Positions 1-54,394 of a stretch of 54,394 nt of DNA are shown one piece after another; within the stretch, counting starts at the first letter, position 1; each line of letters starts with the position of its first letter. Source of the stretch: Chitinivibrionales bacterium (GTDB taxonomy: Bacteria; Fibrobacterota; Chitinivibrionia; Chitinivibrionales; WJKA01); assembly GCA_014728215.1 (NCBI GenBank), contig WJLZ01000143.1:1-54394 (forward strand), in the 5' to 3' direction. The position numbers were made by a program, and so were the translations under genes. The notes beneath the pieces are model-generated. The model worked only from the letters and a program-made list of their open reading frames with translations. It was not told where the DNA came from and did no database searches.

Positions 1-286
1 CTACGATCTGGGCGAACATGAAAAAGCGGCGATTCTTTCTCTGCCGGAAGGGGATGATAAAATTCTGAAATATCCTGCGCTCTTTCACAGGATCAGCATG
101 CTGCTTATCAACAAAATCGATCTGGCTCCCTATCTCGATTTCGACATACAGAAAGCAATTAACGAATGTAAAAGCCTGAACCGGACATTCGAAACATTCA
201 GTGTCTCCGCTAAAACCGGGGAAGGCATGGATGGATTTTTTGATTATTTAAAACAGAAAGTAAAGAAGAATGGGGTAATGGAGTAG
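1..286 (+). CDS. hypB: Hydrogenase nickel-incorporation GTPase HypB, C-terminal part. The gene starts upstream of the window.
   Basis: Frame continuous from position 2. The C-terminal sequence LLINKIDLAPYLDFDIQK...SAKTGEGMDGF matches the HypB/UreG-family C-terminus. It lies immediately upstream of hypF-hypC-hypD-hypE. Confidence 0.8.
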   Translation, partial: YDLGEHEKAAILSLPEGDDKILKYPALFHRISMLLINKIDLAPYLDFDIQKAINECKSLNRTFETFSVSAKTGEGMDGFFDYLKQKVKKNGVME

Positions 287-369
287 CGGAAGGTTTGAAT
301 GCTTCAGAATGCTGTCTTGCTCCCTAAAGGATACCCCGTCACTCCATTCTTTCATTCTACCTTTTTCCC

Positions 370-2670
370 ATGATTTCATACACGATCACCATTACCGGCA
401 CTGTTCAGGGAGTAGGGTTTCGCCCCTTTGTCTATCGAACCGCCCATGCACATGGGATCAGGGGTGATGTACGGAACGATGTTTCAGGGGTGGTAATCCG
501 CGCCCGGGGTACGCAAAAACAGCTGGATGCATTTCTTGAGGATCTTTGTACCAAAACTCCTCCCCTTGCCCGGATCCGTTCGTGCGATGTTAAAGAAGAG
601 AGCCCTGGCGAGACTTATGACGATTTTGTTATCGTTGCGAGTAAACACGGGGAAAAACCTGATGTTGACATCACTCGTGATACCGCGCCATGTGCAGCCT
701 GTCTCAAAGAAATGCGCGACCACTCCAACCGCCGGTACGGTCATCCTTTTATCAATTGTACCGATTGCGGTCCCCGATATACAATAATTACCGGACTCCC
801 CTACGACCGGCCCAATACTACCATGACCGACTTTGCCATGTGTCCATTATGCAAAGCCGAATACGAAAACCCGGGAAACCGCCGGTTTCATGCTCAGCCG
901 GTCTGTTGCAACGACTGCGGTCCTTCACTTTCGCTTCTTGACGGCAAAGGAGAAGCGATTCAGGATACCGATCCGGTCGGCCGCGCCGTCGACCTGCTTG
1001 CCCAGGGCAAAATTCTGGCAATCAAGGGTCTGGGAGGGTTTCATCTTGCCTGCAGAGCCGATTGTGAAGAAACGGTGGTTATACTCCGCAACCGCAAAAG
1101 ACGGGAGCAGAAACCTCTGGCGATCATGACCGCCGGTATACCGAATGTAAAAAAATTCTGCACATTATCTGAAACCGAAAAATTTTTGCTTGAAGGAATC
1201 GAACGTCCTATTGTCATTTGTGACAAAAAAGGCGATCTACAGGGAATAGCCGAATCGGTCGCGCCGGGTGTTCCCACTCTTGGCATGATGCTTCCCTCAA
1301 CGCCTCTTCATGCCCTGCTGTTCGATACCGATCGTTATGATGCGCTTGTTATGACCAGCGGTAATCTCAGTTCGGAACCGATCTGCATAACCAACGAAGA
1401 AGCGGTTGCCAAGCTTACCGGTATTGCCGATTATTTCCTCGTCAACGACCGTCCGATCCATATACGGGTGGATGATTCCATTGTGCGGATACTTTCCGGA
1501 AACCCGGTACTCCTGAGAAGGGCCCGGGGGTATGTCCCCGCTCCCCTTCCGGTGAATTATAATGTTGAGGGCATGGTGGCATTGGGAGGCATTATGAAAA
1601 GCACGGTCTGTATCGGCCGGAAGTCAACCTGCTATGTCTCTCAATATCTCGGTAAAGCCGAAAATGTCGAAACCCTTGAGAATGGTGTCCATGTACTCGA
1701 TCATCTTATCGGCGTTCTGGGGGTGAAACCGGAACGGTATATCATCGATCTTCACCCGGGTGGATTTGTTTCATCGGTCATCACGACGGATGATTGTCCG
1801 GTGATAAAAATACAACACCATCACGCCCACGCTGCCGCATGTATGGCGGAAAACCGAATAGACGGGCCGTCGGTATGCCTTATTTATGACGGTCTTGGTC
1901 TCGGGGATGACGAGACACTCTGGGGAGGCGAAATACTTGTTGCCGATACCCGGGAATATAAACGGATCGGCCATCTGAGCCCCATGAAAATGCCCGGCGG
2001 CGATGCAGCCACGCGTAATCCCGCACGAATGGCAATCGGTGCACTGTGGGAAACGTACCCCCACACCGCTCAAAAAATCTGTCCCTGGCTTTCCCCAAAG
2101 GAACGGCAGGCGGTTATCTCCCTGCTCCAATCGGATATTAATTGCCCGGTAACCACGAGTATGGGACGGCTTTTCGATGCCCTCGCTGCGATCCTCGATA
2201 TCTGCAGAGTTCAAACCTACGAAGGACAACCGGCCATTGAGCTTGAAGGATATGCCGACAGGAACGAAAGAAGATCCTATTCCCTCGATATTGTTGATAA
2301 TGGAATACTGCTTCTCGATGGTCCCCTCCTGCTTAAGAAAGCAATCGATGATTTTCTTTCGGGCACGGATACATCGATCGTCGCAGCGCGGTTCCATAAT
2401 TCAATTGTGGATATAAGTGCGGAGGCGGCGAACATTGCCGCGAAAAAGAACGGCATTGGCACAGTGTGCCTGAGCGGTGGATGTTTCCAGAATGCATTAC
2501 TTTTCGAGCGTTTGGTTAAAAAACTGCACGATCTTAAACTAAAGCCCGTGTATCATCGTATTTTATCTCCAGGAGATGAGTGCATCTCCTTTGGGCAGGC
2601 GGTGATCGGAGGGGCGAGGAGAGCGAATATAAGTAATGAAAACATCAGGAGTAGTACGCTTAAAGATTGA
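370..2670 (+). CDS. hypF: Carbamoyltransferase HypF ([NiFe]-hydrogenase maturation)
   Basis: 766 aa. It has an N-terminal acylphosphatase-like domain, two CxxC...CxxC zinc-finger pairs (CAACLKE...CTDCGPRY; CPLC...CNDCGPS), a YrdC-like region and a Kae1/HypF C-terminal domain (HHHAH...GGCFQN). It lies within the hyp operon. Confidence 0.93.
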   Translation: MISYTITITGTVQGVGFRPFVYRTAHAHGIRGDVRNDVSGVVIRARGTQKQLDAFLEDLCTKTPPLARIRSCDVKEESPGETYDDFVIVASKHGEKPDVDITRDTAPCAACLKEMRDHSNRRYGHPFINCTDCGPRYTIITGLPYDRPNTTMTDFAMCPLCKAEYENPGNRRFHAQPVCCNDCGPSLSLLDGKGEAIQDTDPVGRAVDLLAQGKILAIKGLGGFHLACRADCEETVVILRNRKRREQKPLAIMTAGIPNVKKFCTLSETEKFLLEGIERPIVICDKKGDLQGIAESVAPGVPTLGMMLPSTPLHALLFDTDRYDALVMTSGNLSSEPICITNEEAVAKLTGIADYFLVNDRPIHIRVDDSIVRILSGNPVLLRRARGYVPAPLPVNYNVEGMVALGGIMKSTVCIGRKSTCYVSQYLGKAENVETLENGVHVLDHLIGVLGVKPERYIIDLHPGGFVSSVITTDDCPVIKIQHHHAHAAACMAENRIDGPSVCLIYDGLGLGDDETLWGGEILVADTREYKRIGHLSPMKMPGGDAATRNPARMAIGALWETYPHTAQKICPWLSPKERQAVISLLQSDINCPVTTSMGRLFDALAAILDICRVQTYEGQPAIELEGYADRNERRSYSLDIVDNGILLLDGPLLLKKAIDDFLSGTDTSIVAARFHNSIVDISAEAANIAAKKNGIGTVCLSGGCFQNALLFERLVKKLHDLKLKPVYHRILSPGDECISFGQAVIGGARRANISNENIRSSTLKD

Positions 2671-2681
2671 GAGGTATTGAC

Positions 2682-2909
2682 ATGTGTTTAGCAGTCCCGG
2701 CAAAGATACTCAGCATCGACGGCACGGTTGCCACCTGTGATATGGCGGGCAATACCACGAATGCCGATATCTCGATGACTCCCGAGGCAGGCGTGGGCGA
2801 TTATGTGATTATCCATGCAGGTTTGGCCATTCAGAAATATGATGAACAGGAAGCCTTAGAGACTCTGGCGCTGTTTAAAGAGCTTGGCGATACAACGGAG
2901 TCGCAATGA
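2682..2909 (+). CDS. hypC: Hydrogenase maturation factor HypC
   Basis: The canonical N-terminus MCLAVPAKI follows a GAGG RBS. The six-frame ORF starts earlier at a TTG (2667), but the ATG at 2682 gives the conserved MC start. It is about 75 aa and the stop overlaps the hypD start (ATGA). Confidence 0.88.
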   Translation: MCLAVPAKILSIDGTVATCDMAGNTTNADISMTPEAGVGDYVIIHAGLAIQKYDEQEALETLALFKELGDTTESQ

Positions 2910-3988
2910 ATTTAGTGCATTTCAATGATCCATCAACTGCCAAAAAGCTTCTTGACGGCATCCATGCCCATGCTCGGAAGCTCGATCAGGTTACAATTAT
3001 GGAAGTATGCGGCACGCATACCATGGAGATCGGCCGCCTCGGATTGCGGCCCCTCCTCCCGGAAAATGTTGAACTCGTTTCCGGGCCCGGCTGTCCGGTA
3101 TGTGTGACACCGGGGACGGTAATCGACCGGGCAGCAGAGCTTGCACTTGAGCATGATGTCACCGTGTGTACATTCGGTGATATGATGCGGGTCCCCGGAA
3201 ACAAAACCTCTCTTGAAAATGCCCGCCGCCGGGGCGCCGCAATCGAGGTTGTCACATCACCACTTCAGGTACTTCAGCTTGCCGAGTCCAACCCTTCCGA
3301 AGAATATGTGTTTATTGCGGTGGGGTTCGAAACAACGATACCGGTTGTTGCACGAACCGTTGTTATAGCATCCGAAAAACGATTATCCAATATAAGCTTT
3401 ATCATCTGTCACCGTCTGGTGCCCCCGGCACTCGATGTCCTTATCGACGATAAGGATATTGCACTTTCGGGATTTCTTCTCCCGGGCCATGTCAGCGCCA
3501 TTATCGGCATGCAAGCCTATGCCGGGCTCACCGGTGCAAAAATCCCCGGGGTGGTTACCGGATTTGAACCCCTCGATATTATCGGCGGCATTCAAGCTGT
3601 CATGACTCTACTGACAGAACACCGATATGAGGTTGTCAATCGATATCCGCGCATTGTCAAACCAGAGGGTAATCCCCATGCCCTGCAGCTCATGAGTGAG
3701 GTTTTCAGCCCGGCCGATGCTGTGTTCAGGGGTATCGGGCCGATACCGAACAGCGGCCTTGCTTTACAGGAGCAATTCGGCTCCTATGATGCATGCCGCA
3801 AATACAAAATAGACATACAAGAAGATATCATGCCGAAAGGATGTTCCTGCGGTGCAGTACTGAAAGGTATTATACGTCCCGACCAGTGCCCACTCTTTGC
3901 CGGCGCCTGTACCCCCAACTCACCGGTGGGTCCTTGCATGGTGTCGAGTGAAGGTTCATGCGCGGCATACTACCGGTACGAACGGTGA
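2906..3988 (+). CDS. hypD: Hydrogenase maturation factor HypD
   Basis: 360 aa with the conserved HypD motifs CGTHT, GPGCPVC, FETT and the C-terminal CxxC...CxxC cluster. It is translationally coupled to hypC. Confidence 0.92.
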   Translation: MNLVHFNDPSTAKKLLDGIHAHARKLDQVTIMEVCGTHTMEIGRLGLRPLLPENVELVSGPGCPVCVTPGTVIDRAAELALEHDVTVCTFGDMMRVPGNKTSLENARRRGAAIEVVTSPLQVLQLAESNPSEEYVFIAVGFETTIPVVARTVVIASEKRLSNISFIICHRLVPPALDVLIDDKDIALSGFLLPGHVSAIIGMQAYAGLTGAKIPGVVTGFEPLDIIGGIQAVMTLLTEHRYEVVNRYPRIVKPEGNPHALQLMSEVFSPADAVFRGIGPIPNSGLALQEQFGSYDACRKYKIDIQEDIMPKGCSCGAVLKGIIRPDQCPLFAGACTPNSPVGPCMVSSEGSCAAYYRYER

Positions 3989-4156
3989 GTGTGCAAGACC
4001 ATGGACCTGCGAACTTGTAAACGAAACCGGAAAAACACCGCTGTTCACTTGTCAAGTGTGGTCTCGAAATGAACAAACTCACGCCAAGGATGGAGAAAAG
4101 ACTCCCGGCGCTTCGGTTCAGATGTTTACCTTACTAAAAAGGAGGTTCAGCAGCTT

Positions 4157-5164
4157 ATGACAATTGACAGAATCGAACTTTCCCATGGAAGCGGGAAGGG
4201 ATTGCAGGAATTGTTGGGTGAAATAATTTTTCCGGTTCTTGCATCGGATCATACCGGTGCCTTTGAAGATGCGGCGGTGATTTCTCCGGGATGCGGCAAG
4301 ATCGCATTCACCACCGATTCCTTTGTCGTTAATCCCCTTGAATTTCCCGGCGGTGATATCGGTAAGCTTGCCGCCTGCGGGACAATCAATGATCTTGCAA
4401 TGATGGGTGCGGTACCGACCCATCTTGCCGTCTCCCTTATTCTCGAAGAAGATCTTGATGCCGGGCTGCTCAGGAAAATATTAAAATCGCTCAAGGATAT
4501 GTGTGCCCTTACCAATGTTGCCATAAGCTGCGGGGATACGAAAGTCGTGGAAAAAGGTAAAGCTGACGGCATCTTTATTACTACCGCTGGAATCGGGAGT
4601 GTGCATGAAGGCATCAATCTTTCTGCCGGATTTGCCCGCAAGAATGATACGATCATTATTAGCGGGCCTGTGGGCTTGCATGGAATTGCAATTTTAGCGC
4701 AGCGTAAAAATCTGGGATTTGCCTCCAGTGCTGTTTCCGACTGCGCTCCCCTTCACGAACCGGCCCTTGCCCTGCTCGAAGCGGTTCCTGAAACTCGGGT
4801 GATGCGTGATGCCACACGGGGTGGGTGTGCCACGGTCCTCAATGAAATTGCCGCCGATTCCGGAGTAACGATCAGATTGAAAAAAACCGATATCCCCGTC
4901 CCCCAGGTTGTCGAAAGCGCCTGCGCCTTTCTGGGTTTCGACCCACTCCAGATTGCCAATGAAGGCACCTTTGCAGCAGTTGTACCCTCAGATATGGCCC
5001 AAAAAGCTCTGGAGGCCTTATATTCGTGCCCGCAGTCAAAAAATGCCGCAATTATCGGAAAGGTCGAAAATAAGGGACGTTTCCCCCTTGTTCTGGAAAC
5101 CGAAGTTGGTGGGACCAGACCGGTAGAAATTCCACCCGGACGGCTGCTTCCCAGAATTTGTTGA
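4157..5164 (+). CDS. hypE: Hydrogenase maturation carbamoyl dehydratase HypE
   Basis: 335 aa, PurM-like/AIR-synthase-related fold signature. The C-terminus ends ...PRIC, consistent with the conserved HypE C-terminal cysteine. It follows hypD. Confidence 0.9.
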   Translation: MTIDRIELSHGSGKGLQELLGEIIFPVLASDHTGAFEDAAVISPGCGKIAFTTDSFVVNPLEFPGGDIGKLAACGTINDLAMMGAVPTHLAVSLILEEDLDAGLLRKILKSLKDMCALTNVAISCGDTKVVEKGKADGIFITTAGIGSVHEGINLSAGFARKNDTIIISGPVGLHGIAILAQRKNLGFASSAVSDCAPLHEPALALLEAVPETRVMRDATRGGCATVLNEIAADSGVTIRLKKTDIPVPQVVESACAFLGFDPLQIANEGTFAAVVPSDMAQKALEALYSCPQSKNAAIIGKVENKGRFPLVLETEVGGTRPVEIPPGRLLPRIC

Positions 5165-5262
5165 GGGGGTGAAAGCGGTGTTATCCGCCGGAATTATTCC
5201 CGCACCTGTAATCAAGATTTTGCAGTGATTAATTACAGGTACGGGATCATTGGGACAGACTA

Positions 5263-5475
5263 TTAAATATGTCCTTTGTTGAGCAGCGCCGTAATCGTCT
5301 CGGTTTTCCAGCGAGGCCGGTTACCGATGGTGATATCCGGAGGCGGGATACGTCCTGCATGACGTAAATCGCGAACCGTATAATAGTTTACCCGAAGATA
5401 TTGCGCGATATCGCTTGGGGTTAACAAGGTCGGAATCGGAATGTTCACCTGTTTGTCTTTTTTCCTCTCAGCCAT
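5263..5475 (-). CDS. Small excisionase-family (MerR-superfamily) helix-turn-helix DNA-binding protein
   Basis: 70 aa. The motif DIAQYLRVNYYTVRDLRHAGRIPPPDITIGNRPRW is typical of the excisionase/Xis-type HTH_17 DNA-binding domain. It is a stand-alone gene, convergent with hypE. Confidence 0.6.
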   Translation of the reverse strand: MAERKKDKQVNIPIPTLLTPSDIAQYLRVNYYTVRDLRHAGRIPPPDITIGNRPRWKTETITALLNKGHI

Positions 5476-5898
5476 AGCACAACCTCCATTCTAAGGTGGA
5501 TTGTGAAATAATCCAAAACACTTTTTTATACTGGTATGATATTTGAAGACATTTTAATCGTTTTCTCATTCTGGGTCAAATCCCCCCCCCAATTTACTTC
5601 TAAAAAACATAAATTAGCAAACATTATGCCAACCCTCTAACTTACTGAAAGCATTCAAAAAAGAAAAAATTCTCTGAAAAATTCGCCTATAATTATGTAA
5701 ATGCGCTAACAATTTAGGTCATTGGTGCAAAAATACGGCGATGAACGGTGTCTTTTGGGTGATGAAGCTTTGCAAAAATTGCAAAGGGTGTTGGAAAATT
5801 TTAGAAAGTAAGAATTTCACCGGTACGGCAAAGGGAACTTCGGTGGACGATTCCAGAATATAATTCCCGATTTTTGAACGGATTACGCCATTTCTGGT

Positions 5899-6780
5899 AT
5901 GGTAATTGCACATAATGAGAAAACTGTAAACACAAAAGAACAACCGGGCCGGATTAACCGGCCGGCAAAAATGCACGTGTTTCGAACAACAAACAGGGGG
6001 CCGGGTATGGACAAACGTGGAAGACCTTTTATATGGGAGATGATCCGTGAGGCTATCGAAGCGATGGGGGGGAAATCGACCAATGTGCTTGTTCGTGACT
6101 GGATACTGGAACGATATCCTGAAGCGAATGCCAACACCATTCAATGCCATATAATCATCTGTACGGTTAATCATCAATCACGGGTCCATTATCCCGAAAA
6201 CCAGAAACCCCGGCGTGCGGAAAGTGAATACGATTTCCTTTACCGTCCCTCCCCGGGCAAATTGGAATTATACGATTCCCGCATTCATGGTCAATGGGAA
6301 ATAGTCCAGGACCCTCATGGTTTTTTATTTGTCCGCCGTGCCGATACGGCAGCCCGGGGAAAACCCGAAGAAATCTTTGTCGGCGGAGGAATGATTGAAG
6401 AAAAACAGCTTCGAACCTACCTGGCCCGAAGTCTCGACAGTATTCAGCAGGGCCTTGAATTATTCGTTGATGACATGGGTAATGACGGTCTCGAATATTT
6501 AACCGATATCGGTGCTATCGATATTTTATGCGTTGATCGGGAAGGTAATTTCCATATTGTCGTGCTCAAAGTCGAGCGAACGGCCGAGGAAGTCAGTGGC
6601 CAGATTCTCGGTTTCATGAACTGGATCAAACAGTATCTGGCCGGCGAAAAAGCGGTTTGGGGATATGTCATTGCCACCCAGATTTCACCCCACATGCGCT
6701 ATGCCCTGGCCAATCGTGAAGATATCTTCCTTAAAGAATACGAAATCAATATCATTTTAAAAGACGTCGAGAAAGCGTGA
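5899..6780 (+). CDS. Hypothetical nuclease-like protein: an N-terminal winged-helix (Mrr_N/HARE-HTH-like) region, a central beta-rich domain and a C-terminal NucS/DUF91-like PD-(D/E)xK nuclease domain. The true start is probably the ATG at 6007 (MDKRGRP), which follows a GGGGG RBS-like tract.
   Basis: The C-terminal segment IDILCVDREGNFHIVVLKVER...VWGYVIATQISPHMRYAL fits the D...(D/E)xK plus Q..Y and vrGilvA pattern of NucS/RecB-like endonuclease domains. The N-terminal segment FIWEMIREAIEAMGGKSTNVLVRDWILERYPEAN resembles winged-helix target-recognition domains fused to restriction-type nucleases. No confident family assignment is possible without a search. Confidence 0.5.
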   Translation: MVIAHNEKTVNTKEQPGRINRPAKMHVFRTTNRGPGMDKRGRPFIWEMIREAIEAMGGKSTNVLVRDWILERYPEANANTIQCHIIICTVNHQSRVHYPENQKPRRAESEYDFLYRPSPGKLELYDSRIHGQWEIVQDPHGFLFVRRADTAARGKPEEIFVGGGMIEEKQLRTYLARSLDSIQQGLELFVDDMGNDGLEYLTDIGAIDILCVDREGNFHIVVLKVERTAEEVSGQILGFMNWIKQYLAGEKAVWGYVIATQISPHMRYALANREDIFLKEYEINIILKDVEKA

Positions 6781-7052
6781 TGGGAAAATAGAAGTCAAAA
6801 GCATGGGTCTGGGTGAGCAATTTATTGGGAATAATCTTCCACTTCTTCTTCTCAATCACAGTCTCCCATAAATGAAAATTCACTTTTCTTAAATATGCGA
6901 AAATACGCTTCGGTATATTCTCCTTTTTATTCAGTATCAAGAACTTAGCTGGAGGCTTACACCTGCTGGAATGAGAATTGCAAAAACAGTATTTCACATA
7001 AATTAGCGCAATCGGCTCAATAGTTTCGAATCGATAAGAAAGAGAGGTATGG

Positions 7053-8597
7053 ATGGCCTTTGTACAGGATGGTTTGACGCATGGAATATTGTATACGGAT
7101 TTTTACCAGCTTACCATGGCTCAGCTCTATTTCAAAATGGGTATGCATGAGACGAATGCTCAATTCGAATATTTTTTCCGGACCTGTCCCGATTATGGGG
7201 CCCATAAGGCCGGTTATTGTATCATGGCGGGAACATCATGGCTTCAAGAATGGATGAGCGATGTAAAGGTCGATAAACAGTCGATCCAGAAGCTGCGCGA
7301 TCACACGGGAAAATCGGGAAAGCCGATTTTTTCGGATGATTTTTTAGACTGGTTTGAAGAAAACGGGAATTTTAACCGGATAACCATGGAGGGGATTGCC
7401 GAAGGCCGGGTGATTCATCCGAATGTACCGGCCTTAGTTGTTCGTGGGCCGCTTGCTATGGCACAGATACTCGAATCACCGCTTCTGAATCATATGAATT
7501 ATCCGATTCTGATTGCCACAAAGGCATCCCGGGTCAAGCGGGCCGGTGCGGATAAGATGACCATTGAATTCGGCATGCGACGGGCGCAGAGCGAGGCGGC
7601 GAATGCCGGTGCACGAGCCGCCCTTATCGGCGGCGCCGATTTTACCTCAAATACCGGTATCTCCTATAAACTCGGTCTACCACCCAAAGGCACCCATGCG
7701 CACAGTATGGTCCAGGCTTTCATGTCACTGGGTCGGGGAGAATTGGAAGCATTCAGAGCCTATGCGGATGTTTATCCCGATAACTGCATTCTTTTGGTTG
7801 ACACAATCAACACACTGGAAAGTGGTATCCCCAATGCTATAAAAGTCTTCGAAGAACTGCGGAGTAAAGGTCACACTCCGGTGGGAATCCGACTGGATTC
7901 GGGGGACCTTGCCTATCTCAGTATCCAGGCGAGCATGATGCTTGACAAAGCAGGCTTCGGAGATGTTTCGATTGTGCTGTCAAATAAACTCGACGAACTG
8001 GTATTGATGCAGATTATCAAACAGATCAAAGAAGAAGCTCCTCCGGCGGGAGTGGATCCCGATAAACTTATCAACCGCCTGGTGTACGGCGTTGGGACCC
8101 GGCTGATAACATCCAGGGGAGAAGGTGCGCTTGACGGTGTCTATAAGTTGACGGCAATCGAGCAGGAGGGAAAGTGGATACCGGCGCTCAAATTATCCGA
8201 AACACCGGGCAAAACACTTAATCCCGGTAAAAAAAATGTATGGCGCCTCTATGATAAAAACAACAAAGCAATTGCCGATTGTCTGTCGACCGGCGATGAA
8301 GATCTCAGAACATATTCATCGATTCACCTTCATCATCCGGTGGATTACACCAGATCCCGCGCTCTTGATGCAACAAGTCTGGGTCGAATCGAACAGCTTC
8401 ACGTTCCCCTTTTTAAAAATGGCGGGATCAGAGAAAAAGAAGCCTCTATCGACCAAATGAGAAAAATACGGAGAGCCGATGAAGAATATCTCGATTCCGG
8501 AGTCAAGCGATTTATCAATCCTCATATTTATCACGTATCACTTACCCGGAAATTATGGGAGCTGAAACAAGACCTGATAGAGCAGGCAAAAAAATGA
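7053..8597 (+). CDS. pncB: Nicotinate phosphoribosyltransferase (NAPRTase)
   Basis: 514 aa. The N-terminal motif LYTDFYQLTMAQLYF and overall length match NAPRTase family proteins. GAGAGG RBS upstream. Confidence 0.85.
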   Translation: MAFVQDGLTHGILYTDFYQLTMAQLYFKMGMHETNAQFEYFFRTCPDYGAHKAGYCIMAGTSWLQEWMSDVKVDKQSIQKLRDHTGKSGKPIFSDDFLDWFEENGNFNRITMEGIAEGRVIHPNVPALVVRGPLAMAQILESPLLNHMNYPILIATKASRVKRAGADKMTIEFGMRRAQSEAANAGARAALIGGADFTSNTGISYKLGLPPKGTHAHSMVQAFMSLGRGELEAFRAYADVYPDNCILLVDTINTLESGIPNAIKVFEELRSKGHTPVGIRLDSGDLAYLSIQASMMLDKAGFGDVSIVLSNKLDELVLMQIIKQIKEEAPPAGVDPDKLINRLVYGVGTRLITSRGEGALDGVYKLTAIEQEGKWIPALKLSETPGKTLNPGKKNVWRLYDKNNKAIADCLSTGDEDLRTYSSIHLHHPVDYTRSRALDATSLGRIEQLHVPLFKNGGIREKEASIDQMRKIRRADEEYLDSGVKRFINPHIYHVSLTRKLWELKQDLIEQAKK

Positions 8598-8701
8598 CAT
8601 ATGCAGGTTAAGATCGATTTGGGGAAATGAAGGAAACCACGGATTTTTACGGATATGCACGCTTATTAATAGTCCATTCCTCTCCCCATCCATAATCCCC
8701 T

Positions 8702-9541
8702 TTATTTCAGCGATTCCTGTTCTCTGCCGCGTATGACGCGTTTTCCTTTCATGGAACCGCGGGAATAGCTTACAACCGTGCATTGATCTTCAACGCTGTC
8801 ATGGCTGTAGTATATCACCACCCATTCATGGGTTTTACCGAATTCATGAGCCTTATGGGTATTGGAGTACATGGCGGTAAATTTCCAGCCGTCACGCTGG
8901 GTATTCATGATGGGCAACCATGCATCATGGTCGGGATTGAATCGGCGGGGAGCAATTGTATGTAACTTGCCTTCATCTGCTTTCTGACGGTATTCCCGAT
9001 CTATTTCGAGGAGCAGGGGAACCGATGGCTGTTTTTCTATTTCATGCATACGCCTTCTTTTGGAGCGGCTCAGAATGGAATTAAGCGTTTCAGCAAGACC
9101 TTCAGTACGCCGTTTTCCCATGCCCGATAACTGCTCCACCCTTCCGTCATGCACCGCCATTTCCAGCTCTTCAAGTGATTCAATCCCAAGCTTATCATGA
9201 ATCTCCTCAGCCAGTTTCTGTCCGATACCCGGAAGAGACTTCAGCGTATCCATAAACGATTGTTCGCATTGAAGATGATCAAGGAGGCTCAATTTGCCGG
9301 TATTGTTGATTTCCTCGATAGAGGCTGCAATTCCTTTACCGATCCCTCGTAGTTCGGTAATTGCCCTGGGGCCATCTTTCTTCAGCCGTTCACTTACAGA
9401 AAATTCGGTTCCCCTGATTACCGATGAGGCGATATGATAGGCGCGCGCCCGGTGTTCATTGCCATCCTTGCGCTGCAGAAGCTCCGCCACTTCTTCGAAA
9501 ATGTCTGCTAACTGTTCATTCGATACGGTGTTTTGACTCAT
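8702..9541 (-). CDS. PolX-family N-terminal (8-kDa lyase-like + HhH fingers) domain protein with an unrelated ~110-aa C-terminal region. It lacks a polymerase palm and PHP domain.
   Basis: The N-terminal ~170 aa (LADIFEEVAELLQ...ARAYHIASSVI...ELRGIGKGIAASI...LKSLPGIGQKLAEEI) show the tandem helix-hairpin-helix architecture of the DNA polymerase beta/X N-terminus. The C-terminal part has no recognisable motif. Confidence 0.6.
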   Translation of the reverse strand: MSQNTVSNEQLADIFEEVAELLQRKDGNEHRARAYHIASSVIRGTEFSVSERLKKDGPRAITELRGIGKGIAASIEEINNTGKLSLLDHLQCEQSFMDTLKSLPGIGQKLAEEIHDKLGIESLEELEMAVHDGRVEQLSGMGKRRTEGLAETLNSILSRSKRRRMHEIEKQPSVPLLLEIDREYRQKADEGKLHTIAPRRFNPDHDAWLPIMNTQRDGWKFTAMYSNTHKAHEFGKTHEWVVIYYSHDSVEDQCTVVSYSRGSMKGKRVIRGREQESLK

Positions 9542-9744
9542 ACTTGTGCTGATTACTGGATGATGGATACAATAACTGTTTTGTCGATCTTATATTAATT
9601 ATCCGGTTTCATCATATATATCCGAAATAATAGCTGCAATAATGATGCCATAAATGGTTCTGATTGGCGCAATCTTTGCGCTCTGAATAATTCTTTATTG
9701 AATAAAACGTTTTTCATTTCTAGCACATAGGAAGGTAGGATCTG

Positions 9745-10425
9745 ATGTTTCCCTTTGGTTTGATTCCACTTTTACTGTTTCTTTTTTTGCTTATTTTATT
9801 TCCCCTTATTCTTGCTGATGTAATGTTGAGTGCCCTGGCTCGCCTGGGCCTCGACCCGGGAACGTCACTGCTCGCCGCCCTTGGCATCCTGCTTGGCGGC
9901 ATGATCAATATTCCGGTGAAACGGATTCGACGGGAAAATCCGGTAAAACACACACCCTCCGGTTTGTATGGAATTGAACGAATGATGCCGGGGTTAGTCA
10001 AACAGAGCAACTATACCACCATTGCGGTCAATATCGGAGGATGCGTTGTTCCATCGATAATTGTTATCTACCAGATAATTCGACTTGCCGGCGAAGGAAG
10101 CATGGCGCTTATTACCGTTTCGGGTGCTGCGCTCATAAACATTGTATTCTGCTATTTCTTTGCGCGCCCGGTACGAGGGGTAGGTATTGCCCTTTCTCCA
10201 ATCATTCCGGCGGTTGTCGCCGCCCTTTGCGGAGTACTGTTTATCCCCGATCTTGCGCCGGTCATTGCCTTTGTTTCAGGGGTTACCGGTCCACTGGTAG
10301 GAGCGGACCTTCTGAATCTGAATAAAATTTCAAAAATCAGTACCGGAGTCGCCAGTATCGGCGGTGCAGGGACTTTCGATGGGATCGTTATTTCGGGTTT
10401 TCTGGCAACACTCCTTACCTGGTAG
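9745..10425 (+). CDS. Polytopic integral membrane protein (DUF1614-like)
   Basis: 226 aa, strongly hydrophobic with several predicted TM helices. The N-terminus LIPLLLFLFLLILFPLILADV and the glycine-rich C-terminal helices resemble the DUF1614 family. This is assigned from memory of the family pattern, not from a search. Confidence 0.45.
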   Translation: MFPFGLIPLLLFLFLLILFPLILADVMLSALARLGLDPGTSLLAALGILLGGMINIPVKRIRRENPVKHTPSGLYGIERMMPGLVKQSNYTTIAVNIGGCVVPSIIVIYQIIRLAGEGSMALITVSGAALINIVFCYFFARPVRGVGIALSPIIPAVVAALCGVLFIPDLAPVIAFVSGVTGPLVGADLLNLNKISKISTGVASIGGAGTFDGIVISGFLATLLTW

Positions 10426-10537
10426 TCGAGGCTGCCCTAATCCTGATCAATAGGCATTTTGGGTGCTTAACGGCATGATTATTGCTCACATCTAACCAAC
10501 GTAAGTAATATCCACAATTACCCAAAGGAGGTTTTCT

Positions 10538-10981
10538 ATGAAACGACTTGGAGCTATGACGGTTTTGGCGGTTCTTTTTGGCATGACGTTTTTTTCGGAT
10601 GGTTATGCGCAGGGGCAAATGATGCGAGGCGGTCGAAGCATGCATAAGGGCATGATGATGGGTACCGACTCGGCCATGTGCCCTATGGGCCCCGGCATGG
10701 GAATGGGGATGATGATGCCCCGTGTCGTCGCAACCATGGATAATGCAATCTTTATATTGATGGGGAACAAGCTGATTAAATACGACAGCAATTTGAACAA
10801 GAAAAAAGAAGTCATTCTTGAGGTTGACGAAAAGGACATGCAAGCCATGTTCGAAAATATGCAGAAGATGCGTTCGATGTGCATGGAAATGATGGCGCCC
10901 CAATCCAAAGAGCAGGAAAACGGGGAAGAAGAGATGATGCAGGAACAGGAACAGGAAACAGAAGACGAGAAACAGAAGTAA
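10538..10981 (+). CDS. Secreted methionine-rich protein with an acidic C-terminal tail. Putative soft-metal (Cu/Ag/Hg)-binding periplasmic protein.
   Basis: Strong RBS AAAGGAGG 6 nt upstream. Classical signal peptide MKRLGAMTVLAVLFGMTFFSDGYAQ. Met-rich motifs HKGMMMGTDSAMCPMGPGMGMGMMMP and MRSMCMEMM. The tail EQENGEEEMMQEQEQETEDEKQK is acidic. The antisense His-rich ORF (10415..11008) is the codon mirror (ATG vs CAT) and is rejected. Confidence 0.6.
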   Translation: MKRLGAMTVLAVLFGMTFFSDGYAQGQMMRGGRSMHKGMMMGTDSAMCPMGPGMGMGMMMPRVVATMDNAIFILMGNKLIKYDSNLNKKKEVILEVDEKDMQAMFENMQKMRSMCMEMMAPQSKEQENGEEEMMQEQEQETEDEKQK

Positions 10982-11066
10982 GAAATTATTGAAGGTCGAA
11001 TATCCCATCCCGGGAAGGTTTTTCCCGGGATGGATAAACCTGATTTTGCATTGAAAGTATGAAAAT

Positions 11067-12587
11067 ATGAATGAAACACTTCCACTACAACCTCATGATC
11101 GATTTAATCAGGAGCTTGAAGCCAATACTCATCCTCCCGAATGGAAAAACCCCTCACCTGCGCCCACGTACAATCTGGTTGTGATTGGCGGTGGAACTGC
11201 GGGCCTTGTCTGCGCAGCCGGTGCTGCCGGACTGGGCGGCAAGGTTGCGCTTATCGAAGAACGTCTTATGGGCGGTGATTGTCTGAATTTCGGCTGTGTC
11301 CCCTCAAAGGCGCTCATTCGGTCTTCCCGGGAAAATGCCGATATACGTTCTGCAAAAGAGTTTGGTATTGATCTGTCTCAGGCGCCCAGTCAGAATTTTA
11401 CCGCAGTTATGGACCGTATGCGGCGTTTACGGGCGCGGATCAGCCCCCATGATTCGGCAGAACGGTTCAAACAGCTGGGTGTGGATGTCTTCTTAGGTAG
11501 TGGACGCTTTACGAGCCCGGACACCGTCCAGGTTGAATCATCGACACTTACATTCAGGAAAGCCGTGATCGCCACCGGCGCCCGTCCGGCGGCCCTTCCC
11601 ATAGAAGGCCTTGCCGAAACCGGGTATCAGACCAATGAAACCATCTTTTCACTCACCGAATTCCCCCGGCGTTTTGCCGTTATCGGAGGCGGTCCTCTGG
11701 GATGCGAACTGGCTCAGGCATTTTCCCGCCTCGGATCCTCGGTCACAATTCTCGACAAGGCGCCGCACCTGCTGCCACGTGAAGACCAGGAAGCCGCCGA
11801 ATTACTCCAGAAAATATTTGCCGGAGAAAATATCGACCTGAAACAGACAGTACGAGTATCCCGGATCGAAAAACATAATGGCGACAAGGTTATCCGCTAC
11901 CGGAAAAACGATACGGACGCCGAAGTGATCGTCGATGAAATTCTCCTTGCCGCAGGCCGTGCGCCCAATATCGATGGTCTGGATCTGGAAAAAGCCGAGG
12001 TCGAATATGATCCTCGGCGAGGCGTTATTGTCGACGACCATCTCCAAACAACCAACTCCAGTATCTATGCCGCCGGTGACTGTTGTTCCAGATACAAATT
12101 CACTCATATTGCCGAAGCCCAAGCGCGGATTGCCCTGCAAAATGCGCTCTTTCTGGGCCGGAAAAAGATGAGTTCCCTGACTATACCCTGGTGCACCTAT
12201 ACCGATCCCGAAATCGCCCATACAGGAATGTATGAAAAGGATTCGCAGGGACGCGATATTGAGATGGACACCTTTAAAATCGATCTCTCTGAAATCGACC
12301 GGGCGGTTGTCGACGGCGAAGAAGATGGTTTTGTAAAGATCCATACGGTACGGAATTCGGACAAAATACTCGGGGCTACTATCGTGGCTCGTCATGCAGG
12401 TGAAATGATCAGCGAACTCACCCTGGCAATCACGGGAAATATCGGCCTCAAAACAATCGCTGCAACAATTCACCCCTACCCTACCCAGTCGGAAATTATC
12501 AAGCATGCCGCGGACGCCTACAACCGTTCCCGGTTAACTCCCGGCATAAAGAAACTGTTTTCCCTGTGGCTTCAATGGCGCCGGTAG
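11067..12587 (+). CDS. Class I pyridine nucleotide-disulfide oxidoreductase (MerA/dihydrolipoamide dehydrogenase-like flavoprotein disulfide reductase). It has no NmerA domain and no C-terminal Cys pair.
   Basis: FAD-binding motif GGGTAGLVCA. Redox-active disulfide GGDCLNFGCVPSK. NAD-binding motif GGGPLGCELA. C-terminal dimerisation-domain motif HPYPTQSE. A Cys-Cys pair sits in the second FAD motif AAGDCC, not at the C-terminus. Confidence 0.75.
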   Translation: MNETLPLQPHDRFNQELEANTHPPEWKNPSPAPTYNLVVIGGGTAGLVCAAGAAGLGGKVALIEERLMGGDCLNFGCVPSKALIRSSRENADIRSAKEFGIDLSQAPSQNFTAVMDRMRRLRARISPHDSAERFKQLGVDVFLGSGRFTSPDTVQVESSTLTFRKAVIATGARPAALPIEGLAETGYQTNETIFSLTEFPRRFAVIGGGPLGCELAQAFSRLGSSVTILDKAPHLLPREDQEAAELLQKIFAGENIDLKQTVRVSRIEKHNGDKVIRYRKNDTDAEVIVDEILLAAGRAPNIDGLDLEKAEVEYDPRRGVIVDDHLQTTNSSIYAAGDCCSRYKFTHIAEAQARIALQNALFLGRKKMSSLTIPWCTYTDPEIAHTGMYEKDSQGRDIEMDTFKIDLSEIDRAVVDGEEDGFVKIHTVRNSDKILGATIVARHAGEMISELTLAITGNIGLKTIAATIHPYPTQSEIIKHAADAYNRSRLTPGIKKLFSLWLQWRR

Positions 12588-12934
12588 TAATACGCTTGGC
12601 AATTCCGCAATTGACTTGCCGCAACCGGGAACAACATTCAAAATAACTTTTCATACGAGAACCACCACCTTGCCAACCAGCAATAGCAGATATATTTATC
12701 CGTTTTAATACCACCCGATTCCGCCGCTGGCATACCAATTGCTCGATGTAAAGTAGGTCCGATAGGGATCGGCGAAGCACACACATCCATGAAAAGCCGT
12801 CCGACAGTGCAGTACCGGAAGCACATCTCGGGTTTTCCTGGTTGTGAAGCCTGAAGAATTTATACAGAACCAGAATATTCATACCTGCCGGATAACAATG
12901 GCAGCGTATGATTATGTAACAAAGGAGGCTAATC

Positions 12935-13687
12935 ATGAAACGAATAGCATATTCATTATTTATTGCCGTCGCACTGCTCATTACTCAAGCGGCGGCGTAT
13001 CAGACTGAAGAATACGATCCGGTAGAACGATTCCGTTATGGAGAAAGTTTTTCCATAGGAATCAAGGGTGGTCTCAGTGTTTCCTATTTCAGAGGGATGG
13101 CCGCCGATGCTCTTGACGAAAGGCTGGAGCATGAATTTTCGGAATTTGTCAATGACCCGCTGCCATATGTTACCGGTGGTGTCTTTGCAACGTTGGCGCT
13201 CTCCGAAAACTTTGCTTTTCAGCCCGAGGTAATCTATCTGCGCAATGGCGAGCATTATGAAGGTGTCTACGGTGGGGAAACCTATGAATTCGATCTGACG
13301 GCAGAATACGTAACCTTTCCCTTTCTTATCAAAATCATGGCACCATCTCCCGACATGCTTTTCAGACCGAACTTTTTTATAGGTCCTGTTCTGAGTATTT
13401 TGCTCGACGCAAAAGCTACCGGGGTGCCGCAATTGCCCTCGGGTGCAGAGAAAATTGGTATTTTGGATAACTTCCGGAAAGATGAAGATATCAATGACCA
13501 GGTCCGGTCTACGGATTTTGGCATAGTTATGGGTGCGGGAATTGATGCAAAAGCCGGTCACGGGCATTTCTCATTCGAAATCCGCTATACAACCGGATTT
13601 TCAAATGCCTTTGATAAAAACCCGAATGCCGAAGACTTTAAAAATGCTGCAGTCTCAATCCTTGCCGGTTATGCATATGATTTCTAA
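12935..13687 (+). CDS. Outer-membrane beta-barrel protein (OmpA-like/porin-family barrel)
   Basis: Signal peptide MKRIAYSLFIAVALLITQAAA. Alternating hydrophobic beta-strand pattern and a C-terminal aromatic residue (...AGYAYDF), typical of OMP barrels. AAAGGAGG RBS. Confidence 0.7.
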   Translation: MKRIAYSLFIAVALLITQAAAYQTEEYDPVERFRYGESFSIGIKGGLSVSYFRGMAADALDERLEHEFSEFVNDPLPYVTGGVFATLALSENFAFQPEVIYLRNGEHYEGVYGGETYEFDLTAEYVTFPFLIKIMAPSPDMLFRPNFFIGPVLSILLDAKATGVPQLPSGAEKIGILDNFRKDEDINDQVRSTDFGIVMGAGIDAKAGHGHFSFEIRYTTGFSNAFDKNPNAEDFKNAAVSILAGYAYDF

Positions 13688-14045
13688 ACAAAAACAAGGG
13701 CTTGTGCTTCGTTTTTGTAAAATAAAATGATCCGGATTAAAGCGGTGCGACAACGGGATAATACTTCCCTGGAGTCGGACCGCTTATTTTATTCTGCTTT
13801 ATTTTTCGTCCCGCCACCTACGTGCCGGTCACATGAGGGTTTTTAGGTAATGGCTCCACGGGATTTTAATTTCACTAAGGAAATGGGCTCCGGGAAATTC
13901 ATTCTTTCCTTTAGGGAGTGGCATGGATTTTGCAAATTTTAAGTCTTTTCAGCTTTACCTGTTTCCGACCTTAATACCGGCTGAGTCGGGAAATCTGTCC
14001 CCGACCGGATACCGGTGGATTTGTTTTCCTGAAGGGCGTCTTGTT

Positions 14046-16481
14046 ATGTCAAAGAAACAGCTCAGGATATTGCTGTTTGTCGCTGTTGCTGTTGTTGGGA
14101 CAGGCGCTGCACTCTGGGTGGCATGGATCCGGATCGTTCCCGGAATTATCGAAAGGCGGATACAGGAAACGCTCGTCCAACAGGGAATTGATCCGAAAGC
14201 AATTGAAATCGCCTCTATCGAATACAATAAAATCGTTTTAAAAAACATCATGATCGGAACACCCGACACTATTGCAGCCGAAAATGTCATTGTTTATTTC
14301 TGTCCCCTGGCACTGCTTTTGGAGCGGGAAGTAACCACGATAGCAATTTATGGTCTTAAAACGACTCTGGCACCTGGAGAAAGGGAAGTGGGGCCATCGC
14401 CTTTTCCGGACTGGCAGGAAAAATTGCGTGAGATCACCTTGCCTTTCGAACTCATAAAACTCTATTCATCAACCATAGAGATACAATTAGAAAACCGGCG
14501 GTATTCGGTTACTATCGAGGGCAGTGTGAAAAAAGCCGGCACCGACAGTCTTGATATTCAAGCCCGGGCAGAAACCAAGGATGCTGCCGCCAATGGAGTG
14601 GCGGTTGTCCGGATTCCCGCACTGACAGGGCACTACGAGGTGGCGATAGACAGCATGAGCTTCGCTCTGTTGAATGAAATCAGAGAAACGTACTTTCCTG
14701 ATACCGATATTGCCATGGCAACCTGGCAGGGTATGCAGGCCCGGGCCGAAATAAGTGTCGACACCGGCAGTTGGCGCGCCGATGCCTTGCTTTACGGCAC
14801 CGATATGGTGGTACAAATCAATTCGGAGAGCTTTACATCAACAATTGGTGTGGATACCATCACCACCTTCCTGACACGTGGTACCGATGATACCAGCACT
14901 GCCCGGTTAACCGGCACCTTTGCCGGAGGAAACTTTTCGGCCCGGGGAGCCTTTGATCTTGCCACATTTCAGGGTGAATATGCCTTTGCCGGCGATGAAC
15001 TTGCTGCAGACAGTATCTTGAAAATAGTGCGGCCCTTTGTTGAGATTCCTCAGATAACCACCGCAGGCATGGTTGCCCTGCAAGCCGACGGCATCTACGA
15101 TTTAAATCGAATCGATGCAAACGTGTCAATCGGGGGACGCAACTTTTACATAGCAACAACCGGTGGTGAATACGATATACAATTCTATCCGGATACGGTC
15201 CAATCCACCCTGCTTCTTGTTTCTCCCGGAAACCGTTGGCGTATGCAGGATCTCCTCATCCGGATACCGGAGGGCCGTCTCACAAGCAGCACTCCTGCTC
15301 TCAAGGCCGACAGTATCTCCATAACCGCCCCCCTGTCCTTTAATGGTTCTCTCATTGAAGAAGGCTCCTTTGCTTTGAGCAAGATCACGTTGAGCAATCA
15401 ACCAATGCCGTCGGTGCAGGGAAACTTTGCTATCCGAAACAACCGCCTGGGATTCACCGGACGCAGCACGCCTCTTCCCGAAGCACCGCTTGGGATTGAA
15501 GGATGGATTGATTGGAGCTCCACTCCAGCAAGCGGTCATATCGAAGGCAGGGTGCCCGAATTCGAACTGGACAATGAAAAGCTGCTGACCCAAAGATGGC
15601 TTCCCGCGCTGCAAGGCGATATCCTGAATGGATTCTATGCCCTGGAGCACGACATCTGGTGGACCGGCAATTCAGTCATTCAGCGCCTGAAAATCGCCAC
15701 CCGCAACGGAAGCTGGAGGCGGCCTTCAGCCACCACGGGAATCCTTGGCGTTGAAGGTGAGCTTGAGCTTGACAATCTTACTCCGCCTCTCACCCCTGAT
15801 GCCTACTGGTTTGCAGTCGATTCGGCATATACCGGTTCTTTTTGTGTTAATGAAGCAGCGGTAAAACTTGCCATAACCGAAACCGCTCCCCTGCTCGTTC
15901 AAACAGTTGCCTTCAAATGGGCCGGAGGGAATTTCCGAAGCCACGACATTGTAATCGATTTTGAAAAAACCCGACTTCAGTTCACCCTTTCTGTCGACCA
16001 GGTCGATTTGCAGGAAATACTTAATTTTTTCAGGTACAAGGGGGCACGCATAACCGGAAAGGCGTCGGGAGAACTGCCCATTACCTTACGGTGGAATGGC
16101 GATATACGAGTGGAAATAGGCGCAGGGACACTGAAAACCGGGCCGGAAACCGGAACCGTCAAATTTACCAAAGAAACCGCCATGACAATACTGGGCATTA
16201 AAGAAGATATCCCTGCGGATACCAGGGATCTCGAAAAAAAAGTACGGAGTATGGCCCTGGGCGCTCTGCAGGACCTGCTCTATACCGATCTTGAGGTGGC
16301 TTTCGAACCCCAGCCCAATGGTCAAACCATGGCCCGGGTTCATTTGGAAGGACAGGGGCCGAGCGGTGCTGTGGAAAATCAGATACCGATCGGCGGGCTC
16401 AATCTCAGGATTCATAATATCGAAGGGATTATTAACCAAATAATCCGGCAAAGCGGCAGAAGAAGAATCCAATTTCGATAA
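14046..16481 (+). CDS. ydbH: AsmA-family / YdbH-like large inner-membrane-anchored periplasmic protein (putative inter-membrane lipid transport)
   Basis: Start chosen at MSKKQLRILLF, immediately before the N-terminal TM anchor (ORF opens at 13923). About 810 aa with a beta-rich repetitive body. It is followed by ynbE-like and ydbL-like genes in the conserved ydbH-ynbE-ydbL order. Confidence 0.65.
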   Translation: MSKKQLRILLFVAVAVVGTGAALWVAWIRIVPGIIERRIQETLVQQGIDPKAIEIASIEYNKIVLKNIMIGTPDTIAAENVIVYFCPLALLLEREVTTIAIYGLKTTLAPGEREVGPSPFPDWQEKLREITLPFELIKLYSSTIEIQLENRRYSVTIEGSVKKAGTDSLDIQARAETKDAAANGVAVVRIPALTGHYEVAIDSMSFALLNEIRETYFPDTDIAMATWQGMQARAEISVDTGSWRADALLYGTDMVVQINSESFTSTIGVDTITTFLTRGTDDTSTARLTGTFAGGNFSARGAFDLATFQGEYAFAGDELAADSILKIVRPFVEIPQITTAGMVALQADGIYDLNRIDANVSIGGRNFYIATTGGEYDIQFYPDTVQSTLLLVSPGNRWRMQDLLIRIPEGRLTSSTPALKADSISITAPLSFNGSLIEEGSFALSKITLSNQPMPSVQGNFAIRNNRLGFTGRSTPLPEAPLGIEGWIDWSSTPASGHIEGRVPEFELDNEKLLTQRWLPALQGDILNGFYALEHDIWWTGNSVIQRLKIATRNGSWRRPSATTGILGVEGELELDNLTPPLTPDAYWFAVDSAYTGSFCVNEAAVKLAITETAPLLVQTVAFKWAGGNFRSHDIVIDFEKTRLQFTLSVDQVDLQEILNFFRYKGARITGKASGELPITLRWNGDIRVEIGAGTLKTGPETGTVKFTKETAMTILGIKEDIPADTRDLEKKVRSMALGALQDLLYTDLEVAFEPQPNGQTMARVHLEGQGPSGAVENQIPIGGLNLRIHNIEGIINQIIRQSGRRRIQFR

Positions 16482-16539
16482 AAAGCATAAATTTAATTGT
16501 GATCGAAAGGAGTTACCCAATGACAAAAAGGAGGATGCA

Positions 16540-16770
16540 ATGTACCATTTTGTTGCAGGTACAGCAGTTACGGTGCTGTTGATGATGGCGTTGTGCTCAC
16601 CAACAGTAACAGTGAAACACCAGGTAGAGCCGATCCATGTTACCGTGGATGTCTACCTTAAAGCAGAACAACAACTGGAAGATTTCTTCCGGTTCGAAGA
16701 GGAATTTGAAGAAAAACCGACCCGGGAGCAGGAGACCCCCGCCGAAGAAGGTGGAGCGTCGCAAAAATAA
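16540..16770 (+). CDS. ynbE: YnbE-like small lipoprotein
   Basis: 76 aa with signal/lipobox LMMALCSP. The core PTVTVKHQVEPIHVTVDVYLKAEQQLEDFF resembles the YnbE family. It sits between ydbH-like and ydbL-like genes. Confidence 0.6.
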   Translation: MYHFVAGTAVTVLLMMALCSPTVTVKHQVEPIHVTVDVYLKAEQQLEDFFRFEEEFEEKPTREQETPAEEGGASQK

Positions 16771-16794
16771 TCTCAACAATAAGGAGTTCTATTT

Positions 16795-17211
16795 ATGAGA
16801 TCATATGCACGTCAAAAAATAATTTTCGGTTTATTGCTCGTTGTATTCATGGCCATGCAATCCTCATCCGAAGCCCAGAGTAAAGCAGAATTGCAGGAAA
16901 GCATGAAACAGCGCTATCCCGAGCTGCAGGAGTTGCGGGACGAAGGCAAAATAGGAGAAACCTATCGTGGTTACGTTGAAGCGGTAACTAAAAAGGCAAA
17001 AAATGATAAAGAAATCCAGCAGCTTATCAAAACCGAAAATGCCGAACGTAAAGCCCTGTACGAGATAATCGCCCAGGATGTGGGGACTAACGCCGAAGCT
17101 GTCGGGAGAATCAATGCCAATCGGATCCTCCAGGAAGCCGATCCCGATATGTATTATAAAACCGATCAGGGAGTGTGGAAACAGAAGAAGGATGTGAAGA
17201 TTGCGGAATGA
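16795..17211 (+). CDS. ydbL: YdbL-like (DUF1318) periplasmic protein
   Basis: 138 aa with a signal peptide. The segment LQELRDEGKIGETYRGYVEA...ERKALYEIIAQ matches the YdbL/DUF1318 pattern. GGAG RBS. It closes the ydbH-ynbE-ydbL operon. Confidence 0.65.
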   Translation: MRSYARQKIIFGLLLVVFMAMQSSSEAQSKAELQESMKQRYPELQELRDEGKIGETYRGYVEAVTKKAKNDKEIQQLIKTENAERKALYEIIAQDVGTNAEAVGRINANRILQEADPDMYYKTDQGVWKQKKDVKIAE

Positions 17212-17304
17212 GGGGAAGGAGTGAAGGGTGAAGGTAAAAGAGGATAATGGATCTGAATCCTATATCCTGAACCCTGAGCCCTTATCCGTCCATTACTCCA
17301 ATCA

Positions 17305-18351
17305 TCAAAACACCAGCTTCCCCGCGACATCGATCAGGCTTGCAGTGTGGTTGTCGGGGAGGCCTTGTTCGTTGGTATAAAAAAACTGGTATTCGGCGGC
17401 GAGTGAGATATGCTCGTTGACCGGTACTCTGGCGGTGAGGTAAAAGGTCGTATTGTCTTCGGGGCTTCCGGGAGCCACACCCGAGTAGACACTTTCACGG
17501 GCAAAACCGGCCACACCATGTAGATATATAAAGGGCTTGGAAATATAATTGATCCAGAAGCCCCAGGTGCGGACATCATTGCCCGGAGTGCCGTCACCCC
17601 CGATAGTAAAGAGGTCGGCGTTGTCCAGATTTGCTCCCAGGGCAAATTCGGCTAAAAAGGAAGGCAGTCGATGGACCGGCAGATTGGCATCCACACTGAT
17701 TCCCCAGATCCAGAATTCCCGGTCTTCATCATAGGCGGCCATTAATGCCGCAACGCCGGTTTCCATGTCTTCATTAAACTCCAGACCGAGACGGGTCTGG
17801 TCTTCTTTCGAAGCCTCCCCTACCGACACCTGAAACACCGGTCGGGTTCGGCCGAGTTCGGTAAGCCAGGTCAGGGCAAACTGCGGACGCCTGAAACCAT
17901 AGTTGCCGTTCATCCAGAGGTTGGCGTTAGTGTTGTTGGTAGTCGGATTGAGGGGAGAGAAAAAATCCCACCGCTGTCCTATGTCAACTTTCAGATTCTG
18001 CAGGGGTTTCATCCATACGTATGCCAGACGCATTCGCGGCACGGCATTGAAATTGGCGGCAATTACCCAGAAATCAATTTCCGCCACTCCGCCAAAAGGG
18101 ACCGTTATCTCTTCTTTTTGTATTTTAAGGCCCAGTCGAGTATGTTGGGCAGTAAAGCTTACCGCTGTTGAGTCTACCCCCGACGCCCTCGACACACTGG
18201 TAAGCGCAGGTGTTCCCCACGACACGACACCGTTTGCAGCAAAATAAAAGTCCCCTTTCAGAAAGCCATAGGGAGTAACCTCCAGCTTCTGCAGATACGC
18301 TAGTGCTGAAAACACACAACCAGCAAGGAATGCGATCTTTCCGAAATTCAT
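17305..18351 (-). CDS. Outer-membrane beta-barrel protein (putative porin)
   Basis: Signal peptide MNFGKIAFLAGCVFSALAYL, amphipathic beta-strand pattern rich in Y/F/W/G, and a C-terminal ...AGKLVF aromatic terminus. Confidence 0.6.
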   Translation of the reverse strand: MNFGKIAFLAGCVFSALAYLQKLEVTPYGFLKGDFYFAANGVVSWGTPALTSVSRASGVDSTAVSFTAQHTRLGLKIQKEEITVPFGGVAEIDFWVIAANFNAVPRMRLAYVWMKPLQNLKVDIGQRWDFFSPLNPTTNNTNANLWMNGNYGFRRPQFALTWLTELGRTRPVFQVSVGEASKEDQTRLGLEFNEDMETGVAALMAAYDEDREFWIWGISVDANLPVHRLPSFLAEFALGANLDNADLFTIGGDGTPGNDVRTWGFWINYISKPFIYLHGVAGFARESVYSGVAPGSPEDNTTFYLTARVPVNEHISLAAEYQFFYTNEQGLPDNHTASLIDVAGKLVF

Positions 18352-18362
18352 TAAAATCCTTT

Positions 18363-19403
18363 TTACCGGTGACTTTTCACTGTGAGTTCATCCTGCTCTT
18401 CGGGGACCCATGAAGCGAGTACGTGCATGTAATTTGCCCGTTCGAATGCTGCAGGCTCGGCTACTTTGTCGTGACTGAGGACCCCCCGTAATGCATCGAC
18501 CGAATCGTAATCCCGGTGCTGCATCCATTCGACCAGCCCCTTAAGCAGGGTACCACAATGAGCGATACCATTTTTCAGAAGGGATGACGTTGTCATGGCG
18601 ACCGTTGCACCCGCTGCAATGCTCTTGACAAGATCATTTGAAGTATGGACCCCTCCGGTCAGTGCCATAGAGAGGGGAATTTTTTTATAGAGCAGGGCAA
18701 TCCACCGGATCCGAAGTCTCATTTCCTGCGATGTGCTCAACTGGAGATTGGATTTTACCGACAGCGATTTCAGGTCGAAATCGAGCTGATAAAAACGGTT
18801 GAACATCACCAGTGCATCAGCTCCGGCATCGGTGAGGCGGGAAACTGTCCAGGGAGTCGATGTCAGGAAGGGACTCAGTTTGACCGCAAGAGGGATTTTG
18901 ATATGTTTCTTTATCTCCCTTACCAGTTCGACATAATTGTTTTCCACCTCTTCACTGCTCATTGACGGATCGGCTGGCAGATAGTAGATATTGAGTTCGA
19001 TACCATCGGCGCCCGCCTGTTCCATTTCGGCGGCATAGGTGAGCCATCCCCCGGGCGAAATTCCGTTGAGACTGGCGATTACCGGAAAATCGGTCGCTCC
19101 CTTGATCCGCTCCAGCCGTTCGAGATACTGATCCGGCGCAAAACGATAGGGCCCTGTATCAGGGAAATAAGTAAGAGCTTCGGAAAAATGCTCTGTTCCC
19201 TGAAGTAAAAACTTATTCAGCGTCCGCTGCTCAAGACTCACCTGCTCTTCAAAAAGCGAATCGAGCACTACCGCTCCTGCACCATTGTCTTCCAGTTCTT
19301 TCACCCTGTCGATATGCCGCCAGAGCGGTGAAGCGGAACCGACAAGGGGGCTGGAAAGGGCAAGTCCCATATATCGGGTATTCAAATCTATCGTGGTTTT
19401 CAT
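18363..19403 (-). CDS. Dihydroorotate dehydrogenase-like FMN TIM-barrel protein (PyrD class-1-like, function uncertain)
   Basis: The N-terminus MKTTIDLNTRYMGLALSSPLVGSASPL...GAGAVVLDS matches the class-1 DHOD / dihydropyrimidine dehydrogenase FMN-barrel pattern. Start taken at the internal MKTT (ORF opens at 19442). It lies 42 nt downstream of the PFOR gene on the same strand. Confidence 0.65.
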   Translation of the reverse strand: MKTTIDLNTRYMGLALSSPLVGSASPLWRHIDRVKELEDNGAGAVVLDSLFEEQVSLEQRTLNKFLLQGTEHFSEALTYFPDTGPYRFAPDQYLERLERIKGATDFPVIASLNGISPGGWLTYAAEMEQAGADGIELNIYYLPADPSMSSEEVENNYVELVREIKKHIKIPLAVKLSPFLTSTPWTVSRLTDAGADALVMFNRFYQLDFDLKSLSVKSNLQLSTSQEMRLRIRWIALLYKKIPLSMALTGGVHTSNDLVKSIAAGATVAMTTSSLLKNGIAHCGTLLKGLVEWMQHRDYDSVDALRGVLSHDKVAEPAAFERANYMHVLASWVPEEQDELTVKSHR

Positions 19404-19445
19404 ACAGATACTCCGATTGTACCGAACATGATGGACAAACAATTG

Positions 19446-22400
19446 TTATACACTTTCGGCAAACTCCTTTTTCTTCTTCTCCTTTTCAGGCTCCTCCTTC
19501 TCAGCCGGTTCCATACTGCTCCAATGCTCATAGAACCGCCGGCGGGAATCGACTTCATCACGAGCACTATTGAGGAACGCTTCGGCCCGCTCGGGATTGC
19601 TGTAGCGAAGCATCTGGTAGCGTGTTTCATTATAGATGTAATCTTCGAGCGGAATACTCGGCGGTTTTGAATCGAGTTTCAGAGGATTCTTACCCTGTTT
19701 TTTCAAAAGAGGATTATACCGCATGAGGGGCCAGTATCCGCTGGCGACCGCAGCTTTCTGTTGCTCCATGCCCTTTGACAAATCAAAACCCTGACCGATA
19801 CAATGGGAATAAGCGATTATCAGTGAAGTTCCCGGGAAGGCTTCGGCTTCCCTGAACACCTTGAGTGTATGGGTATCGTTGGCTCCCATGGCCACCCGGG
19901 CCACGTAGGCCGTGCCGTAGGTCATGGCCATTGCCGCCAGATCTTTTTTCGCCGTTGGTTTCCCGGCCGCTGCAAACTTTGCCACCGCGCCCATAGGTGT
20001 CGCCTTGGACATCTGCCCGCCCGTATTGGAATAGATCTCCGAATCGAGTACCAGAATATTGACATCACGCCCAAGCGACAGGATATGATCCAACCCACCA
20101 TAGCCGATATCATAGGCCCAACCGTCACCGCCCACAATCCAGACGGTTTTTCTTACCAGAACTTCGGCCACCGCCAGCAATCGCCGAGCCTTTGGGTCAT
20201 CGCTCCCCTGCAGTACCTGTCTGATTTTATCAACCCGCTCCCGTTGCCGCTCGATCGCTTCCTCGTTTGTACCGCTTTCTTCCAGAATTTCCTGCGCCGT
20301 CCCGTTACCGATTTGCGGTGCAAGCTGTCCAACAAACTCACGGGCAATGTCAATCTGCTTATCGAGAGCACATCGCATACCAAAACCGAATTCGCCGTTA
20401 TCCTCAAAAAGTGAATTTGCCCATGCCGGTCCTTGATGGTGTTCGTTGGTACACCAGGGGGTTGCAGGAAGATTTCCGCCATAAATTGACGAGCAGCCGG
20501 TAGCATTGGCGATCAGCGCCCTGTCGCCGAAAAGCCGGCTCATTAATTCGAGATAGGGTGTTTCACCGCAACCCCCACAGGCGCCGTGGAACTCAAAGAG
20601 CGGTTTCATAAACTGGACATCCGCTATCGATTCTGCCCGCAACAATCTTCGATCGGGATCGGGAATATTGAGGAAAAATGCCCAGTTGCGAACACCCTGT
20701 TCTTTATATGGTTCCTTGGGCTCCATATTGATCGCCCGCAGCCGGGGCTCGGATTTGTTCCGGGCCGGACAGGCTGCCGTGCAGAGCCGGCATCCGGTAC
20801 AGTCTTCAACTGAAACCTGAATTGTAAACTGTTTTCCCCGGTGACGAGATGAACGGGCTTCAACCGATTTGAATCCTTCCGGTGCATTCGCCAGGGCAGC
20901 GGGTTCGCAAATCGTGGACCGAACAACCGCATGTGGACACACCATCACGCATTTCCCGCATTGAATACACACCTGCGGGTCCCACACCGGTATCTCGAGG
21001 GCGATGTCCCGTTTTTCGTACCGGGTTGTTCCCGAGGGAAAGGTGCCGTCGGGAGCAAATGCACTCACCGGTAAATTGTCCCCTTCACCGGCAATCATGG
21101 CCGCGGTTACCTTTTGTACAAACTCAGGCGCAGAGGGGGGCGCTGTTGTACGCATTCCAAACCGACTTGTGGCTTTTGAAGGAACCTCGATCTGATGAAG
21201 ATGGTCGAGAGCCCGGTCGACAACTTCATTATTCATTTTTACAACTTTTTCTCCCCGTTTCCCATAGGTTGTGCCGATATGCTTTTTAACTGCGCCCAGG
21301 GCCGTATCAAGATCGATGATATTACTCAGGCTAAAGAAACATGCCTGCATGATCGTATTGATACGCTTTCCCAGTCCTACCTGCCGTGCGAGTTCATAGG
21401 CATCGATCACAAAAAAGCGGAGTTTCTTGTCGATAATCGTCTGCTGAACCTCCCGGGGCAAATGATCCCATACCTGATCGGGGGGATAAGGTGTATTGAG
21501 CAAAAATATCGCCCCCTCCTGAGCACCGCCCAGAACATTGAGTCGTTCCAGAAAAAAGAACTGGTGACAACCGACAAAGTCGGCATTGTGCACCAGATAG
21601 GGAGCATTGATCGGTTCGGAACCGAATCTGAGATGGGAGACGGTTAATGATCCGGCTTTGCGTGAATCGTAAACAAAGTAGCCCTGGACATAGTTGTTGG
21701 TCTGCTCTCCGATGATTCGTATAGTGTTGCGATTTGCACTGACCGTCCCGTCGGAGCCCAATCCATAAAAAAGCGCCCGGGTCCTTCCGGACGGTTCGGA
21801 ACCGAATCCGCAGGGGTAATCGATACTGGTATGCGACACATCATCGGTTATACCAACAGTAAAATGCCGTGACGGCTTTTCTGCGGCCATATGATCGAAC
21901 ACGCCTTTTACCATCGCAGGAGTAAATTCCTTCGACGAAAGCCCGTACCGTCCACCGATCACCAGGGGCGTCGTTTGCAGACGAGCGGTTCCGTGTTCGT
22001 ACAGCGCCGTAATGATATCGTTATAGAGCGGATCGCCGGTGGACCCCGGTTCCTTTGTCCTGTCGAGGGCAGCAATCACGCCGACGCTTTGAGGCAAGGC
22101 ATCGATAAACGTTATCGCCGCAAATGGGCGGTAAAGGTGTACTTTGATCAGGCCGACTTTTTCGCCCTGCTTAATAAGCATCCGCACAGTTTCTTCAACG
22201 GTTTGAGCGGCCGAGCCCATGATTACAATAACAAACCGGGCATCATCGGCTCCCACATAATCAAAAAGATGATATTGTCTTCCGGTAACCTGTGCAAACA
22301 GATCCATGGCGCCCTGGACAATATCGGGACACTGGCGGTACCAGGGATTTGATGCTTCCCGCGCCTGAAAAAAGACATCGGGATTTTGAGCGGTCCCCCG

Positions 22401-23054
22401 GATAAAGGGATGGTCGGGTGACAGGGCACGACTTCGATGGGCACTCACCCACCCTTCATCAACCATCGCTTTCATCTGTTCGAGAGTAAGGGGATACACC
22501 GATGACACTTCATGGGATGTCCGGAAACCATCGAAGAAATGGACAAAGGGAACACGGGACTGGAGACTTGCGGCTTGTGCCACGGCGGCAAAATCCATCG
22601 CTGCCTGCACGCTTGTCGCTCCCAGAATGGCAAAACCGGTACCCCGGACCGCCATGATATCGCTGTGATCGCAGAATATCGACAAGGCGTGCGTAGCGAC
22701 GGTCCGTGCGGCAACATGAAAAACCGTGGGTGTCAGCTCACCCGCAATTTTATACATATTGGGAATCATGAGCAGCAGACCCTGAGAAGATGTAAAGGTT
22801 GTTGTCAGCGCACCACGCTGCAGAGCGCCATGGACGGCGCCCGCCGCACCGCCTTCACTCTGCATTTCGGTTACCTGGGGAACCGTATCGTAAATATTCG
22901 GTTTCCCCCGGGTCGACCATTCATCGGCAAGCTCTCCCATTGGTGATGACGGTGTTATGGGATAGATCGCAATGACCTCGTTCATATGATAGGCGACATG
23001 TGCCGCAGCATGATTCCCGTCGACAGTTAACCGTTCCTGCTGCATAGGGGGCAT
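19446..23054 (-). CDS. nifJ: Pyruvate:ferredoxin (flavodoxin) oxidoreductase, single-polypeptide PFOR
   Basis: 1202 aa. It carries two ferredoxin-type 4Fe-4S motifs (CIQCGKCVMVCP; CTGCRLCTAACP) and a TPP-binding domain (GGDGWAYDIGYGGLDH). The domain order alpha-gamma-delta-beta is typical of por/nifJ. There is a Lys/Glu-rich C-terminal extension. Confidence 0.95.
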   Translation of the reverse strand: MPPMQQERLTVDGNHAAAHVAYHMNEVIAIYPITPSSPMGELADEWSTRGKPNIYDTVPQVTEMQSEGGAAGAVHGALQRGALTTTFTSSQGLLLMIPNMYKIAGELTPTVFHVAARTVATHALSIFCDHSDIMAVRGTGFAILGATSVQAAMDFAAVAQAASLQSRVPFVHFFDGFRTSHEVSSVYPLTLEQMKAMVDEGWVSAHRSRALSPDHPFIRGTAQNPDVFFQAREASNPWYRQCPDIVQGAMDLFAQVTGRQYHLFDYVGADDARFVIVIMGSAAQTVEETVRMLIKQGEKVGLIKVHLYRPFAAITFIDALPQSVGVIAALDRTKEPGSTGDPLYNDIITALYEHGTARLQTTPLVIGGRYGLSSKEFTPAMVKGVFDHMAAEKPSRHFTVGITDDVSHTSIDYPCGFGSEPSGRTRALFYGLGSDGTVSANRNTIRIIGEQTNNYVQGYFVYDSRKAGSLTVSHLRFGSEPINAPYLVHNADFVGCHQFFFLERLNVLGGAQEGAIFLLNTPYPPDQVWDHLPREVQQTIIDKKLRFFVIDAYELARQVGLGKRINTIMQACFFSLSNIIDLDTALGAVKKHIGTTYGKRGEKVVKMNNEVVDRALDHLHQIEVPSKATSRFGMRTTAPPSAPEFVQKVTAAMIAGEGDNLPVSAFAPDGTFPSGTTRYEKRDIALEIPVWDPQVCIQCGKCVMVCPHAVVRSTICEPAALANAPEGFKSVEARSSRHRGKQFTIQVSVEDCTGCRLCTAACPARNKSEPRLRAINMEPKEPYKEQGVRNWAFFLNIPDPDRRLLRAESIADVQFMKPLFEFHGACGGCGETPYLELMSRLFGDRALIANATGCSSIYGGNLPATPWCTNEHHQGPAWANSLFEDNGEFGFGMRCALDKQIDIAREFVGQLAPQIGNGTAQEILEESGTNEEAIERQRERVDKIRQVLQGSDDPKARRLLAVAEVLVRKTVWIVGGDGWAYDIGYGGLDHILSLGRDVNILVLDSEIYSNTGGQMSKATPMGAVAKFAAAGKPTAKKDLAAMAMTYGTAYVARVAMGANDTHTLKVFREAEAFPGTSLIIAYSHCIGQGFDLSKGMEQQKAAVASGYWPLMRYNPLLKKQGKNPLKLDSKPPSIPLEDYIYNETRYQMLRYSNPERAEAFLNSARDEVDSRRRFYEHWSSMEPAEKEEPEKEKKKKEFAESV

Positions 23055-23225
23055 GGCTCCTCCTCCCGGTCCGGCCCCTTCCCCTCAACAACTTCCCGTA
23101 CAGCAACCTCGCGAAGCAATAACTGAGGGGAGGGATGGACCACACCCTTTCCAGCCGACAGAAGCAGTGCTTCTCTGCCGCCTGGATCAGGAATGCGCTG
23201 CGTGATAATGTTTTATTATGTATGA

Positions 23226-23666
23226 TTAATGTGTTGCTACCGCCAGAAGTTTGGCGTTTAATGAAATTTCGGTTCCCGTAAGAGCACGGGAGACAATACA
23301 AGACTTGCGTGCTTTTTCCGCTGTTTCCTTGAGATAGTCTTCATCGATATTGGCGACCTCGGCGACACACTCAAGATCTATGCTGGAGATGGAAAAATCG
23401 TTACCCACTTTGTCGAGATGTACATTGGCGGTGGTATGTATCGATGTCGGCGGATGACCGTCTTCGGAAAGCATTTTACCGAGGGCCATGGAAAAACATC
23501 CGGCTTCAGCCGCACCGATCAATTCTTCGGGATTAGTATTTTTTTCTTCTTCAAACCGGGAGGCATAGGAATAGGCGCCTTCAAAAGCACCGCTGCCCAA
23601 TTGTATTGTTCCTGTTCCTTTGGGAAAACTGCCCTTCCATTGTGCTTCTGCTTTTCGTGTAGCCAT
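23226..23666 (-). CDS. osmC: OsmC/Ohr-family peroxiredoxin-like protein
   Basis: About 146 aa with the two conserved Cys regions of OsmC (AAEAGCFS...; ARKSCIVS). Start taken at MATRKAE (ORF opens at 23684). Confidence 0.8.
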   Translation of the reverse strand: MATRKAEAQWKGSFPKGTGTIQLGSGAFEGAYSYASRFEEEKNTNPEELIGAAEAGCFSMALGKMLSEDGHPPTSIHTTANVHLDKVGNDFSISSIDLECVAEVANIDEDYLKETAEKARKSCIVSRALTGTEISLNAKLLAVATH

Positions 23667-23848
23667 GAAGGCCTCCTTTCGCAATATTAAGAATGAAAAA
23701 TTCTCATCCAGTCCACAAATTTGCCGATCAGGACTGGTTGAGATAAAGGGAGTACTAAAAGCAGCAAATTATATGCCACCGGAATTCTTAAATCGTCATA
23801 AGTCCCGGACAGCCAGTACACTTACACTAGTACTCTCTCTACTTGATT

Positions 23849-24262
23849 TTAATCGTTGGTAACCGAATCGATCAGCGCATTGACACGTTTCCGGGTGTTC
23901 GTAATTATATCTTCAATCCTCTCATTTGCCTTTGCGGTGGCTTCCCCCGATTCCCGTCTGACACGGACAATCCGATCCCGTGCACTACTTATAATATTGT
24001 CGATCCTCTGTTCCACATCCATACCATTCAGGCCCTCAGTTGCCTGATCGGTCAGAGTATCGACTCTCTTTCTGGCTTGCCGACCGATTTCTTCAACTTC
24101 ATCGACGGCATTCTTCAAGGGATCGTTGCCGTTCTCCTGTGTCTGAACCGTGTCCTGTCCGTCTTCCACCGGTCCATTTTCATCGTCACATCCGAGCCCG
24201 ATCATAATCAGTATTGCCGGCAGTACGACAAAACCGGTTGCACTCTTGAGTACATGTCGCAT
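23849..24262 (-). CDS. Hypothetical lipoprotein with three ~25-aa internal repeats
   Basis: Signal peptide plus lipobox (IMIGLGCDDENG). The repeat unit [QE]RI[DE]xII...R.R[IV] occurs three times. No family recognised. Confidence 0.45.
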   Translation of the reverse strand: MRHVLKSATGFVVLPAILIMIGLGCDDENGPVEDGQDTVQTQENGNDPLKNAVDEVEEIGRQARKRVDTLTDQATEGLNGMDVEQRIDNIISSARDRIVRVRRESGEATAKANERIEDIITNTRKRVNALIDSVTND

Positions 24263-24409
24263 ACAGCACCTCCTTTAGTGTGTTGTAGTATTCGATTTTC
24301 GACAGGAACAATAGTAAATAAATGTTCTTATTTGGTAATTTAGGAAAGCAGCCCCGCCCGCTGCGGAGCTGCTTTCCCGGTCTGTCATTGCACCGACAAG
24401 AGATTCTCG

Positions 24410-24853
24410 TCAATCGGAAAATGCGATTTCACCCAGTGCTTCAACGTCACCCGACTGAATCGCAATCTCAGTTGCATCGCCAAGAATTCCAACCGATTGG
24501 TCGATTTCACCAATGCTGTAAAACACAAGTGGTTCTTCTGTTTCATCCAGTTGCCCGTCACCGTCTTCATCCCACCAGAGCGCCACAACATATTGATCCG
24601 GCGGTATGTCGCCAATAAGGACTTCGGTGTTGTTGAGTGTCACCATGGTGTCCACAACCGGGTCCCCCAGTTTACTCTCCTTGACTTCAATCACAATCGG
24701 CGTCGTATCGGTGACTGTTCCGATAAAATTGGGAGTCAGTGAAACCGAACCGGGCTCCTGAGCACTTACTCCATTATCATCGTCATCACCGCACCCGACA
24801 AGAAAGACAAGGGCAATAATTGCACCACTCAACACCGGAATATTCCTCTTCAT
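24410..24853 (-). CDS. Hypothetical lipoprotein (acidic, beta-rich)
   Basis: MKRNIPVLSGAIIALVFLVGCGDDDDNG lipoprotein signal. Start taken at MKRN (ORF opens at 24889). A stem-loop lies downstream at about 24343..24378. Confidence 0.45.
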   Translation of the reverse strand: MKRNIPVLSGAIIALVFLVGCGDDDDNGVSAQEPGSVSLTPNFIGTVTDTTPIVIEVKESKLGDPVVDTMVTLNNTEVLIGDIPPDQYVVALWWDEDGDGQLDETEEPLVFYSIGEIDQSVGILGDATEIAIQSGDVEALGEIAFSD

Positions 24854-25359
24854 GATAACCTCCTCATAAAAGTGAATTGTTACGATCACGACTTTGTCCC
24901 GCGGGAAATAAACACTGTGTTTCTGAGAATTAAGCCCGCAACATCAGAAGCAATTATTATGCCACCGGTTGTTAAGATGCTTGAGATTTAAGGGAAGGAA
25001 AAGAGAGAAAAGATCTTTCGACACTTCGGGTATGCTCAGCGGGGCACACGCTCAGGACAATGTAAAGAGTATGGTTGCGACAAGTGAAGGAGAAGAAAAT
25101 GGAGATCTGAGACAAAGACCTGTCTCGAGGCGCTACCGGGAGAGCGACAACAATTTGAAAATAAAAGCGGTACCCTGTTCCCTGTATCCTGCTTATTTGC
25201 AGATTTAGAAAATTTATTTCCCATTACTGGAAAACCTCTTTTGATGAGGACAAAGATCTATTTGCCTGTCAAAGGGCGTTGTAATCTGGCATGACAATTG
25301 CATTCGACAAAATGAGGAATAATTGAATATGTTCTTAATAAATGTAAATCCGGAGTATT

Positions 25360-26859
25360 ATGCACTATCTGCTTATCCGCCGTGCCCTTATATTGGTATC
25401 CCTACTTGCCCTTATTCTCAATACCTGTGTCGGTCCCCGATATCACACGCGAGTCGATGAATTCGTTTCCTTTACATCGGTATACGATACCATACGACTC
25501 GAAGCTTCCCCGAAATTCTGGATCGAGCAACCCGAACTAGACTCTCTTCTTTCGGCCGCCTTCAACCGCAACCCCGACATGTTAGTTGCCTGGGCACGGG
25601 TAGAGCAGGCCAAAGCCGCGGCGGTCATTGCGACTGCGCCGCTTTTTCCCTCGGTGTCGGCATCGGGCCAGTCGTTCCGCACGAAATTATCCGATTTTAC
25701 CTTTGGCGGTGGACCAATCACAGGGGGACAACCCGGGGGCACTCCGATCGGTGGTGGCGCTGGTACGACCCCTTTTACCGACGGTATCGACAACAACATA
25801 TTCACCCAATACCAGACCTCCCTGGCAGCTTCCTACGAAGTCGATCTTTTCACCCGGCTCATCAGGCGCCGTCAGGCGGCAGTGAAAGAGGCGATGGCCG
25901 CCCAGGCTGATGCCCGGGCCATGAGCATTACCCTTGCCGCACAGGTAACCGACACCTGGCTTATGCTCGTGGCACAACGGCAAACAATCGATTTACTCGA
26001 ATCCCAGCTCGAAAATTCAAAAAGGTTCGGTGAACTGACCGAGCTCCGATTTGCCTATGGCCAGGCCTCGGCTCTTAGTGTCATTCAGCAAGAGCAGCAG
26101 ATCGAACGGCTGCGGGGACAACTTGGCCTGGCACGGGCGCGGGCAGCAACCTTGAAACATCAACTGGATGTTTTACTCGGCTATCCACCCACAGCAGCAA
26201 CGGCTGTTGATACCCGCACGCTTCCCGATGCACCCGAGGTACCCATTACCGGTGTGCCCGCCGATTTGTTCAAACACCGTCCCGATGTCTGTGCGGCATG
26301 GCTGCGTCTCAAAGCTTCCGATGCCGAAGCTGCTGCTGCAATTTTGGACTTTTTTCCGTCAATAAATCTTTCCGCAAGCCTTTTCACTGATGCCGAGGAG
26401 ATAAATAATCTATTCGATGAATTGCTCTGGTCGCTTTCCGGAACGATTACCCAGCCCATTTTTCAGGGGAGGCGTCTGATTGCCGGAGTCCGCCGGGCCC
26501 GGGCTGCCGCTGAAGCCGATTATTATACCTATATAAATACCACACTCACCGCCCTCCGGGAGGTTCGGGATGCCCTGGTATTGATTCGCGGCCAGGAAAC
26601 CTGGGTGAACAGCCTGAAACAACAGGTGGAAGATGCCGAAATCCGGCTCGATCTCTCGCGGGAACGTTACATGCAGGGTGTGGAATCCTATCTTCAGGTC
26701 CTTACCGCCCTCAATTCACTGCAGTCCACCCAGCAGACCCTTGTCGAAGCGATCCGGCAACTGCTTTCCTATCACGTACAGCTCTACCGTGCTGTGGGAG
26801 GAAGCTATCCCGAATTGGCCGGCGACTATCCAACCGAAAAGGAGCCGGAAGATGAGTGA
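25360..26859 (+). CDS. Efflux transporter outer-membrane factor (TolC/NodT family)
   Basis: 499 aa with a signal sequence, two tandem OEP repeats with coiled-coil heptads, a typical TolC-like composition and an acidic C-terminus. The stop overlaps the start of the adaptor gene. Confidence 0.8.
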   Translation: MHYLLIRRALILVSLLALILNTCVGPRYHTRVDEFVSFTSVYDTIRLEASPKFWIEQPELDSLLSAAFNRNPDMLVAWARVEQAKAAAVIATAPLFPSVSASGQSFRTKLSDFTFGGGPITGGQPGGTPIGGGAGTTPFTDGIDNNIFTQYQTSLAASYEVDLFTRLIRRRQAAVKEAMAAQADARAMSITLAAQVTDTWLMLVAQRQTIDLLESQLENSKRFGELTELRFAYGQASALSVIQQEQQIERLRGQLGLARARAATLKHQLDVLLGYPPTAATAVDTRTLPDAPEVPITGVPADLFKHRPDVCAAWLRLKASDAEAAAAILDFFPSINLSASLFTDAEEINNLFDELLWSLSGTITQPIFQGRRLIAGVRRARAAAEADYYTYINTTLTALREVRDALVLIRGQETWVNSLKQQVEDAEIRLDLSRERYMQGVESYLQVLTALNSLQSTQQTLVEAIRQLLSYHVQLYRAVGGSYPELAGDYPTEKEPEDE

Positions 26860-28078
26860 GAAAAAAAAGAAGGGAAGGTTTTTAATTCCGCTGGTGATTA
26901 CCGCAGCTGCGATATTTATTGCATTCATGCTTGTAATTCTTCGAAAAGCCCCCCCCCGCGCACAGCAAGCCCGTCAGGCGGTTCCCGTCAATGTGATTAC
27001 TGTCTACCCCGACACCCAACAATTGACACTCCGTGTCTACGGGACGGTTAAGCCTGCCCGGGAAGTCACTATCCTGCCCCAGGTGGGGGGTAAAATCATA
27101 TGGGTCAGCCCCGATTTCGTTCCCGGCGGCATTGTCCGGGCAAATGACCGTATCGTTGTTATCGACAGCAGCGAATATGTCGTCGCGTTTCGTGAAGCAC
27201 GGGCATCGCTTCAACAGGCACGGGCACAATATGAACAGGAACTGGGACAGCAGGAGATTGCACGACGGGAATGGGAACTCTTTTCCGACCGTCTCGATAC
27301 CACTGCGGATACCTCTCTGGCATTACGCAAACCCCAGCTTCAGACCGCGCGCGCGGCCATCAATGCAGCAGAAGCGCGGGTGCAACGGGCCCGGCTTAAT
27401 CTGGACCGGACCAGAATCGAAGCGCCTTTTAACGGGTTTGTCCGCAATGAAGACGCTGATGTGGGGCAACTGGTCGATCCGCAAAGCAGTATCGGCGTTA
27501 TCATCGGCACCGATCGGTATTGGGTACAGGTAACCGTGCCGGAAGAAGATATCCCCTATGTCAGCATCCCGGGAATCAACGCCGATACCGGATCTGCCGT
27601 GATGATTCGCCATGTTGTTGATGGGAAAGAGATTATCCGCAAAGGACGGGTGGAAAAACTCTTCGGCGATCTCGAGCCCCAGGGCAGGATGGCGCAGGTC
27701 CTGGTCGTTATCGAGAATCCCACCGGCATTCGCGATGTAGCCGATACAATCCAGACATTCCAGCCTCTTCTGGTCGATGCTTTCGTGGAAGTTTACATCC
27801 GAGGTCCCCACCGTGGAGGGCTCTACGCCCTCCCCCGCGAGGCGTTACGGGATAATGAAAATGTTTTTCTCTTCGGCACCGACAGCACACTTCTTGTTGT
27901 CAAGCCCACAATCTTCTGGCGTGCACCGGATACGATCTATATCGACCAGGGACTCAACCCCGGCGACAACGTCATAACAAGCACTATCGCCACGCCAATC
28001 GAAGGCATGGATCTGCGGCTCTTGCAATCCCTCAACGATACACTTCAGGCGGACCTGGAACAAAGGGAAGGGCTATGA
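26852..28078 (+). CDS. RND efflux periplasmic adaptor subunit (membrane fusion protein, HlyD family)
   Basis: Start chosen at MSEKKKKGRFLIPLVITAAAIFIAF (N-terminal TM anchor), overlapping the TolC stop (ATGAGTGA). It has coiled-coil hairpin and beta-barrel domains. The stop overlaps the RND pump start. Confidence 0.8.
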   Translation: MSEKKKKGRFLIPLVITAAAIFIAFMLVILRKAPPRAQQARQAVPVNVITVYPDTQQLTLRVYGTVKPAREVTILPQVGGKIIWVSPDFVPGGIVRANDRIVVIDSSEYVVAFREARASLQQARAQYEQELGQQEIARREWELFSDRLDTTADTSLALRKPQLQTARAAINAAEARVQRARLNLDRTRIEAPFNGFVRNEDADVGQLVDPQSSIGVIIGTDRYWVQVTVPEEDIPYVSIPGINADTGSAVMIRHVVDGKEIIRKGRVEKLFGDLEPQGRMAQVLVVIENPTGIRDVADTIQTFQPLLVDAFVEVYIRGPHRGGLYALPREALRDNENVFLFGTDSTLLVVKPTIFWRAPDTIYIDQGLNPGDNVITSTIATPIEGMDLRLLQSLNDTLQADLEQREGL

Positions 28079-31000
28079 ACAACAACAATGGGGAGCGGAA
28101 GCACGGCCCCCTGGCCTACATGGCAAAAAACAGCGTTGCCGCAAACCTGATCTTGGGCATCATGGTAGTGGGAGGCTTACTCATTTTCCCCCGGATCAAA
28201 CAGGAAGTCTTTCCCGAAGTTACGCTCGATCAAGTATTGATTACTGTACCTTACCCCAGCGCCAGTCCCGAAGAAGTGGAGCAGGGGATTATCCTTGCGG
28301 TCGAGGAGGCGGTGCGGGGTATCGATGGTGTTAAGGAGGTCCGCGCGACCGCATCCGAGGGAGTGGCGCAGGTCAGCGCCGAATTATACTCAGCCGCCCC
28401 CGAGGACCGAACCCTCAACGATATCCAGAGTGCAGTAGACCGTATCACCTCATTCCCCCGTGATGCCGAAGAACCGACAATCAGGCTCCTCTCCCCCCGC
28501 AGGGAGGTGGTGACGGTTATTCTCTACGGCGATATCCCGCCCGATAAGCTTCGTTCGGTAGCCGAAATAGTCAAAGAAGAGCTTTTGAACACGCCCAATA
28601 TTACCCAGGTGGAAATAGAAGGGATCCCTTCACCGCAAATCAGTGTTGAAGTGCCGCTCGAAAACCTCCGGCGCCATAACCTTACCCTTCAGCAGATAGC
28701 CACCGTTATCGGTAATGCCTCGGTGGAAGTACCCGGTGGCGCAATCGAAACCCCCGGCGGTGAAATACTCCTCAGAACAACCGAACGGCGAAAGACGGTA
28801 GAAGAGTTTGAGAATATCGCAATTATCGCCGGTGAATCCGGCAGCAGGATTACGGTCGGTGACCTCGGCCGCGTGTATGAAGATTATACAGTCCAGGACA
28901 TGAAGGCATTCTTCAACGGTCAACGAGCTGTACAGATTGTCGCCTATCGCGTTGGTGAAGAAACGCCCATTGAAGTCTCCCGCGCGGTGCATGAGTATGT
29001 GGAACAAAAAAGAAAGCACCTACCGGATCAACTGGGAGTGGCAATCTGGGATGACGCTTCGGAGATTTTCGAAGATCGAATCAGACTTCTTTTAAAAAAC
29101 GGCCTCTTCGGACTCATCTTTGTTCTGATAATATTAGGGATGTTTCTTAAAATCCACCACGCCTTCTGGGTGACTGTCGGCATGGCAGCTTCATTCTGCG
29201 GCTCCTTTCTTTTCATGCCCCTTTTAGGCGTATCGATCAACATGATTTCACTCTTTGCTTTCATTCTGGTACTGGGTATTGTCGTTGACGACGCCATTGT
29301 TGTGGGAGAAGCTGTTTACAACAGGCAGCAAAGCGGGGCTCCGGCAATACAGGCCGCTATCGACGGCGTACGGGAAGTCGCTACCCCGGTGGTGTTTTCT
29401 GTACTAACAACAGTAATCGCTTTCGGCCCCCTGCTTTTCATACCCGGTGTCATGGGTAAGTTATTCAGTAACATCCCCCTGATCGTGATCCCGATCCTGC
29501 TGCTTTCACTTTTCGAATCTCTGTTTATCCTTCCTGCCCATCTTGCTCATCACAAGCAGAAACCCCGTAAAGGCATCATAGCCCGGTTGAACCGCGGGCA
29601 GGAGAAAATATCCCGGCGTCTCGAACGATTTATCAACAACTGGTATGAGCCGAAACTCCGGAAGCTTATTGACAACAGGGCCATTACCCTTGCAGCGGCC
29701 CTGGCTATTCTTATTATCGCTCTGGGACTTGTTGGAGGCGGAATCATACAGTTCATGTTTTTTCCAAAAATCGAAGGCGATGTTGTTGTAGCGACTATCG
29801 AACTACCCTTCGGCTCTACACTGGAGCAGACTCAGGGGGTCATGGACCGGGTTATCGAGGCAGCCCGGGAGGTCCGCCGGTCGATTGAAAAGGAAGCGGG
29901 TGAAGAGATTGTGACCGGCATTTTTTCCGAAGCCGGCGGGTTACGTGATGTTGGTGGTCCGATGGGTGAAATGCGACGAGGCGCAGCGCATCAGGGATTT
30001 ATAACGGTCCAGCTGGTATCCGCGGGAGAGCGGGATATCTCCTCCAGAGAATTTTCTCGGCGGTGGCGCCGCGCAACAGGAGAAATTCCAGGAGTGGAGC
30101 GCCTGGCTTTCGATTACAGTATTGGTCCCTCGGGCGGGGCGGCACTCGCCGTGGAACTCTCCCATTCGAATATCGACCTTCTGAAACAAGCAGCCGAACG
30201 ACTTGCTGCACGTATAGGAGACTATGCCGGCGTTTTTGATATCGACGACGGTTTCCGGCTTGGAAAACGGCAGCTCGATTTCAAGCTCCGTCCGGGAGCC
30301 CGGGCACTAAACATTACCGAAGGCGAATTGGCCCGTCAATTGCGCAATGCCTGGTTCGGCGCCGAAGCCACCCGTCAGCAACGGGGCCGTGAAGAACTCC
30401 GGGTCTATGTCCGCCTGCCCGAAAAACAGCGGACATCGGAATTCTACCTCGAACAAATGATAATCCAGACCGCACAAGGCGGTGAAATACCACTCGAACT
30501 GGCAGCCTATATCATACCGGGCCGCTCCTTTACCGCTATCAATAGGAAAAACGGACGGCGTATCGTGGAAGTTACCGCTGATGTCAATACCGGAGTGACC
30601 AATGCCAATCAGGTATTCGACGACCTGGCGGAATCTGCGCTTCCCGCACTCCAACAGGAATTCCCCGGCCTGAGCTGGGAGCGGGCAGGACAGCAGGAAG
30701 AGATGACCGAATCCTTCAGCGCCCTGCGGGTCGGCATGGCAATCGCGTTGCTGATCATGTACGGCCTGATGGCCATGGTGTTTCAAAGCTATATCCAGCC
30801 CCTGATTGTCATGGCGGCAATCCCCTTCGGGGTGGTCGGCGCATTCTTGGGCCACCTGATCATGGGCTATCAACTCAGCCTGGTGAGTATGCTCGGAATC
30901 GTCGCCCTGGCCGGGGTGGTAGTCAACGACTCCCTGGTGCTTATCACCGTAATCAACGATCACCGCATCGAAGGCATGGAGCCCAGGGACGCCGTGATTA

Positions 31001-31221
31001 ATGGAGGAAAGCGCCGTTTCCGCCCGGTCCTCCTCACATCCTTAACAACATTCTTCGGCCTGGCCCCCATGATTTTCGAGACCTCCCTCCAGGCCCGGTT
31101 CCTCATCCCCATGGCCCTCAGCCTGGGTTTCGGCGTGCTCTTCGTCACGTCAATCGCCCTTGTTATTGTTCCGGCTGGGTATATGGCAATAGAGGATATC
31201 AAACGATTAGTTGTTAAGTAA
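28075..31221 (+). CDS. Efflux RND transporter permease (AcrB/CzcA superfamily)
   Basis: 1048 aa with 12 TM segments and two large periplasmic loops. The conserved TM4 region ...VVDDAIVVGE... is present. It is the last gene of the TolC-MFP-RND operon. Confidence 0.9.
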   Translation: MNNNNGERKHGPLAYMAKNSVAANLILGIMVVGGLLIFPRIKQEVFPEVTLDQVLITVPYPSASPEEVEQGIILAVEEAVRGIDGVKEVRATASEGVAQVSAELYSAAPEDRTLNDIQSAVDRITSFPRDAEEPTIRLLSPRREVVTVILYGDIPPDKLRSVAEIVKEELLNTPNITQVEIEGIPSPQISVEVPLENLRRHNLTLQQIATVIGNASVEVPGGAIETPGGEILLRTTERRKTVEEFENIAIIAGESGSRITVGDLGRVYEDYTVQDMKAFFNGQRAVQIVAYRVGEETPIEVSRAVHEYVEQKRKHLPDQLGVAIWDDASEIFEDRIRLLLKNGLFGLIFVLIILGMFLKIHHAFWVTVGMAASFCGSFLFMPLLGVSINMISLFAFILVLGIVVDDAIVVGEAVYNRQQSGAPAIQAAIDGVREVATPVVFSVLTTVIAFGPLLFIPGVMGKLFSNIPLIVIPILLLSLFESLFILPAHLAHHKQKPRKGIIARLNRGQEKISRRLERFINNWYEPKLRKLIDNRAITLAAALAILIIALGLVGGGIIQFMFFPKIEGDVVVATIELPFGSTLEQTQGVMDRVIEAAREVRRSIEKEAGEEIVTGIFSEAGGLRDVGGPMGEMRRGAAHQGFITVQLVSAGERDISSREFSRRWRRATGEIPGVERLAFDYSIGPSGGAALAVELSHSNIDLLKQAAERLAARIGDYAGVFDIDDGFRLGKRQLDFKLRPGARALNITEGELARQLRNAWFGAEATRQQRGREELRVYVRLPEKQRTSEFYLEQMIIQTAQGGEIPLELAAYIIPGRSFTAINRKNGRRIVEVTADVNTGVTNANQVFDDLAESALPALQQEFPGLSWERAGQQEEMTESFSALRVGMAIALLIMYGLMAMVFQSYIQPLIVMAAIPFGVVGAFLGHLIMGYQLSLVSMLGIVALAGVVVNDSLVLITVINDHRIEGMEPRDAVINGGKRRFRPVLLTSLTTFFGLAPMIFETSLQARFLIPMALSLGFGVLFVTSIALVIVPAGYMAIEDIKRLVVK

Positions 31222-31559
31222 ATAGCGCACAGGGAAAGGACTGCCGTTGCTATATCAAACACTTACAACAAAACTCCATCACTCGGGTACTCCATCACTC
31301 CGTTCAGAAAAGTATTTGCAAAAGGCTTTTCTGAACAGGCACTAAATACCACAAGGCATCTCCCCCCATACCGTAGCCCGACTGTGAAGGAGGGCTTATG
31401 GGACGAGCAAAAGCATAATCACATCCATTTCTGCAAAGCAGACGACGTTTTCTGTTAGAAAACACTAATCTAATTGCCATAGTGAAAAATGGCGGCATAA
31501 GGCATATATTCTAAAATGAAAGAGAAACAAGCGATTCAACTTTAACAGGGATAGGTTTT

Positions 31560-33860
31560 ATGACTATACAATCCAAATTTAAGTGTTCATTGATTGTTTT
31601 GCCAATTTTTGTATTAATTTTTGGGTTTTCATCATCTGCATTCCTGAGCACCCGACAAACTCGCGGAATATATTGGGATGGAGCAGTCGAAATGAAAAAA
31701 TTTACTCGCCGGGTAACTGTTCACCCCTATTTCCTTGATATTGAAGAAGATATAGAAATAGCGCCTTTTAACTGGAGACCCCCTTCCGACAATTTAAATA
31801 CACTTGAAATATACGGCCAATTCACTTTGCCGGCACAATCAGTAATCACCGGTATTCTTATCTGGTATGAAGGGAAAATTCTTAAGGGCAAAATTAAGGG
31901 AAAAGAAACTGCACGAAAACAGTACGAAGATGTTGTAGATAGAGAGACTGCACCACCCCCACGACCGCGGGATCCAATCCTCATAGAAAAAATCAGCTCC
32001 AGCGGTAATATCGATCGATATAATCTCTCAATCTACCCGGTGGAATGGGGTAAATCCCGAAAAATCCGTATTCGATACCTCTGTCCTCAACGATACATAA
32101 ATAATGATCTGATGATGCAAATACCTTCATCGATAACAACAGAAGTATCCAAATATCCTCAGGAAATATCACAGACAATTCGTGCTTACGGAAACATTGA
32201 ACGGATTAATATCATTTCACCTCGGGATACCATATCGACCTCCTTGCCTGTTTCACTTGATGATATTTACAATAGATACAAGTTGGCTTCCACCTATATT
32301 CAGATAGCCGAAAGCCAAAAATCGATGATGGTCAAAACCTCATTTGATGACGGGAACTGGAAGGGAAATTATTTGATGTACTGGGGAGCGCCGCCGGAAA
32401 GTCTTTTAATTAAAGCAGGGCTTAAACGAGAAATAGTTTTTCTCTGGAAATGGAATTTCCAGCATTCTTTTGTCTATAACGATAATTCTCAAAAAAGCAT
32501 TTCACCTTACGGCATAGAGGTAATCAACCAGGCACGACGAATTTACAATTCAAATATCGAGATCGCCGACGCCGGCGACAAAGTCGGGTTGCTTTTGGAA
32601 AAAGGGAATCCAGATATTAACAAGATGTTTCCGCTCTCGAATAAAAACACTGCAATATTTGATAGTTTACAGGATTTTCTTTCATCCATCGATTCGACCT
32701 ATCTTTTATCACATATCAGAGGCGCCGCCCCTCCTGTTAAAATCAGAATCGATGAAAATGAGCGTGAGAATTTTTTTAGAAAAAACACTGAAGCATTTGA
32801 CATTTCTTTAAAATTAATCTGCAGCCTCTTTTCTGATCATGAAAAAATACTCAAACACATTGTATTTATTTCTGCCGGACCTGTTCCTGAAATGCCCAAT
32901 CTCGAAGATTATTACATGAATAGTGACAGCGTCCTGAGCGATAGCATATCGGTTTCTGCTTATGGATCATCACCGCGGTACCCAACCGGATACTGGCCCG
33001 GTGTGCCGATGCATAAAATTATTGAGAACCATGCGTTAATGACCGAGGGTACCTACAGCAATGATTTCTGGATTCCGGAAAAAAGGCAGGCACATTTTTC
33101 AGCAACGGTTAAAAGCGAAAAAAACAGCTATGAAACAAATCTTATTGAAATACAAAACAGATATTCAGGTTGTAATTATTATTATTGCAGCAAGAATTAT
33201 TATGATACCTTGAGTGTTGACACAATGTTTTTTGCTGGCCATTCGGTAACAGATTGGCATGATGCAATCGATTGGAAGGCTTTTGACACTCAGAATAATG
33301 AATTGGCAACCTACAGCGAAATTCCATTCACAATTAATTCACCCTCCGATACTTTCTGCGCAAAACTCTGGGCAGGAACAAATCATCCCGTTTCGGATAC
33401 GACGTACATTTTAAATAGGGGGGCGCGCTATGGTATTATTGACGAACAATACTCCTTGTTAGCATTGGAACAGGATACTGTGAGCGCTGATCAAAAAGCA
33501 CTCTTGGAAAACGAAGAACTTCCTTTTCTCTCCAATGATGAAATTTTTCTTCCTGATCTTACCGAGGAAAATCCCTCAACTTCAATTTCGGCAAAGGCAC
33601 AATCCATACATATACATTCATTCGCATTTATTACTTACTGCAACGGTTCGTTTAAGCTATTGATACCGAGCAAAGAAAAGGTAAAAAGCGTAAAAATATA
33701 TGATCTTAAAGGAAGACTCGTCCATCAGTTAAGTATTAATGATTTCAATTCAATAAATATTATTACTTTTCAAAACCATGGGATTTTAGGCATGGGTATG
33801 TATGCCGTTGTTGTAGAAACTGATTTAAACCGCTATGTGAAAAACTTTCAAATCATTTAA
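31560..33860 (+). CDS. Secreted VIT-domain protein with a T9SS-type C-terminal sorting domain
   Basis: N-terminal signal/TM. Vault-protein inter-alpha-trypsin (VIT)-like N-terminal block (LEIYGQFTLPAQSVITGILIWYEGKILKGKIKGKETARKQYED...RYNLSIYPVEW). The C-terminal ~70 aa (KIYDLKGRLVHQL...GMYAVVVETDLNRYVKNFQII) matches the Por/T9SS CTD pattern. The gene is strongly AT-rich relative to its flanks. Confidence 0.6.
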   Translation: MTIQSKFKCSLIVLPIFVLIFGFSSSAFLSTRQTRGIYWDGAVEMKKFTRRVTVHPYFLDIEEDIEIAPFNWRPPSDNLNTLEIYGQFTLPAQSVITGILIWYEGKILKGKIKGKETARKQYEDVVDRETAPPPRPRDPILIEKISSSGNIDRYNLSIYPVEWGKSRKIRIRYLCPQRYINNDLMMQIPSSITTEVSKYPQEISQTIRAYGNIERINIISPRDTISTSLPVSLDDIYNRYKLASTYIQIAESQKSMMVKTSFDDGNWKGNYLMYWGAPPESLLIKAGLKREIVFLWKWNFQHSFVYNDNSQKSISPYGIEVINQARRIYNSNIEIADAGDKVGLLLEKGNPDINKMFPLSNKNTAIFDSLQDFLSSIDSTYLLSHIRGAAPPVKIRIDENERENFFRKNTEAFDISLKLICSLFSDHEKILKHIVFISAGPVPEMPNLEDYYMNSDSVLSDSISVSAYGSSPRYPTGYWPGVPMHKIIENHALMTEGTYSNDFWIPEKRQAHFSATVKSEKNSYETNLIEIQNRYSGCNYYYCSKNYYDTLSVDTMFFAGHSVTDWHDAIDWKAFDTQNNELATYSEIPFTINSPSDTFCAKLWAGTNHPVSDTTYILNRGARYGIIDEQYSLLALEQDTVSADQKALLENEELPFLSNDEIFLPDLTEENPSTSISAKAQSIHIHSFAFITYCNGSFKLLIPSKEKVKSVKIYDLKGRLVHQLSINDFNSINIITFQNHGILGMGMYAVVVETDLNRYVKNFQII

Positions 33861-33879
33861 ATTAGAAGGATATTTTATT

Positions 33880-34452
33880 ATGAGTATAAAATATTTTATT
33901 ATTGCCCCACTGGTATTTGCCTTTCTTTTGTTGCCTGCTAATGCTGAATACGCAATGACTCAATTGGATACAATCGTTCCACCGGGATTAAACCTGTGTG
34001 ATTCAATTGCTCGATTTTCTTCTTCGGTTCGATATCCAGGCTACCGTAATGATTCTTCTGTTCTGAATATTGCAACAGGCTTCTTAAAAAATCATAATAA
34101 CAGTCCCAATTATGTATGGCACCCTCCTACGATGTATGATAATGTTAGCGGCATTTTTAGTTCTTTAGAACCATTTATTGCCGCAGAAAAATCATTTGGA
34201 AATACCAAATCAGGGATTTATCTCGGGAATTTCCATACTAATAAAGCACTTCGAAACGCTCTGCATTCCCGGGATTCCATTTATAAGTTTGCTTCTAATA
34301 AAAAGAACAACTATATACGTTCAGATTTTGGATTTGAGCTCTCTCCCTTTAATATCCAATATACGCCGCACAGGAAAATCGCTGTTTCAATTACACCGGC
34401 ACTAAGCAAAGAACTTGTTGCAAGCGGCTTTGAAATCAATTACAGGTTCTAA
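33880..34452 (+). CDS. Hypothetical secreted protein
   Basis: 190 aa with signal peptide MSIKYFIIAPLVFAFLLLPANAEYA. AT-rich codon usage like the preceding gene. No recognisable domain. Confidence 0.4.
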   Translation: MSIKYFIIAPLVFAFLLLPANAEYAMTQLDTIVPPGLNLCDSIARFSSSVRYPGYRNDSSVLNIATGFLKNHNNSPNYVWHPPTMYDNVSGIFSSLEPFIAAEKSFGNTKSGIYLGNFHTNKALRNALHSRDSIYKFASNKKNNYIRSDFGFELSPFNIQYTPHRKIAVSITPALSKELVASGFEINYRF

Positions 34453-34821
34453 TTAATTAAACATTGGAGTTGTGACTTTTCCGGTTTTATTATCATAAGG
34501 CAGGAAATATTTGATCTTTAGCAGCAACCGTACAGTATTTATTCGGTAGTACTGTATCCCAAAAATTCCCGCCCAAACCATTCTTCCTATGCGCCACAGG
34601 GCGCATAGCTATTAAAAAGCATTTTCAACGTGGGGTTCAAGGGGTGGAAACCCCTTCCATATTATTACATGTATATCAAGCCTCATCCCCATTCATAATT
34701 CAGTTTACTCTCTGCAATAGTGGTCTATAAATTGCTAAAGAGTATTTATATCAGCATAACGGTATAAGCAGGAATATGAGCATAAGCAAAAACGATTATT
34801 TATCACCATGGAAATTATCGT

Positions 34822-35244
34822 ATGTCATTTTTATCTTTTATTGAAGCGCAGATTAAATTGGCTCCTTTCCTGGGCTCCGCTACGATTATTCGATCAAATG
34901 CTCAACTTCGACTGCCTCCCAAAGCAGTTATTTTGACCTTTGATGACGGCCCGAATAGCGAAAACTCAACCACCGAGCGGCTGCTATCTACATTAAAAAA
35001 GCACAATATTAAGGCACACTTTTCATTAATCGGCAAGAACATGGATACGGTTATTAGAAGGAATATTGATGGTATTATTTATCAGAATGGCGGAATCATC
35101 GTCCTTCATGATGGAAAAGTCTTTCGGAATAAAGATTCTCGTCCGAAATACAACCGGAGCTGGATTCCCGATGCTACCGAAAGCATAATCTGCATTCTGC
35201 AAAGCTGGGGATTTTATTTTATGCGCTTTGTTGATATAGTGTAA
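34822..35244 (+). pseudogene. Truncated polysaccharide deacetylase (CE4/NodB-homology) fragment
   Basis: 140 aa carrying CE4 motif 1 (LTFDDGPNSE) and part of the following region, but far shorter than a complete NodB domain and lacking the downstream motifs. Likely a gene remnant in the AT-rich island. Confidence 0.4.
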
Positions 35245-35247
35245 AAT

Positions 35248-35279
35248 AAGGGGAATAACCCCTTCAATATTTATTTTTT
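35248..35279. terminator. Bidirectional rho-independent terminator shared by convergent genes
   Basis: A perfect stem AAGGGG-AATAA-CCCCTT (35248..35264) is flanked by T-runs on the + strand (CAATATTTATTTTTT) and A/T-rich sequence on the - strand. It lies between the stops of the 34822..35244(+) and 35279..36223(-) genes. Confidence 0.6.
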
Positions 35280-36223
35280 CACGAACTCACCACCACCATA
35301 TTCCTCCCCTCCCGCTTGGCTTTATACAAGGCGACATCGGCCTTTTTAACCAGGGCATCGGAGGAGGTAATACCGTTGCCGCAGGAGGCAACACCGATAC
35401 TGATAGTAATAGAGGGGTGATTACTTAAATTTTCTTCCACCCGCTCACGGAGCCGTCGGGCCAGGGCTGCGGCATGAAGGATATCGGTTGAGGGAAGGAT
35501 AACCACAAATTCTTCTCCTCCATACCGGCAGCAGGTATCACATTCCCGGGTCTCGGCATCGAGGAATCGCCCCAGTTTACACAAGACAATATCTCCCTCT
35601 GGATGACCGTACTGATCGTTCAATTGCTTGAAATTGTCAATATCAATCATCATCAATGAAACGGTATCACCATAGCGGTCATACCGTTTCATTTCGATAT
35701 CGAGGCGCTGAAAACAATACGAATGATTGTAAAGCCCCGTAAGTCCATCGTGACTGGAAAGCCGTACGAAATCTCTAAACTGTTGTTCGCTGACAAATGT
35801 GGCGGAGCCGACCAAATTAGAGACGTTGGAGAGATAGTCGAGTGCTGCGACTGTAATTTTAATATTCCTGCGGACCAGTGTCGACATCTCGTATTTATGT
35901 CGCAGAATTCTGTACCAGAGATCTTTTGCCGTCTCGGGCCGGAATACCTGGTGAGTAACCGCATAGAGAAGTTCGGAGAAAAAGACTATCCCCTGTTCAT
36001 CCCGTTTTCGCTCGATCTCCGCCATTTCATCATGATTAAGTTCACGATCGCCTGCAAATGCCGACACAATATCCACGGAGAGCGGCTTTTCTTCGAGAAG
36101 CTCGAACATCAGCTCTTCATCATCCGGTACTCGTGCCGACCCGTTGATGTTTTCAGCGCTTATCATCATCATTATTCCTTCCTTTAAACGGCATGTCCCA
36201 TTTTCAAATCGAGTATCATTCAC
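35279..36223 (-). CDS. GGDEF-domain diguanylate cyclase with an N-terminal sensory/regulatory region
   Basis: C-terminal GGDEF domain with an intact RYGGEEF active site and upstream DxLTGLYN motif. The N-terminal ~140 aa are of unknown type. An alternative start lies at MMMISAE (36172). Confidence 0.8.
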   Translation of the reverse strand: MNDTRFENGTCRLKEGIMMMISAENINGSARVPDDEELMFELLEEKPLSVDIVSAFAGDRELNHDEMAEIERKRDEQGIVFFSELLYAVTHQVFRPETAKDLWYRILRHKYEMSTLVRRNIKITVAALDYLSNVSNLVGSATFVSEQQFRDFVRLSSHDGLTGLYNHSYCFQRLDIEMKRYDRYGDTVSLMMIDIDNFKQLNDQYGHPEGDIVLCKLGRFLDAETRECDTCCRYGGEEFVVILPSTDILHAAALARRLRERVEENLSNHPSITISIGVASCGNGITSSDALVKKADVALYKAKREGRNMVVVSS

Positions 36224-36388
36224 ATAATCTCATACCGTTCCTGCTTCGTGATACCATGTGTCAACATTTCCTTTTTTCCTGTTTTCACAAACCGGAGCGA
36301 TCAAAAAAGTTATTTCCTTGATAAGCCTCGAGGTAGACATCCGCGGCATGAAAATCGATACTGCGGGCCTGCCCCGTGCTTATCATCC

Positions 36389-36892
36389 TTACCGTGCAGG
36401 TGCATGCGCTTCCGGCGCTCGTCCTGCAGCAGGAGCCTTATGGAGTACTTCACCATACAAACCACCCACGATCATGCCGTAAATGACATGGAGAACGATA
36501 AAGGCGACAACTCCAACAGTTCCCAGATTGGACATGAATATTCCCGGCGCATTCATTGTTCCGGGGACCATCGGATGGAGTGCCGGTATCACGCCCAAAA
36601 GCAGCCCGCCGAGAATAATATGAATTCCCGAAAGTGCAGCCCCGGTCCAGGTACCCGCATGATGAACGGCATGCTCAAATGCCCATCCATAACCCAGAGC
36701 AATGAGCCCGGAGATGACCAGGTGAACGATAAATCCAACGATCCATGTACCGACACTCGGCTCAAGTCCGAACAGGGTACCAAGCAACATACTCAAATTT
36801 ACCGGGATATCAATGGCACGTACTATAGCCAGGATGATGGTCATTACCAAACCACCCAGGACTCCAGCATAAATTGCTTTACTCCATTTCAT
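36389..36892 (-). CDS. Hypothetical integral membrane protein (4 TM helices, Gly-rich)
   Basis: 167 aa with clear hydrophobic helices (VLGGLVMTIILAIV; WIVGFIVHLVISGLIALGYGW; GGLLLGVIPAL; VVAFIVLHVIYGMIVGGLYG). The overlapping + strand ORF 36248..36922 is low-complexity and is rejected. Confidence 0.5.
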   Translation of the reverse strand: MKWSKAIYAGVLGGLVMTIILAIVRAIDIPVNLSMLLGTLFGLEPSVGTWIVGFIVHLVISGLIALGYGWAFEHAVHHAGTWTGAALSGIHIILGGLLLGVIPALHPMVPGTMNAPGIFMSNLGTVGVVAFIVLHVIYGMIVGGLYGEVLHKAPAAGRAPEAHAPAR

Positions 36893-37004
36893 GGAGACCT
36901 CCCTTCGTTTAGTTTACAATAATGCCTGCATATTAGTGCCTGCATACTATCATTAAAGCAATTGATGTGCCAATCGTGCCGGAAATCATTACATCTCCTG
37001 AGTA

Positions 37005-38861
37005 TCACCGAATAACCGGGACATCAACCGATAAATGAATCATTCCATCCTTTTCATCGTTGAGTGGCACACCATAGTCCAACCCGACCGTGCCCATGGC
37101 CAGGGTTACCCGTATCCCAGCTCCGACACCCCACTGCATATCGCCGGGAGAAAAAGAATCGACTTTGGGCCAGACATAGCCGACATCGCCGAAAACCGCG
37201 CCTCGAACCCATTTGTAAATAGGAAAAGCAATCTCCACGGGGGTAACGACCAGTGCAAGATTACCCCCTACCACATTACCCGTCTCGTTTTTCGGCGAGA
37301 GATCCTCACGATCATATCCTCTGACAGTACGGATCCGGTTCTGGCCTATGACAAACCGTTCCTGGGTTGGTATTCTATCGGAAGCGGTAAAAGCGGACAG
37401 AGCGATTCCGGAATTGACACGTGATATAAGGGTCCATGATGATCGAAAAAGCGGCATAAACGACTGGGCATCAATCCAGCTTTTCCAGAACCCGCTGCTT
37501 TCATCTTTCAACGGTCCGGCAAGTTCAGTATCCATCTGAAGAGCCAATCCCGAACGGGCGAATCCCACGGTAGTGCGGCGGGACTCGAAATCGATTCCTG
37601 TTCCCACAGCCAGAAATCGATTGACACTCTGTATATCCGCGGGTCCCGCGGGGTCGATACTGTTTCCATTCTCAAATCGTGTCCACCACTGCAATCGAGT
37701 CCGTTGTGCAGGATACATACTCATCCCGATACGGCCGCCGGTAAAGGCGCCTTCGTAGTTGATCCTGTCCCGCCGCCCCAGAAATAATTCGATATCGACC
37801 AGAAAAAACGGTACCGTGAGAAGGGGAAAGGAGTACTGGAGCTGAAGATTCTGAAATTCGGTGGCCGCATCGATATTCAGAGCGATCGCGTGTCCTCTGC
37901 CGAAGAGATTGGCATAGAGGATGGCTCCGGTGACACCGTATCCTGCAAACTGCTCCCATCCCCCGCTGAGACGGTATTTCAGCATCTCGGTCTCTTCCAG
38001 CTCAACATACACCGGAGCATACACGATATCGACCCTGTAGGGAGCAACCAGGGTGTCTTCTGCTTCGACGGCAATCCAGTCGAACAGGCCGGTTGTATTC
38101 AGCCGCCGCTGCGACTGTTCCAGCTTTTCGGAAGTTAATGTATCACCGGGCTCAAACAACAGGCTGCGGTCGATCACTGAAGGCCGTACTTTATTGAGGC
38201 CGGTGATATCGATTGTTCCCGCACGCACGATTGGTCCCGGTTCGACGGCAAAAACAACCGTGCCCCCCTCATCCCCGGGCATGCGTTCGAAATAATGGTC
38301 CACCTCTGCAAAGAGATAGCCTTCACCGGTATAAAATTCACGCAACCGTCCGGCATCGTCACGAAGCTCCGAGGGGACCAACAAATCACCCGTCGTTACC
38401 TCAAACTGCTGCTTCAGTACCGAATCGGGAAAAAGGGTATTACCGCTCACCCATAGCGAATCAACGGCGATCCGGGAATTCTCCTCGATCGCAATTGTAA
38501 TCGCCACTTCCATTTCGGAAGTATCACGGTATATCGTATCCAGTCGAATGTCGGCATCGAGATATCCCCGGTCGTAATATACCGCTTTAATCGAATCGAG
38601 GTCATCCATCAGCTGCAGAAAGGAAAACCGGCGGCATTTCCAGAATCGCGATGGCAGTGTTGTCATATGTTTCAACAACTGCTGTCTCCCCAGTACTGAA
38701 TTGCCGGTAAAGGTAATTTTTTCAACACTCCACTCGCCGTCACAACCACCATGAGCCGACAGGACATTCTGGAACAGGAAGAACAGAATAAAAATTTCAG
38801 GAAGCCAATGAGCAAGGATTGATTGAGGAAGACTGGCTGATGGTTTCGATATCGTGTGCAT
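37005..38861 (-). CDS. Omp85-family outer-membrane protein assembly/translocation factor (TamA/BamA-like: POTRA domains + D15 beta-barrel)
   Basis: 618 aa with a signal peptide. POTRA-like N-terminal region (VEKITFTGNSVLGRQQLLKHMTT...; AVYYDRGYLDADI). C-terminal bacterial-surface-antigen barrel (GWEQFAGYGVTGAILYANLFGRGH... G..VTLAMGTVGLDYGVPL). Confidence 0.75.
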   Translation of the reverse strand: MHTISKPSASLPQSILAHWLPEIFILFFLFQNVLSAHGGCDGEWSVEKITFTGNSVLGRQQLLKHMTTLPSRFWKCRRFSFLQLMDDLDSIKAVYYDRGYLDADIRLDTIYRDTSEMEVAITIAIEENSRIAVDSLWVSGNTLFPDSVLKQQFEVTTGDLLVPSELRDDAGRLREFYTGEGYLFAEVDHYFERMPGDEGGTVVFAVEPGPIVRAGTIDITGLNKVRPSVIDRSLLFEPGDTLTSEKLEQSQRRLNTTGLFDWIAVEAEDTLVAPYRVDIVYAPVYVELEETEMLKYRLSGGWEQFAGYGVTGAILYANLFGRGHAIALNIDAATEFQNLQLQYSFPLLTVPFFLVDIELFLGRRDRINYEGAFTGGRIGMSMYPAQRTRLQWWTRFENGNSIDPAGPADIQSVNRFLAVGTGIDFESRRTTVGFARSGLALQMDTELAGPLKDESSGFWKSWIDAQSFMPLFRSSWTLISRVNSGIALSAFTASDRIPTQERFVIGQNRIRTVRGYDREDLSPKNETGNVVGGNLALVVTPVEIAFPIYKWVRGAVFGDVGYVWPKVDSFSPGDMQWGVGAGIRVTLAMGTVGLDYGVPLNDEKDGMIHLSVDVPVIR

Positions 38862-38942
38862 ACGCTCTTCCTTATGGTTGATGTGCTGTTCAAGTCATAG
38901 GTTTCTCCTTCCCGCTCGACCGGAACAGGTTGGTACCTGCTC

Positions 38943-39671
38943 CTATTGCCATTTTCTCCGGGGCCGGGGCCTGACACGGAAAAAGTTTACGGTTGCGATA
39001 CCCATCAGAAATCCGCCGATATGGGCCCAGAACGCCACGCCCCCGCCGCCGTCCATCCCGATTGTCGGCAGTGCAGAAAAGAGCTGGAGCATAAACCAGT
39101 ATCCCAAAACGAAAATGGCAGGGATATCGATACGGGCAACATAAAATCCCAGAAAAATCAAAATTTCTATTTTGGCCCGGGGATAGAGTATCGCATAGGC
39201 CCCCATTACCCCTCCTATTGCACCCGAAGCGCCCACCATGGGAACAACACTCGATGGAGTGATTGTCAATTGCGCGGCCGCGGCGATAAGACCGGAGAGA
39301 AGATAGACCAGTATGAATTTAAACCGCCCAAAAGCATCTTCAACATTATCCCCGAATATCCACAGAAACCACATGTTACTGATTATATGAAGCCATCCCG
39401 CATGGAGAAACATGGATGAAAAAAGGGTGGACCAGTTGGGCGACTCTCCGATCATGCATCCAAACGTTCTGCTGACCGGAATGATTGTCCCGGGAGCGGC
39501 GGTACCCAGAAGCTCTCCGGGAATGAGACCAAAATTGCATATTGATTTTATGAGAAATGGATGGGCGCCGAACCGCTGAACCGCACCCCATATAAAACAA
39601 TTGATACCAATGATTATCCACGTCACAATCGGCTTCTTTAAAGTCGGATTATTATCGCGAATTGGAAACAT
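38943..39671 (-). CDS. Rhomboid-family intramembrane serine protease (paralog 1)
   Basis: Start taken at MFPIRDNNP (ORF opens at 39767). Catalytic GASGAIGG (Ser) and AHIGGF (His) motifs are present, with 6-7 TM helices. About 70% identical to the protein encoded at 40756..41481. Confidence 0.85.
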   Translation of the reverse strand: MFPIRDNNPTLKKPIVTWIIIGINCFIWGAVQRFGAHPFLIKSICNFGLIPGELLGTAAPGTIIPVSRTFGCMIGESPNWSTLFSSMFLHAGWLHIISNMWFLWIFGDNVEDAFGRFKFILVYLLSGLIAAAAQLTITPSSVVPMVGASGAIGGVMGAYAILYPRAKIEILIFLGFYVARIDIPAIFVLGYWFMLQLFSALPTIGMDGGGGVAFWAHIGGFLMGIATVNFFRVRPRPRRKWQ

Positions 39672-39798
39672 GGACTCCCCCTGCAAGAGCCGACTCCTTG
39701 GTGATTGCAAATACTCTCCATTACAGTTTCGTAAAACGCAAAGTATATGCCACACCCATACGCTCATATTTCACTGCCGATTTCCCCTTTACTAAAAG

Positions 39799-40668
39799 TT
39801 GTTTTGCGTTCCTGCGATTCATTTGCGAAAGCGGAAATCCGCCGACTCCACTCTTTCACCCTTTTTTAAAGTGGAAAACCACGAAACCGGCATACTGTTT
39901 GCAGGAGTAAGGAACGCCGATTTCAGAAAGGAAGGCACTATGCAGCAACGACAACCAGGTCATCTTTCATTTCCACAGATCGTGAAGTCCCCGGCTGCCG
40001 AGGAGCGGTTTATTGCGCCCGAAAGATATCCCAAGACATTTTCACTTAAGGGGTTTGTAAATCTCGTAACCGCCTCGCCCCGGACACAACGGAAGCTTCT
40101 CAGTTCCTACAAGCACCCCCGGCCCGGCGAACCGGGTGTGAGGATCATTTACTATGAAGAATGCCGTTATACGATCAAAGCTTTTCACCGTCTTGGGGAA
40201 GAACCCGGCTGGCTGCACATGCAGGGGGAACATCTCCAACGCCTTGCATCGGGAAACATCGGCAATACCCAATCCCGTCTCCTGCACAATGCCGATGTTC
40301 TCAGGTCCTATGCCCAAAACTTCGGCAACAGGAACTATGAACTCCTCGATAGCATGAACTTTCATCTTATGCTCGATGATATCATTGTTGCATTCTATCC
40401 CGACATGCACGTGCGTGAAGGTAACAGGGAGAAAATAATTAAATTCGAATTCGGAAAAAGCCGGGCTTCGGAAGACTATATCCGTATACTCTGCACTTGC
40501 ATGTATGAGTCCGTTATGCGAAATGGAAAAGTTCTCCCGGAGTCATCGGTGCTCTATCAGGATATTCCCCACGGCATAGAACACCGTGCCTCCAAACACC
40601 GAGCCCGCCTCTGGGCCGACATCGAAGCTACCAGCAGGACGATTACGGATATATGGGACAATGTGTAA
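39799..40668 (+). CDS. Hypothetical protein sandwiched between the two rhomboid paralogs
   Basis: 289-aa ORF. A more likely start is the internal MQQRQPGH (about 39939). No recognisable motifs. Soluble, with His/Cys-containing segments. Confidence 0.4.
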   Translation: MFCVPAIHLRKRKSADSTLSPFFKVENHETGILFAGVRNADFRKEGTMQQRQPGHLSFPQIVKSPAAEERFIAPERYPKTFSLKGFVNLVTASPRTQRKLLSSYKHPRPGEPGVRIIYYEECRYTIKAFHRLGEEPGWLHMQGEHLQRLASGNIGNTQSRLLHNADVLRSYAQNFGNRNYELLDSMNFHLMLDDIIVAFYPDMHVREGNREKIIKFEFGKSRASEDYIRILCTCMYESVMRNGKVLPESSVLYQDIPHGIEHRASKHRARLWADIEATSRTITDIWDNV

Positions 40669-40755
40669 AGAGCATGAGGATGAACTGCGTCGTAAGTAAG
40701 CGGAAGCCCCGCTTCGCTGGACACCCTCGAGAGGAGACAATGAGCTGTCCCGTGG

Positions 40756-41481
40756 TTATCCGCGATCTTGTTTTTGCTTTTGTTTGATTCCGAGAACATA
40801 GACTGATGCGATTCCGGCGAGGAACCCCCCGATATGAGCCCAGAAAGCAACACCACCGGTGGCGGTGCCGATTGTGGGCAGTGCGGAGATAAGTTGGATA
40901 AAAAACCAGTATCCGAGCATAAAAATGGCCGGCACATCGATACGGGTTATAAAAAATCCCAGGAACACAAGCATTTCGACCCGCGCACGGGGAAAGAGTA
41001 CGGCATAGGCGCCCATAATACCTCCTATTGCTCCTGATGCCCCTACCATGGGGATAGTGCTTGATGGATTTATCATAATCTGCGCGCCGGCGGCGACAAG
41101 ACCCGAAAGAAGATAAACAATAATGTATTTAACCTTACCAAAGGTATCTTCAATATTATCACCAAATACCCACAGAAACCACATGTTGCCGATAATGTGA
41201 AGCCATCCACCATGCATAAACATCGAGGAAACAAGAGTAAACCAGTCGGGAGAACGGTCGATCGTACAGGCCACCCCTTTGCTGATAGGAATCTGAGTTC
41301 CTGCCGGGACCGTGCCGAGAAGTTCACCGGGAATGAGCCCGTAGTTACATACCGATTTGATAAGGGCTGGTTGTGTACCCAGCCCCTGAATCAGTATCCA
41401 TACGGCCGCATTGATTCCGATAATCACATAAGTAATGACCGGGGTATGGATTGTCGGGTTATCGTCTCGAAGCGGAAACAT
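40756..41481 (-). CDS. Rhomboid-family intramembrane serine protease (paralog 2)
   Basis: 241 aa, MFPLRDDNP start, with GASGAIGG and AHIGGF catalytic motifs. It is collinear with, and about 70% identical to, the 38943..39671 product. Confidence 0.85.
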   Translation of the reverse strand: MFPLRDDNPTIHTPVITYVIIGINAAVWILIQGLGTQPALIKSVCNYGLIPGELLGTVPAGTQIPISKGVACTIDRSPDWFTLVSSMFMHGGWLHIIGNMWFLWVFGDNIEDTFGKVKYIIVYLLSGLVAAGAQIMINPSSTIPMVGASGAIGGIMGAYAVLFPRARVEMLVFLGFFITRIDVPAIFMLGYWFFIQLISALPTIGTATGGVAFWAHIGGFLAGIASVYVLGIKQKQKQDRG

Positions 41482-41568
41482 AGTAAGCTCTTTCTGTTAC
41501 GTACTCGGCACCACAGATACAATAACGGTGCACAATTTGCACAATGAAAAAAAGGTGTATTCATGGAC

Positions 41569-42153
41569 TTATTCCGTTTTTGTTTCTGCGATACCGATAA
41601 CGCCGCAGGCCACACGGGGGCCGGCATTACCGGTGGGCTGTGATTCCAGGTCATCGGGATTGACATGGACCACGAGTGCCCGTCCAATAATGGAATATTC
41701 TCCGTTCAGTGCGATGACCGAATCGATAAACTCAAACGTTGCCATTCCCTGCTGGTTTGCCTCGATATTGCCAAGGTCGCCCACATGCCGGAGAGAATCG
41801 GTAGGAGCGCCGTGGGGCATTCCGCGCGGTGCGTAGTGTCCTCCGGCAGAAGTAGCATCATCGGCAGAACAGTCGCCATATTCATGCACATGAAAGCCAT
41901 GTTTGCCGGGTTCTAATCCGGTAACCTCGCCCTGTACCCGAATCGCGTTGTTGATCTTCTCGAATTGCACCGTGCTGCGGACATCATTGCCTTCGGTCGG
42001 GTGAAGGACAGCGACCGCAGACATTACCTCGGGTGACATTGTTTGAGCAGCCTGAGATTCGGCGGCGCCTCCTTGCGGCGTGCCTTCATCACAAGCGGTA
42101 AAAAACAGAGCGATTGTTACTGCCGAAAAAACACCTTTTTCCAAGAAATGCAT
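41569..42153 (-). CDS. sodC: Copper/zinc superoxide dismutase (periplasmic/lipoprotein)
   Basis: HGFHVHEYGDC, GGHYAP and GDLGNIEA metal-ligand motifs and a C-terminal PRVACGVIG. The N-terminal signal with FFTACDEG suggests a lipoprotein. Confidence 0.9.
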   Translation of the reverse strand: MHFLEKGVFSAVTIALFFTACDEGTPQGGAAESQAAQTMSPEVMSAVAVLHPTEGNDVRSTVQFEKINNAIRVQGEVTGLEPGKHGFHVHEYGDCSADDATSAGGHYAPRGMPHGAPTDSLRHVGDLGNIEANQQGMATFEFIDSVIALNGEYSIIGRALVVHVNPDDLESQPTGNAGPRVACGVIGIAETKTE

Positions 42154-42195
42154 TTTCTTCCTCCTTTTTATGAAGTGATAATAAACGACGCAGGA

Positions 42196-42882
42196 TCAGA
42201 GTTCCAGCGTCGAGGATTCAACGATAGTTACCTTTTTGTGTTTAAGCTCCTTTTGCAACTGATTATCAGCCTGCGGGTTAACCGAGCGGCTTAAGTCCCA
42301 TAACAACACGGTAGCAAAGCCTTCATCGGCAGCATCCTCGGAAGTCCAGCGTACGCAGACATCACGGGCAAGTCCGCAAATATAGACTGTCTCGATACCC
42401 CGTTCACGCAGGTAGCCGGCCAGTCCTGTTTTGGGACGGGAGCCATTGGGAGCCCAGTTATTGCGAAATCCGCTGTAAGAATCCACCGCCGGATTCTCAC
42501 CTTTGCGAATAAATGCCAATACATTGTTCCAGGGAAGCTCAGGATGCATGTCGGCACCCTTGCTACCCTGAACACAGTGGTCGGGCCACAGTGTTTGTTC
42601 ATGGCCGTACAATTCGATACTTTCAAGAGGATTTTTTCCTTCGTGACGAGAGGCGAATGAGATATGCCCTTCAGGATGCCAGTCCTGTGTTGCCACAATA
42701 AGAGAAAACCACCCAGATTGCATTATACGACTGACAGGGGCCAGAATCTGATCTCCCCCATCAACTCCCAGAAGGCCTCCGGGCAAAAAATCGGGTTGCA
42801 TATCGACTACCAGAAGCGCTGATGTTTCTTTGATGATTTGGATGCCGGATGAAGCCATTTGAAGATTACCTTTCACTTGCAT
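42196..42882 (-). CDS. pncA: Nicotinamidase/pyrazinamidase (isochorismatase family)
   Basis: ALLVVDMQPDFLPGG...ATQDWHPEGHISFAS pattern with Asp/Lys/Cys triad context (VYICGLARDVCV). Alternative start at MASSG (42858). Confidence 0.8.
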   Translation of the reverse strand: MQVKGNLQMASSGIQIIKETSALLVVDMQPDFLPGGLLGVDGGDQILAPVSRIMQSGWFSLIVATQDWHPEGHISFASRHEGKNPLESIELYGHEQTLWPDHCVQGSKGADMHPELPWNNVLAFIRKGENPAVDSYSGFRNNWAPNGSRPKTGLAGYLRERGIETVYICGLARDVCVRWTSEDAADEGFATVLLWDLSRSVNPQADNQLQKELKHKKVTIVESSTLEL

Positions 42883-43061
42883 TGATACTGATCGTTTGCC
42901 AAATGCCGGCTTTTACAGAACTGCCGAGCTAAGTAGATCTACAAAGAACAGCAAAAACCAGACCAATATCGACCTTTGGTGAGACGTTGGCATATTCTTT
43001 GCATCAATGTAGAAGCAGTGTAGATATTTTAAAAATGTATTTCTCTAAAGGGAGGTTTATC

Positions 43062-43718
43062 TTGGAAAGTGAGACCATCAAAAGAAGCATTATCGACCAT
43101 CTCTACTGGGACCAGCGTGTTGATGCATCGCACGTTACCGTCGAAATAGCCGATGAAACAGTTCGTCTTTCAGGTTCAGTCCCCTCAGCACTGGCCCGGG
43201 CTTCGGCGGAATACGATGCTTGGGTTGTTGAAGGCGTAAAATCGGTAGACAATGAATTGACTATCGAATACCCCCAAACCACCGAACTCCCCAGCGGTGA
43301 AGTGGTCCAGAGAGAAATCGAACGGACCCTCCTGTGGAACCCCAATATCGACGCAAAACGGATCAGCGTTGAAATGCGTGGAGGAACGGCCGTGCTCAAT
43401 GGTGAAGTTGATGCCTACTGGAAAAAATCGAGGGTTGAAGAACTGGTCCTTGATGTGACCGGTGTTCTTTCGGTCGGTAACCATCTCAATGTAAACCCCC
43501 GCAGATCCCTGAGCGACAGGGAGATCGCACAATCGATAACCGAGGCGCTCAAGCGAGACAAAACAATCGATCAGAGGGAGATTGAGGTATCGGTAACCGA
43601 CGGTATTGTCAAATTGCAGGGAAAGATTCCCGACCGACAGCAGCGCATTGCCGTCCAGAGCATCGCTGGTCATTCGATGGGTGTGGTGGATGTTATCAAC
43701 GAACTCAGTACACGATAA
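43062..43718 (+). CDS. BON-domain protein (OsmY-like, three BON repeats)
   Basis: Three repeats of the BON pattern (I..xL..D.R.DAS.V.VE..DG.V.L.G.V). The probable start is a TTG after a GGGAGG RBS at about 43062; the six-frame ORF opens at ATG 42987. Confidence 0.65.
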   Translation: MESETIKRSIIDHLYWDQRVDASHVTVEIADETVRLSGSVPSALARASAEYDAWVVEGVKSVDNELTIEYPQTTELPSGEVVQREIERTLLWNPNIDAKRISVEMRGGTAVLNGEVDAYWKKSRVEELVLDVTGVLSVGNHLNVNPRRSLSDREIAQSITEALKRDKTIDQREIEVSVTDGIVKLQGKIPDRQQRIAVQSIAGHSMGVVDVINELSTR

Positions 43719-43725
43719 TACCCTC

Positions 43726-44604
43726 TCAGGTCAACCCGCGCTCATCATAGAATGCATACAGTTTGCGCTCATAGACATCCGTACCTTCTTTTTCATCGTA
43801 GGCAGGCGATTTCTGCAAGTCATCATTCGACAGGGTAAGTTCGATTTCGGATGTGGCGGAGCGGAAATCGCTTATATGCCCGACCGGAAGGAGGATATAT
43901 TTTTCTTTTACTTTCTGAGGCGGTTTTGCGATCAGGTAGCGCACCGACCAGTCGCTGTCGTCAATTAAAACATCATTGCAGGCAGCTCCCTGTTCATCGG
44001 TGGTAAGAATCGTATACTCCCTGATCCGTCCGGCACTGTGAATCGATGCCGAATAGGAGCGTTCTTCGGAAGGTTCGGCAAATTCCAGCTCTCTCATTTC
44101 CTCGTCTTCAGGTTCACCGGAAGCAAGTGTCTGAGCGGCCCCATAATCACCTTCATCGTAATTATAGGCATCGGGCGCCTCCCGTTCCTCATCGACACCC
44201 CTCGTACCGTCCTCATAGGGAATTCCTGTCTCATCCATTTTCTTCACTCGCGGGGTATCCATAAACGATGACTGTCCCCAGTAGACGGGCCATTCGTAAT
44301 ACCGATGCAAGGCCATTTCATACTCCCGGCTGATCGGTAAGTCAACATCGGTTTCAGGACTGTTATATACCTTTTCCCGGGTTAAGGGCAGTTTTAAAAT
44401 CCTGTTATCCCAGTCAAAACTTCCCAGGGCAGTAATGGCAACCAGCGCGGTCCGCGCTTCAATGGGCTCTTCAATCTGAATAGCGATATAACGCATATTC
44501 CATTCTTCTTCATCAAAATAGAGATCTTTTACTGTACCAACATCTCCATCACTGCATTGCACGATAATACCGAAAAATTCTGTTGCTCGGCGCAACATAA
44601 ACAC
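43726..44604 (-). CDS. Tandem PRC-barrel domain stress protein with an acidic linker
   Basis: An N-terminal PRC-barrel-like segment (GTVKDLYFDEEEWNMRYIAIQ) and a C-terminal second copy (ACNDVLIDDSDWSVRYLIAKP) are separated by a Glu/Asp-rich linker. Confidence 0.6.
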   Translation of the reverse strand: MFMLRRATEFFGIIVQCSDGDVGTVKDLYFDEEEWNMRYIAIQIEEPIEARTALVAITALGSFDWDNRILKLPLTREKVYNSPETDVDLPISREYEMALHRYYEWPVYWGQSSFMDTPRVKKMDETGIPYEDGTRGVDEEREAPDAYNYDEGDYGAAQTLASGEPEDEEMRELEFAEPSEERSYSASIHSAGRIREYTILTTDEQGAACNDVLIDDSDWSVRYLIAKPPQKVKEKYILLPVGHISDFRSATSEIELTLSNDDLQKSPAYDEKEGTDVYERKLYAFYDERGLT

Positions 44605-44738
44605 CTCCTGGGGGGAAAACTCGAAATCCGAAATTCGAAATCCGAAATAATTATCAGTTCATGGCCTAATGGCCATACCATTGAGCGGTCAGGTCGATTA
44701 CCTTAATCCACCATCCTTATCCATTATTCTTTCTTACC

Positions 44739-45944
44739 CTACTTAATCGCCTCCTGCAACTGCGGTTCGGTCATTTCCTGATGGGATTCGATGAGTTCAC
44801 GGGCTGCATCGAGTTTGTTCCATACATTGCACATCATGGCACCCCTTACCCGATTGTCTTTGAGGTAGTAGATGATACCGATCTGGTTTTCCTTTTGCCA
44901 GTCGGAGACTGTTTCCAATGAAGGATCGGTTTCGCCGACCGCTTCATAGCCGAAATCAAAGAGATCGGAAAAGAAGTAGGGCAGATAAGTAAATGGTTCC
45001 TTACTGCCAGCCATGTTTTTGCCTGCATGCTCGCCCTGGGTCATTGCAGCATCCCAATGTTCGATCCGACGGCGTGAATTCAGGGCGGGATAGTGGAAAT
45101 TGGTATTATCACCGACTGCGTATATATCCGGATTAGAGGTCTGAAAATATCCATTAACAATTATCCCGTTTTCGAGAGCGAGACCGGCATTTTCAGCTAT
45201 CGCAATCGCAGGGGTGATTCCGATTCCTGCAATGACGATTTCACTTTCGTAACGCTTCCCTTTTTTGGTAGTTGTTATGAAGAGTTTGTCTTTGCGTTCA
45301 ATGGCGGTCGGGATATCACCGGCATCGATCCTGATTCCGTTTTCCTGATATTTACGCAAAACAGTCGTACCCAGTGATTCGGGAAAAACACGCCCGCACA
45401 TGTAATCTTCGGGAAACACCATAGTCACGGCAAGGTTCTGCTGGCTGAGAGATGCCGCAATTTCCGAACCGATAAATCCACCGCCGATCACCACCACCCG
45501 GGTTCCTTCTTTTGCAAGATCGCGAATCCGCTTGTAATCGTCAAGATACCGATAATAGCAGATTTCCGGATCATCCCCTCCGGGTATGGACAGTTTTTTC
45601 GGTATACCTCCTGTTGCAAGGAGAAGCTTTTCATAGCCGACCTGATTTCCGGAACTGTCGCTGATCGTTTTATTCTGCGCATCACATTGCGTTATGGTAA
45701 CGCCAAGCTTTGTCGCTACCTGCTTATCGCCGTAAAACGAAAAATCTTCAACAAAAATGTCATCAATACTTTTGGTCTTGCTCCATAATGATTTAGTGAG
45801 CGGAGGCCGATGATAAGGAAGGTGTTTTTCGGCCCCGATCAGAAGGATTGAACCTTCAGCGTCGATGGTGCGAATACCCTTTGCTGCTGAAATACCGGCC
45901 AGACCGCCGCCTACTATTACATATTTATACATTTCTTTAGCCAT
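44739..45944 (-). CDS. FAD-dependent NAD(P)H oxidoreductase of the rubredoxin-reductase/AIF/ferredoxin-reductase family (candidate NAD(P)H:rubredoxin oxidoreductase)
   Basis: Start at MAKEMYKYVIVGGGLAGISAAKGIR (FAD GxGxxG), with a second Rossmann motif VVVIGGGFIGSEIA for NAD(P)H. Length about 400 aa and no redox-active CxxxxC. It lies about 220 nt downstream of the SOR gene on the same strand. Confidence 0.7.
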   Translation of the reverse strand: MAKEMYKYVIVGGGLAGISAAKGIRTIDAEGSILLIGAEKHLPYHRPPLTKSLWSKTKSIDDIFVEDFSFYGDKQVATKLGVTITQCDAQNKTISDSSGNQVGYEKLLLATGGIPKKLSIPGGDDPEICYYRYLDDYKRIRDLAKEGTRVVVIGGGFIGSEIAASLSQQNLAVTMVFPEDYMCGRVFPESLGTTVLRKYQENGIRIDAGDIPTAIERKDKLFITTTKKGKRYESEIVIAGIGITPAIAIAENAGLALENGIIVNGYFQTSNPDIYAVGDNTNFHYPALNSRRRIEHWDAAMTQGEHAGKNMAGSKEPFTYLPYFFSDLFDFGYEAVGETDPSLETVSDWQKENQIGIIYYLKDNRVRGAMMCNVWNKLDAARELIESHQEMTEPQLQEAIK

Positions 45945-46164
45945 GATAAAACTCCCTTGGAGGGTGAAAAGTCTCAGTTCAAAAATTTGCAAACCCCGTT
46001 GATAGAAAACGCTCTCATCTCCATGCTATCATGGGTGTATCGTTTCATAGAGTTAAGGAGAGGATAAGAGATCACGAATTCGGATCAGAAACGGCAATTT
46101 TGGTTCCCGATCTGAAATCGTGATCTCAAATCCAACACCCTTCATCAACCTTAACCGTTATACC

Positions 46165-46572
46165 TTACGAAATATCGATTTTCTTTGAATTCTGCCACAA
46201 TCCGTGAATGTTGCAGTAACTCGATGCAAGGATCGTACCGGGTTTATCGGCTTTAAAACTCACGGATGCACCATGATGCGTATACACACCGCTGGTGTCG
46301 GGACCTTCAGTTGAAGCTCCATGGGCGGCAAATTCAACCTTGCCGATCTCATAGGGGAACTTGCTTCCCTCCGGATGAAAGTACACACCGATCCATCGGA
46401 TATGGTGCTCAGTTTTGTTGGGATGAGCAACTTCTTTACCGATAGTCACATTTACCTGAATATACTCGCTCTTTTTTCCGCTGTCGGGAGCTTCGATTAC
46501 CGGCACATGTTTTTCGGTTTTCCAATCTGCACTCTGAAACAGGTCACTGTACGTTTCCATTGTAGCTTCCAT
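46165..46572 (-). CDS. sor: Superoxide reductase (1Fe-SOR, neelaredoxin/desulfoferrodoxin centre II type)
   Basis: About 130 aa with EKHVPVIE, H..H ligands (HPNKTEHHIRW), and C...H (SYCNIHGLW), typical of the SOR Fe(His)4Cys site. It lies 32 nt downstream of the encapsulin gene on the same strand. Confidence 0.85.
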   Translation of the reverse strand: MEATMETYSDLFQSADWKTEKHVPVIEAPDSGKKSEYIQVNVTIGKEVAHPNKTEHHIRWIGVYFHPEGSKFPYEIGKVEFAAHGASTEGPDTSGVYTHHGASVSFKADKPGTILASSYCNIHGLWQNSKKIDIS

Positions 46573-46603
46573 TAACTACCTCCAAATTTTATGGTGATGA
46601 AAT

Positions 46604-47434
46604 TCAGGGCGTCTTACCCGACGCCTGCAAACGGCATACTGCCGATGGGACATTTAAGCGTAAGGCAAGGCTTTCCGATAAAATAAATGTATAGTTTCTT
46701 CCTTCAGGTCCTTCAAAAGCGGTCATTATATCCTGACCGAGCATAATTGAGGCATACTGCATTCCCTCGGCCAGAAGGACTCCTCCACGGTCAACTGATG
46801 CGGCTTTAACTACATTCCCACCAAGCATCTGACGCATATGGTCTATTTCAAGGACATTCCCCTGGGGATACCGTTCGAAAAGTGCGGTATACCGGGCAGG
46901 ATCAAGGGCAAGAATATAGGGACCGTGGTGTCCTGCATTGTCGAGTTTCTCGATCGCTTTCATGACATCATGAACACCATCTCCAACCTGTTTCCATTCT
47001 TTAAGACTCACCGACTGCACCCCATCCGAATTCAACAGTCCTTTGGAACCAAGGCTCTGCGATCCGTAATACAGCAGCCGGTCTTCCTTACGAGCACACC
47101 GCTGAGCAGCCTGAACAACATTTCTCATGTTCATGGGTAATCCATAGCGCTCATACGTATCGATATCCCGTGCCGAAATGGTGAATGAAGTGGAAATCAG
47201 CGGGACCGGTATAGAACAGTCGGCGGTCACGCTTGTCTCTTCATCGCTGTCGCGTTCGAGGGGACTTTCTCCGGAGGGGAGTGATTTAAATCCTAGCCCA
47301 TAGGGTCCGATTGTTGCCAGCACGCGCCGGGCGCTCAATTCAGCTTCAGCCGATTTTGCCACAATCCTGTCGATCAGCTCCCATACCTTATCGCCGAACG
47401 GGGCATCGTCTCTCATTAAAAATTTTTCGCTCAT
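46604..47434 (-). CDS. enc: Family 1 encapsulin nanocompartment shell protein (HK97-fold, linocin M18-like)
   Basis: 276 aa, collinear with T. maritima-type encapsulins. Shared blocks: FGDKVWELIDRIV, GPYGLGFKSLP, LISTSFTISARDIDTYERYG, HGPYILALDPARYTAL, LGQDIMTAFEGPEGRNYTFILSESLALRL. It is immediately preceded by the EncFtn cargo gene. Confidence 0.85.
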   Translation of the reverse strand: MSEKFLMRDDAPFGDKVWELIDRIVAKSAEAELSARRVLATIGPYGLGFKSLPSGESPLERDSDEETSVTADCSIPVPLISTSFTISARDIDTYERYGLPMNMRNVVQAAQRCARKEDRLLYYGSQSLGSKGLLNSDGVQSVSLKEWKQVGDGVHDVMKAIEKLDNAGHHGPYILALDPARYTALFERYPQGNVLEIDHMRQMLGGNVVKAASVDRGGVLLAEGMQYASIMLGQDIMTAFEGPEGRNYTFILSESLALRLNVPSAVCRLQASGKTP

Positions 47435-47443
47435 CTATGCCTC

Positions 47444-47830
47444 CTAGGATCTGCTTTTAAGATCCCCGATTGTCGGGATCGTTTTTGATTCTTCCTTTGA
47501 TTCTTCATTATCCACAGGCTTTTCACCCTTGCTCAGACTCTCTCTCATCTCATCGACCTCCTCAGCGCCTTCCTCCATATATCCCTGCTCATCGCCGGCA
47601 AGAATACTGATCAGGCGTTGAAATTCGCCTTTATGGACTCGTTCTTCATTGGCGACATCCTGAAGGACTGCTTTGGCCAGAGGATTATCGGTGGCATCGG
47701 CCAGCGCTTCATATAAATGTGTAGCTTCTTCTTCCGCGCTCAACGAAAGCCTCAGGCCCCGGAGCAGCTCTCTTGTGGTGATTTTCCTGTCGGGGACCAA
47801 CCCTGTGAACGGATTTACAAATTCGGGCAT
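47444..47830 (-). CDS. encFtn: Encapsulated ferritin-like cargo protein (EncFtn) with a C-terminal encapsulin-targeting peptide
   Basis: 128 aa with the EncFtn-type ferroxidase ligands (EEEATHLYE; ANEERVHKGEF, i.e. E/ExxH motifs) and a C-terminal extension ending TIPTIGDLKSRS that fits the family-1 cargo-loading peptide (T/S-I-G-x-L-K). It sits directly upstream of the shell gene with a 9-nt gap. Confidence 0.8.
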   Translation of the reverse strand: MPEFVNPFTGLVPDRKITTRELLRGLRLSLSAEEEATHLYEALADATDNPLAKAVLQDVANEERVHKGEFQRLISILAGDEQGYMEEGAEEVDEMRESLSKGEKPVDNEESKEESKTIPTIGDLKSRS

Positions 47831-48220
47831 TATGACAATCTCCTTTCAATTGATTACCCTGCGGCGTATTTTTATCTACCGCATCACTGAAAACAACAAC
47901 CAAACCCATAACCGGTCTGTATTTGATAAAAAGGCGCTTGTATTTTCCTTGAAGCAAGCGCAAATATTATGCCACGGCCCTCTATTCCATCATCACCTCA
48001 CCGGTTTTCCCTGAATTCGGAACCATCGGTTCCCTACCCCCAAATCACGGTCTCTCCATTTTTTTCGCATTTTCAAGAAAGATGTTTGCGAATTTGAAAA
48101 AGGCAGCCCCAATCACCGGAAGACTTCTAATTCTGCCCGATAATAACTCCACCACTTTCAAAGATTGGTATAACAATTGCGAATTCCGTTATCCGGTGAT
48201 GTAATAAACTACTGTCAAAG

Positions 48221-48801
48221 TTGAGGATGAGTTCTATGAAAACTGATATCGGCCTTGTAAGCATGGGACCGGTTGATCGGCAATTGATTAACCGCCTTAA
48301 GACAGATCTTGAAGAAAGGGATATCGGTAGTTCGGTAGTGTTGTCGTTCTGGGAGAGATCGACCTGCCCGATAAGGCGTATAATCCCCGACGACGGCAGT
48401 ATCGGGGTGGCCCTCTTTTAGATATGCTGTGTGGATACCGGAACCGGGAAACCGGCCGAGTGCTTGGTCTTGTCGAAGGGGATTGCTATGTGGAGAGTCT
48501 CAATTTTGTGTTTGGCCTTGCAACCCGGGGCGGACGGGAAGCGCTGATTGCACTCCCCCGCCTTCGTGCAGGCATTGCCGGCCGCCGCCCGGACCCGAAA
48601 ACCATTGATAATCGTATTCTGAAAGAAGCACTCCATGAACTCGGCCACAACTGGGGTCTCGATCATTGCAATAACCCCGATTGTGTCATGCGTTTCTCAT
48701 TGACCCTGGCCGAAGTTGACGAAAAAAGCTCTTCTTTTTGCAAACAATGTGCGGTGAAGAGGGAGTCAAAGATTTTGGAAAGGGATGGAAATACAGCGTA
48801 A
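48221..48801 (+). pseudogene. amzA: Archaemetzincin (AmzA-type zinc metallopeptidase) interrupted by a frameshift near 48345-48365
   Basis: The C-terminal ORF carries HELGHNWGLDHC...CVM (HExxHxxGxxH + Cys pair) and NFVFGLA. The N-terminal ORF (MKTDIGLVSMGPVDRQLINRL) matches the AmzA N-terminus. Reading the C-terminal frame upstream gives DLPDKAYNPRRRQYRGGPLLDML, the conserved RxQY...LL block. The two halves are therefore in different frames, and together make about 190 aa. Confidence 0.7.
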
Positions 48802-48805
48802 CAGT

Positions 48806-50272
48806 TTATGTTCTGTCAGCTGCCTTGTTTTTGTTATCACCCGAAGTTTCTCCGGATTCGACAAAATACTCCCGCCAGTAGGCATCGGTTAATTCGGCGA
48901 GACGACTCCCGAAATCTTCCAGCGCAGCATGATAGCCGGTATCTTCCATCGCATGCCGGGCAGCGTCATCCTGGGGCTTTACATTACAGCCCTGTGCGAT
49001 GTCCATGAATTCGCCATGATGGTCTCTGAACAGACAGGGCCTGAGCAGATTTTCTTTGCGATCGATATACCGCTGCTGCCAGCTTCTTCCACCGGCAAAG
49101 AAATCAGAAAAGAGGGCATCAACCAGGGTCTTGTTTTGAGCATAGAGATTACGGACATTATCCTTGAAATAGGGGACAAAGACACAGGGCATGATATTGC
49201 CGTTCCAGTCGATATAGAAATACCCGTTACCGCCTTTGGCACAGGAGATACATCCCCGTGACGCGTGCGCACTGTTCCAGAAATCGGCGATAAACCACGG
49301 ATGCTCCCGGATGACCTTTTTACATTTTTTAAAGAGTTCAAACCGCTGCTCCGGCGTGATCATGTGATGAGGAGCGAACTCCCGTCCGATCGGCATATAA
49401 TGAAACATCCACATATAGGTTGCTCCGAGCGTATCAAAGCAGTACTCGTAGAATCTGTCCGACAGCATCAGATCGATATTTTCAGGGGTAACTGTTACCG
49501 AAATACCGAAAGGCACGCCCTGGTGACAGAGCTTTTCAAAGGCGTTCATGATTTTACCGTAGGTTCCTTTACCCCTGCGCTTGTCGGTCTGGTCTTCGAA
49601 ACCTTCAAGTGATACCGCAGGAGTGAGATTACCAAGGTCGGCCAGACGACGGGCGATATCGTTAGTGATAAGTGTTCCATTGGTGTACATCAGAAAATAG
49701 GCATCGGAGTTGAACTGTTCGGCAAGATCGAAAATCTTTTTCCCCTCACTCTCGTACAGCAGCGGCTCACCTCCTGAAATGACAAAAAACCGCATTCCCA
49801 TCAGATTGTGGGCTTCGGAAATAATCCGCTCGACGACGGGCCATTCCAGTGTCTGCTGCGTTCCGGGCAATGAAGATGCATAACAACCGGCACAGTTGAG
49901 ATTGCAACGCTGTGTGGGGCTCAGCACCATGAAATAGGGCGGCGGAACGTTATGTTCCTTTGTATATCTTTGACCAACCGTATTTTTGGAATATCCAAGA
50001 ATAGCCGGTGAGATCAGTTTGTCAATAGCACTCACCACCGCCTTGCGGGAAACCCTTCCCTGCTTAATGTTGTTCAGGATACATTCATACATGCTCCGCA
50101 GTACATGATATCGCTCTATCCTTGTATTTCTGGTCAGATTGGAATTCTTTTCGTCAACAACGGCATGATAAAACCAGTCTTCAAAATGTTTCCGCGTAAA
50201 CTCTCCCGTCATTCCCTCATTAAGCAGCAATTGCGTAAAAACGGAAACAATGGCACTTTTATTGAACAGCAT
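48806..50272 (-). CDS. Radical SAM/SPASM-domain enzyme with a ~130-150-aa N-terminal extension (possible RiPP-recognition-element-type peptide-modifying maturase)
   Basis: Start taken at MLFNKS after a strong RBS AAAGGAGTG (ORF opens at 50326). CNLNCAGCY radical SAM cluster motif, then GGEPLL. A C-terminal Cys-rich SPASM-like segment CISCAKGGNGYFYIDWNGNIMPC. The N-terminal extension and the ~100-aa C-terminal tail have no recognisable family. Confidence 0.7.
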   Translation of the reverse strand: MLFNKSAIVSVFTQLLLNEGMTGEFTRKHFEDWFYHAVVDEKNSNLTRNTRIERYHVLRSMYECILNNIKQGRVSRKAVVSAIDKLISPAILGYSKNTVGQRYTKEHNVPPPYFMVLSPTQRCNLNCAGCYASSLPGTQQTLEWPVVERIISEAHNLMGMRFFVISGGEPLLYESEGKKIFDLAEQFNSDAYFLMYTNGTLITNDIARRLADLGNLTPAVSLEGFEDQTDKRRGKGTYGKIMNAFEKLCHQGVPFGISVTVTPENIDLMLSDRFYEYCFDTLGATYMWMFHYMPIGREFAPHHMITPEQRFELFKKCKKVIREHPWFIADFWNSAHASRGCISCAKGGNGYFYIDWNGNIMPCVFVPYFKDNVRNLYAQNKTLVDALFSDFFAGGRSWQQRYIDRKENLLRPCLFRDHHGEFMDIAQGCNVKPQDDAARHAMEDTGYHAALEDFGSRLAELTDAYWREYFVESGETSGDNKNKAADRT

Positions 50273-50719
50273 ATAACACTCCTTTTTACTTTTTGTAATT
50301 GCGTTTCGATCACCCGGGTATGACACCCATCTCCTACACCACCTCTATTTTTGACAGGCTGCGAGTAATTCCAGTCACGACGCCGGGACAGGACAATTTC
50401 CGAAAAGTTAGTGATAAATACTTTTCCCCTCGGATAATACTTAACCCCTGGGCAAATATTACTCACAACCGATAACACCAATCACGCAAAAAGTATACCA
50501 TCGTGCATACCGCCTTCGTCTACCGGAGCGACTTCTCCTGTTTAAATAAAATCATAGTACTTCTCTCATCTTTTTCCCACTATCGGGAATCTACTTTGCG
50601 TATTTGAAAAGAACAGGAGGAGACCTTCCCGGCAATTTACTTCAGAAGGGTTTAGGCATAATAATTGCGTATAATAAGAATCTGAACTATTTATTTTTCT
50701 ATCAAAGGATCTCACCATA

Positions 50720-53146
50720 ATGGAGTCTATCGATAAAAATTTCAATACCACAGACCGACAACTTATCTATGAAGGGTATAATCCTGAAGAAGAGCCTTTA
50801 CGGGAGGCGTTATGCACCCTGGGAAACGGCTATTTTGCCACCCGGGGTGCGCATGAGAGTACGACCGACGATTCGATCCATTATCCCGGCACCTATATAC
50901 CAGGCGGCTATAACCGTCTGGAATCCAATGTCCGGGGACAGATCATAGAAAATGAAGATCTGGTCAACTGGCCCAACTGGCTCCCCTTAACGTTCCGTTA
51001 TACCGAGGATGAGGTCTGGTTTTCACCAGATACGGTTGAACTGACAACCTACCGTCAAATTCTCGACCTCAAAACCGGCACTCTCACCTATATCCACGAA
51101 TTCATGGATGACAGGGGGAGAAAAACCAGAATTGAAAGCATGCGTTTTATTCATATGGGTAAGCGGCATCTGGCATCCCTGCGCTGGCGACTCACTCCCC
51201 TGAACTGGTCGGGTGATATTATTATCCGTTCGGCCCTTGACGGCAGGGTCAGCAACAATCTGGTAGCACGGTACCGTCAACTGAACGGCAACCACCTTCA
51301 ACCACTCAAAACAGGCTACAGCACCGAAAACATCATCTATCTGAAAGTGCGTACGGTTCAATCGGATATCCACCTGGCCCAGGCTGCGCGCACCGAGGTG
51401 TTCGATGCCGACGATTCTCCGGCCGCAGCGAAACGGATAACCCGCCAGGAAGAAGCGTACATCGCCCAGGATCTTTTTCTCTCGTGCCGGAAAAATCATC
51501 CTCTTTATGTGGAAAAAGTGGTCAGCCTGCATACTTCCCGGGATGTTGCAACCAGTGAATCGATTTATCAATCGACCAACTCACTGGTAAAAGCACCCCG
51601 GATCGACACTCTTTATACCATGCAGAAAAGGGCGTGGAAACATCTGTGGGAACGATTCGACCACCGTGTGGAAGATCATAAACAGACACAAAAAATCCTC
51701 CACCTTCATGCATTCCATCTCCTGCAAACCATTTCGATCAACAGTATCGATCTGGATACAGGCATTCCTCCACGGGGCCTTCATGGGGAAGCGTACCGTG
51801 GCCATATCATGTGGGATGAGCTGTTTGTATTTCCCTTTCTCAATTACCGTCTTCCGGTCCTCACCCGGTCATTGCTCATGTACCGGTATCGCCGTCTTGA
51901 CGCAGCACGGAATGCCGCTCGCGAAGCAGGCTATAAAGGCGCCATGTTTCCCTGGCAGAGCGGCAGTGACGGCAGGGAAGAAAGCCAGAGCATTCATCTT
52001 AATCCATTGTCGGGTCGGTGGGTATCCGATATTACCCATTTGCAGCGGCATGTAGGTGCGGCAATCGCCTATTCGATCCAGCAATATTATCAGACCACCG
52101 ACGACAAAGAATTTCTTTACTTTTTCGGCGCAGAGCTTATTCTCGAAATAGCCCGTTTCTGGTGTTCCCTGGCCGAATATAATCCGGATAAAAAACGCTA
52201 CGAAATAAAAGGCGTCATCGGACCCGATGAATATCATACGGCATATCCATCATCTGAAAGACAGGGAATCGACAACAACGCCTACACCAACATCATGGCT
52301 GTATGGGTATTGAAATATGCATTAAAGACCCTCGACATTCTTGATACCCCACGGCGGGAAGAACTCTGTGAAGATCTCCAGCTCTCACCTGCAGAGCTTC
52401 AGCTTTGGGATGAAGTCAGCCGAAAAATGTTTGTTCCTTTTATGGAAGACGGTATTATCGCTCAGTTTGAAGGATATGATCAGCTCAAGGAACTCGACTG
52501 GGTAACCTACCGGACTAAACATGGTGAAAACCTGCGCCTCGATCGTATACTCGAAAGCGAAAACGATTCGGTAAACAATTATAAGGCAAGCAAGCAGGCC
52601 GATGTGCTCATGCTTTTTTACCTGTTCTCCTCTGCCGAACTTCGTTCACTTTTCGAACGGCTGGAATATCCATTCGACCCCGATCTCATACGGCGCGCAA
52701 TCGATTACTACCGTTCCCGGACATCGCACGGTTCCACCCTCAGCCGCCTGGTTTTTTCCTGGGTTCAGGCCCGGTCCGACCGTGATTCGTCATGGAAAGC
52801 TTATGAAAAGGCACTGGTCAGTGATTTCCGCGATGTCCAGGGTGGCACTACCCCGGAAGGGATCCACCTTGCAGCTATGGCCGGGACACTCGATATCATG
52901 CAGCGCTGCTATTCGGGCGTGGAAGTGAGAGACGATGTTCTCTATATCAATCCTCACCTCCCGGAAGACCTGCACGAATTATCGTTCCGCATACGATACC
53001 GGAGCCACTGGATGGACCTGACTATCAACCGAACATCGCTCCGGATATGCTTTGAGGGGGGCTGGGGAAATCCTGTTACCATTGAAGCGGACGGCGAACG
53101 GTTCACTTTCAGCGAAAAAGGCAGTAAAACAATTTCCTTTACATAA
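50720..53146 (+). CDS. Glycoside hydrolase family 65 phosphorylase (kojibiose/trehalose/maltose phosphorylase-like)
   Basis: 808 aa. The N-terminal LGNGYFATRG motif is characteristic of GH65 N-terminal domains. Central (alpha/alpha)6 catalytic region with conserved acidic/His blocks. Length is typical of GH65. Confidence 0.8.
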   Translation: MESIDKNFNTTDRQLIYEGYNPEEEPLREALCTLGNGYFATRGAHESTTDDSIHYPGTYIPGGYNRLESNVRGQIIENEDLVNWPNWLPLTFRYTEDEVWFSPDTVELTTYRQILDLKTGTLTYIHEFMDDRGRKTRIESMRFIHMGKRHLASLRWRLTPLNWSGDIIIRSALDGRVSNNLVARYRQLNGNHLQPLKTGYSTENIIYLKVRTVQSDIHLAQAARTEVFDADDSPAAAKRITRQEEAYIAQDLFLSCRKNHPLYVEKVVSLHTSRDVATSESIYQSTNSLVKAPRIDTLYTMQKRAWKHLWERFDHRVEDHKQTQKILHLHAFHLLQTISINSIDLDTGIPPRGLHGEAYRGHIMWDELFVFPFLNYRLPVLTRSLLMYRYRRLDAARNAAREAGYKGAMFPWQSGSDGREESQSIHLNPLSGRWVSDITHLQRHVGAAIAYSIQQYYQTTDDKEFLYFFGAELILEIARFWCSLAEYNPDKKRYEIKGVIGPDEYHTAYPSSERQGIDNNAYTNIMAVWVLKYALKTLDILDTPRREELCEDLQLSPAELQLWDEVSRKMFVPFMEDGIIAQFEGYDQLKELDWVTYRTKHGENLRLDRILESENDSVNNYKASKQADVLMLFYLFSSAELRSLFERLEYPFDPDLIRRAIDYYRSRTSHGSTLSRLVFSWVQARSDRDSSWKAYEKALVSDFRDVQGGTTPEGIHLAAMAGTLDIMQRCYSGVEVRDDVLYINPHLPEDLHELSFRIRYRSHWMDLTINRTSLRICFEGGWGNPVTIEADGERFTFSEKGSKTISFT

Positions 53147-53167
53147 AATAAGGAGCGAAACCCAGCG

Positions 53168-53932
53168 ATGGTACGAAAAAGCCGTGAGGAAAAGCTCAAA
53201 AGCGAGCATCTACCGGAACGTGTCCAGGAACGCATACGCCACACCAGAAAAGAGAGCGTTCTGAGTGACTCGGTTCTGGGCGGCATTGATGGTGCGGTGA
53301 CAACATTTGCGGTTGTAGCGGGCGCCCGGGGAGGTGGATTTGCGCCCATGGTCACAATTGTCCTGGGACTTGCCAATCTTCTGGCCGATGGTTTCAGTAT
53401 GGCGGTGAGTAATTATGAAGCCCAGACTGCGCAAAAAGATGAGGTTAAAAAGCTGAAAGCCCAGGAAGAACGACAGGTCAGTGAAATTCCTGAAGGTGAA
53501 AAAGAAGAAATCCGGGCGATATTCCGGATCAAGGGTTTTAGGGGCGATATTTTGGAAAAAATTGTCGCCACCATTACCGCAAATCCGCAGGTGTGGATCG
53601 ATACGATGCTCCATGAAGAACTCGGTGTAAGCGAAGAAAGGAAAAAACCTGTCCTTTCGGCAGCTGCTACCTTTACAACCTTTCTGGTAATCGGTATCAT
53701 CCCGCTCATCCCTTTTCTGCTTCCTCTTCCCCTTTTTTCGGTCCCCCTCCCTTTCAGTGTGGGTCTGACAGCACTCACGTTCCTCGGCATCGGAATGACA
53801 AAAGGGAAAATCCTTCAGCGCCCGGTATTTGCCTCAGGAATTCAAACCCTTTTCACCGGTGGCGCAGCAGCCGTTCTGGCCTATGTAACAGCTATCCTGG
53901 TACGAAATATTTACCCGGATGTTGGAGGGTGA
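53168..53932 (+). CDS. VIT1/CCC1-family iron/manganese transporter
   Basis: The N-terminal motif VLGGIDGAVTTFAVVAGA...LANLLADGFSMAVSNY is typical of the VIT1/CCC1 family. The C-terminal half is hydrophobic. Confidence 0.8.
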   Translation: MVRKSREEKLKSEHLPERVQERIRHTRKESVLSDSVLGGIDGAVTTFAVVAGARGGGFAPMVTIVLGLANLLADGFSMAVSNYEAQTAQKDEVKKLKAQEERQVSEIPEGEKEEIRAIFRIKGFRGDILEKIVATITANPQVWIDTMLHEELGVSEERKKPVLSAAATFTTFLVIGIIPLIPFLLPLPLFSVPLPFSVGLTALTFLGIGMTKGKILQRPVFASGIQTLFTGGAAAVLAYVTAILVRNIYPDVGG

Positions 53933-54018
53933 GGAAGAAAAAAGGGTAATGATCGACGAAAGTAGGTGATATAGGAACAACGTTCCGTGAAAAAGGTCTG
54001 TACCCGCAGCATCAGGTA

Positions 54019-54394
54019 CTATTTCAAAACGCGCACTTTCACCCCCATTTTCTCAAGCGCCTTTTCGGCAAGGTTTCCCCAGTTCTTTCGTGCCCGGGGG
54101 TTTGCGGGACTGGGATGCGGAATATTGCCGATAACGACCTCGGCGCCGGCCAGGCTTTCACGACATTGCCTTTCTGCAAACCGGCCGATTCCAGCGACAT
54201 ACCGGGGTTTAAGATATTCGACCGTGTGGAGAAGTGCCTTATTGCATGCATCGAGCAGGGGTTTCCGTTCGGCAACCGGAATTTTGTCCGGTGTGATATT
54301 TTTACCCGATGAATCGAAAAAAATGAGCGGACAAAAGTTGGCCACGAAATATCTTTCAAAAAAGGTCTGCGGCATACCATACCGTGTCATGGCC
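54019..54394 (-). CDS. SMUG1-like uracil-DNA glycosylase, C-terminal part (the gene continues beyond the window end)
   Basis: The C-terminal motif GNIPHPSPANPRARKNW matches the SMUG-family HPSPRNP(QAN)KxW signature, preceded by FCPLIFFD (active-site region). The ORF runs off the 3' edge of the window. Confidence 0.6.
   Translation of the reverse strand, partial: AMTRYGMPQTFFERYFVANFCPLIFFDSSGKNITPDKIPVAERKPLLDACNKALLHTVEYLKPRYVAGIGRFAERQCRESLAGAEVVIGNIPHPSPANPRARKNWGNLAEKALEKMGVKVRVLK

Follow-up and report, generated by a model that had tools for sequence, protein, structure and literature searches.

An encapsulated-ferritin operon linked to a superoxide reductase gene in a Chitinivibrionales bacterium

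We analyzed a 54,394-nucleotide stretch of DNA from a Chitinivibrionales bacterium (contig WJLZ01000143.1, hereafter the window); the host, in which PFOR and Hyp maturation genes were found, is an anaerobe. An ORF check of the window located four minus-strand ORFs encoding an EncFtn-type ferritin-like protein, an encapsulin shell, a superoxide reductase (SOR) and a flavoprotein (Table 1), matching the four co-directional genes proposed by an earlier reading made from the letters alone (the sequence-only reading). The EncFtn and shell genes are 9 nt apart and the shell and SOR genes 31 nt apart, the latter correcting a previous value of 32 nt. Both gaps are accompanied by GGAGG ribosome-binding sites, that of the shell overlapping the EncFtn stop codon; a GGAG site lies upstream of the EncFtn ATG, and 220 nt separate SOR from the flavoprotein. 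Scanned for Rfam families and tRNAs, the window gave no matches. VIT1 iron-transporter genes are present both there and in the related locus L002.

Table 1. Features of the encapsulin locus, in window coordinates
Feature	Coordinates	Strand	Basis
EncFtn-type ferritin-like cargo, 128 aa, operon gene 1	47444..47830	-	EncB_fam, Pfam, structure alignments
C-terminal targeting (cargo-loading) peptide TIPTIGDLKSRS	47447..47482	-	clade consensus match
Family 1 encapsulin shell, HK97 fold, 276 aa	46604..47434	-	encap_f1, Linocin_M18, PDB matches
Class II 1Fe neelaredoxin-type SOR, 135 aa, final conserved-unit gene	46165..46572	-	Desulfoferrodox, TIGR00332, 4BFF
Long hairpin, 10+3+10 bp (~23 bp)	46068..46127	-	centroid structure
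FAD/NAD(P)H oxidoreductase, AIF / putidaredoxin-reductase type, 401 aa	44739..45944	-	Pyr_redox_2, AIF_C/Reductase_C

For all four proteins the family match is well beyond chance, and the sequence evidence settles the fold of each. The shell protein matches encapsulin models well past cutoff, scoring 234.4 bits against NCBIfam encap_f1 (NF041155; cutoff 100) over positions 1–261 of 261, with E=1.5e-70 against Pfam Linocin_M18. Forty-odd solved encapsulin shells match it, the best being 9I8E (E=3e-42), M. xanthus EncA and 6NJ8, and its PDB matches are encapsulins without exception. The upstream protein scores 100.7 bits against NCBIfam EncB_fam (NF058679; cutoff 90) and E=5.7e-9 against Pfam Rubrerythrin; because it reaches only 68 bits against the older TIGR04535 model (cutoff 125), its family membership is limited to the broader subfamily model. 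Among solved structures it is most similar to M. xanthus EncC (7S8T, E=7e-16) and P. furiosus EncFtn (5N5E). In phmmer alignments to both, E33 and Y40 are identical residues of the A-E...L-Y motif and E63/H66 align with the E-E-x-x-H motif, and these ligand motifs are kept in nine related EncFtn sequences as well. In the R. rubrum EncFtn work, residues of this type are reported as the ferroxidase-centre ligands. The C-terminus, TIPTIGDLKSRS, matches the clade consensus [IV]PT[IV]G[DNS][LM][KR] shared by the C-termini of ~60 related EncFtn proteins, and across six frames of the whole window EncFtn is the sole ORF with such a C-terminal motif. The peptide is similar to the published TVGSL-type motif (PMC8346489). 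The textbook cargo–shell pair of the sequence-only reading, including its EncFtn assignment, E/ExxH ligands and C-terminal targeting peptide, is thereby upheld, and on these matches and alignments the two genes constitute a true EncFtn encapsulin system of Family 1.

The product of the third gene scores 115 bits against TIGR00332 (cutoff 62), and its Desulfoferrodox match has E=6e-32; TIGR00320 dfx_rbo gave 44 bits, under its cutoff of 147, and the sequence starts directly at the SORL domain, an N-terminal desulforedoxin (Cys4) domain being absent. Its alignment to A. fulgidus neelaredoxin (4BFF; E=2e-47) pairs the EKHVP, HPNxTEHH and CNIH motifs of the two proteins, and the His4Cys iron site and Glu-Lys pair (E-K-H, H-x5-H-H, C-x2-H) align with 4BFF, 2AMU and 1DO6. 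NCBI and homologues favor the second ATG (46560), giving 131 aa, the family-standard length. The description of this protein as a 1Fe SOR lacking a targeting peptide held: neither end of any linked SOR carries a targeting-peptide-like motif. Because no SOR bears such a peptide, SOR is probably not packaged but only co-expressed, and SOR as encapsulin cargo was dropped as a leading idea on the same ground. The linked SORs, 70–80% identical to SORs across many phyla, belong to a very large class II family in which they are unremarkable, with no sign of specialization.

The flavoprotein has the fold of a flavoprotein with two dinucleotide-binding domains (Pyr_redox_2, E=2e-59; Pyr_redox, E=4e-14; AIF_C/Reductase_C also matched). 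Its longest ORF begins at TTG 45992; an AAGGGAG ribosome-binding site precedes ATG 45944, a start that agrees with the 401-aa orthologue of L002. No NCBIfam equivalog reached cutoff, NorW scoring 149 bits against 392. The nearest solved structures are AIF (E=2e-58), putidaredoxin reductase (E=9e-48), MDHAR and 3FG2; 3KLJ, which carries no annotation beyond NirB-family dehydrogenase and is presumably C. acetobutylicum NROR, gave E=7e-34, and P. aeruginosa rubredoxin reductase 2V3A gave E=2e-26. By sequence, the protein is closer to AIF and putidaredoxin reductase than to these two compared rubredoxin reductases. We found neither specific similarity to characterized rubredoxin reductases nor linkage to rubredoxin: six frames of the window contain no rubredoxin, ferredoxin, rubrerythrin or Fur genes. 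The proposal of a rubredoxin-reductase-like electron partner for SOR gained no support from this comparison. A homologue, P0154 (62% identical), adjoins PDH E1 with no SOR or encapsulin near, which together with the AIF-like similarity led us to downgrade a dedicated SOR reductase. L002 is the only relative with an orthologue (63% identical) downstream of SOR, and there a VIT1 gene separates the two; L003, L006, L023 and L093 have no flavoprotein beside SOR. The flavoprotein itself carries no targeting peptide.

Transcription signals were compared across eight EncFtn–shell–SOR loci. None (0/8) has a terminator-like site in the shell–SOR gap, which in the window showed no promoter either, and a canonical terminator (GC stem plus T-run) lies within ~110 nt after SOR in five of the eight (L003, L004, L006, L023, L093). 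In the window, a hairpin starts 37 nt past the SOR stop codon, with z = -2.6 for the entire SOR–flavoprotein gap, and is a possible transcript end or stabilizer; because it is without a U-tract, transcription may read through into the flavoprotein gene. Sigma-70 and terminator scans were at or under shuffle expectation, and we therefore claim no promoter. Upstream of EncFtn no shared operator or promoter motif was found, a five-region alignment reaching 34% column identity with nothing conserved, and the window's own region has one imperfect inverted repeat (16 nt, 75%). We infer that EncFtn, shell and SOR are co-transcribed in this organism. The flavoprotein, previously counted as a fourth module member, is probably a neighbor in a separate transcription unit: it lies beyond a 220-nt gap and a strong hairpin, relatives have a canonical terminator just behind SOR, its adjacency recurs only in L002, and it is outside the conserved EncFtn–shell–SOR unit.

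Conservation was assessed in 72 dereplicated related loci, 46 of them informative for SOR adjacency, using unbiased neighbor clustering with conservation-weighted ORF choice and an unbootstrapped NJ shell tree; a contig scan with a single protein had yielded one truncated locus only (L001), and the exact shell sequence matched no contig. The EncFtn–shell–SOR triad is present in 5/5 members of the window's shell clade (shell identity 55–64%), amid flanking genes that otherwise differ. SOR directly follows the shell gene in L002–L006, L023 and L091–L094, and two reciprocal SOR-first look-ups (P0032, P0062) both hit further triads, L091–L094. SOR is the top accessory neighbor family across the 72 loci (12 loci), followed by a small ferredoxin (6). 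An immediately adjacent, co-directional SOR occurs in nine of the 46 informative loci, with gaps of 25–161 nt; because the other 37 EncFtn–shell loci have no adjacent SOR, the coupling is facultative. Two gene orders were seen, EncFtn–shell–SOR and SOR–EncFtn–shell, and the linked SORs come from two SOR subfamilies spread over at least 3–4 shell-tree clades. In L003, L004, L006, L093, L027 and L090, some of them loci without SOR, the gene just before EncFtn encodes a small Fer4_13/15 ferredoxin, and a census supplement adds a Lentisphaerae case (neelaredoxin–ferredoxin–EncFtn–shell–SOD). Further recurrent neighbors are rubrerythrin (3 loci), Fur-family regulators, DJ-1/PfpI, ferritin, hemerythrin and AhpC, and the rubrerythrin/Fur/DJ-1/ferritin set is in keeping with a context of iron and oxidative stress.

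The EncFtn, shell and SOR genes form a conserved unit, and their linkage is real rather than incidental, being kept in the window's clade and found again in other lineages. The single stress module of the sequence-only reading remains probable for these three genes and not for the flavoprotein. Its remark that the arrangement is not commonly described also agrees with our search, which found no discussion of it in the encapsulin literature open to us; the system is of a known kind, and its SOR-bearing operon variant is recurrent but undiscussed within that literature.

With a probability of about 70%, we interpret the locus as a Family 1 iron-mineralizing encapsulin with a co-transcribed, non-encapsulated SOR, together forming an oxygen-exposure module. 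EncFtn decamers would load into the HK97-fold shell via the C-terminal TIPTIGDLK peptide, and their di-iron ferroxidase centre would oxidize Fe(II), the resulting Fe(III) mineral being kept in the shell lumen. One transcript would also encode the soluble class II SOR as its third gene, completing a three-gene module for oxygen exposure of a strict anaerobe. From the cytosol, its likely location, SOR would clear superoxide that would otherwise pull Fe(II) from Fe-S clusters, and would also spare the mineral core from superoxide-driven reductive iron leaching. SOR and EncFtn would then be chemically coupled through O2.-, H2O2 and Fe(II), since the SOR product H2O2 and released Fe(II) are two Fenton reagents that EncFtn could consume jointly. 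No electron carrier gene for SOR lies nearby in the window; the flavoprotein may be a generic NAD(P)H:ferredoxin-type reductase that passes electrons to SOR via an unlinked carrier.

Several other interpretations compete with this module. That the shell is what remains of a prophage HK97 capsid, and the cluster no encapsulin system, might be suggested by a secondary Pfam match to Major_capside (PF09950, E=6e-10) and by the NCBI name, merely 'DUF2184 domain-containing protein'. It is extremely improbable, however, given the encap_f1 equivalog score, nearest solved proteins that are encapsulins only, an EncFtn with a targeting peptide 9 nt upstream, and Pfam scans that found no portal, terminase or protease genes among neighbors ~10 kb either side. 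Another reading is that SOR does not interact with the compartment: anaerobes frequently group genes of this kind, shared regulation does not by itself mean direct chemical coupling, and SOR might sit beside the encapsulin through grouping in a PerR/Fur-type stress regulon with no specific interplay beyond shared induction. The changing mix of stress genes at related loci (rubrerythrin, Fur, DJ-1/PfpI, ferritin, hemerythrin, AhpC), the 37 of 46 loci with no adjacent SOR and the lack of a specialized subfamily among linked SORs all agree with such grouping. We nevertheless consider it unlikely, as SOR is twice as common as any other accessory family, always abuts co-directionally across short gaps and was recruited at least three times from two subfamilies. 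Rubrerythrin, the second classic partner, turns up far less often.

A closer physical association could also be envisaged, with SOR a non-canonical cargo or shell-docked partner using a signal other than a C-terminal targeting peptide. Tight recurrent genetic linkage is the sole evidence, and N-terminal targeting motifs do exist in ferredoxins of IMEF systems (PMC8346489). We regard this as very improbable: both ends of the linked SORs are free of such motifs, their termini agree with those of structurally solved free-standing SORs, their length is standard, and the need for an external protein electron donor is awkward with encapsulation. There is a slim chance of a still more integrated form, in which SOR, docked on the shell or close to it (at its pores, for instance) by a non-canonical signal, would make H2O2 where EncFtn uses it for Fe(II) oxidation; the compartment would then be a closed superoxide-to-mineral organelle, with H2O2 rather than O2 the physiological oxidant in anaerobes. 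By analogy with Bfd/Bfr and the ferric reductase EncD, the flavoprotein and the relatives' small ferredoxin might instead drive reductive iron release from the core rather than supply SOR. Consistent with this are the ferredoxin directly upstream of EncFtn in six loci, some SOR-less, the VIT1 genes of L002 and the window, and a review naming cytoplasmic ferredoxins or flavoproteins as candidate iron-release donors (PMC11202242). It is nonetheless unlikely, as linkage of the flavoprotein to the triad is confined to the window and L002, its homologue otherwise lies beside PDH E1, and the flavoprotein has no targeting peptide and the window no ferredoxin gene.

The proposed encapsulin–SOR module shares with Family 1 Flp/EncFtn systems (R. 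rubrum, H. ochraceum, T. maritima, M. xanthus EncA with EncB/EncC) the cargo-then-shell two-gene core, a short two-helix ferritin-like cargo that has E / ExxH ligands and ends in a T-[IV]-G-x-L-[KR] targeting peptide, and a shell matching the encap_f1 HMM; unlike them, it has SOR as a third cistron. In sequence, the shell is nearer to M. xanthus EncA and 6NJ8-type shells, which are larger, than to that of T. maritima, and, by eye against the T. maritima sequence, presumably has Arg in place of the flavin-binding Trp90. A standard class II 1Fe SOR with a pyridine-nucleotide flavoprotein nearby recalls the SOR–rubredoxin–NROR pathway (P. furiosus, A. fulgidus neelaredoxin, Clostridium), but the window lacks a rubredoxin gene, its flavoprotein is AIF/putidaredoxin-reductase-like rather than of NROR type, and, unlike in sor-rub-rbr clusters, its SOR gene is inside an encapsulin operon. 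The Firmicutes IMEF operons with a 2Fe-2S ferredoxin likewise pair an iron-storage encapsulin with a conserved accessory redox protein beyond the ferroxidase cargo (PMC8346489). That ferredoxin bears a targeting-like TVGSL motif and is recovered together with purified shells, whereas the window SOR has no such motif, and its accessory role would be superoxide reduction rather than, putatively, iron release. In P. furiosus, rubrerythrin tubules enclose EncFtn–encapsulin fusion particles, and the same functional chain was proposed, in which SOR yields H2O2, a di-iron peroxide handler removes it and the encapsulin sequesters iron (bioRxiv 10.1101/2025.03.19.643997). There the link is spatial and proteomic, via rubrerythrin, with the SOR gene outside the encapsulin operon; in the window it is genetic, via SOR.

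The structures of encapsulated ferritins are well characterized; the linkage to SOR bears on their physiological oxidant, role in anaerobes and partner proteins. Public annotation still labels the window's shell 'DUF2184', and the neighborhood tables of existing censuses already hold SOR–encapsulin cases, so far unremarked. SOR is a candidate conserved non-cargo component of Flp-type Family 1 operons, and its recurrent, independently evolved operon linkage offers a cheaply testable idea: that superoxide removal and encapsulated iron mineralization may work as one circuit.

The locus lies on a single 54,394-nt contig of a metagenome-assembled Chitinivibrionales (Fibrobacterota) genome, whose PFOR and HypF/D/E genes point to an anaerobic host. 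The four minus-strand ORFs that the sequence-only reading had joined into one module are all present at the positions it gave (table): encapsulated ferritin (EncFtn), shell, superoxide reductase (SOR) and a flavoprotein, separated in that order by 9, 31 and 220 nt. A GGAG or GGAGG ribosome-binding site precedes each of the first three genes, and for SOR both NCBI and homologues prefer the second ATG (46560), giving the family-typical 131 aa.

Profile searches and alignments bore out the proposed shell and cargo. The shell scored 234 bits against NCBIfam encap_f1, more than twofold above the equivalog cutoff of 100, and matched Linocin_M18 at E=1.5e-70; its solved structural relatives are all encapsulins, the closest being 9I8E, M. 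xanthus EncA and 6NJ8, with T. maritima ranking behind. Publicly it is named only 'DUF2184 domain-containing protein', one example of the encapsulin misannotation remarked in a census paper (PMC8346489). The cargo passed EncB_fam (100.7 bits, cutoff 90) and fell under the cutoff of the older model TIGR04535, and its Glu33, Tyr40 and Glu63-x-x-His66 are matched in alignments with P. furiosus EncFtn and M. xanthus EncC. Its C-terminus, TIPTIGDLKSRS, agrees as claimed with a targeting peptide, matching the consensus [IV]PT[IV]G[DNS][LM][KR] that ends ~60 related cargos, and among all ORFs of the 54-kb window only EncFtn carries such a tail. The pair is a further example of a well-known system. 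In two related loci (L036, L039), EncFtn has a Cys-rich tail beyond the targeting peptide (…VPTVGDLRSSECSCECCRRRSL), which is unusual because that peptide is normally terminal.

The third gene encodes, as proposed, a class II 1Fe SOR: an alignment with A. fulgidus neelaredoxin 4BFF (E=2e-47) pairs its EKH, HPNxTEHH and CNIH motifs with those of that structure, and it lacks a desulforedoxin domain. Because no encapsulin-linked SOR examined carries a targeting-peptide-like motif, and their termini agree with those of free-standing SORs, the enzyme is most likely cytosolic and co-expressed rather than encapsulated.

The recurrent, conserved attachment of SOR to the EncFtn-shell operon is modestly new. 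All four nearest shell homologues (long contigs, 55-64% identity) share the EncFtn-shell-SOR triad, with other flanking genes differing; in four homologues at greater distance (≤51% identity) only the EncFtn-shell pair is present. Reciprocal look-ups begun with the SOR homologues P0032 (79% identity) and P0062, the latter from a second Chitinivibrionales genome, each led to new triads (L091-L094). A metagenome scan contributed 80 further loci. Neighbours were analysed by all-versus-all BLASTP of all ORFs with conservation-weighted ORF choice, and the set was dereplicated at 90% shell identity. Within 2 kb of the shell gene in the resulting 72 loci, the families counted were EncFtn (63 loci), SOR (12), a small single-cluster ferredoxin (6), DJ-1/PfpI (5), DUF2769 and DUF302 (4 each), rubrerythrin and CBS (3 each) and the Fur family (2). 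SOR directly adjoins the pair in the same direction in 9 of the 46 loci with sufficient flanking sequence.

In an unbootstrapped neighbour-joining shell tree, SOR-positive loci form at least 3-4 separate groups and include 5/5 members of the window's shell clade. Tree aside, these loci differ in gene order (EncFtn-shell-SOR or SOR-EncFtn-shell) and in SOR type, and so support several independent origins of the linkage. Besides the class II type there is a divergent subfamily, 28-32% identical to the window SOR, with a two-Cys N-terminal extension, KKH replacing EKH and a CNLHGTW motif; its genes directly precede EncFtn and belong to another shell clade.

The sequence-only reading had named a strong terminator or promoter between shell and SOR as evidence that would refute it. 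A terminator-like element is absent from that gap in all eight EncFtn-shell-SOR loci, and in five (L003, L004, L006, L023, L093) a canonical GC-stem and T-run terminator lies ~110 nt or less past SOR, which indicates that the conserved unit is three genes. At the equivalent position the window has a ~23-bp hairpin lacking a U-tract, and read-through into the flavoprotein gene may occur. In L006 the 122 nt between shell and SOR form a stable fold (-33 kcal/mol) that lacks a T-run and may serve in processing or attenuation.

Of the proposed four-gene module, EncFtn, shell and SOR thus stood as a unit, but comparative evidence does not tie the flavoprotein to it. That protein combines Pyr_redox_2 with an AIF_C/Reductase_C tail, reaches the cutoff of no equivalog model and is structurally nearest to AIF, putidaredoxin reductase, MDHAR and 3FG2 (putative rubredoxin reductase), in a very widespread family with generic annotations only. 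Its adjacency recurs in L002 only (63% identity), where a VIT1 gene intervenes after SOR; other genes follow SOR in L003, L006, L023 and L093, and a 62%-identical homologue, whose neighbourhood lacks SOR and encapsulin, adjoins pyruvate dehydrogenase (PDH) E1, as does the L002 flavoprotein. The 54-kb window contains no rubredoxin or small ferredoxin gene. The flavoprotein may be an NAD(P)H:ferredoxin reductase feeding SOR; alternatively it could act in reductive iron release, for which an EncFtn review proposes cytoplasmic ferredoxins or flavoproteins (PMC11202242).

Other neighbours were noted. In several relatives the gene directly 5' of EncFtn, whether or not SOR is present, encodes the small ferredoxin (Fer4_13/Fer4_15, 62-76 aa, without a targeting peptide), a candidate for passing electrons to SOR or into iron release. 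The window's VIT1-family gene (putative iron/manganese transporter) is 5.3 kb upstream of EncFtn and a 47%-identical VIT1 sits inside the L002 locus, which suggests a possible loose association of iron export with the module. PRC-barrel homologues occur ~3 kb or less from the triad in L093 and L094 (E=2e-35), and L002 has one that matches less well; in the window, a short run of alternating ATTTCGG/ATTTCGA heptamers directly precedes the ribosome-binding site of the two-domain PRC-barrel gene, just downstream of the flavoprotein gene. PDH E1/E2 genes follow the encapsulin pair in L010 and L013 and an AIF-like flavoprotein in L002 and L095; this repeated linkage may be a trace of an older syntenic block that has nothing to do with SOR. 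At 4 kb from SOR is a gene for a Cu/Zn superoxide dismutase (SOD) whose N-terminus has a lipoprotein-like signal (…FFTAC…), and this strict-anaerobe-type genome therefore combines a periplasmic SOD with a cytoplasmic SOR in the same region. The coding sequence of an archaemetzincin-family (Peptidase_M54) protein is broken over two reading frames: the second ORF covers profile positions 64-167 (of 170), and the N-terminus would come from the first. Either the gene is a frameshifted pseudogene or the assembly is wrong here. Two paralogous rhomboid-family proteases are encoded <2.5 kb apart, and a stretch of low GC (0.38-0.41 vs ~0.49 elsewhere), encoding a VIT-domain protein, a short polysaccharide-deacetylase fragment and a GGDEF protein, may be acquired DNA.

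Coordinates of features in the window and in related loci (L-numbers)
Feature	Locus	Coordinates	Strand
EncFtn ORF	window	47830..47444	-
Shell ORF	window	47434..46604	-
SOR ORF	window	46572..46165	-
Flavoprotein ORF	window	45944..44739	-
Hairpin after SOR	window	46068-46127	
Heptamers	window	~44618-44650	
PRC-barrel	window	43726-44598	-
PRC-barrel	L093; L094; L002	6842-7612; 4125-4895; 3556-4248	
Cu/Zn SOD	window	41569-42153	-
Rhomboid proteases	window	38943-39767; 40756-41481	-
Low-GC stretch	window	32001-36000	
Peptidase_M54	window	48221-48421; 48424-48801	+
VIT1	window	53168-53932	+
VIT1	L002	7700-8491	
Divergent SOR	L012; L013	16-312; 3152-3553	
Divergent SOR	L031; L071	~40-588; ~225-659	
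Small ferredoxin	L003; L004; L006	972-1160; 5140-5370; 5277-5468	
Small ferredoxin	L093; L027; L090	2475-2705; ~3268-3450; ~1163-1342	
Shell-SOR intergenic fold	L006	6823-6944	
PDH E1/E2 after encapsulin pair	L010	5854-8514	
PDH after shell	L013		
PDH E1/E2 after flavoprotein	L002; L095	9947-12622; 7264-9909	

Superoxide strips Fe-S clusters of Fe(II) and can mobilise ferritin-type mineral by reduction; SOR removes superoxide while producing H2O2. According to the EncFtn review, either O2 or H2O2 can serve EncFtn-type ferroxidases as Fe(II) oxidant (PMC11202242). Within the triad, SOR would take away superoxide, and EncFtn would oxidise Fe(II) with O2 or with H2O2, the product of SOR, so that the pair would clear both Fenton reagents, a rationale we infer from established chemistry. 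A P. furiosus preprint (bioRxiv 10.1101/2025.03.19.643997) proposes a comparable chain, from SOR through H2O2 handling to encapsulin, based on proteomics and cryo-EM, whereas the present case is based on gene linkage.

Full-text literature searched for encapsulin with 'superoxide reductase', desulfoferrodoxin, neelaredoxin or rubredoxin does not describe the linkage, and 'superoxide' is absent from the main text of the large census PMC8346489. The supplementary neighbourhood table of that census holds at least one case, Lentisphaerae GWF2_45_14, ordered neelaredoxin-ferredoxin-EncFtn-shell-Fe/Mn SOD; published data thus already contain the association, though without comment. Its recurrence gives a clear, testable hypothesis.
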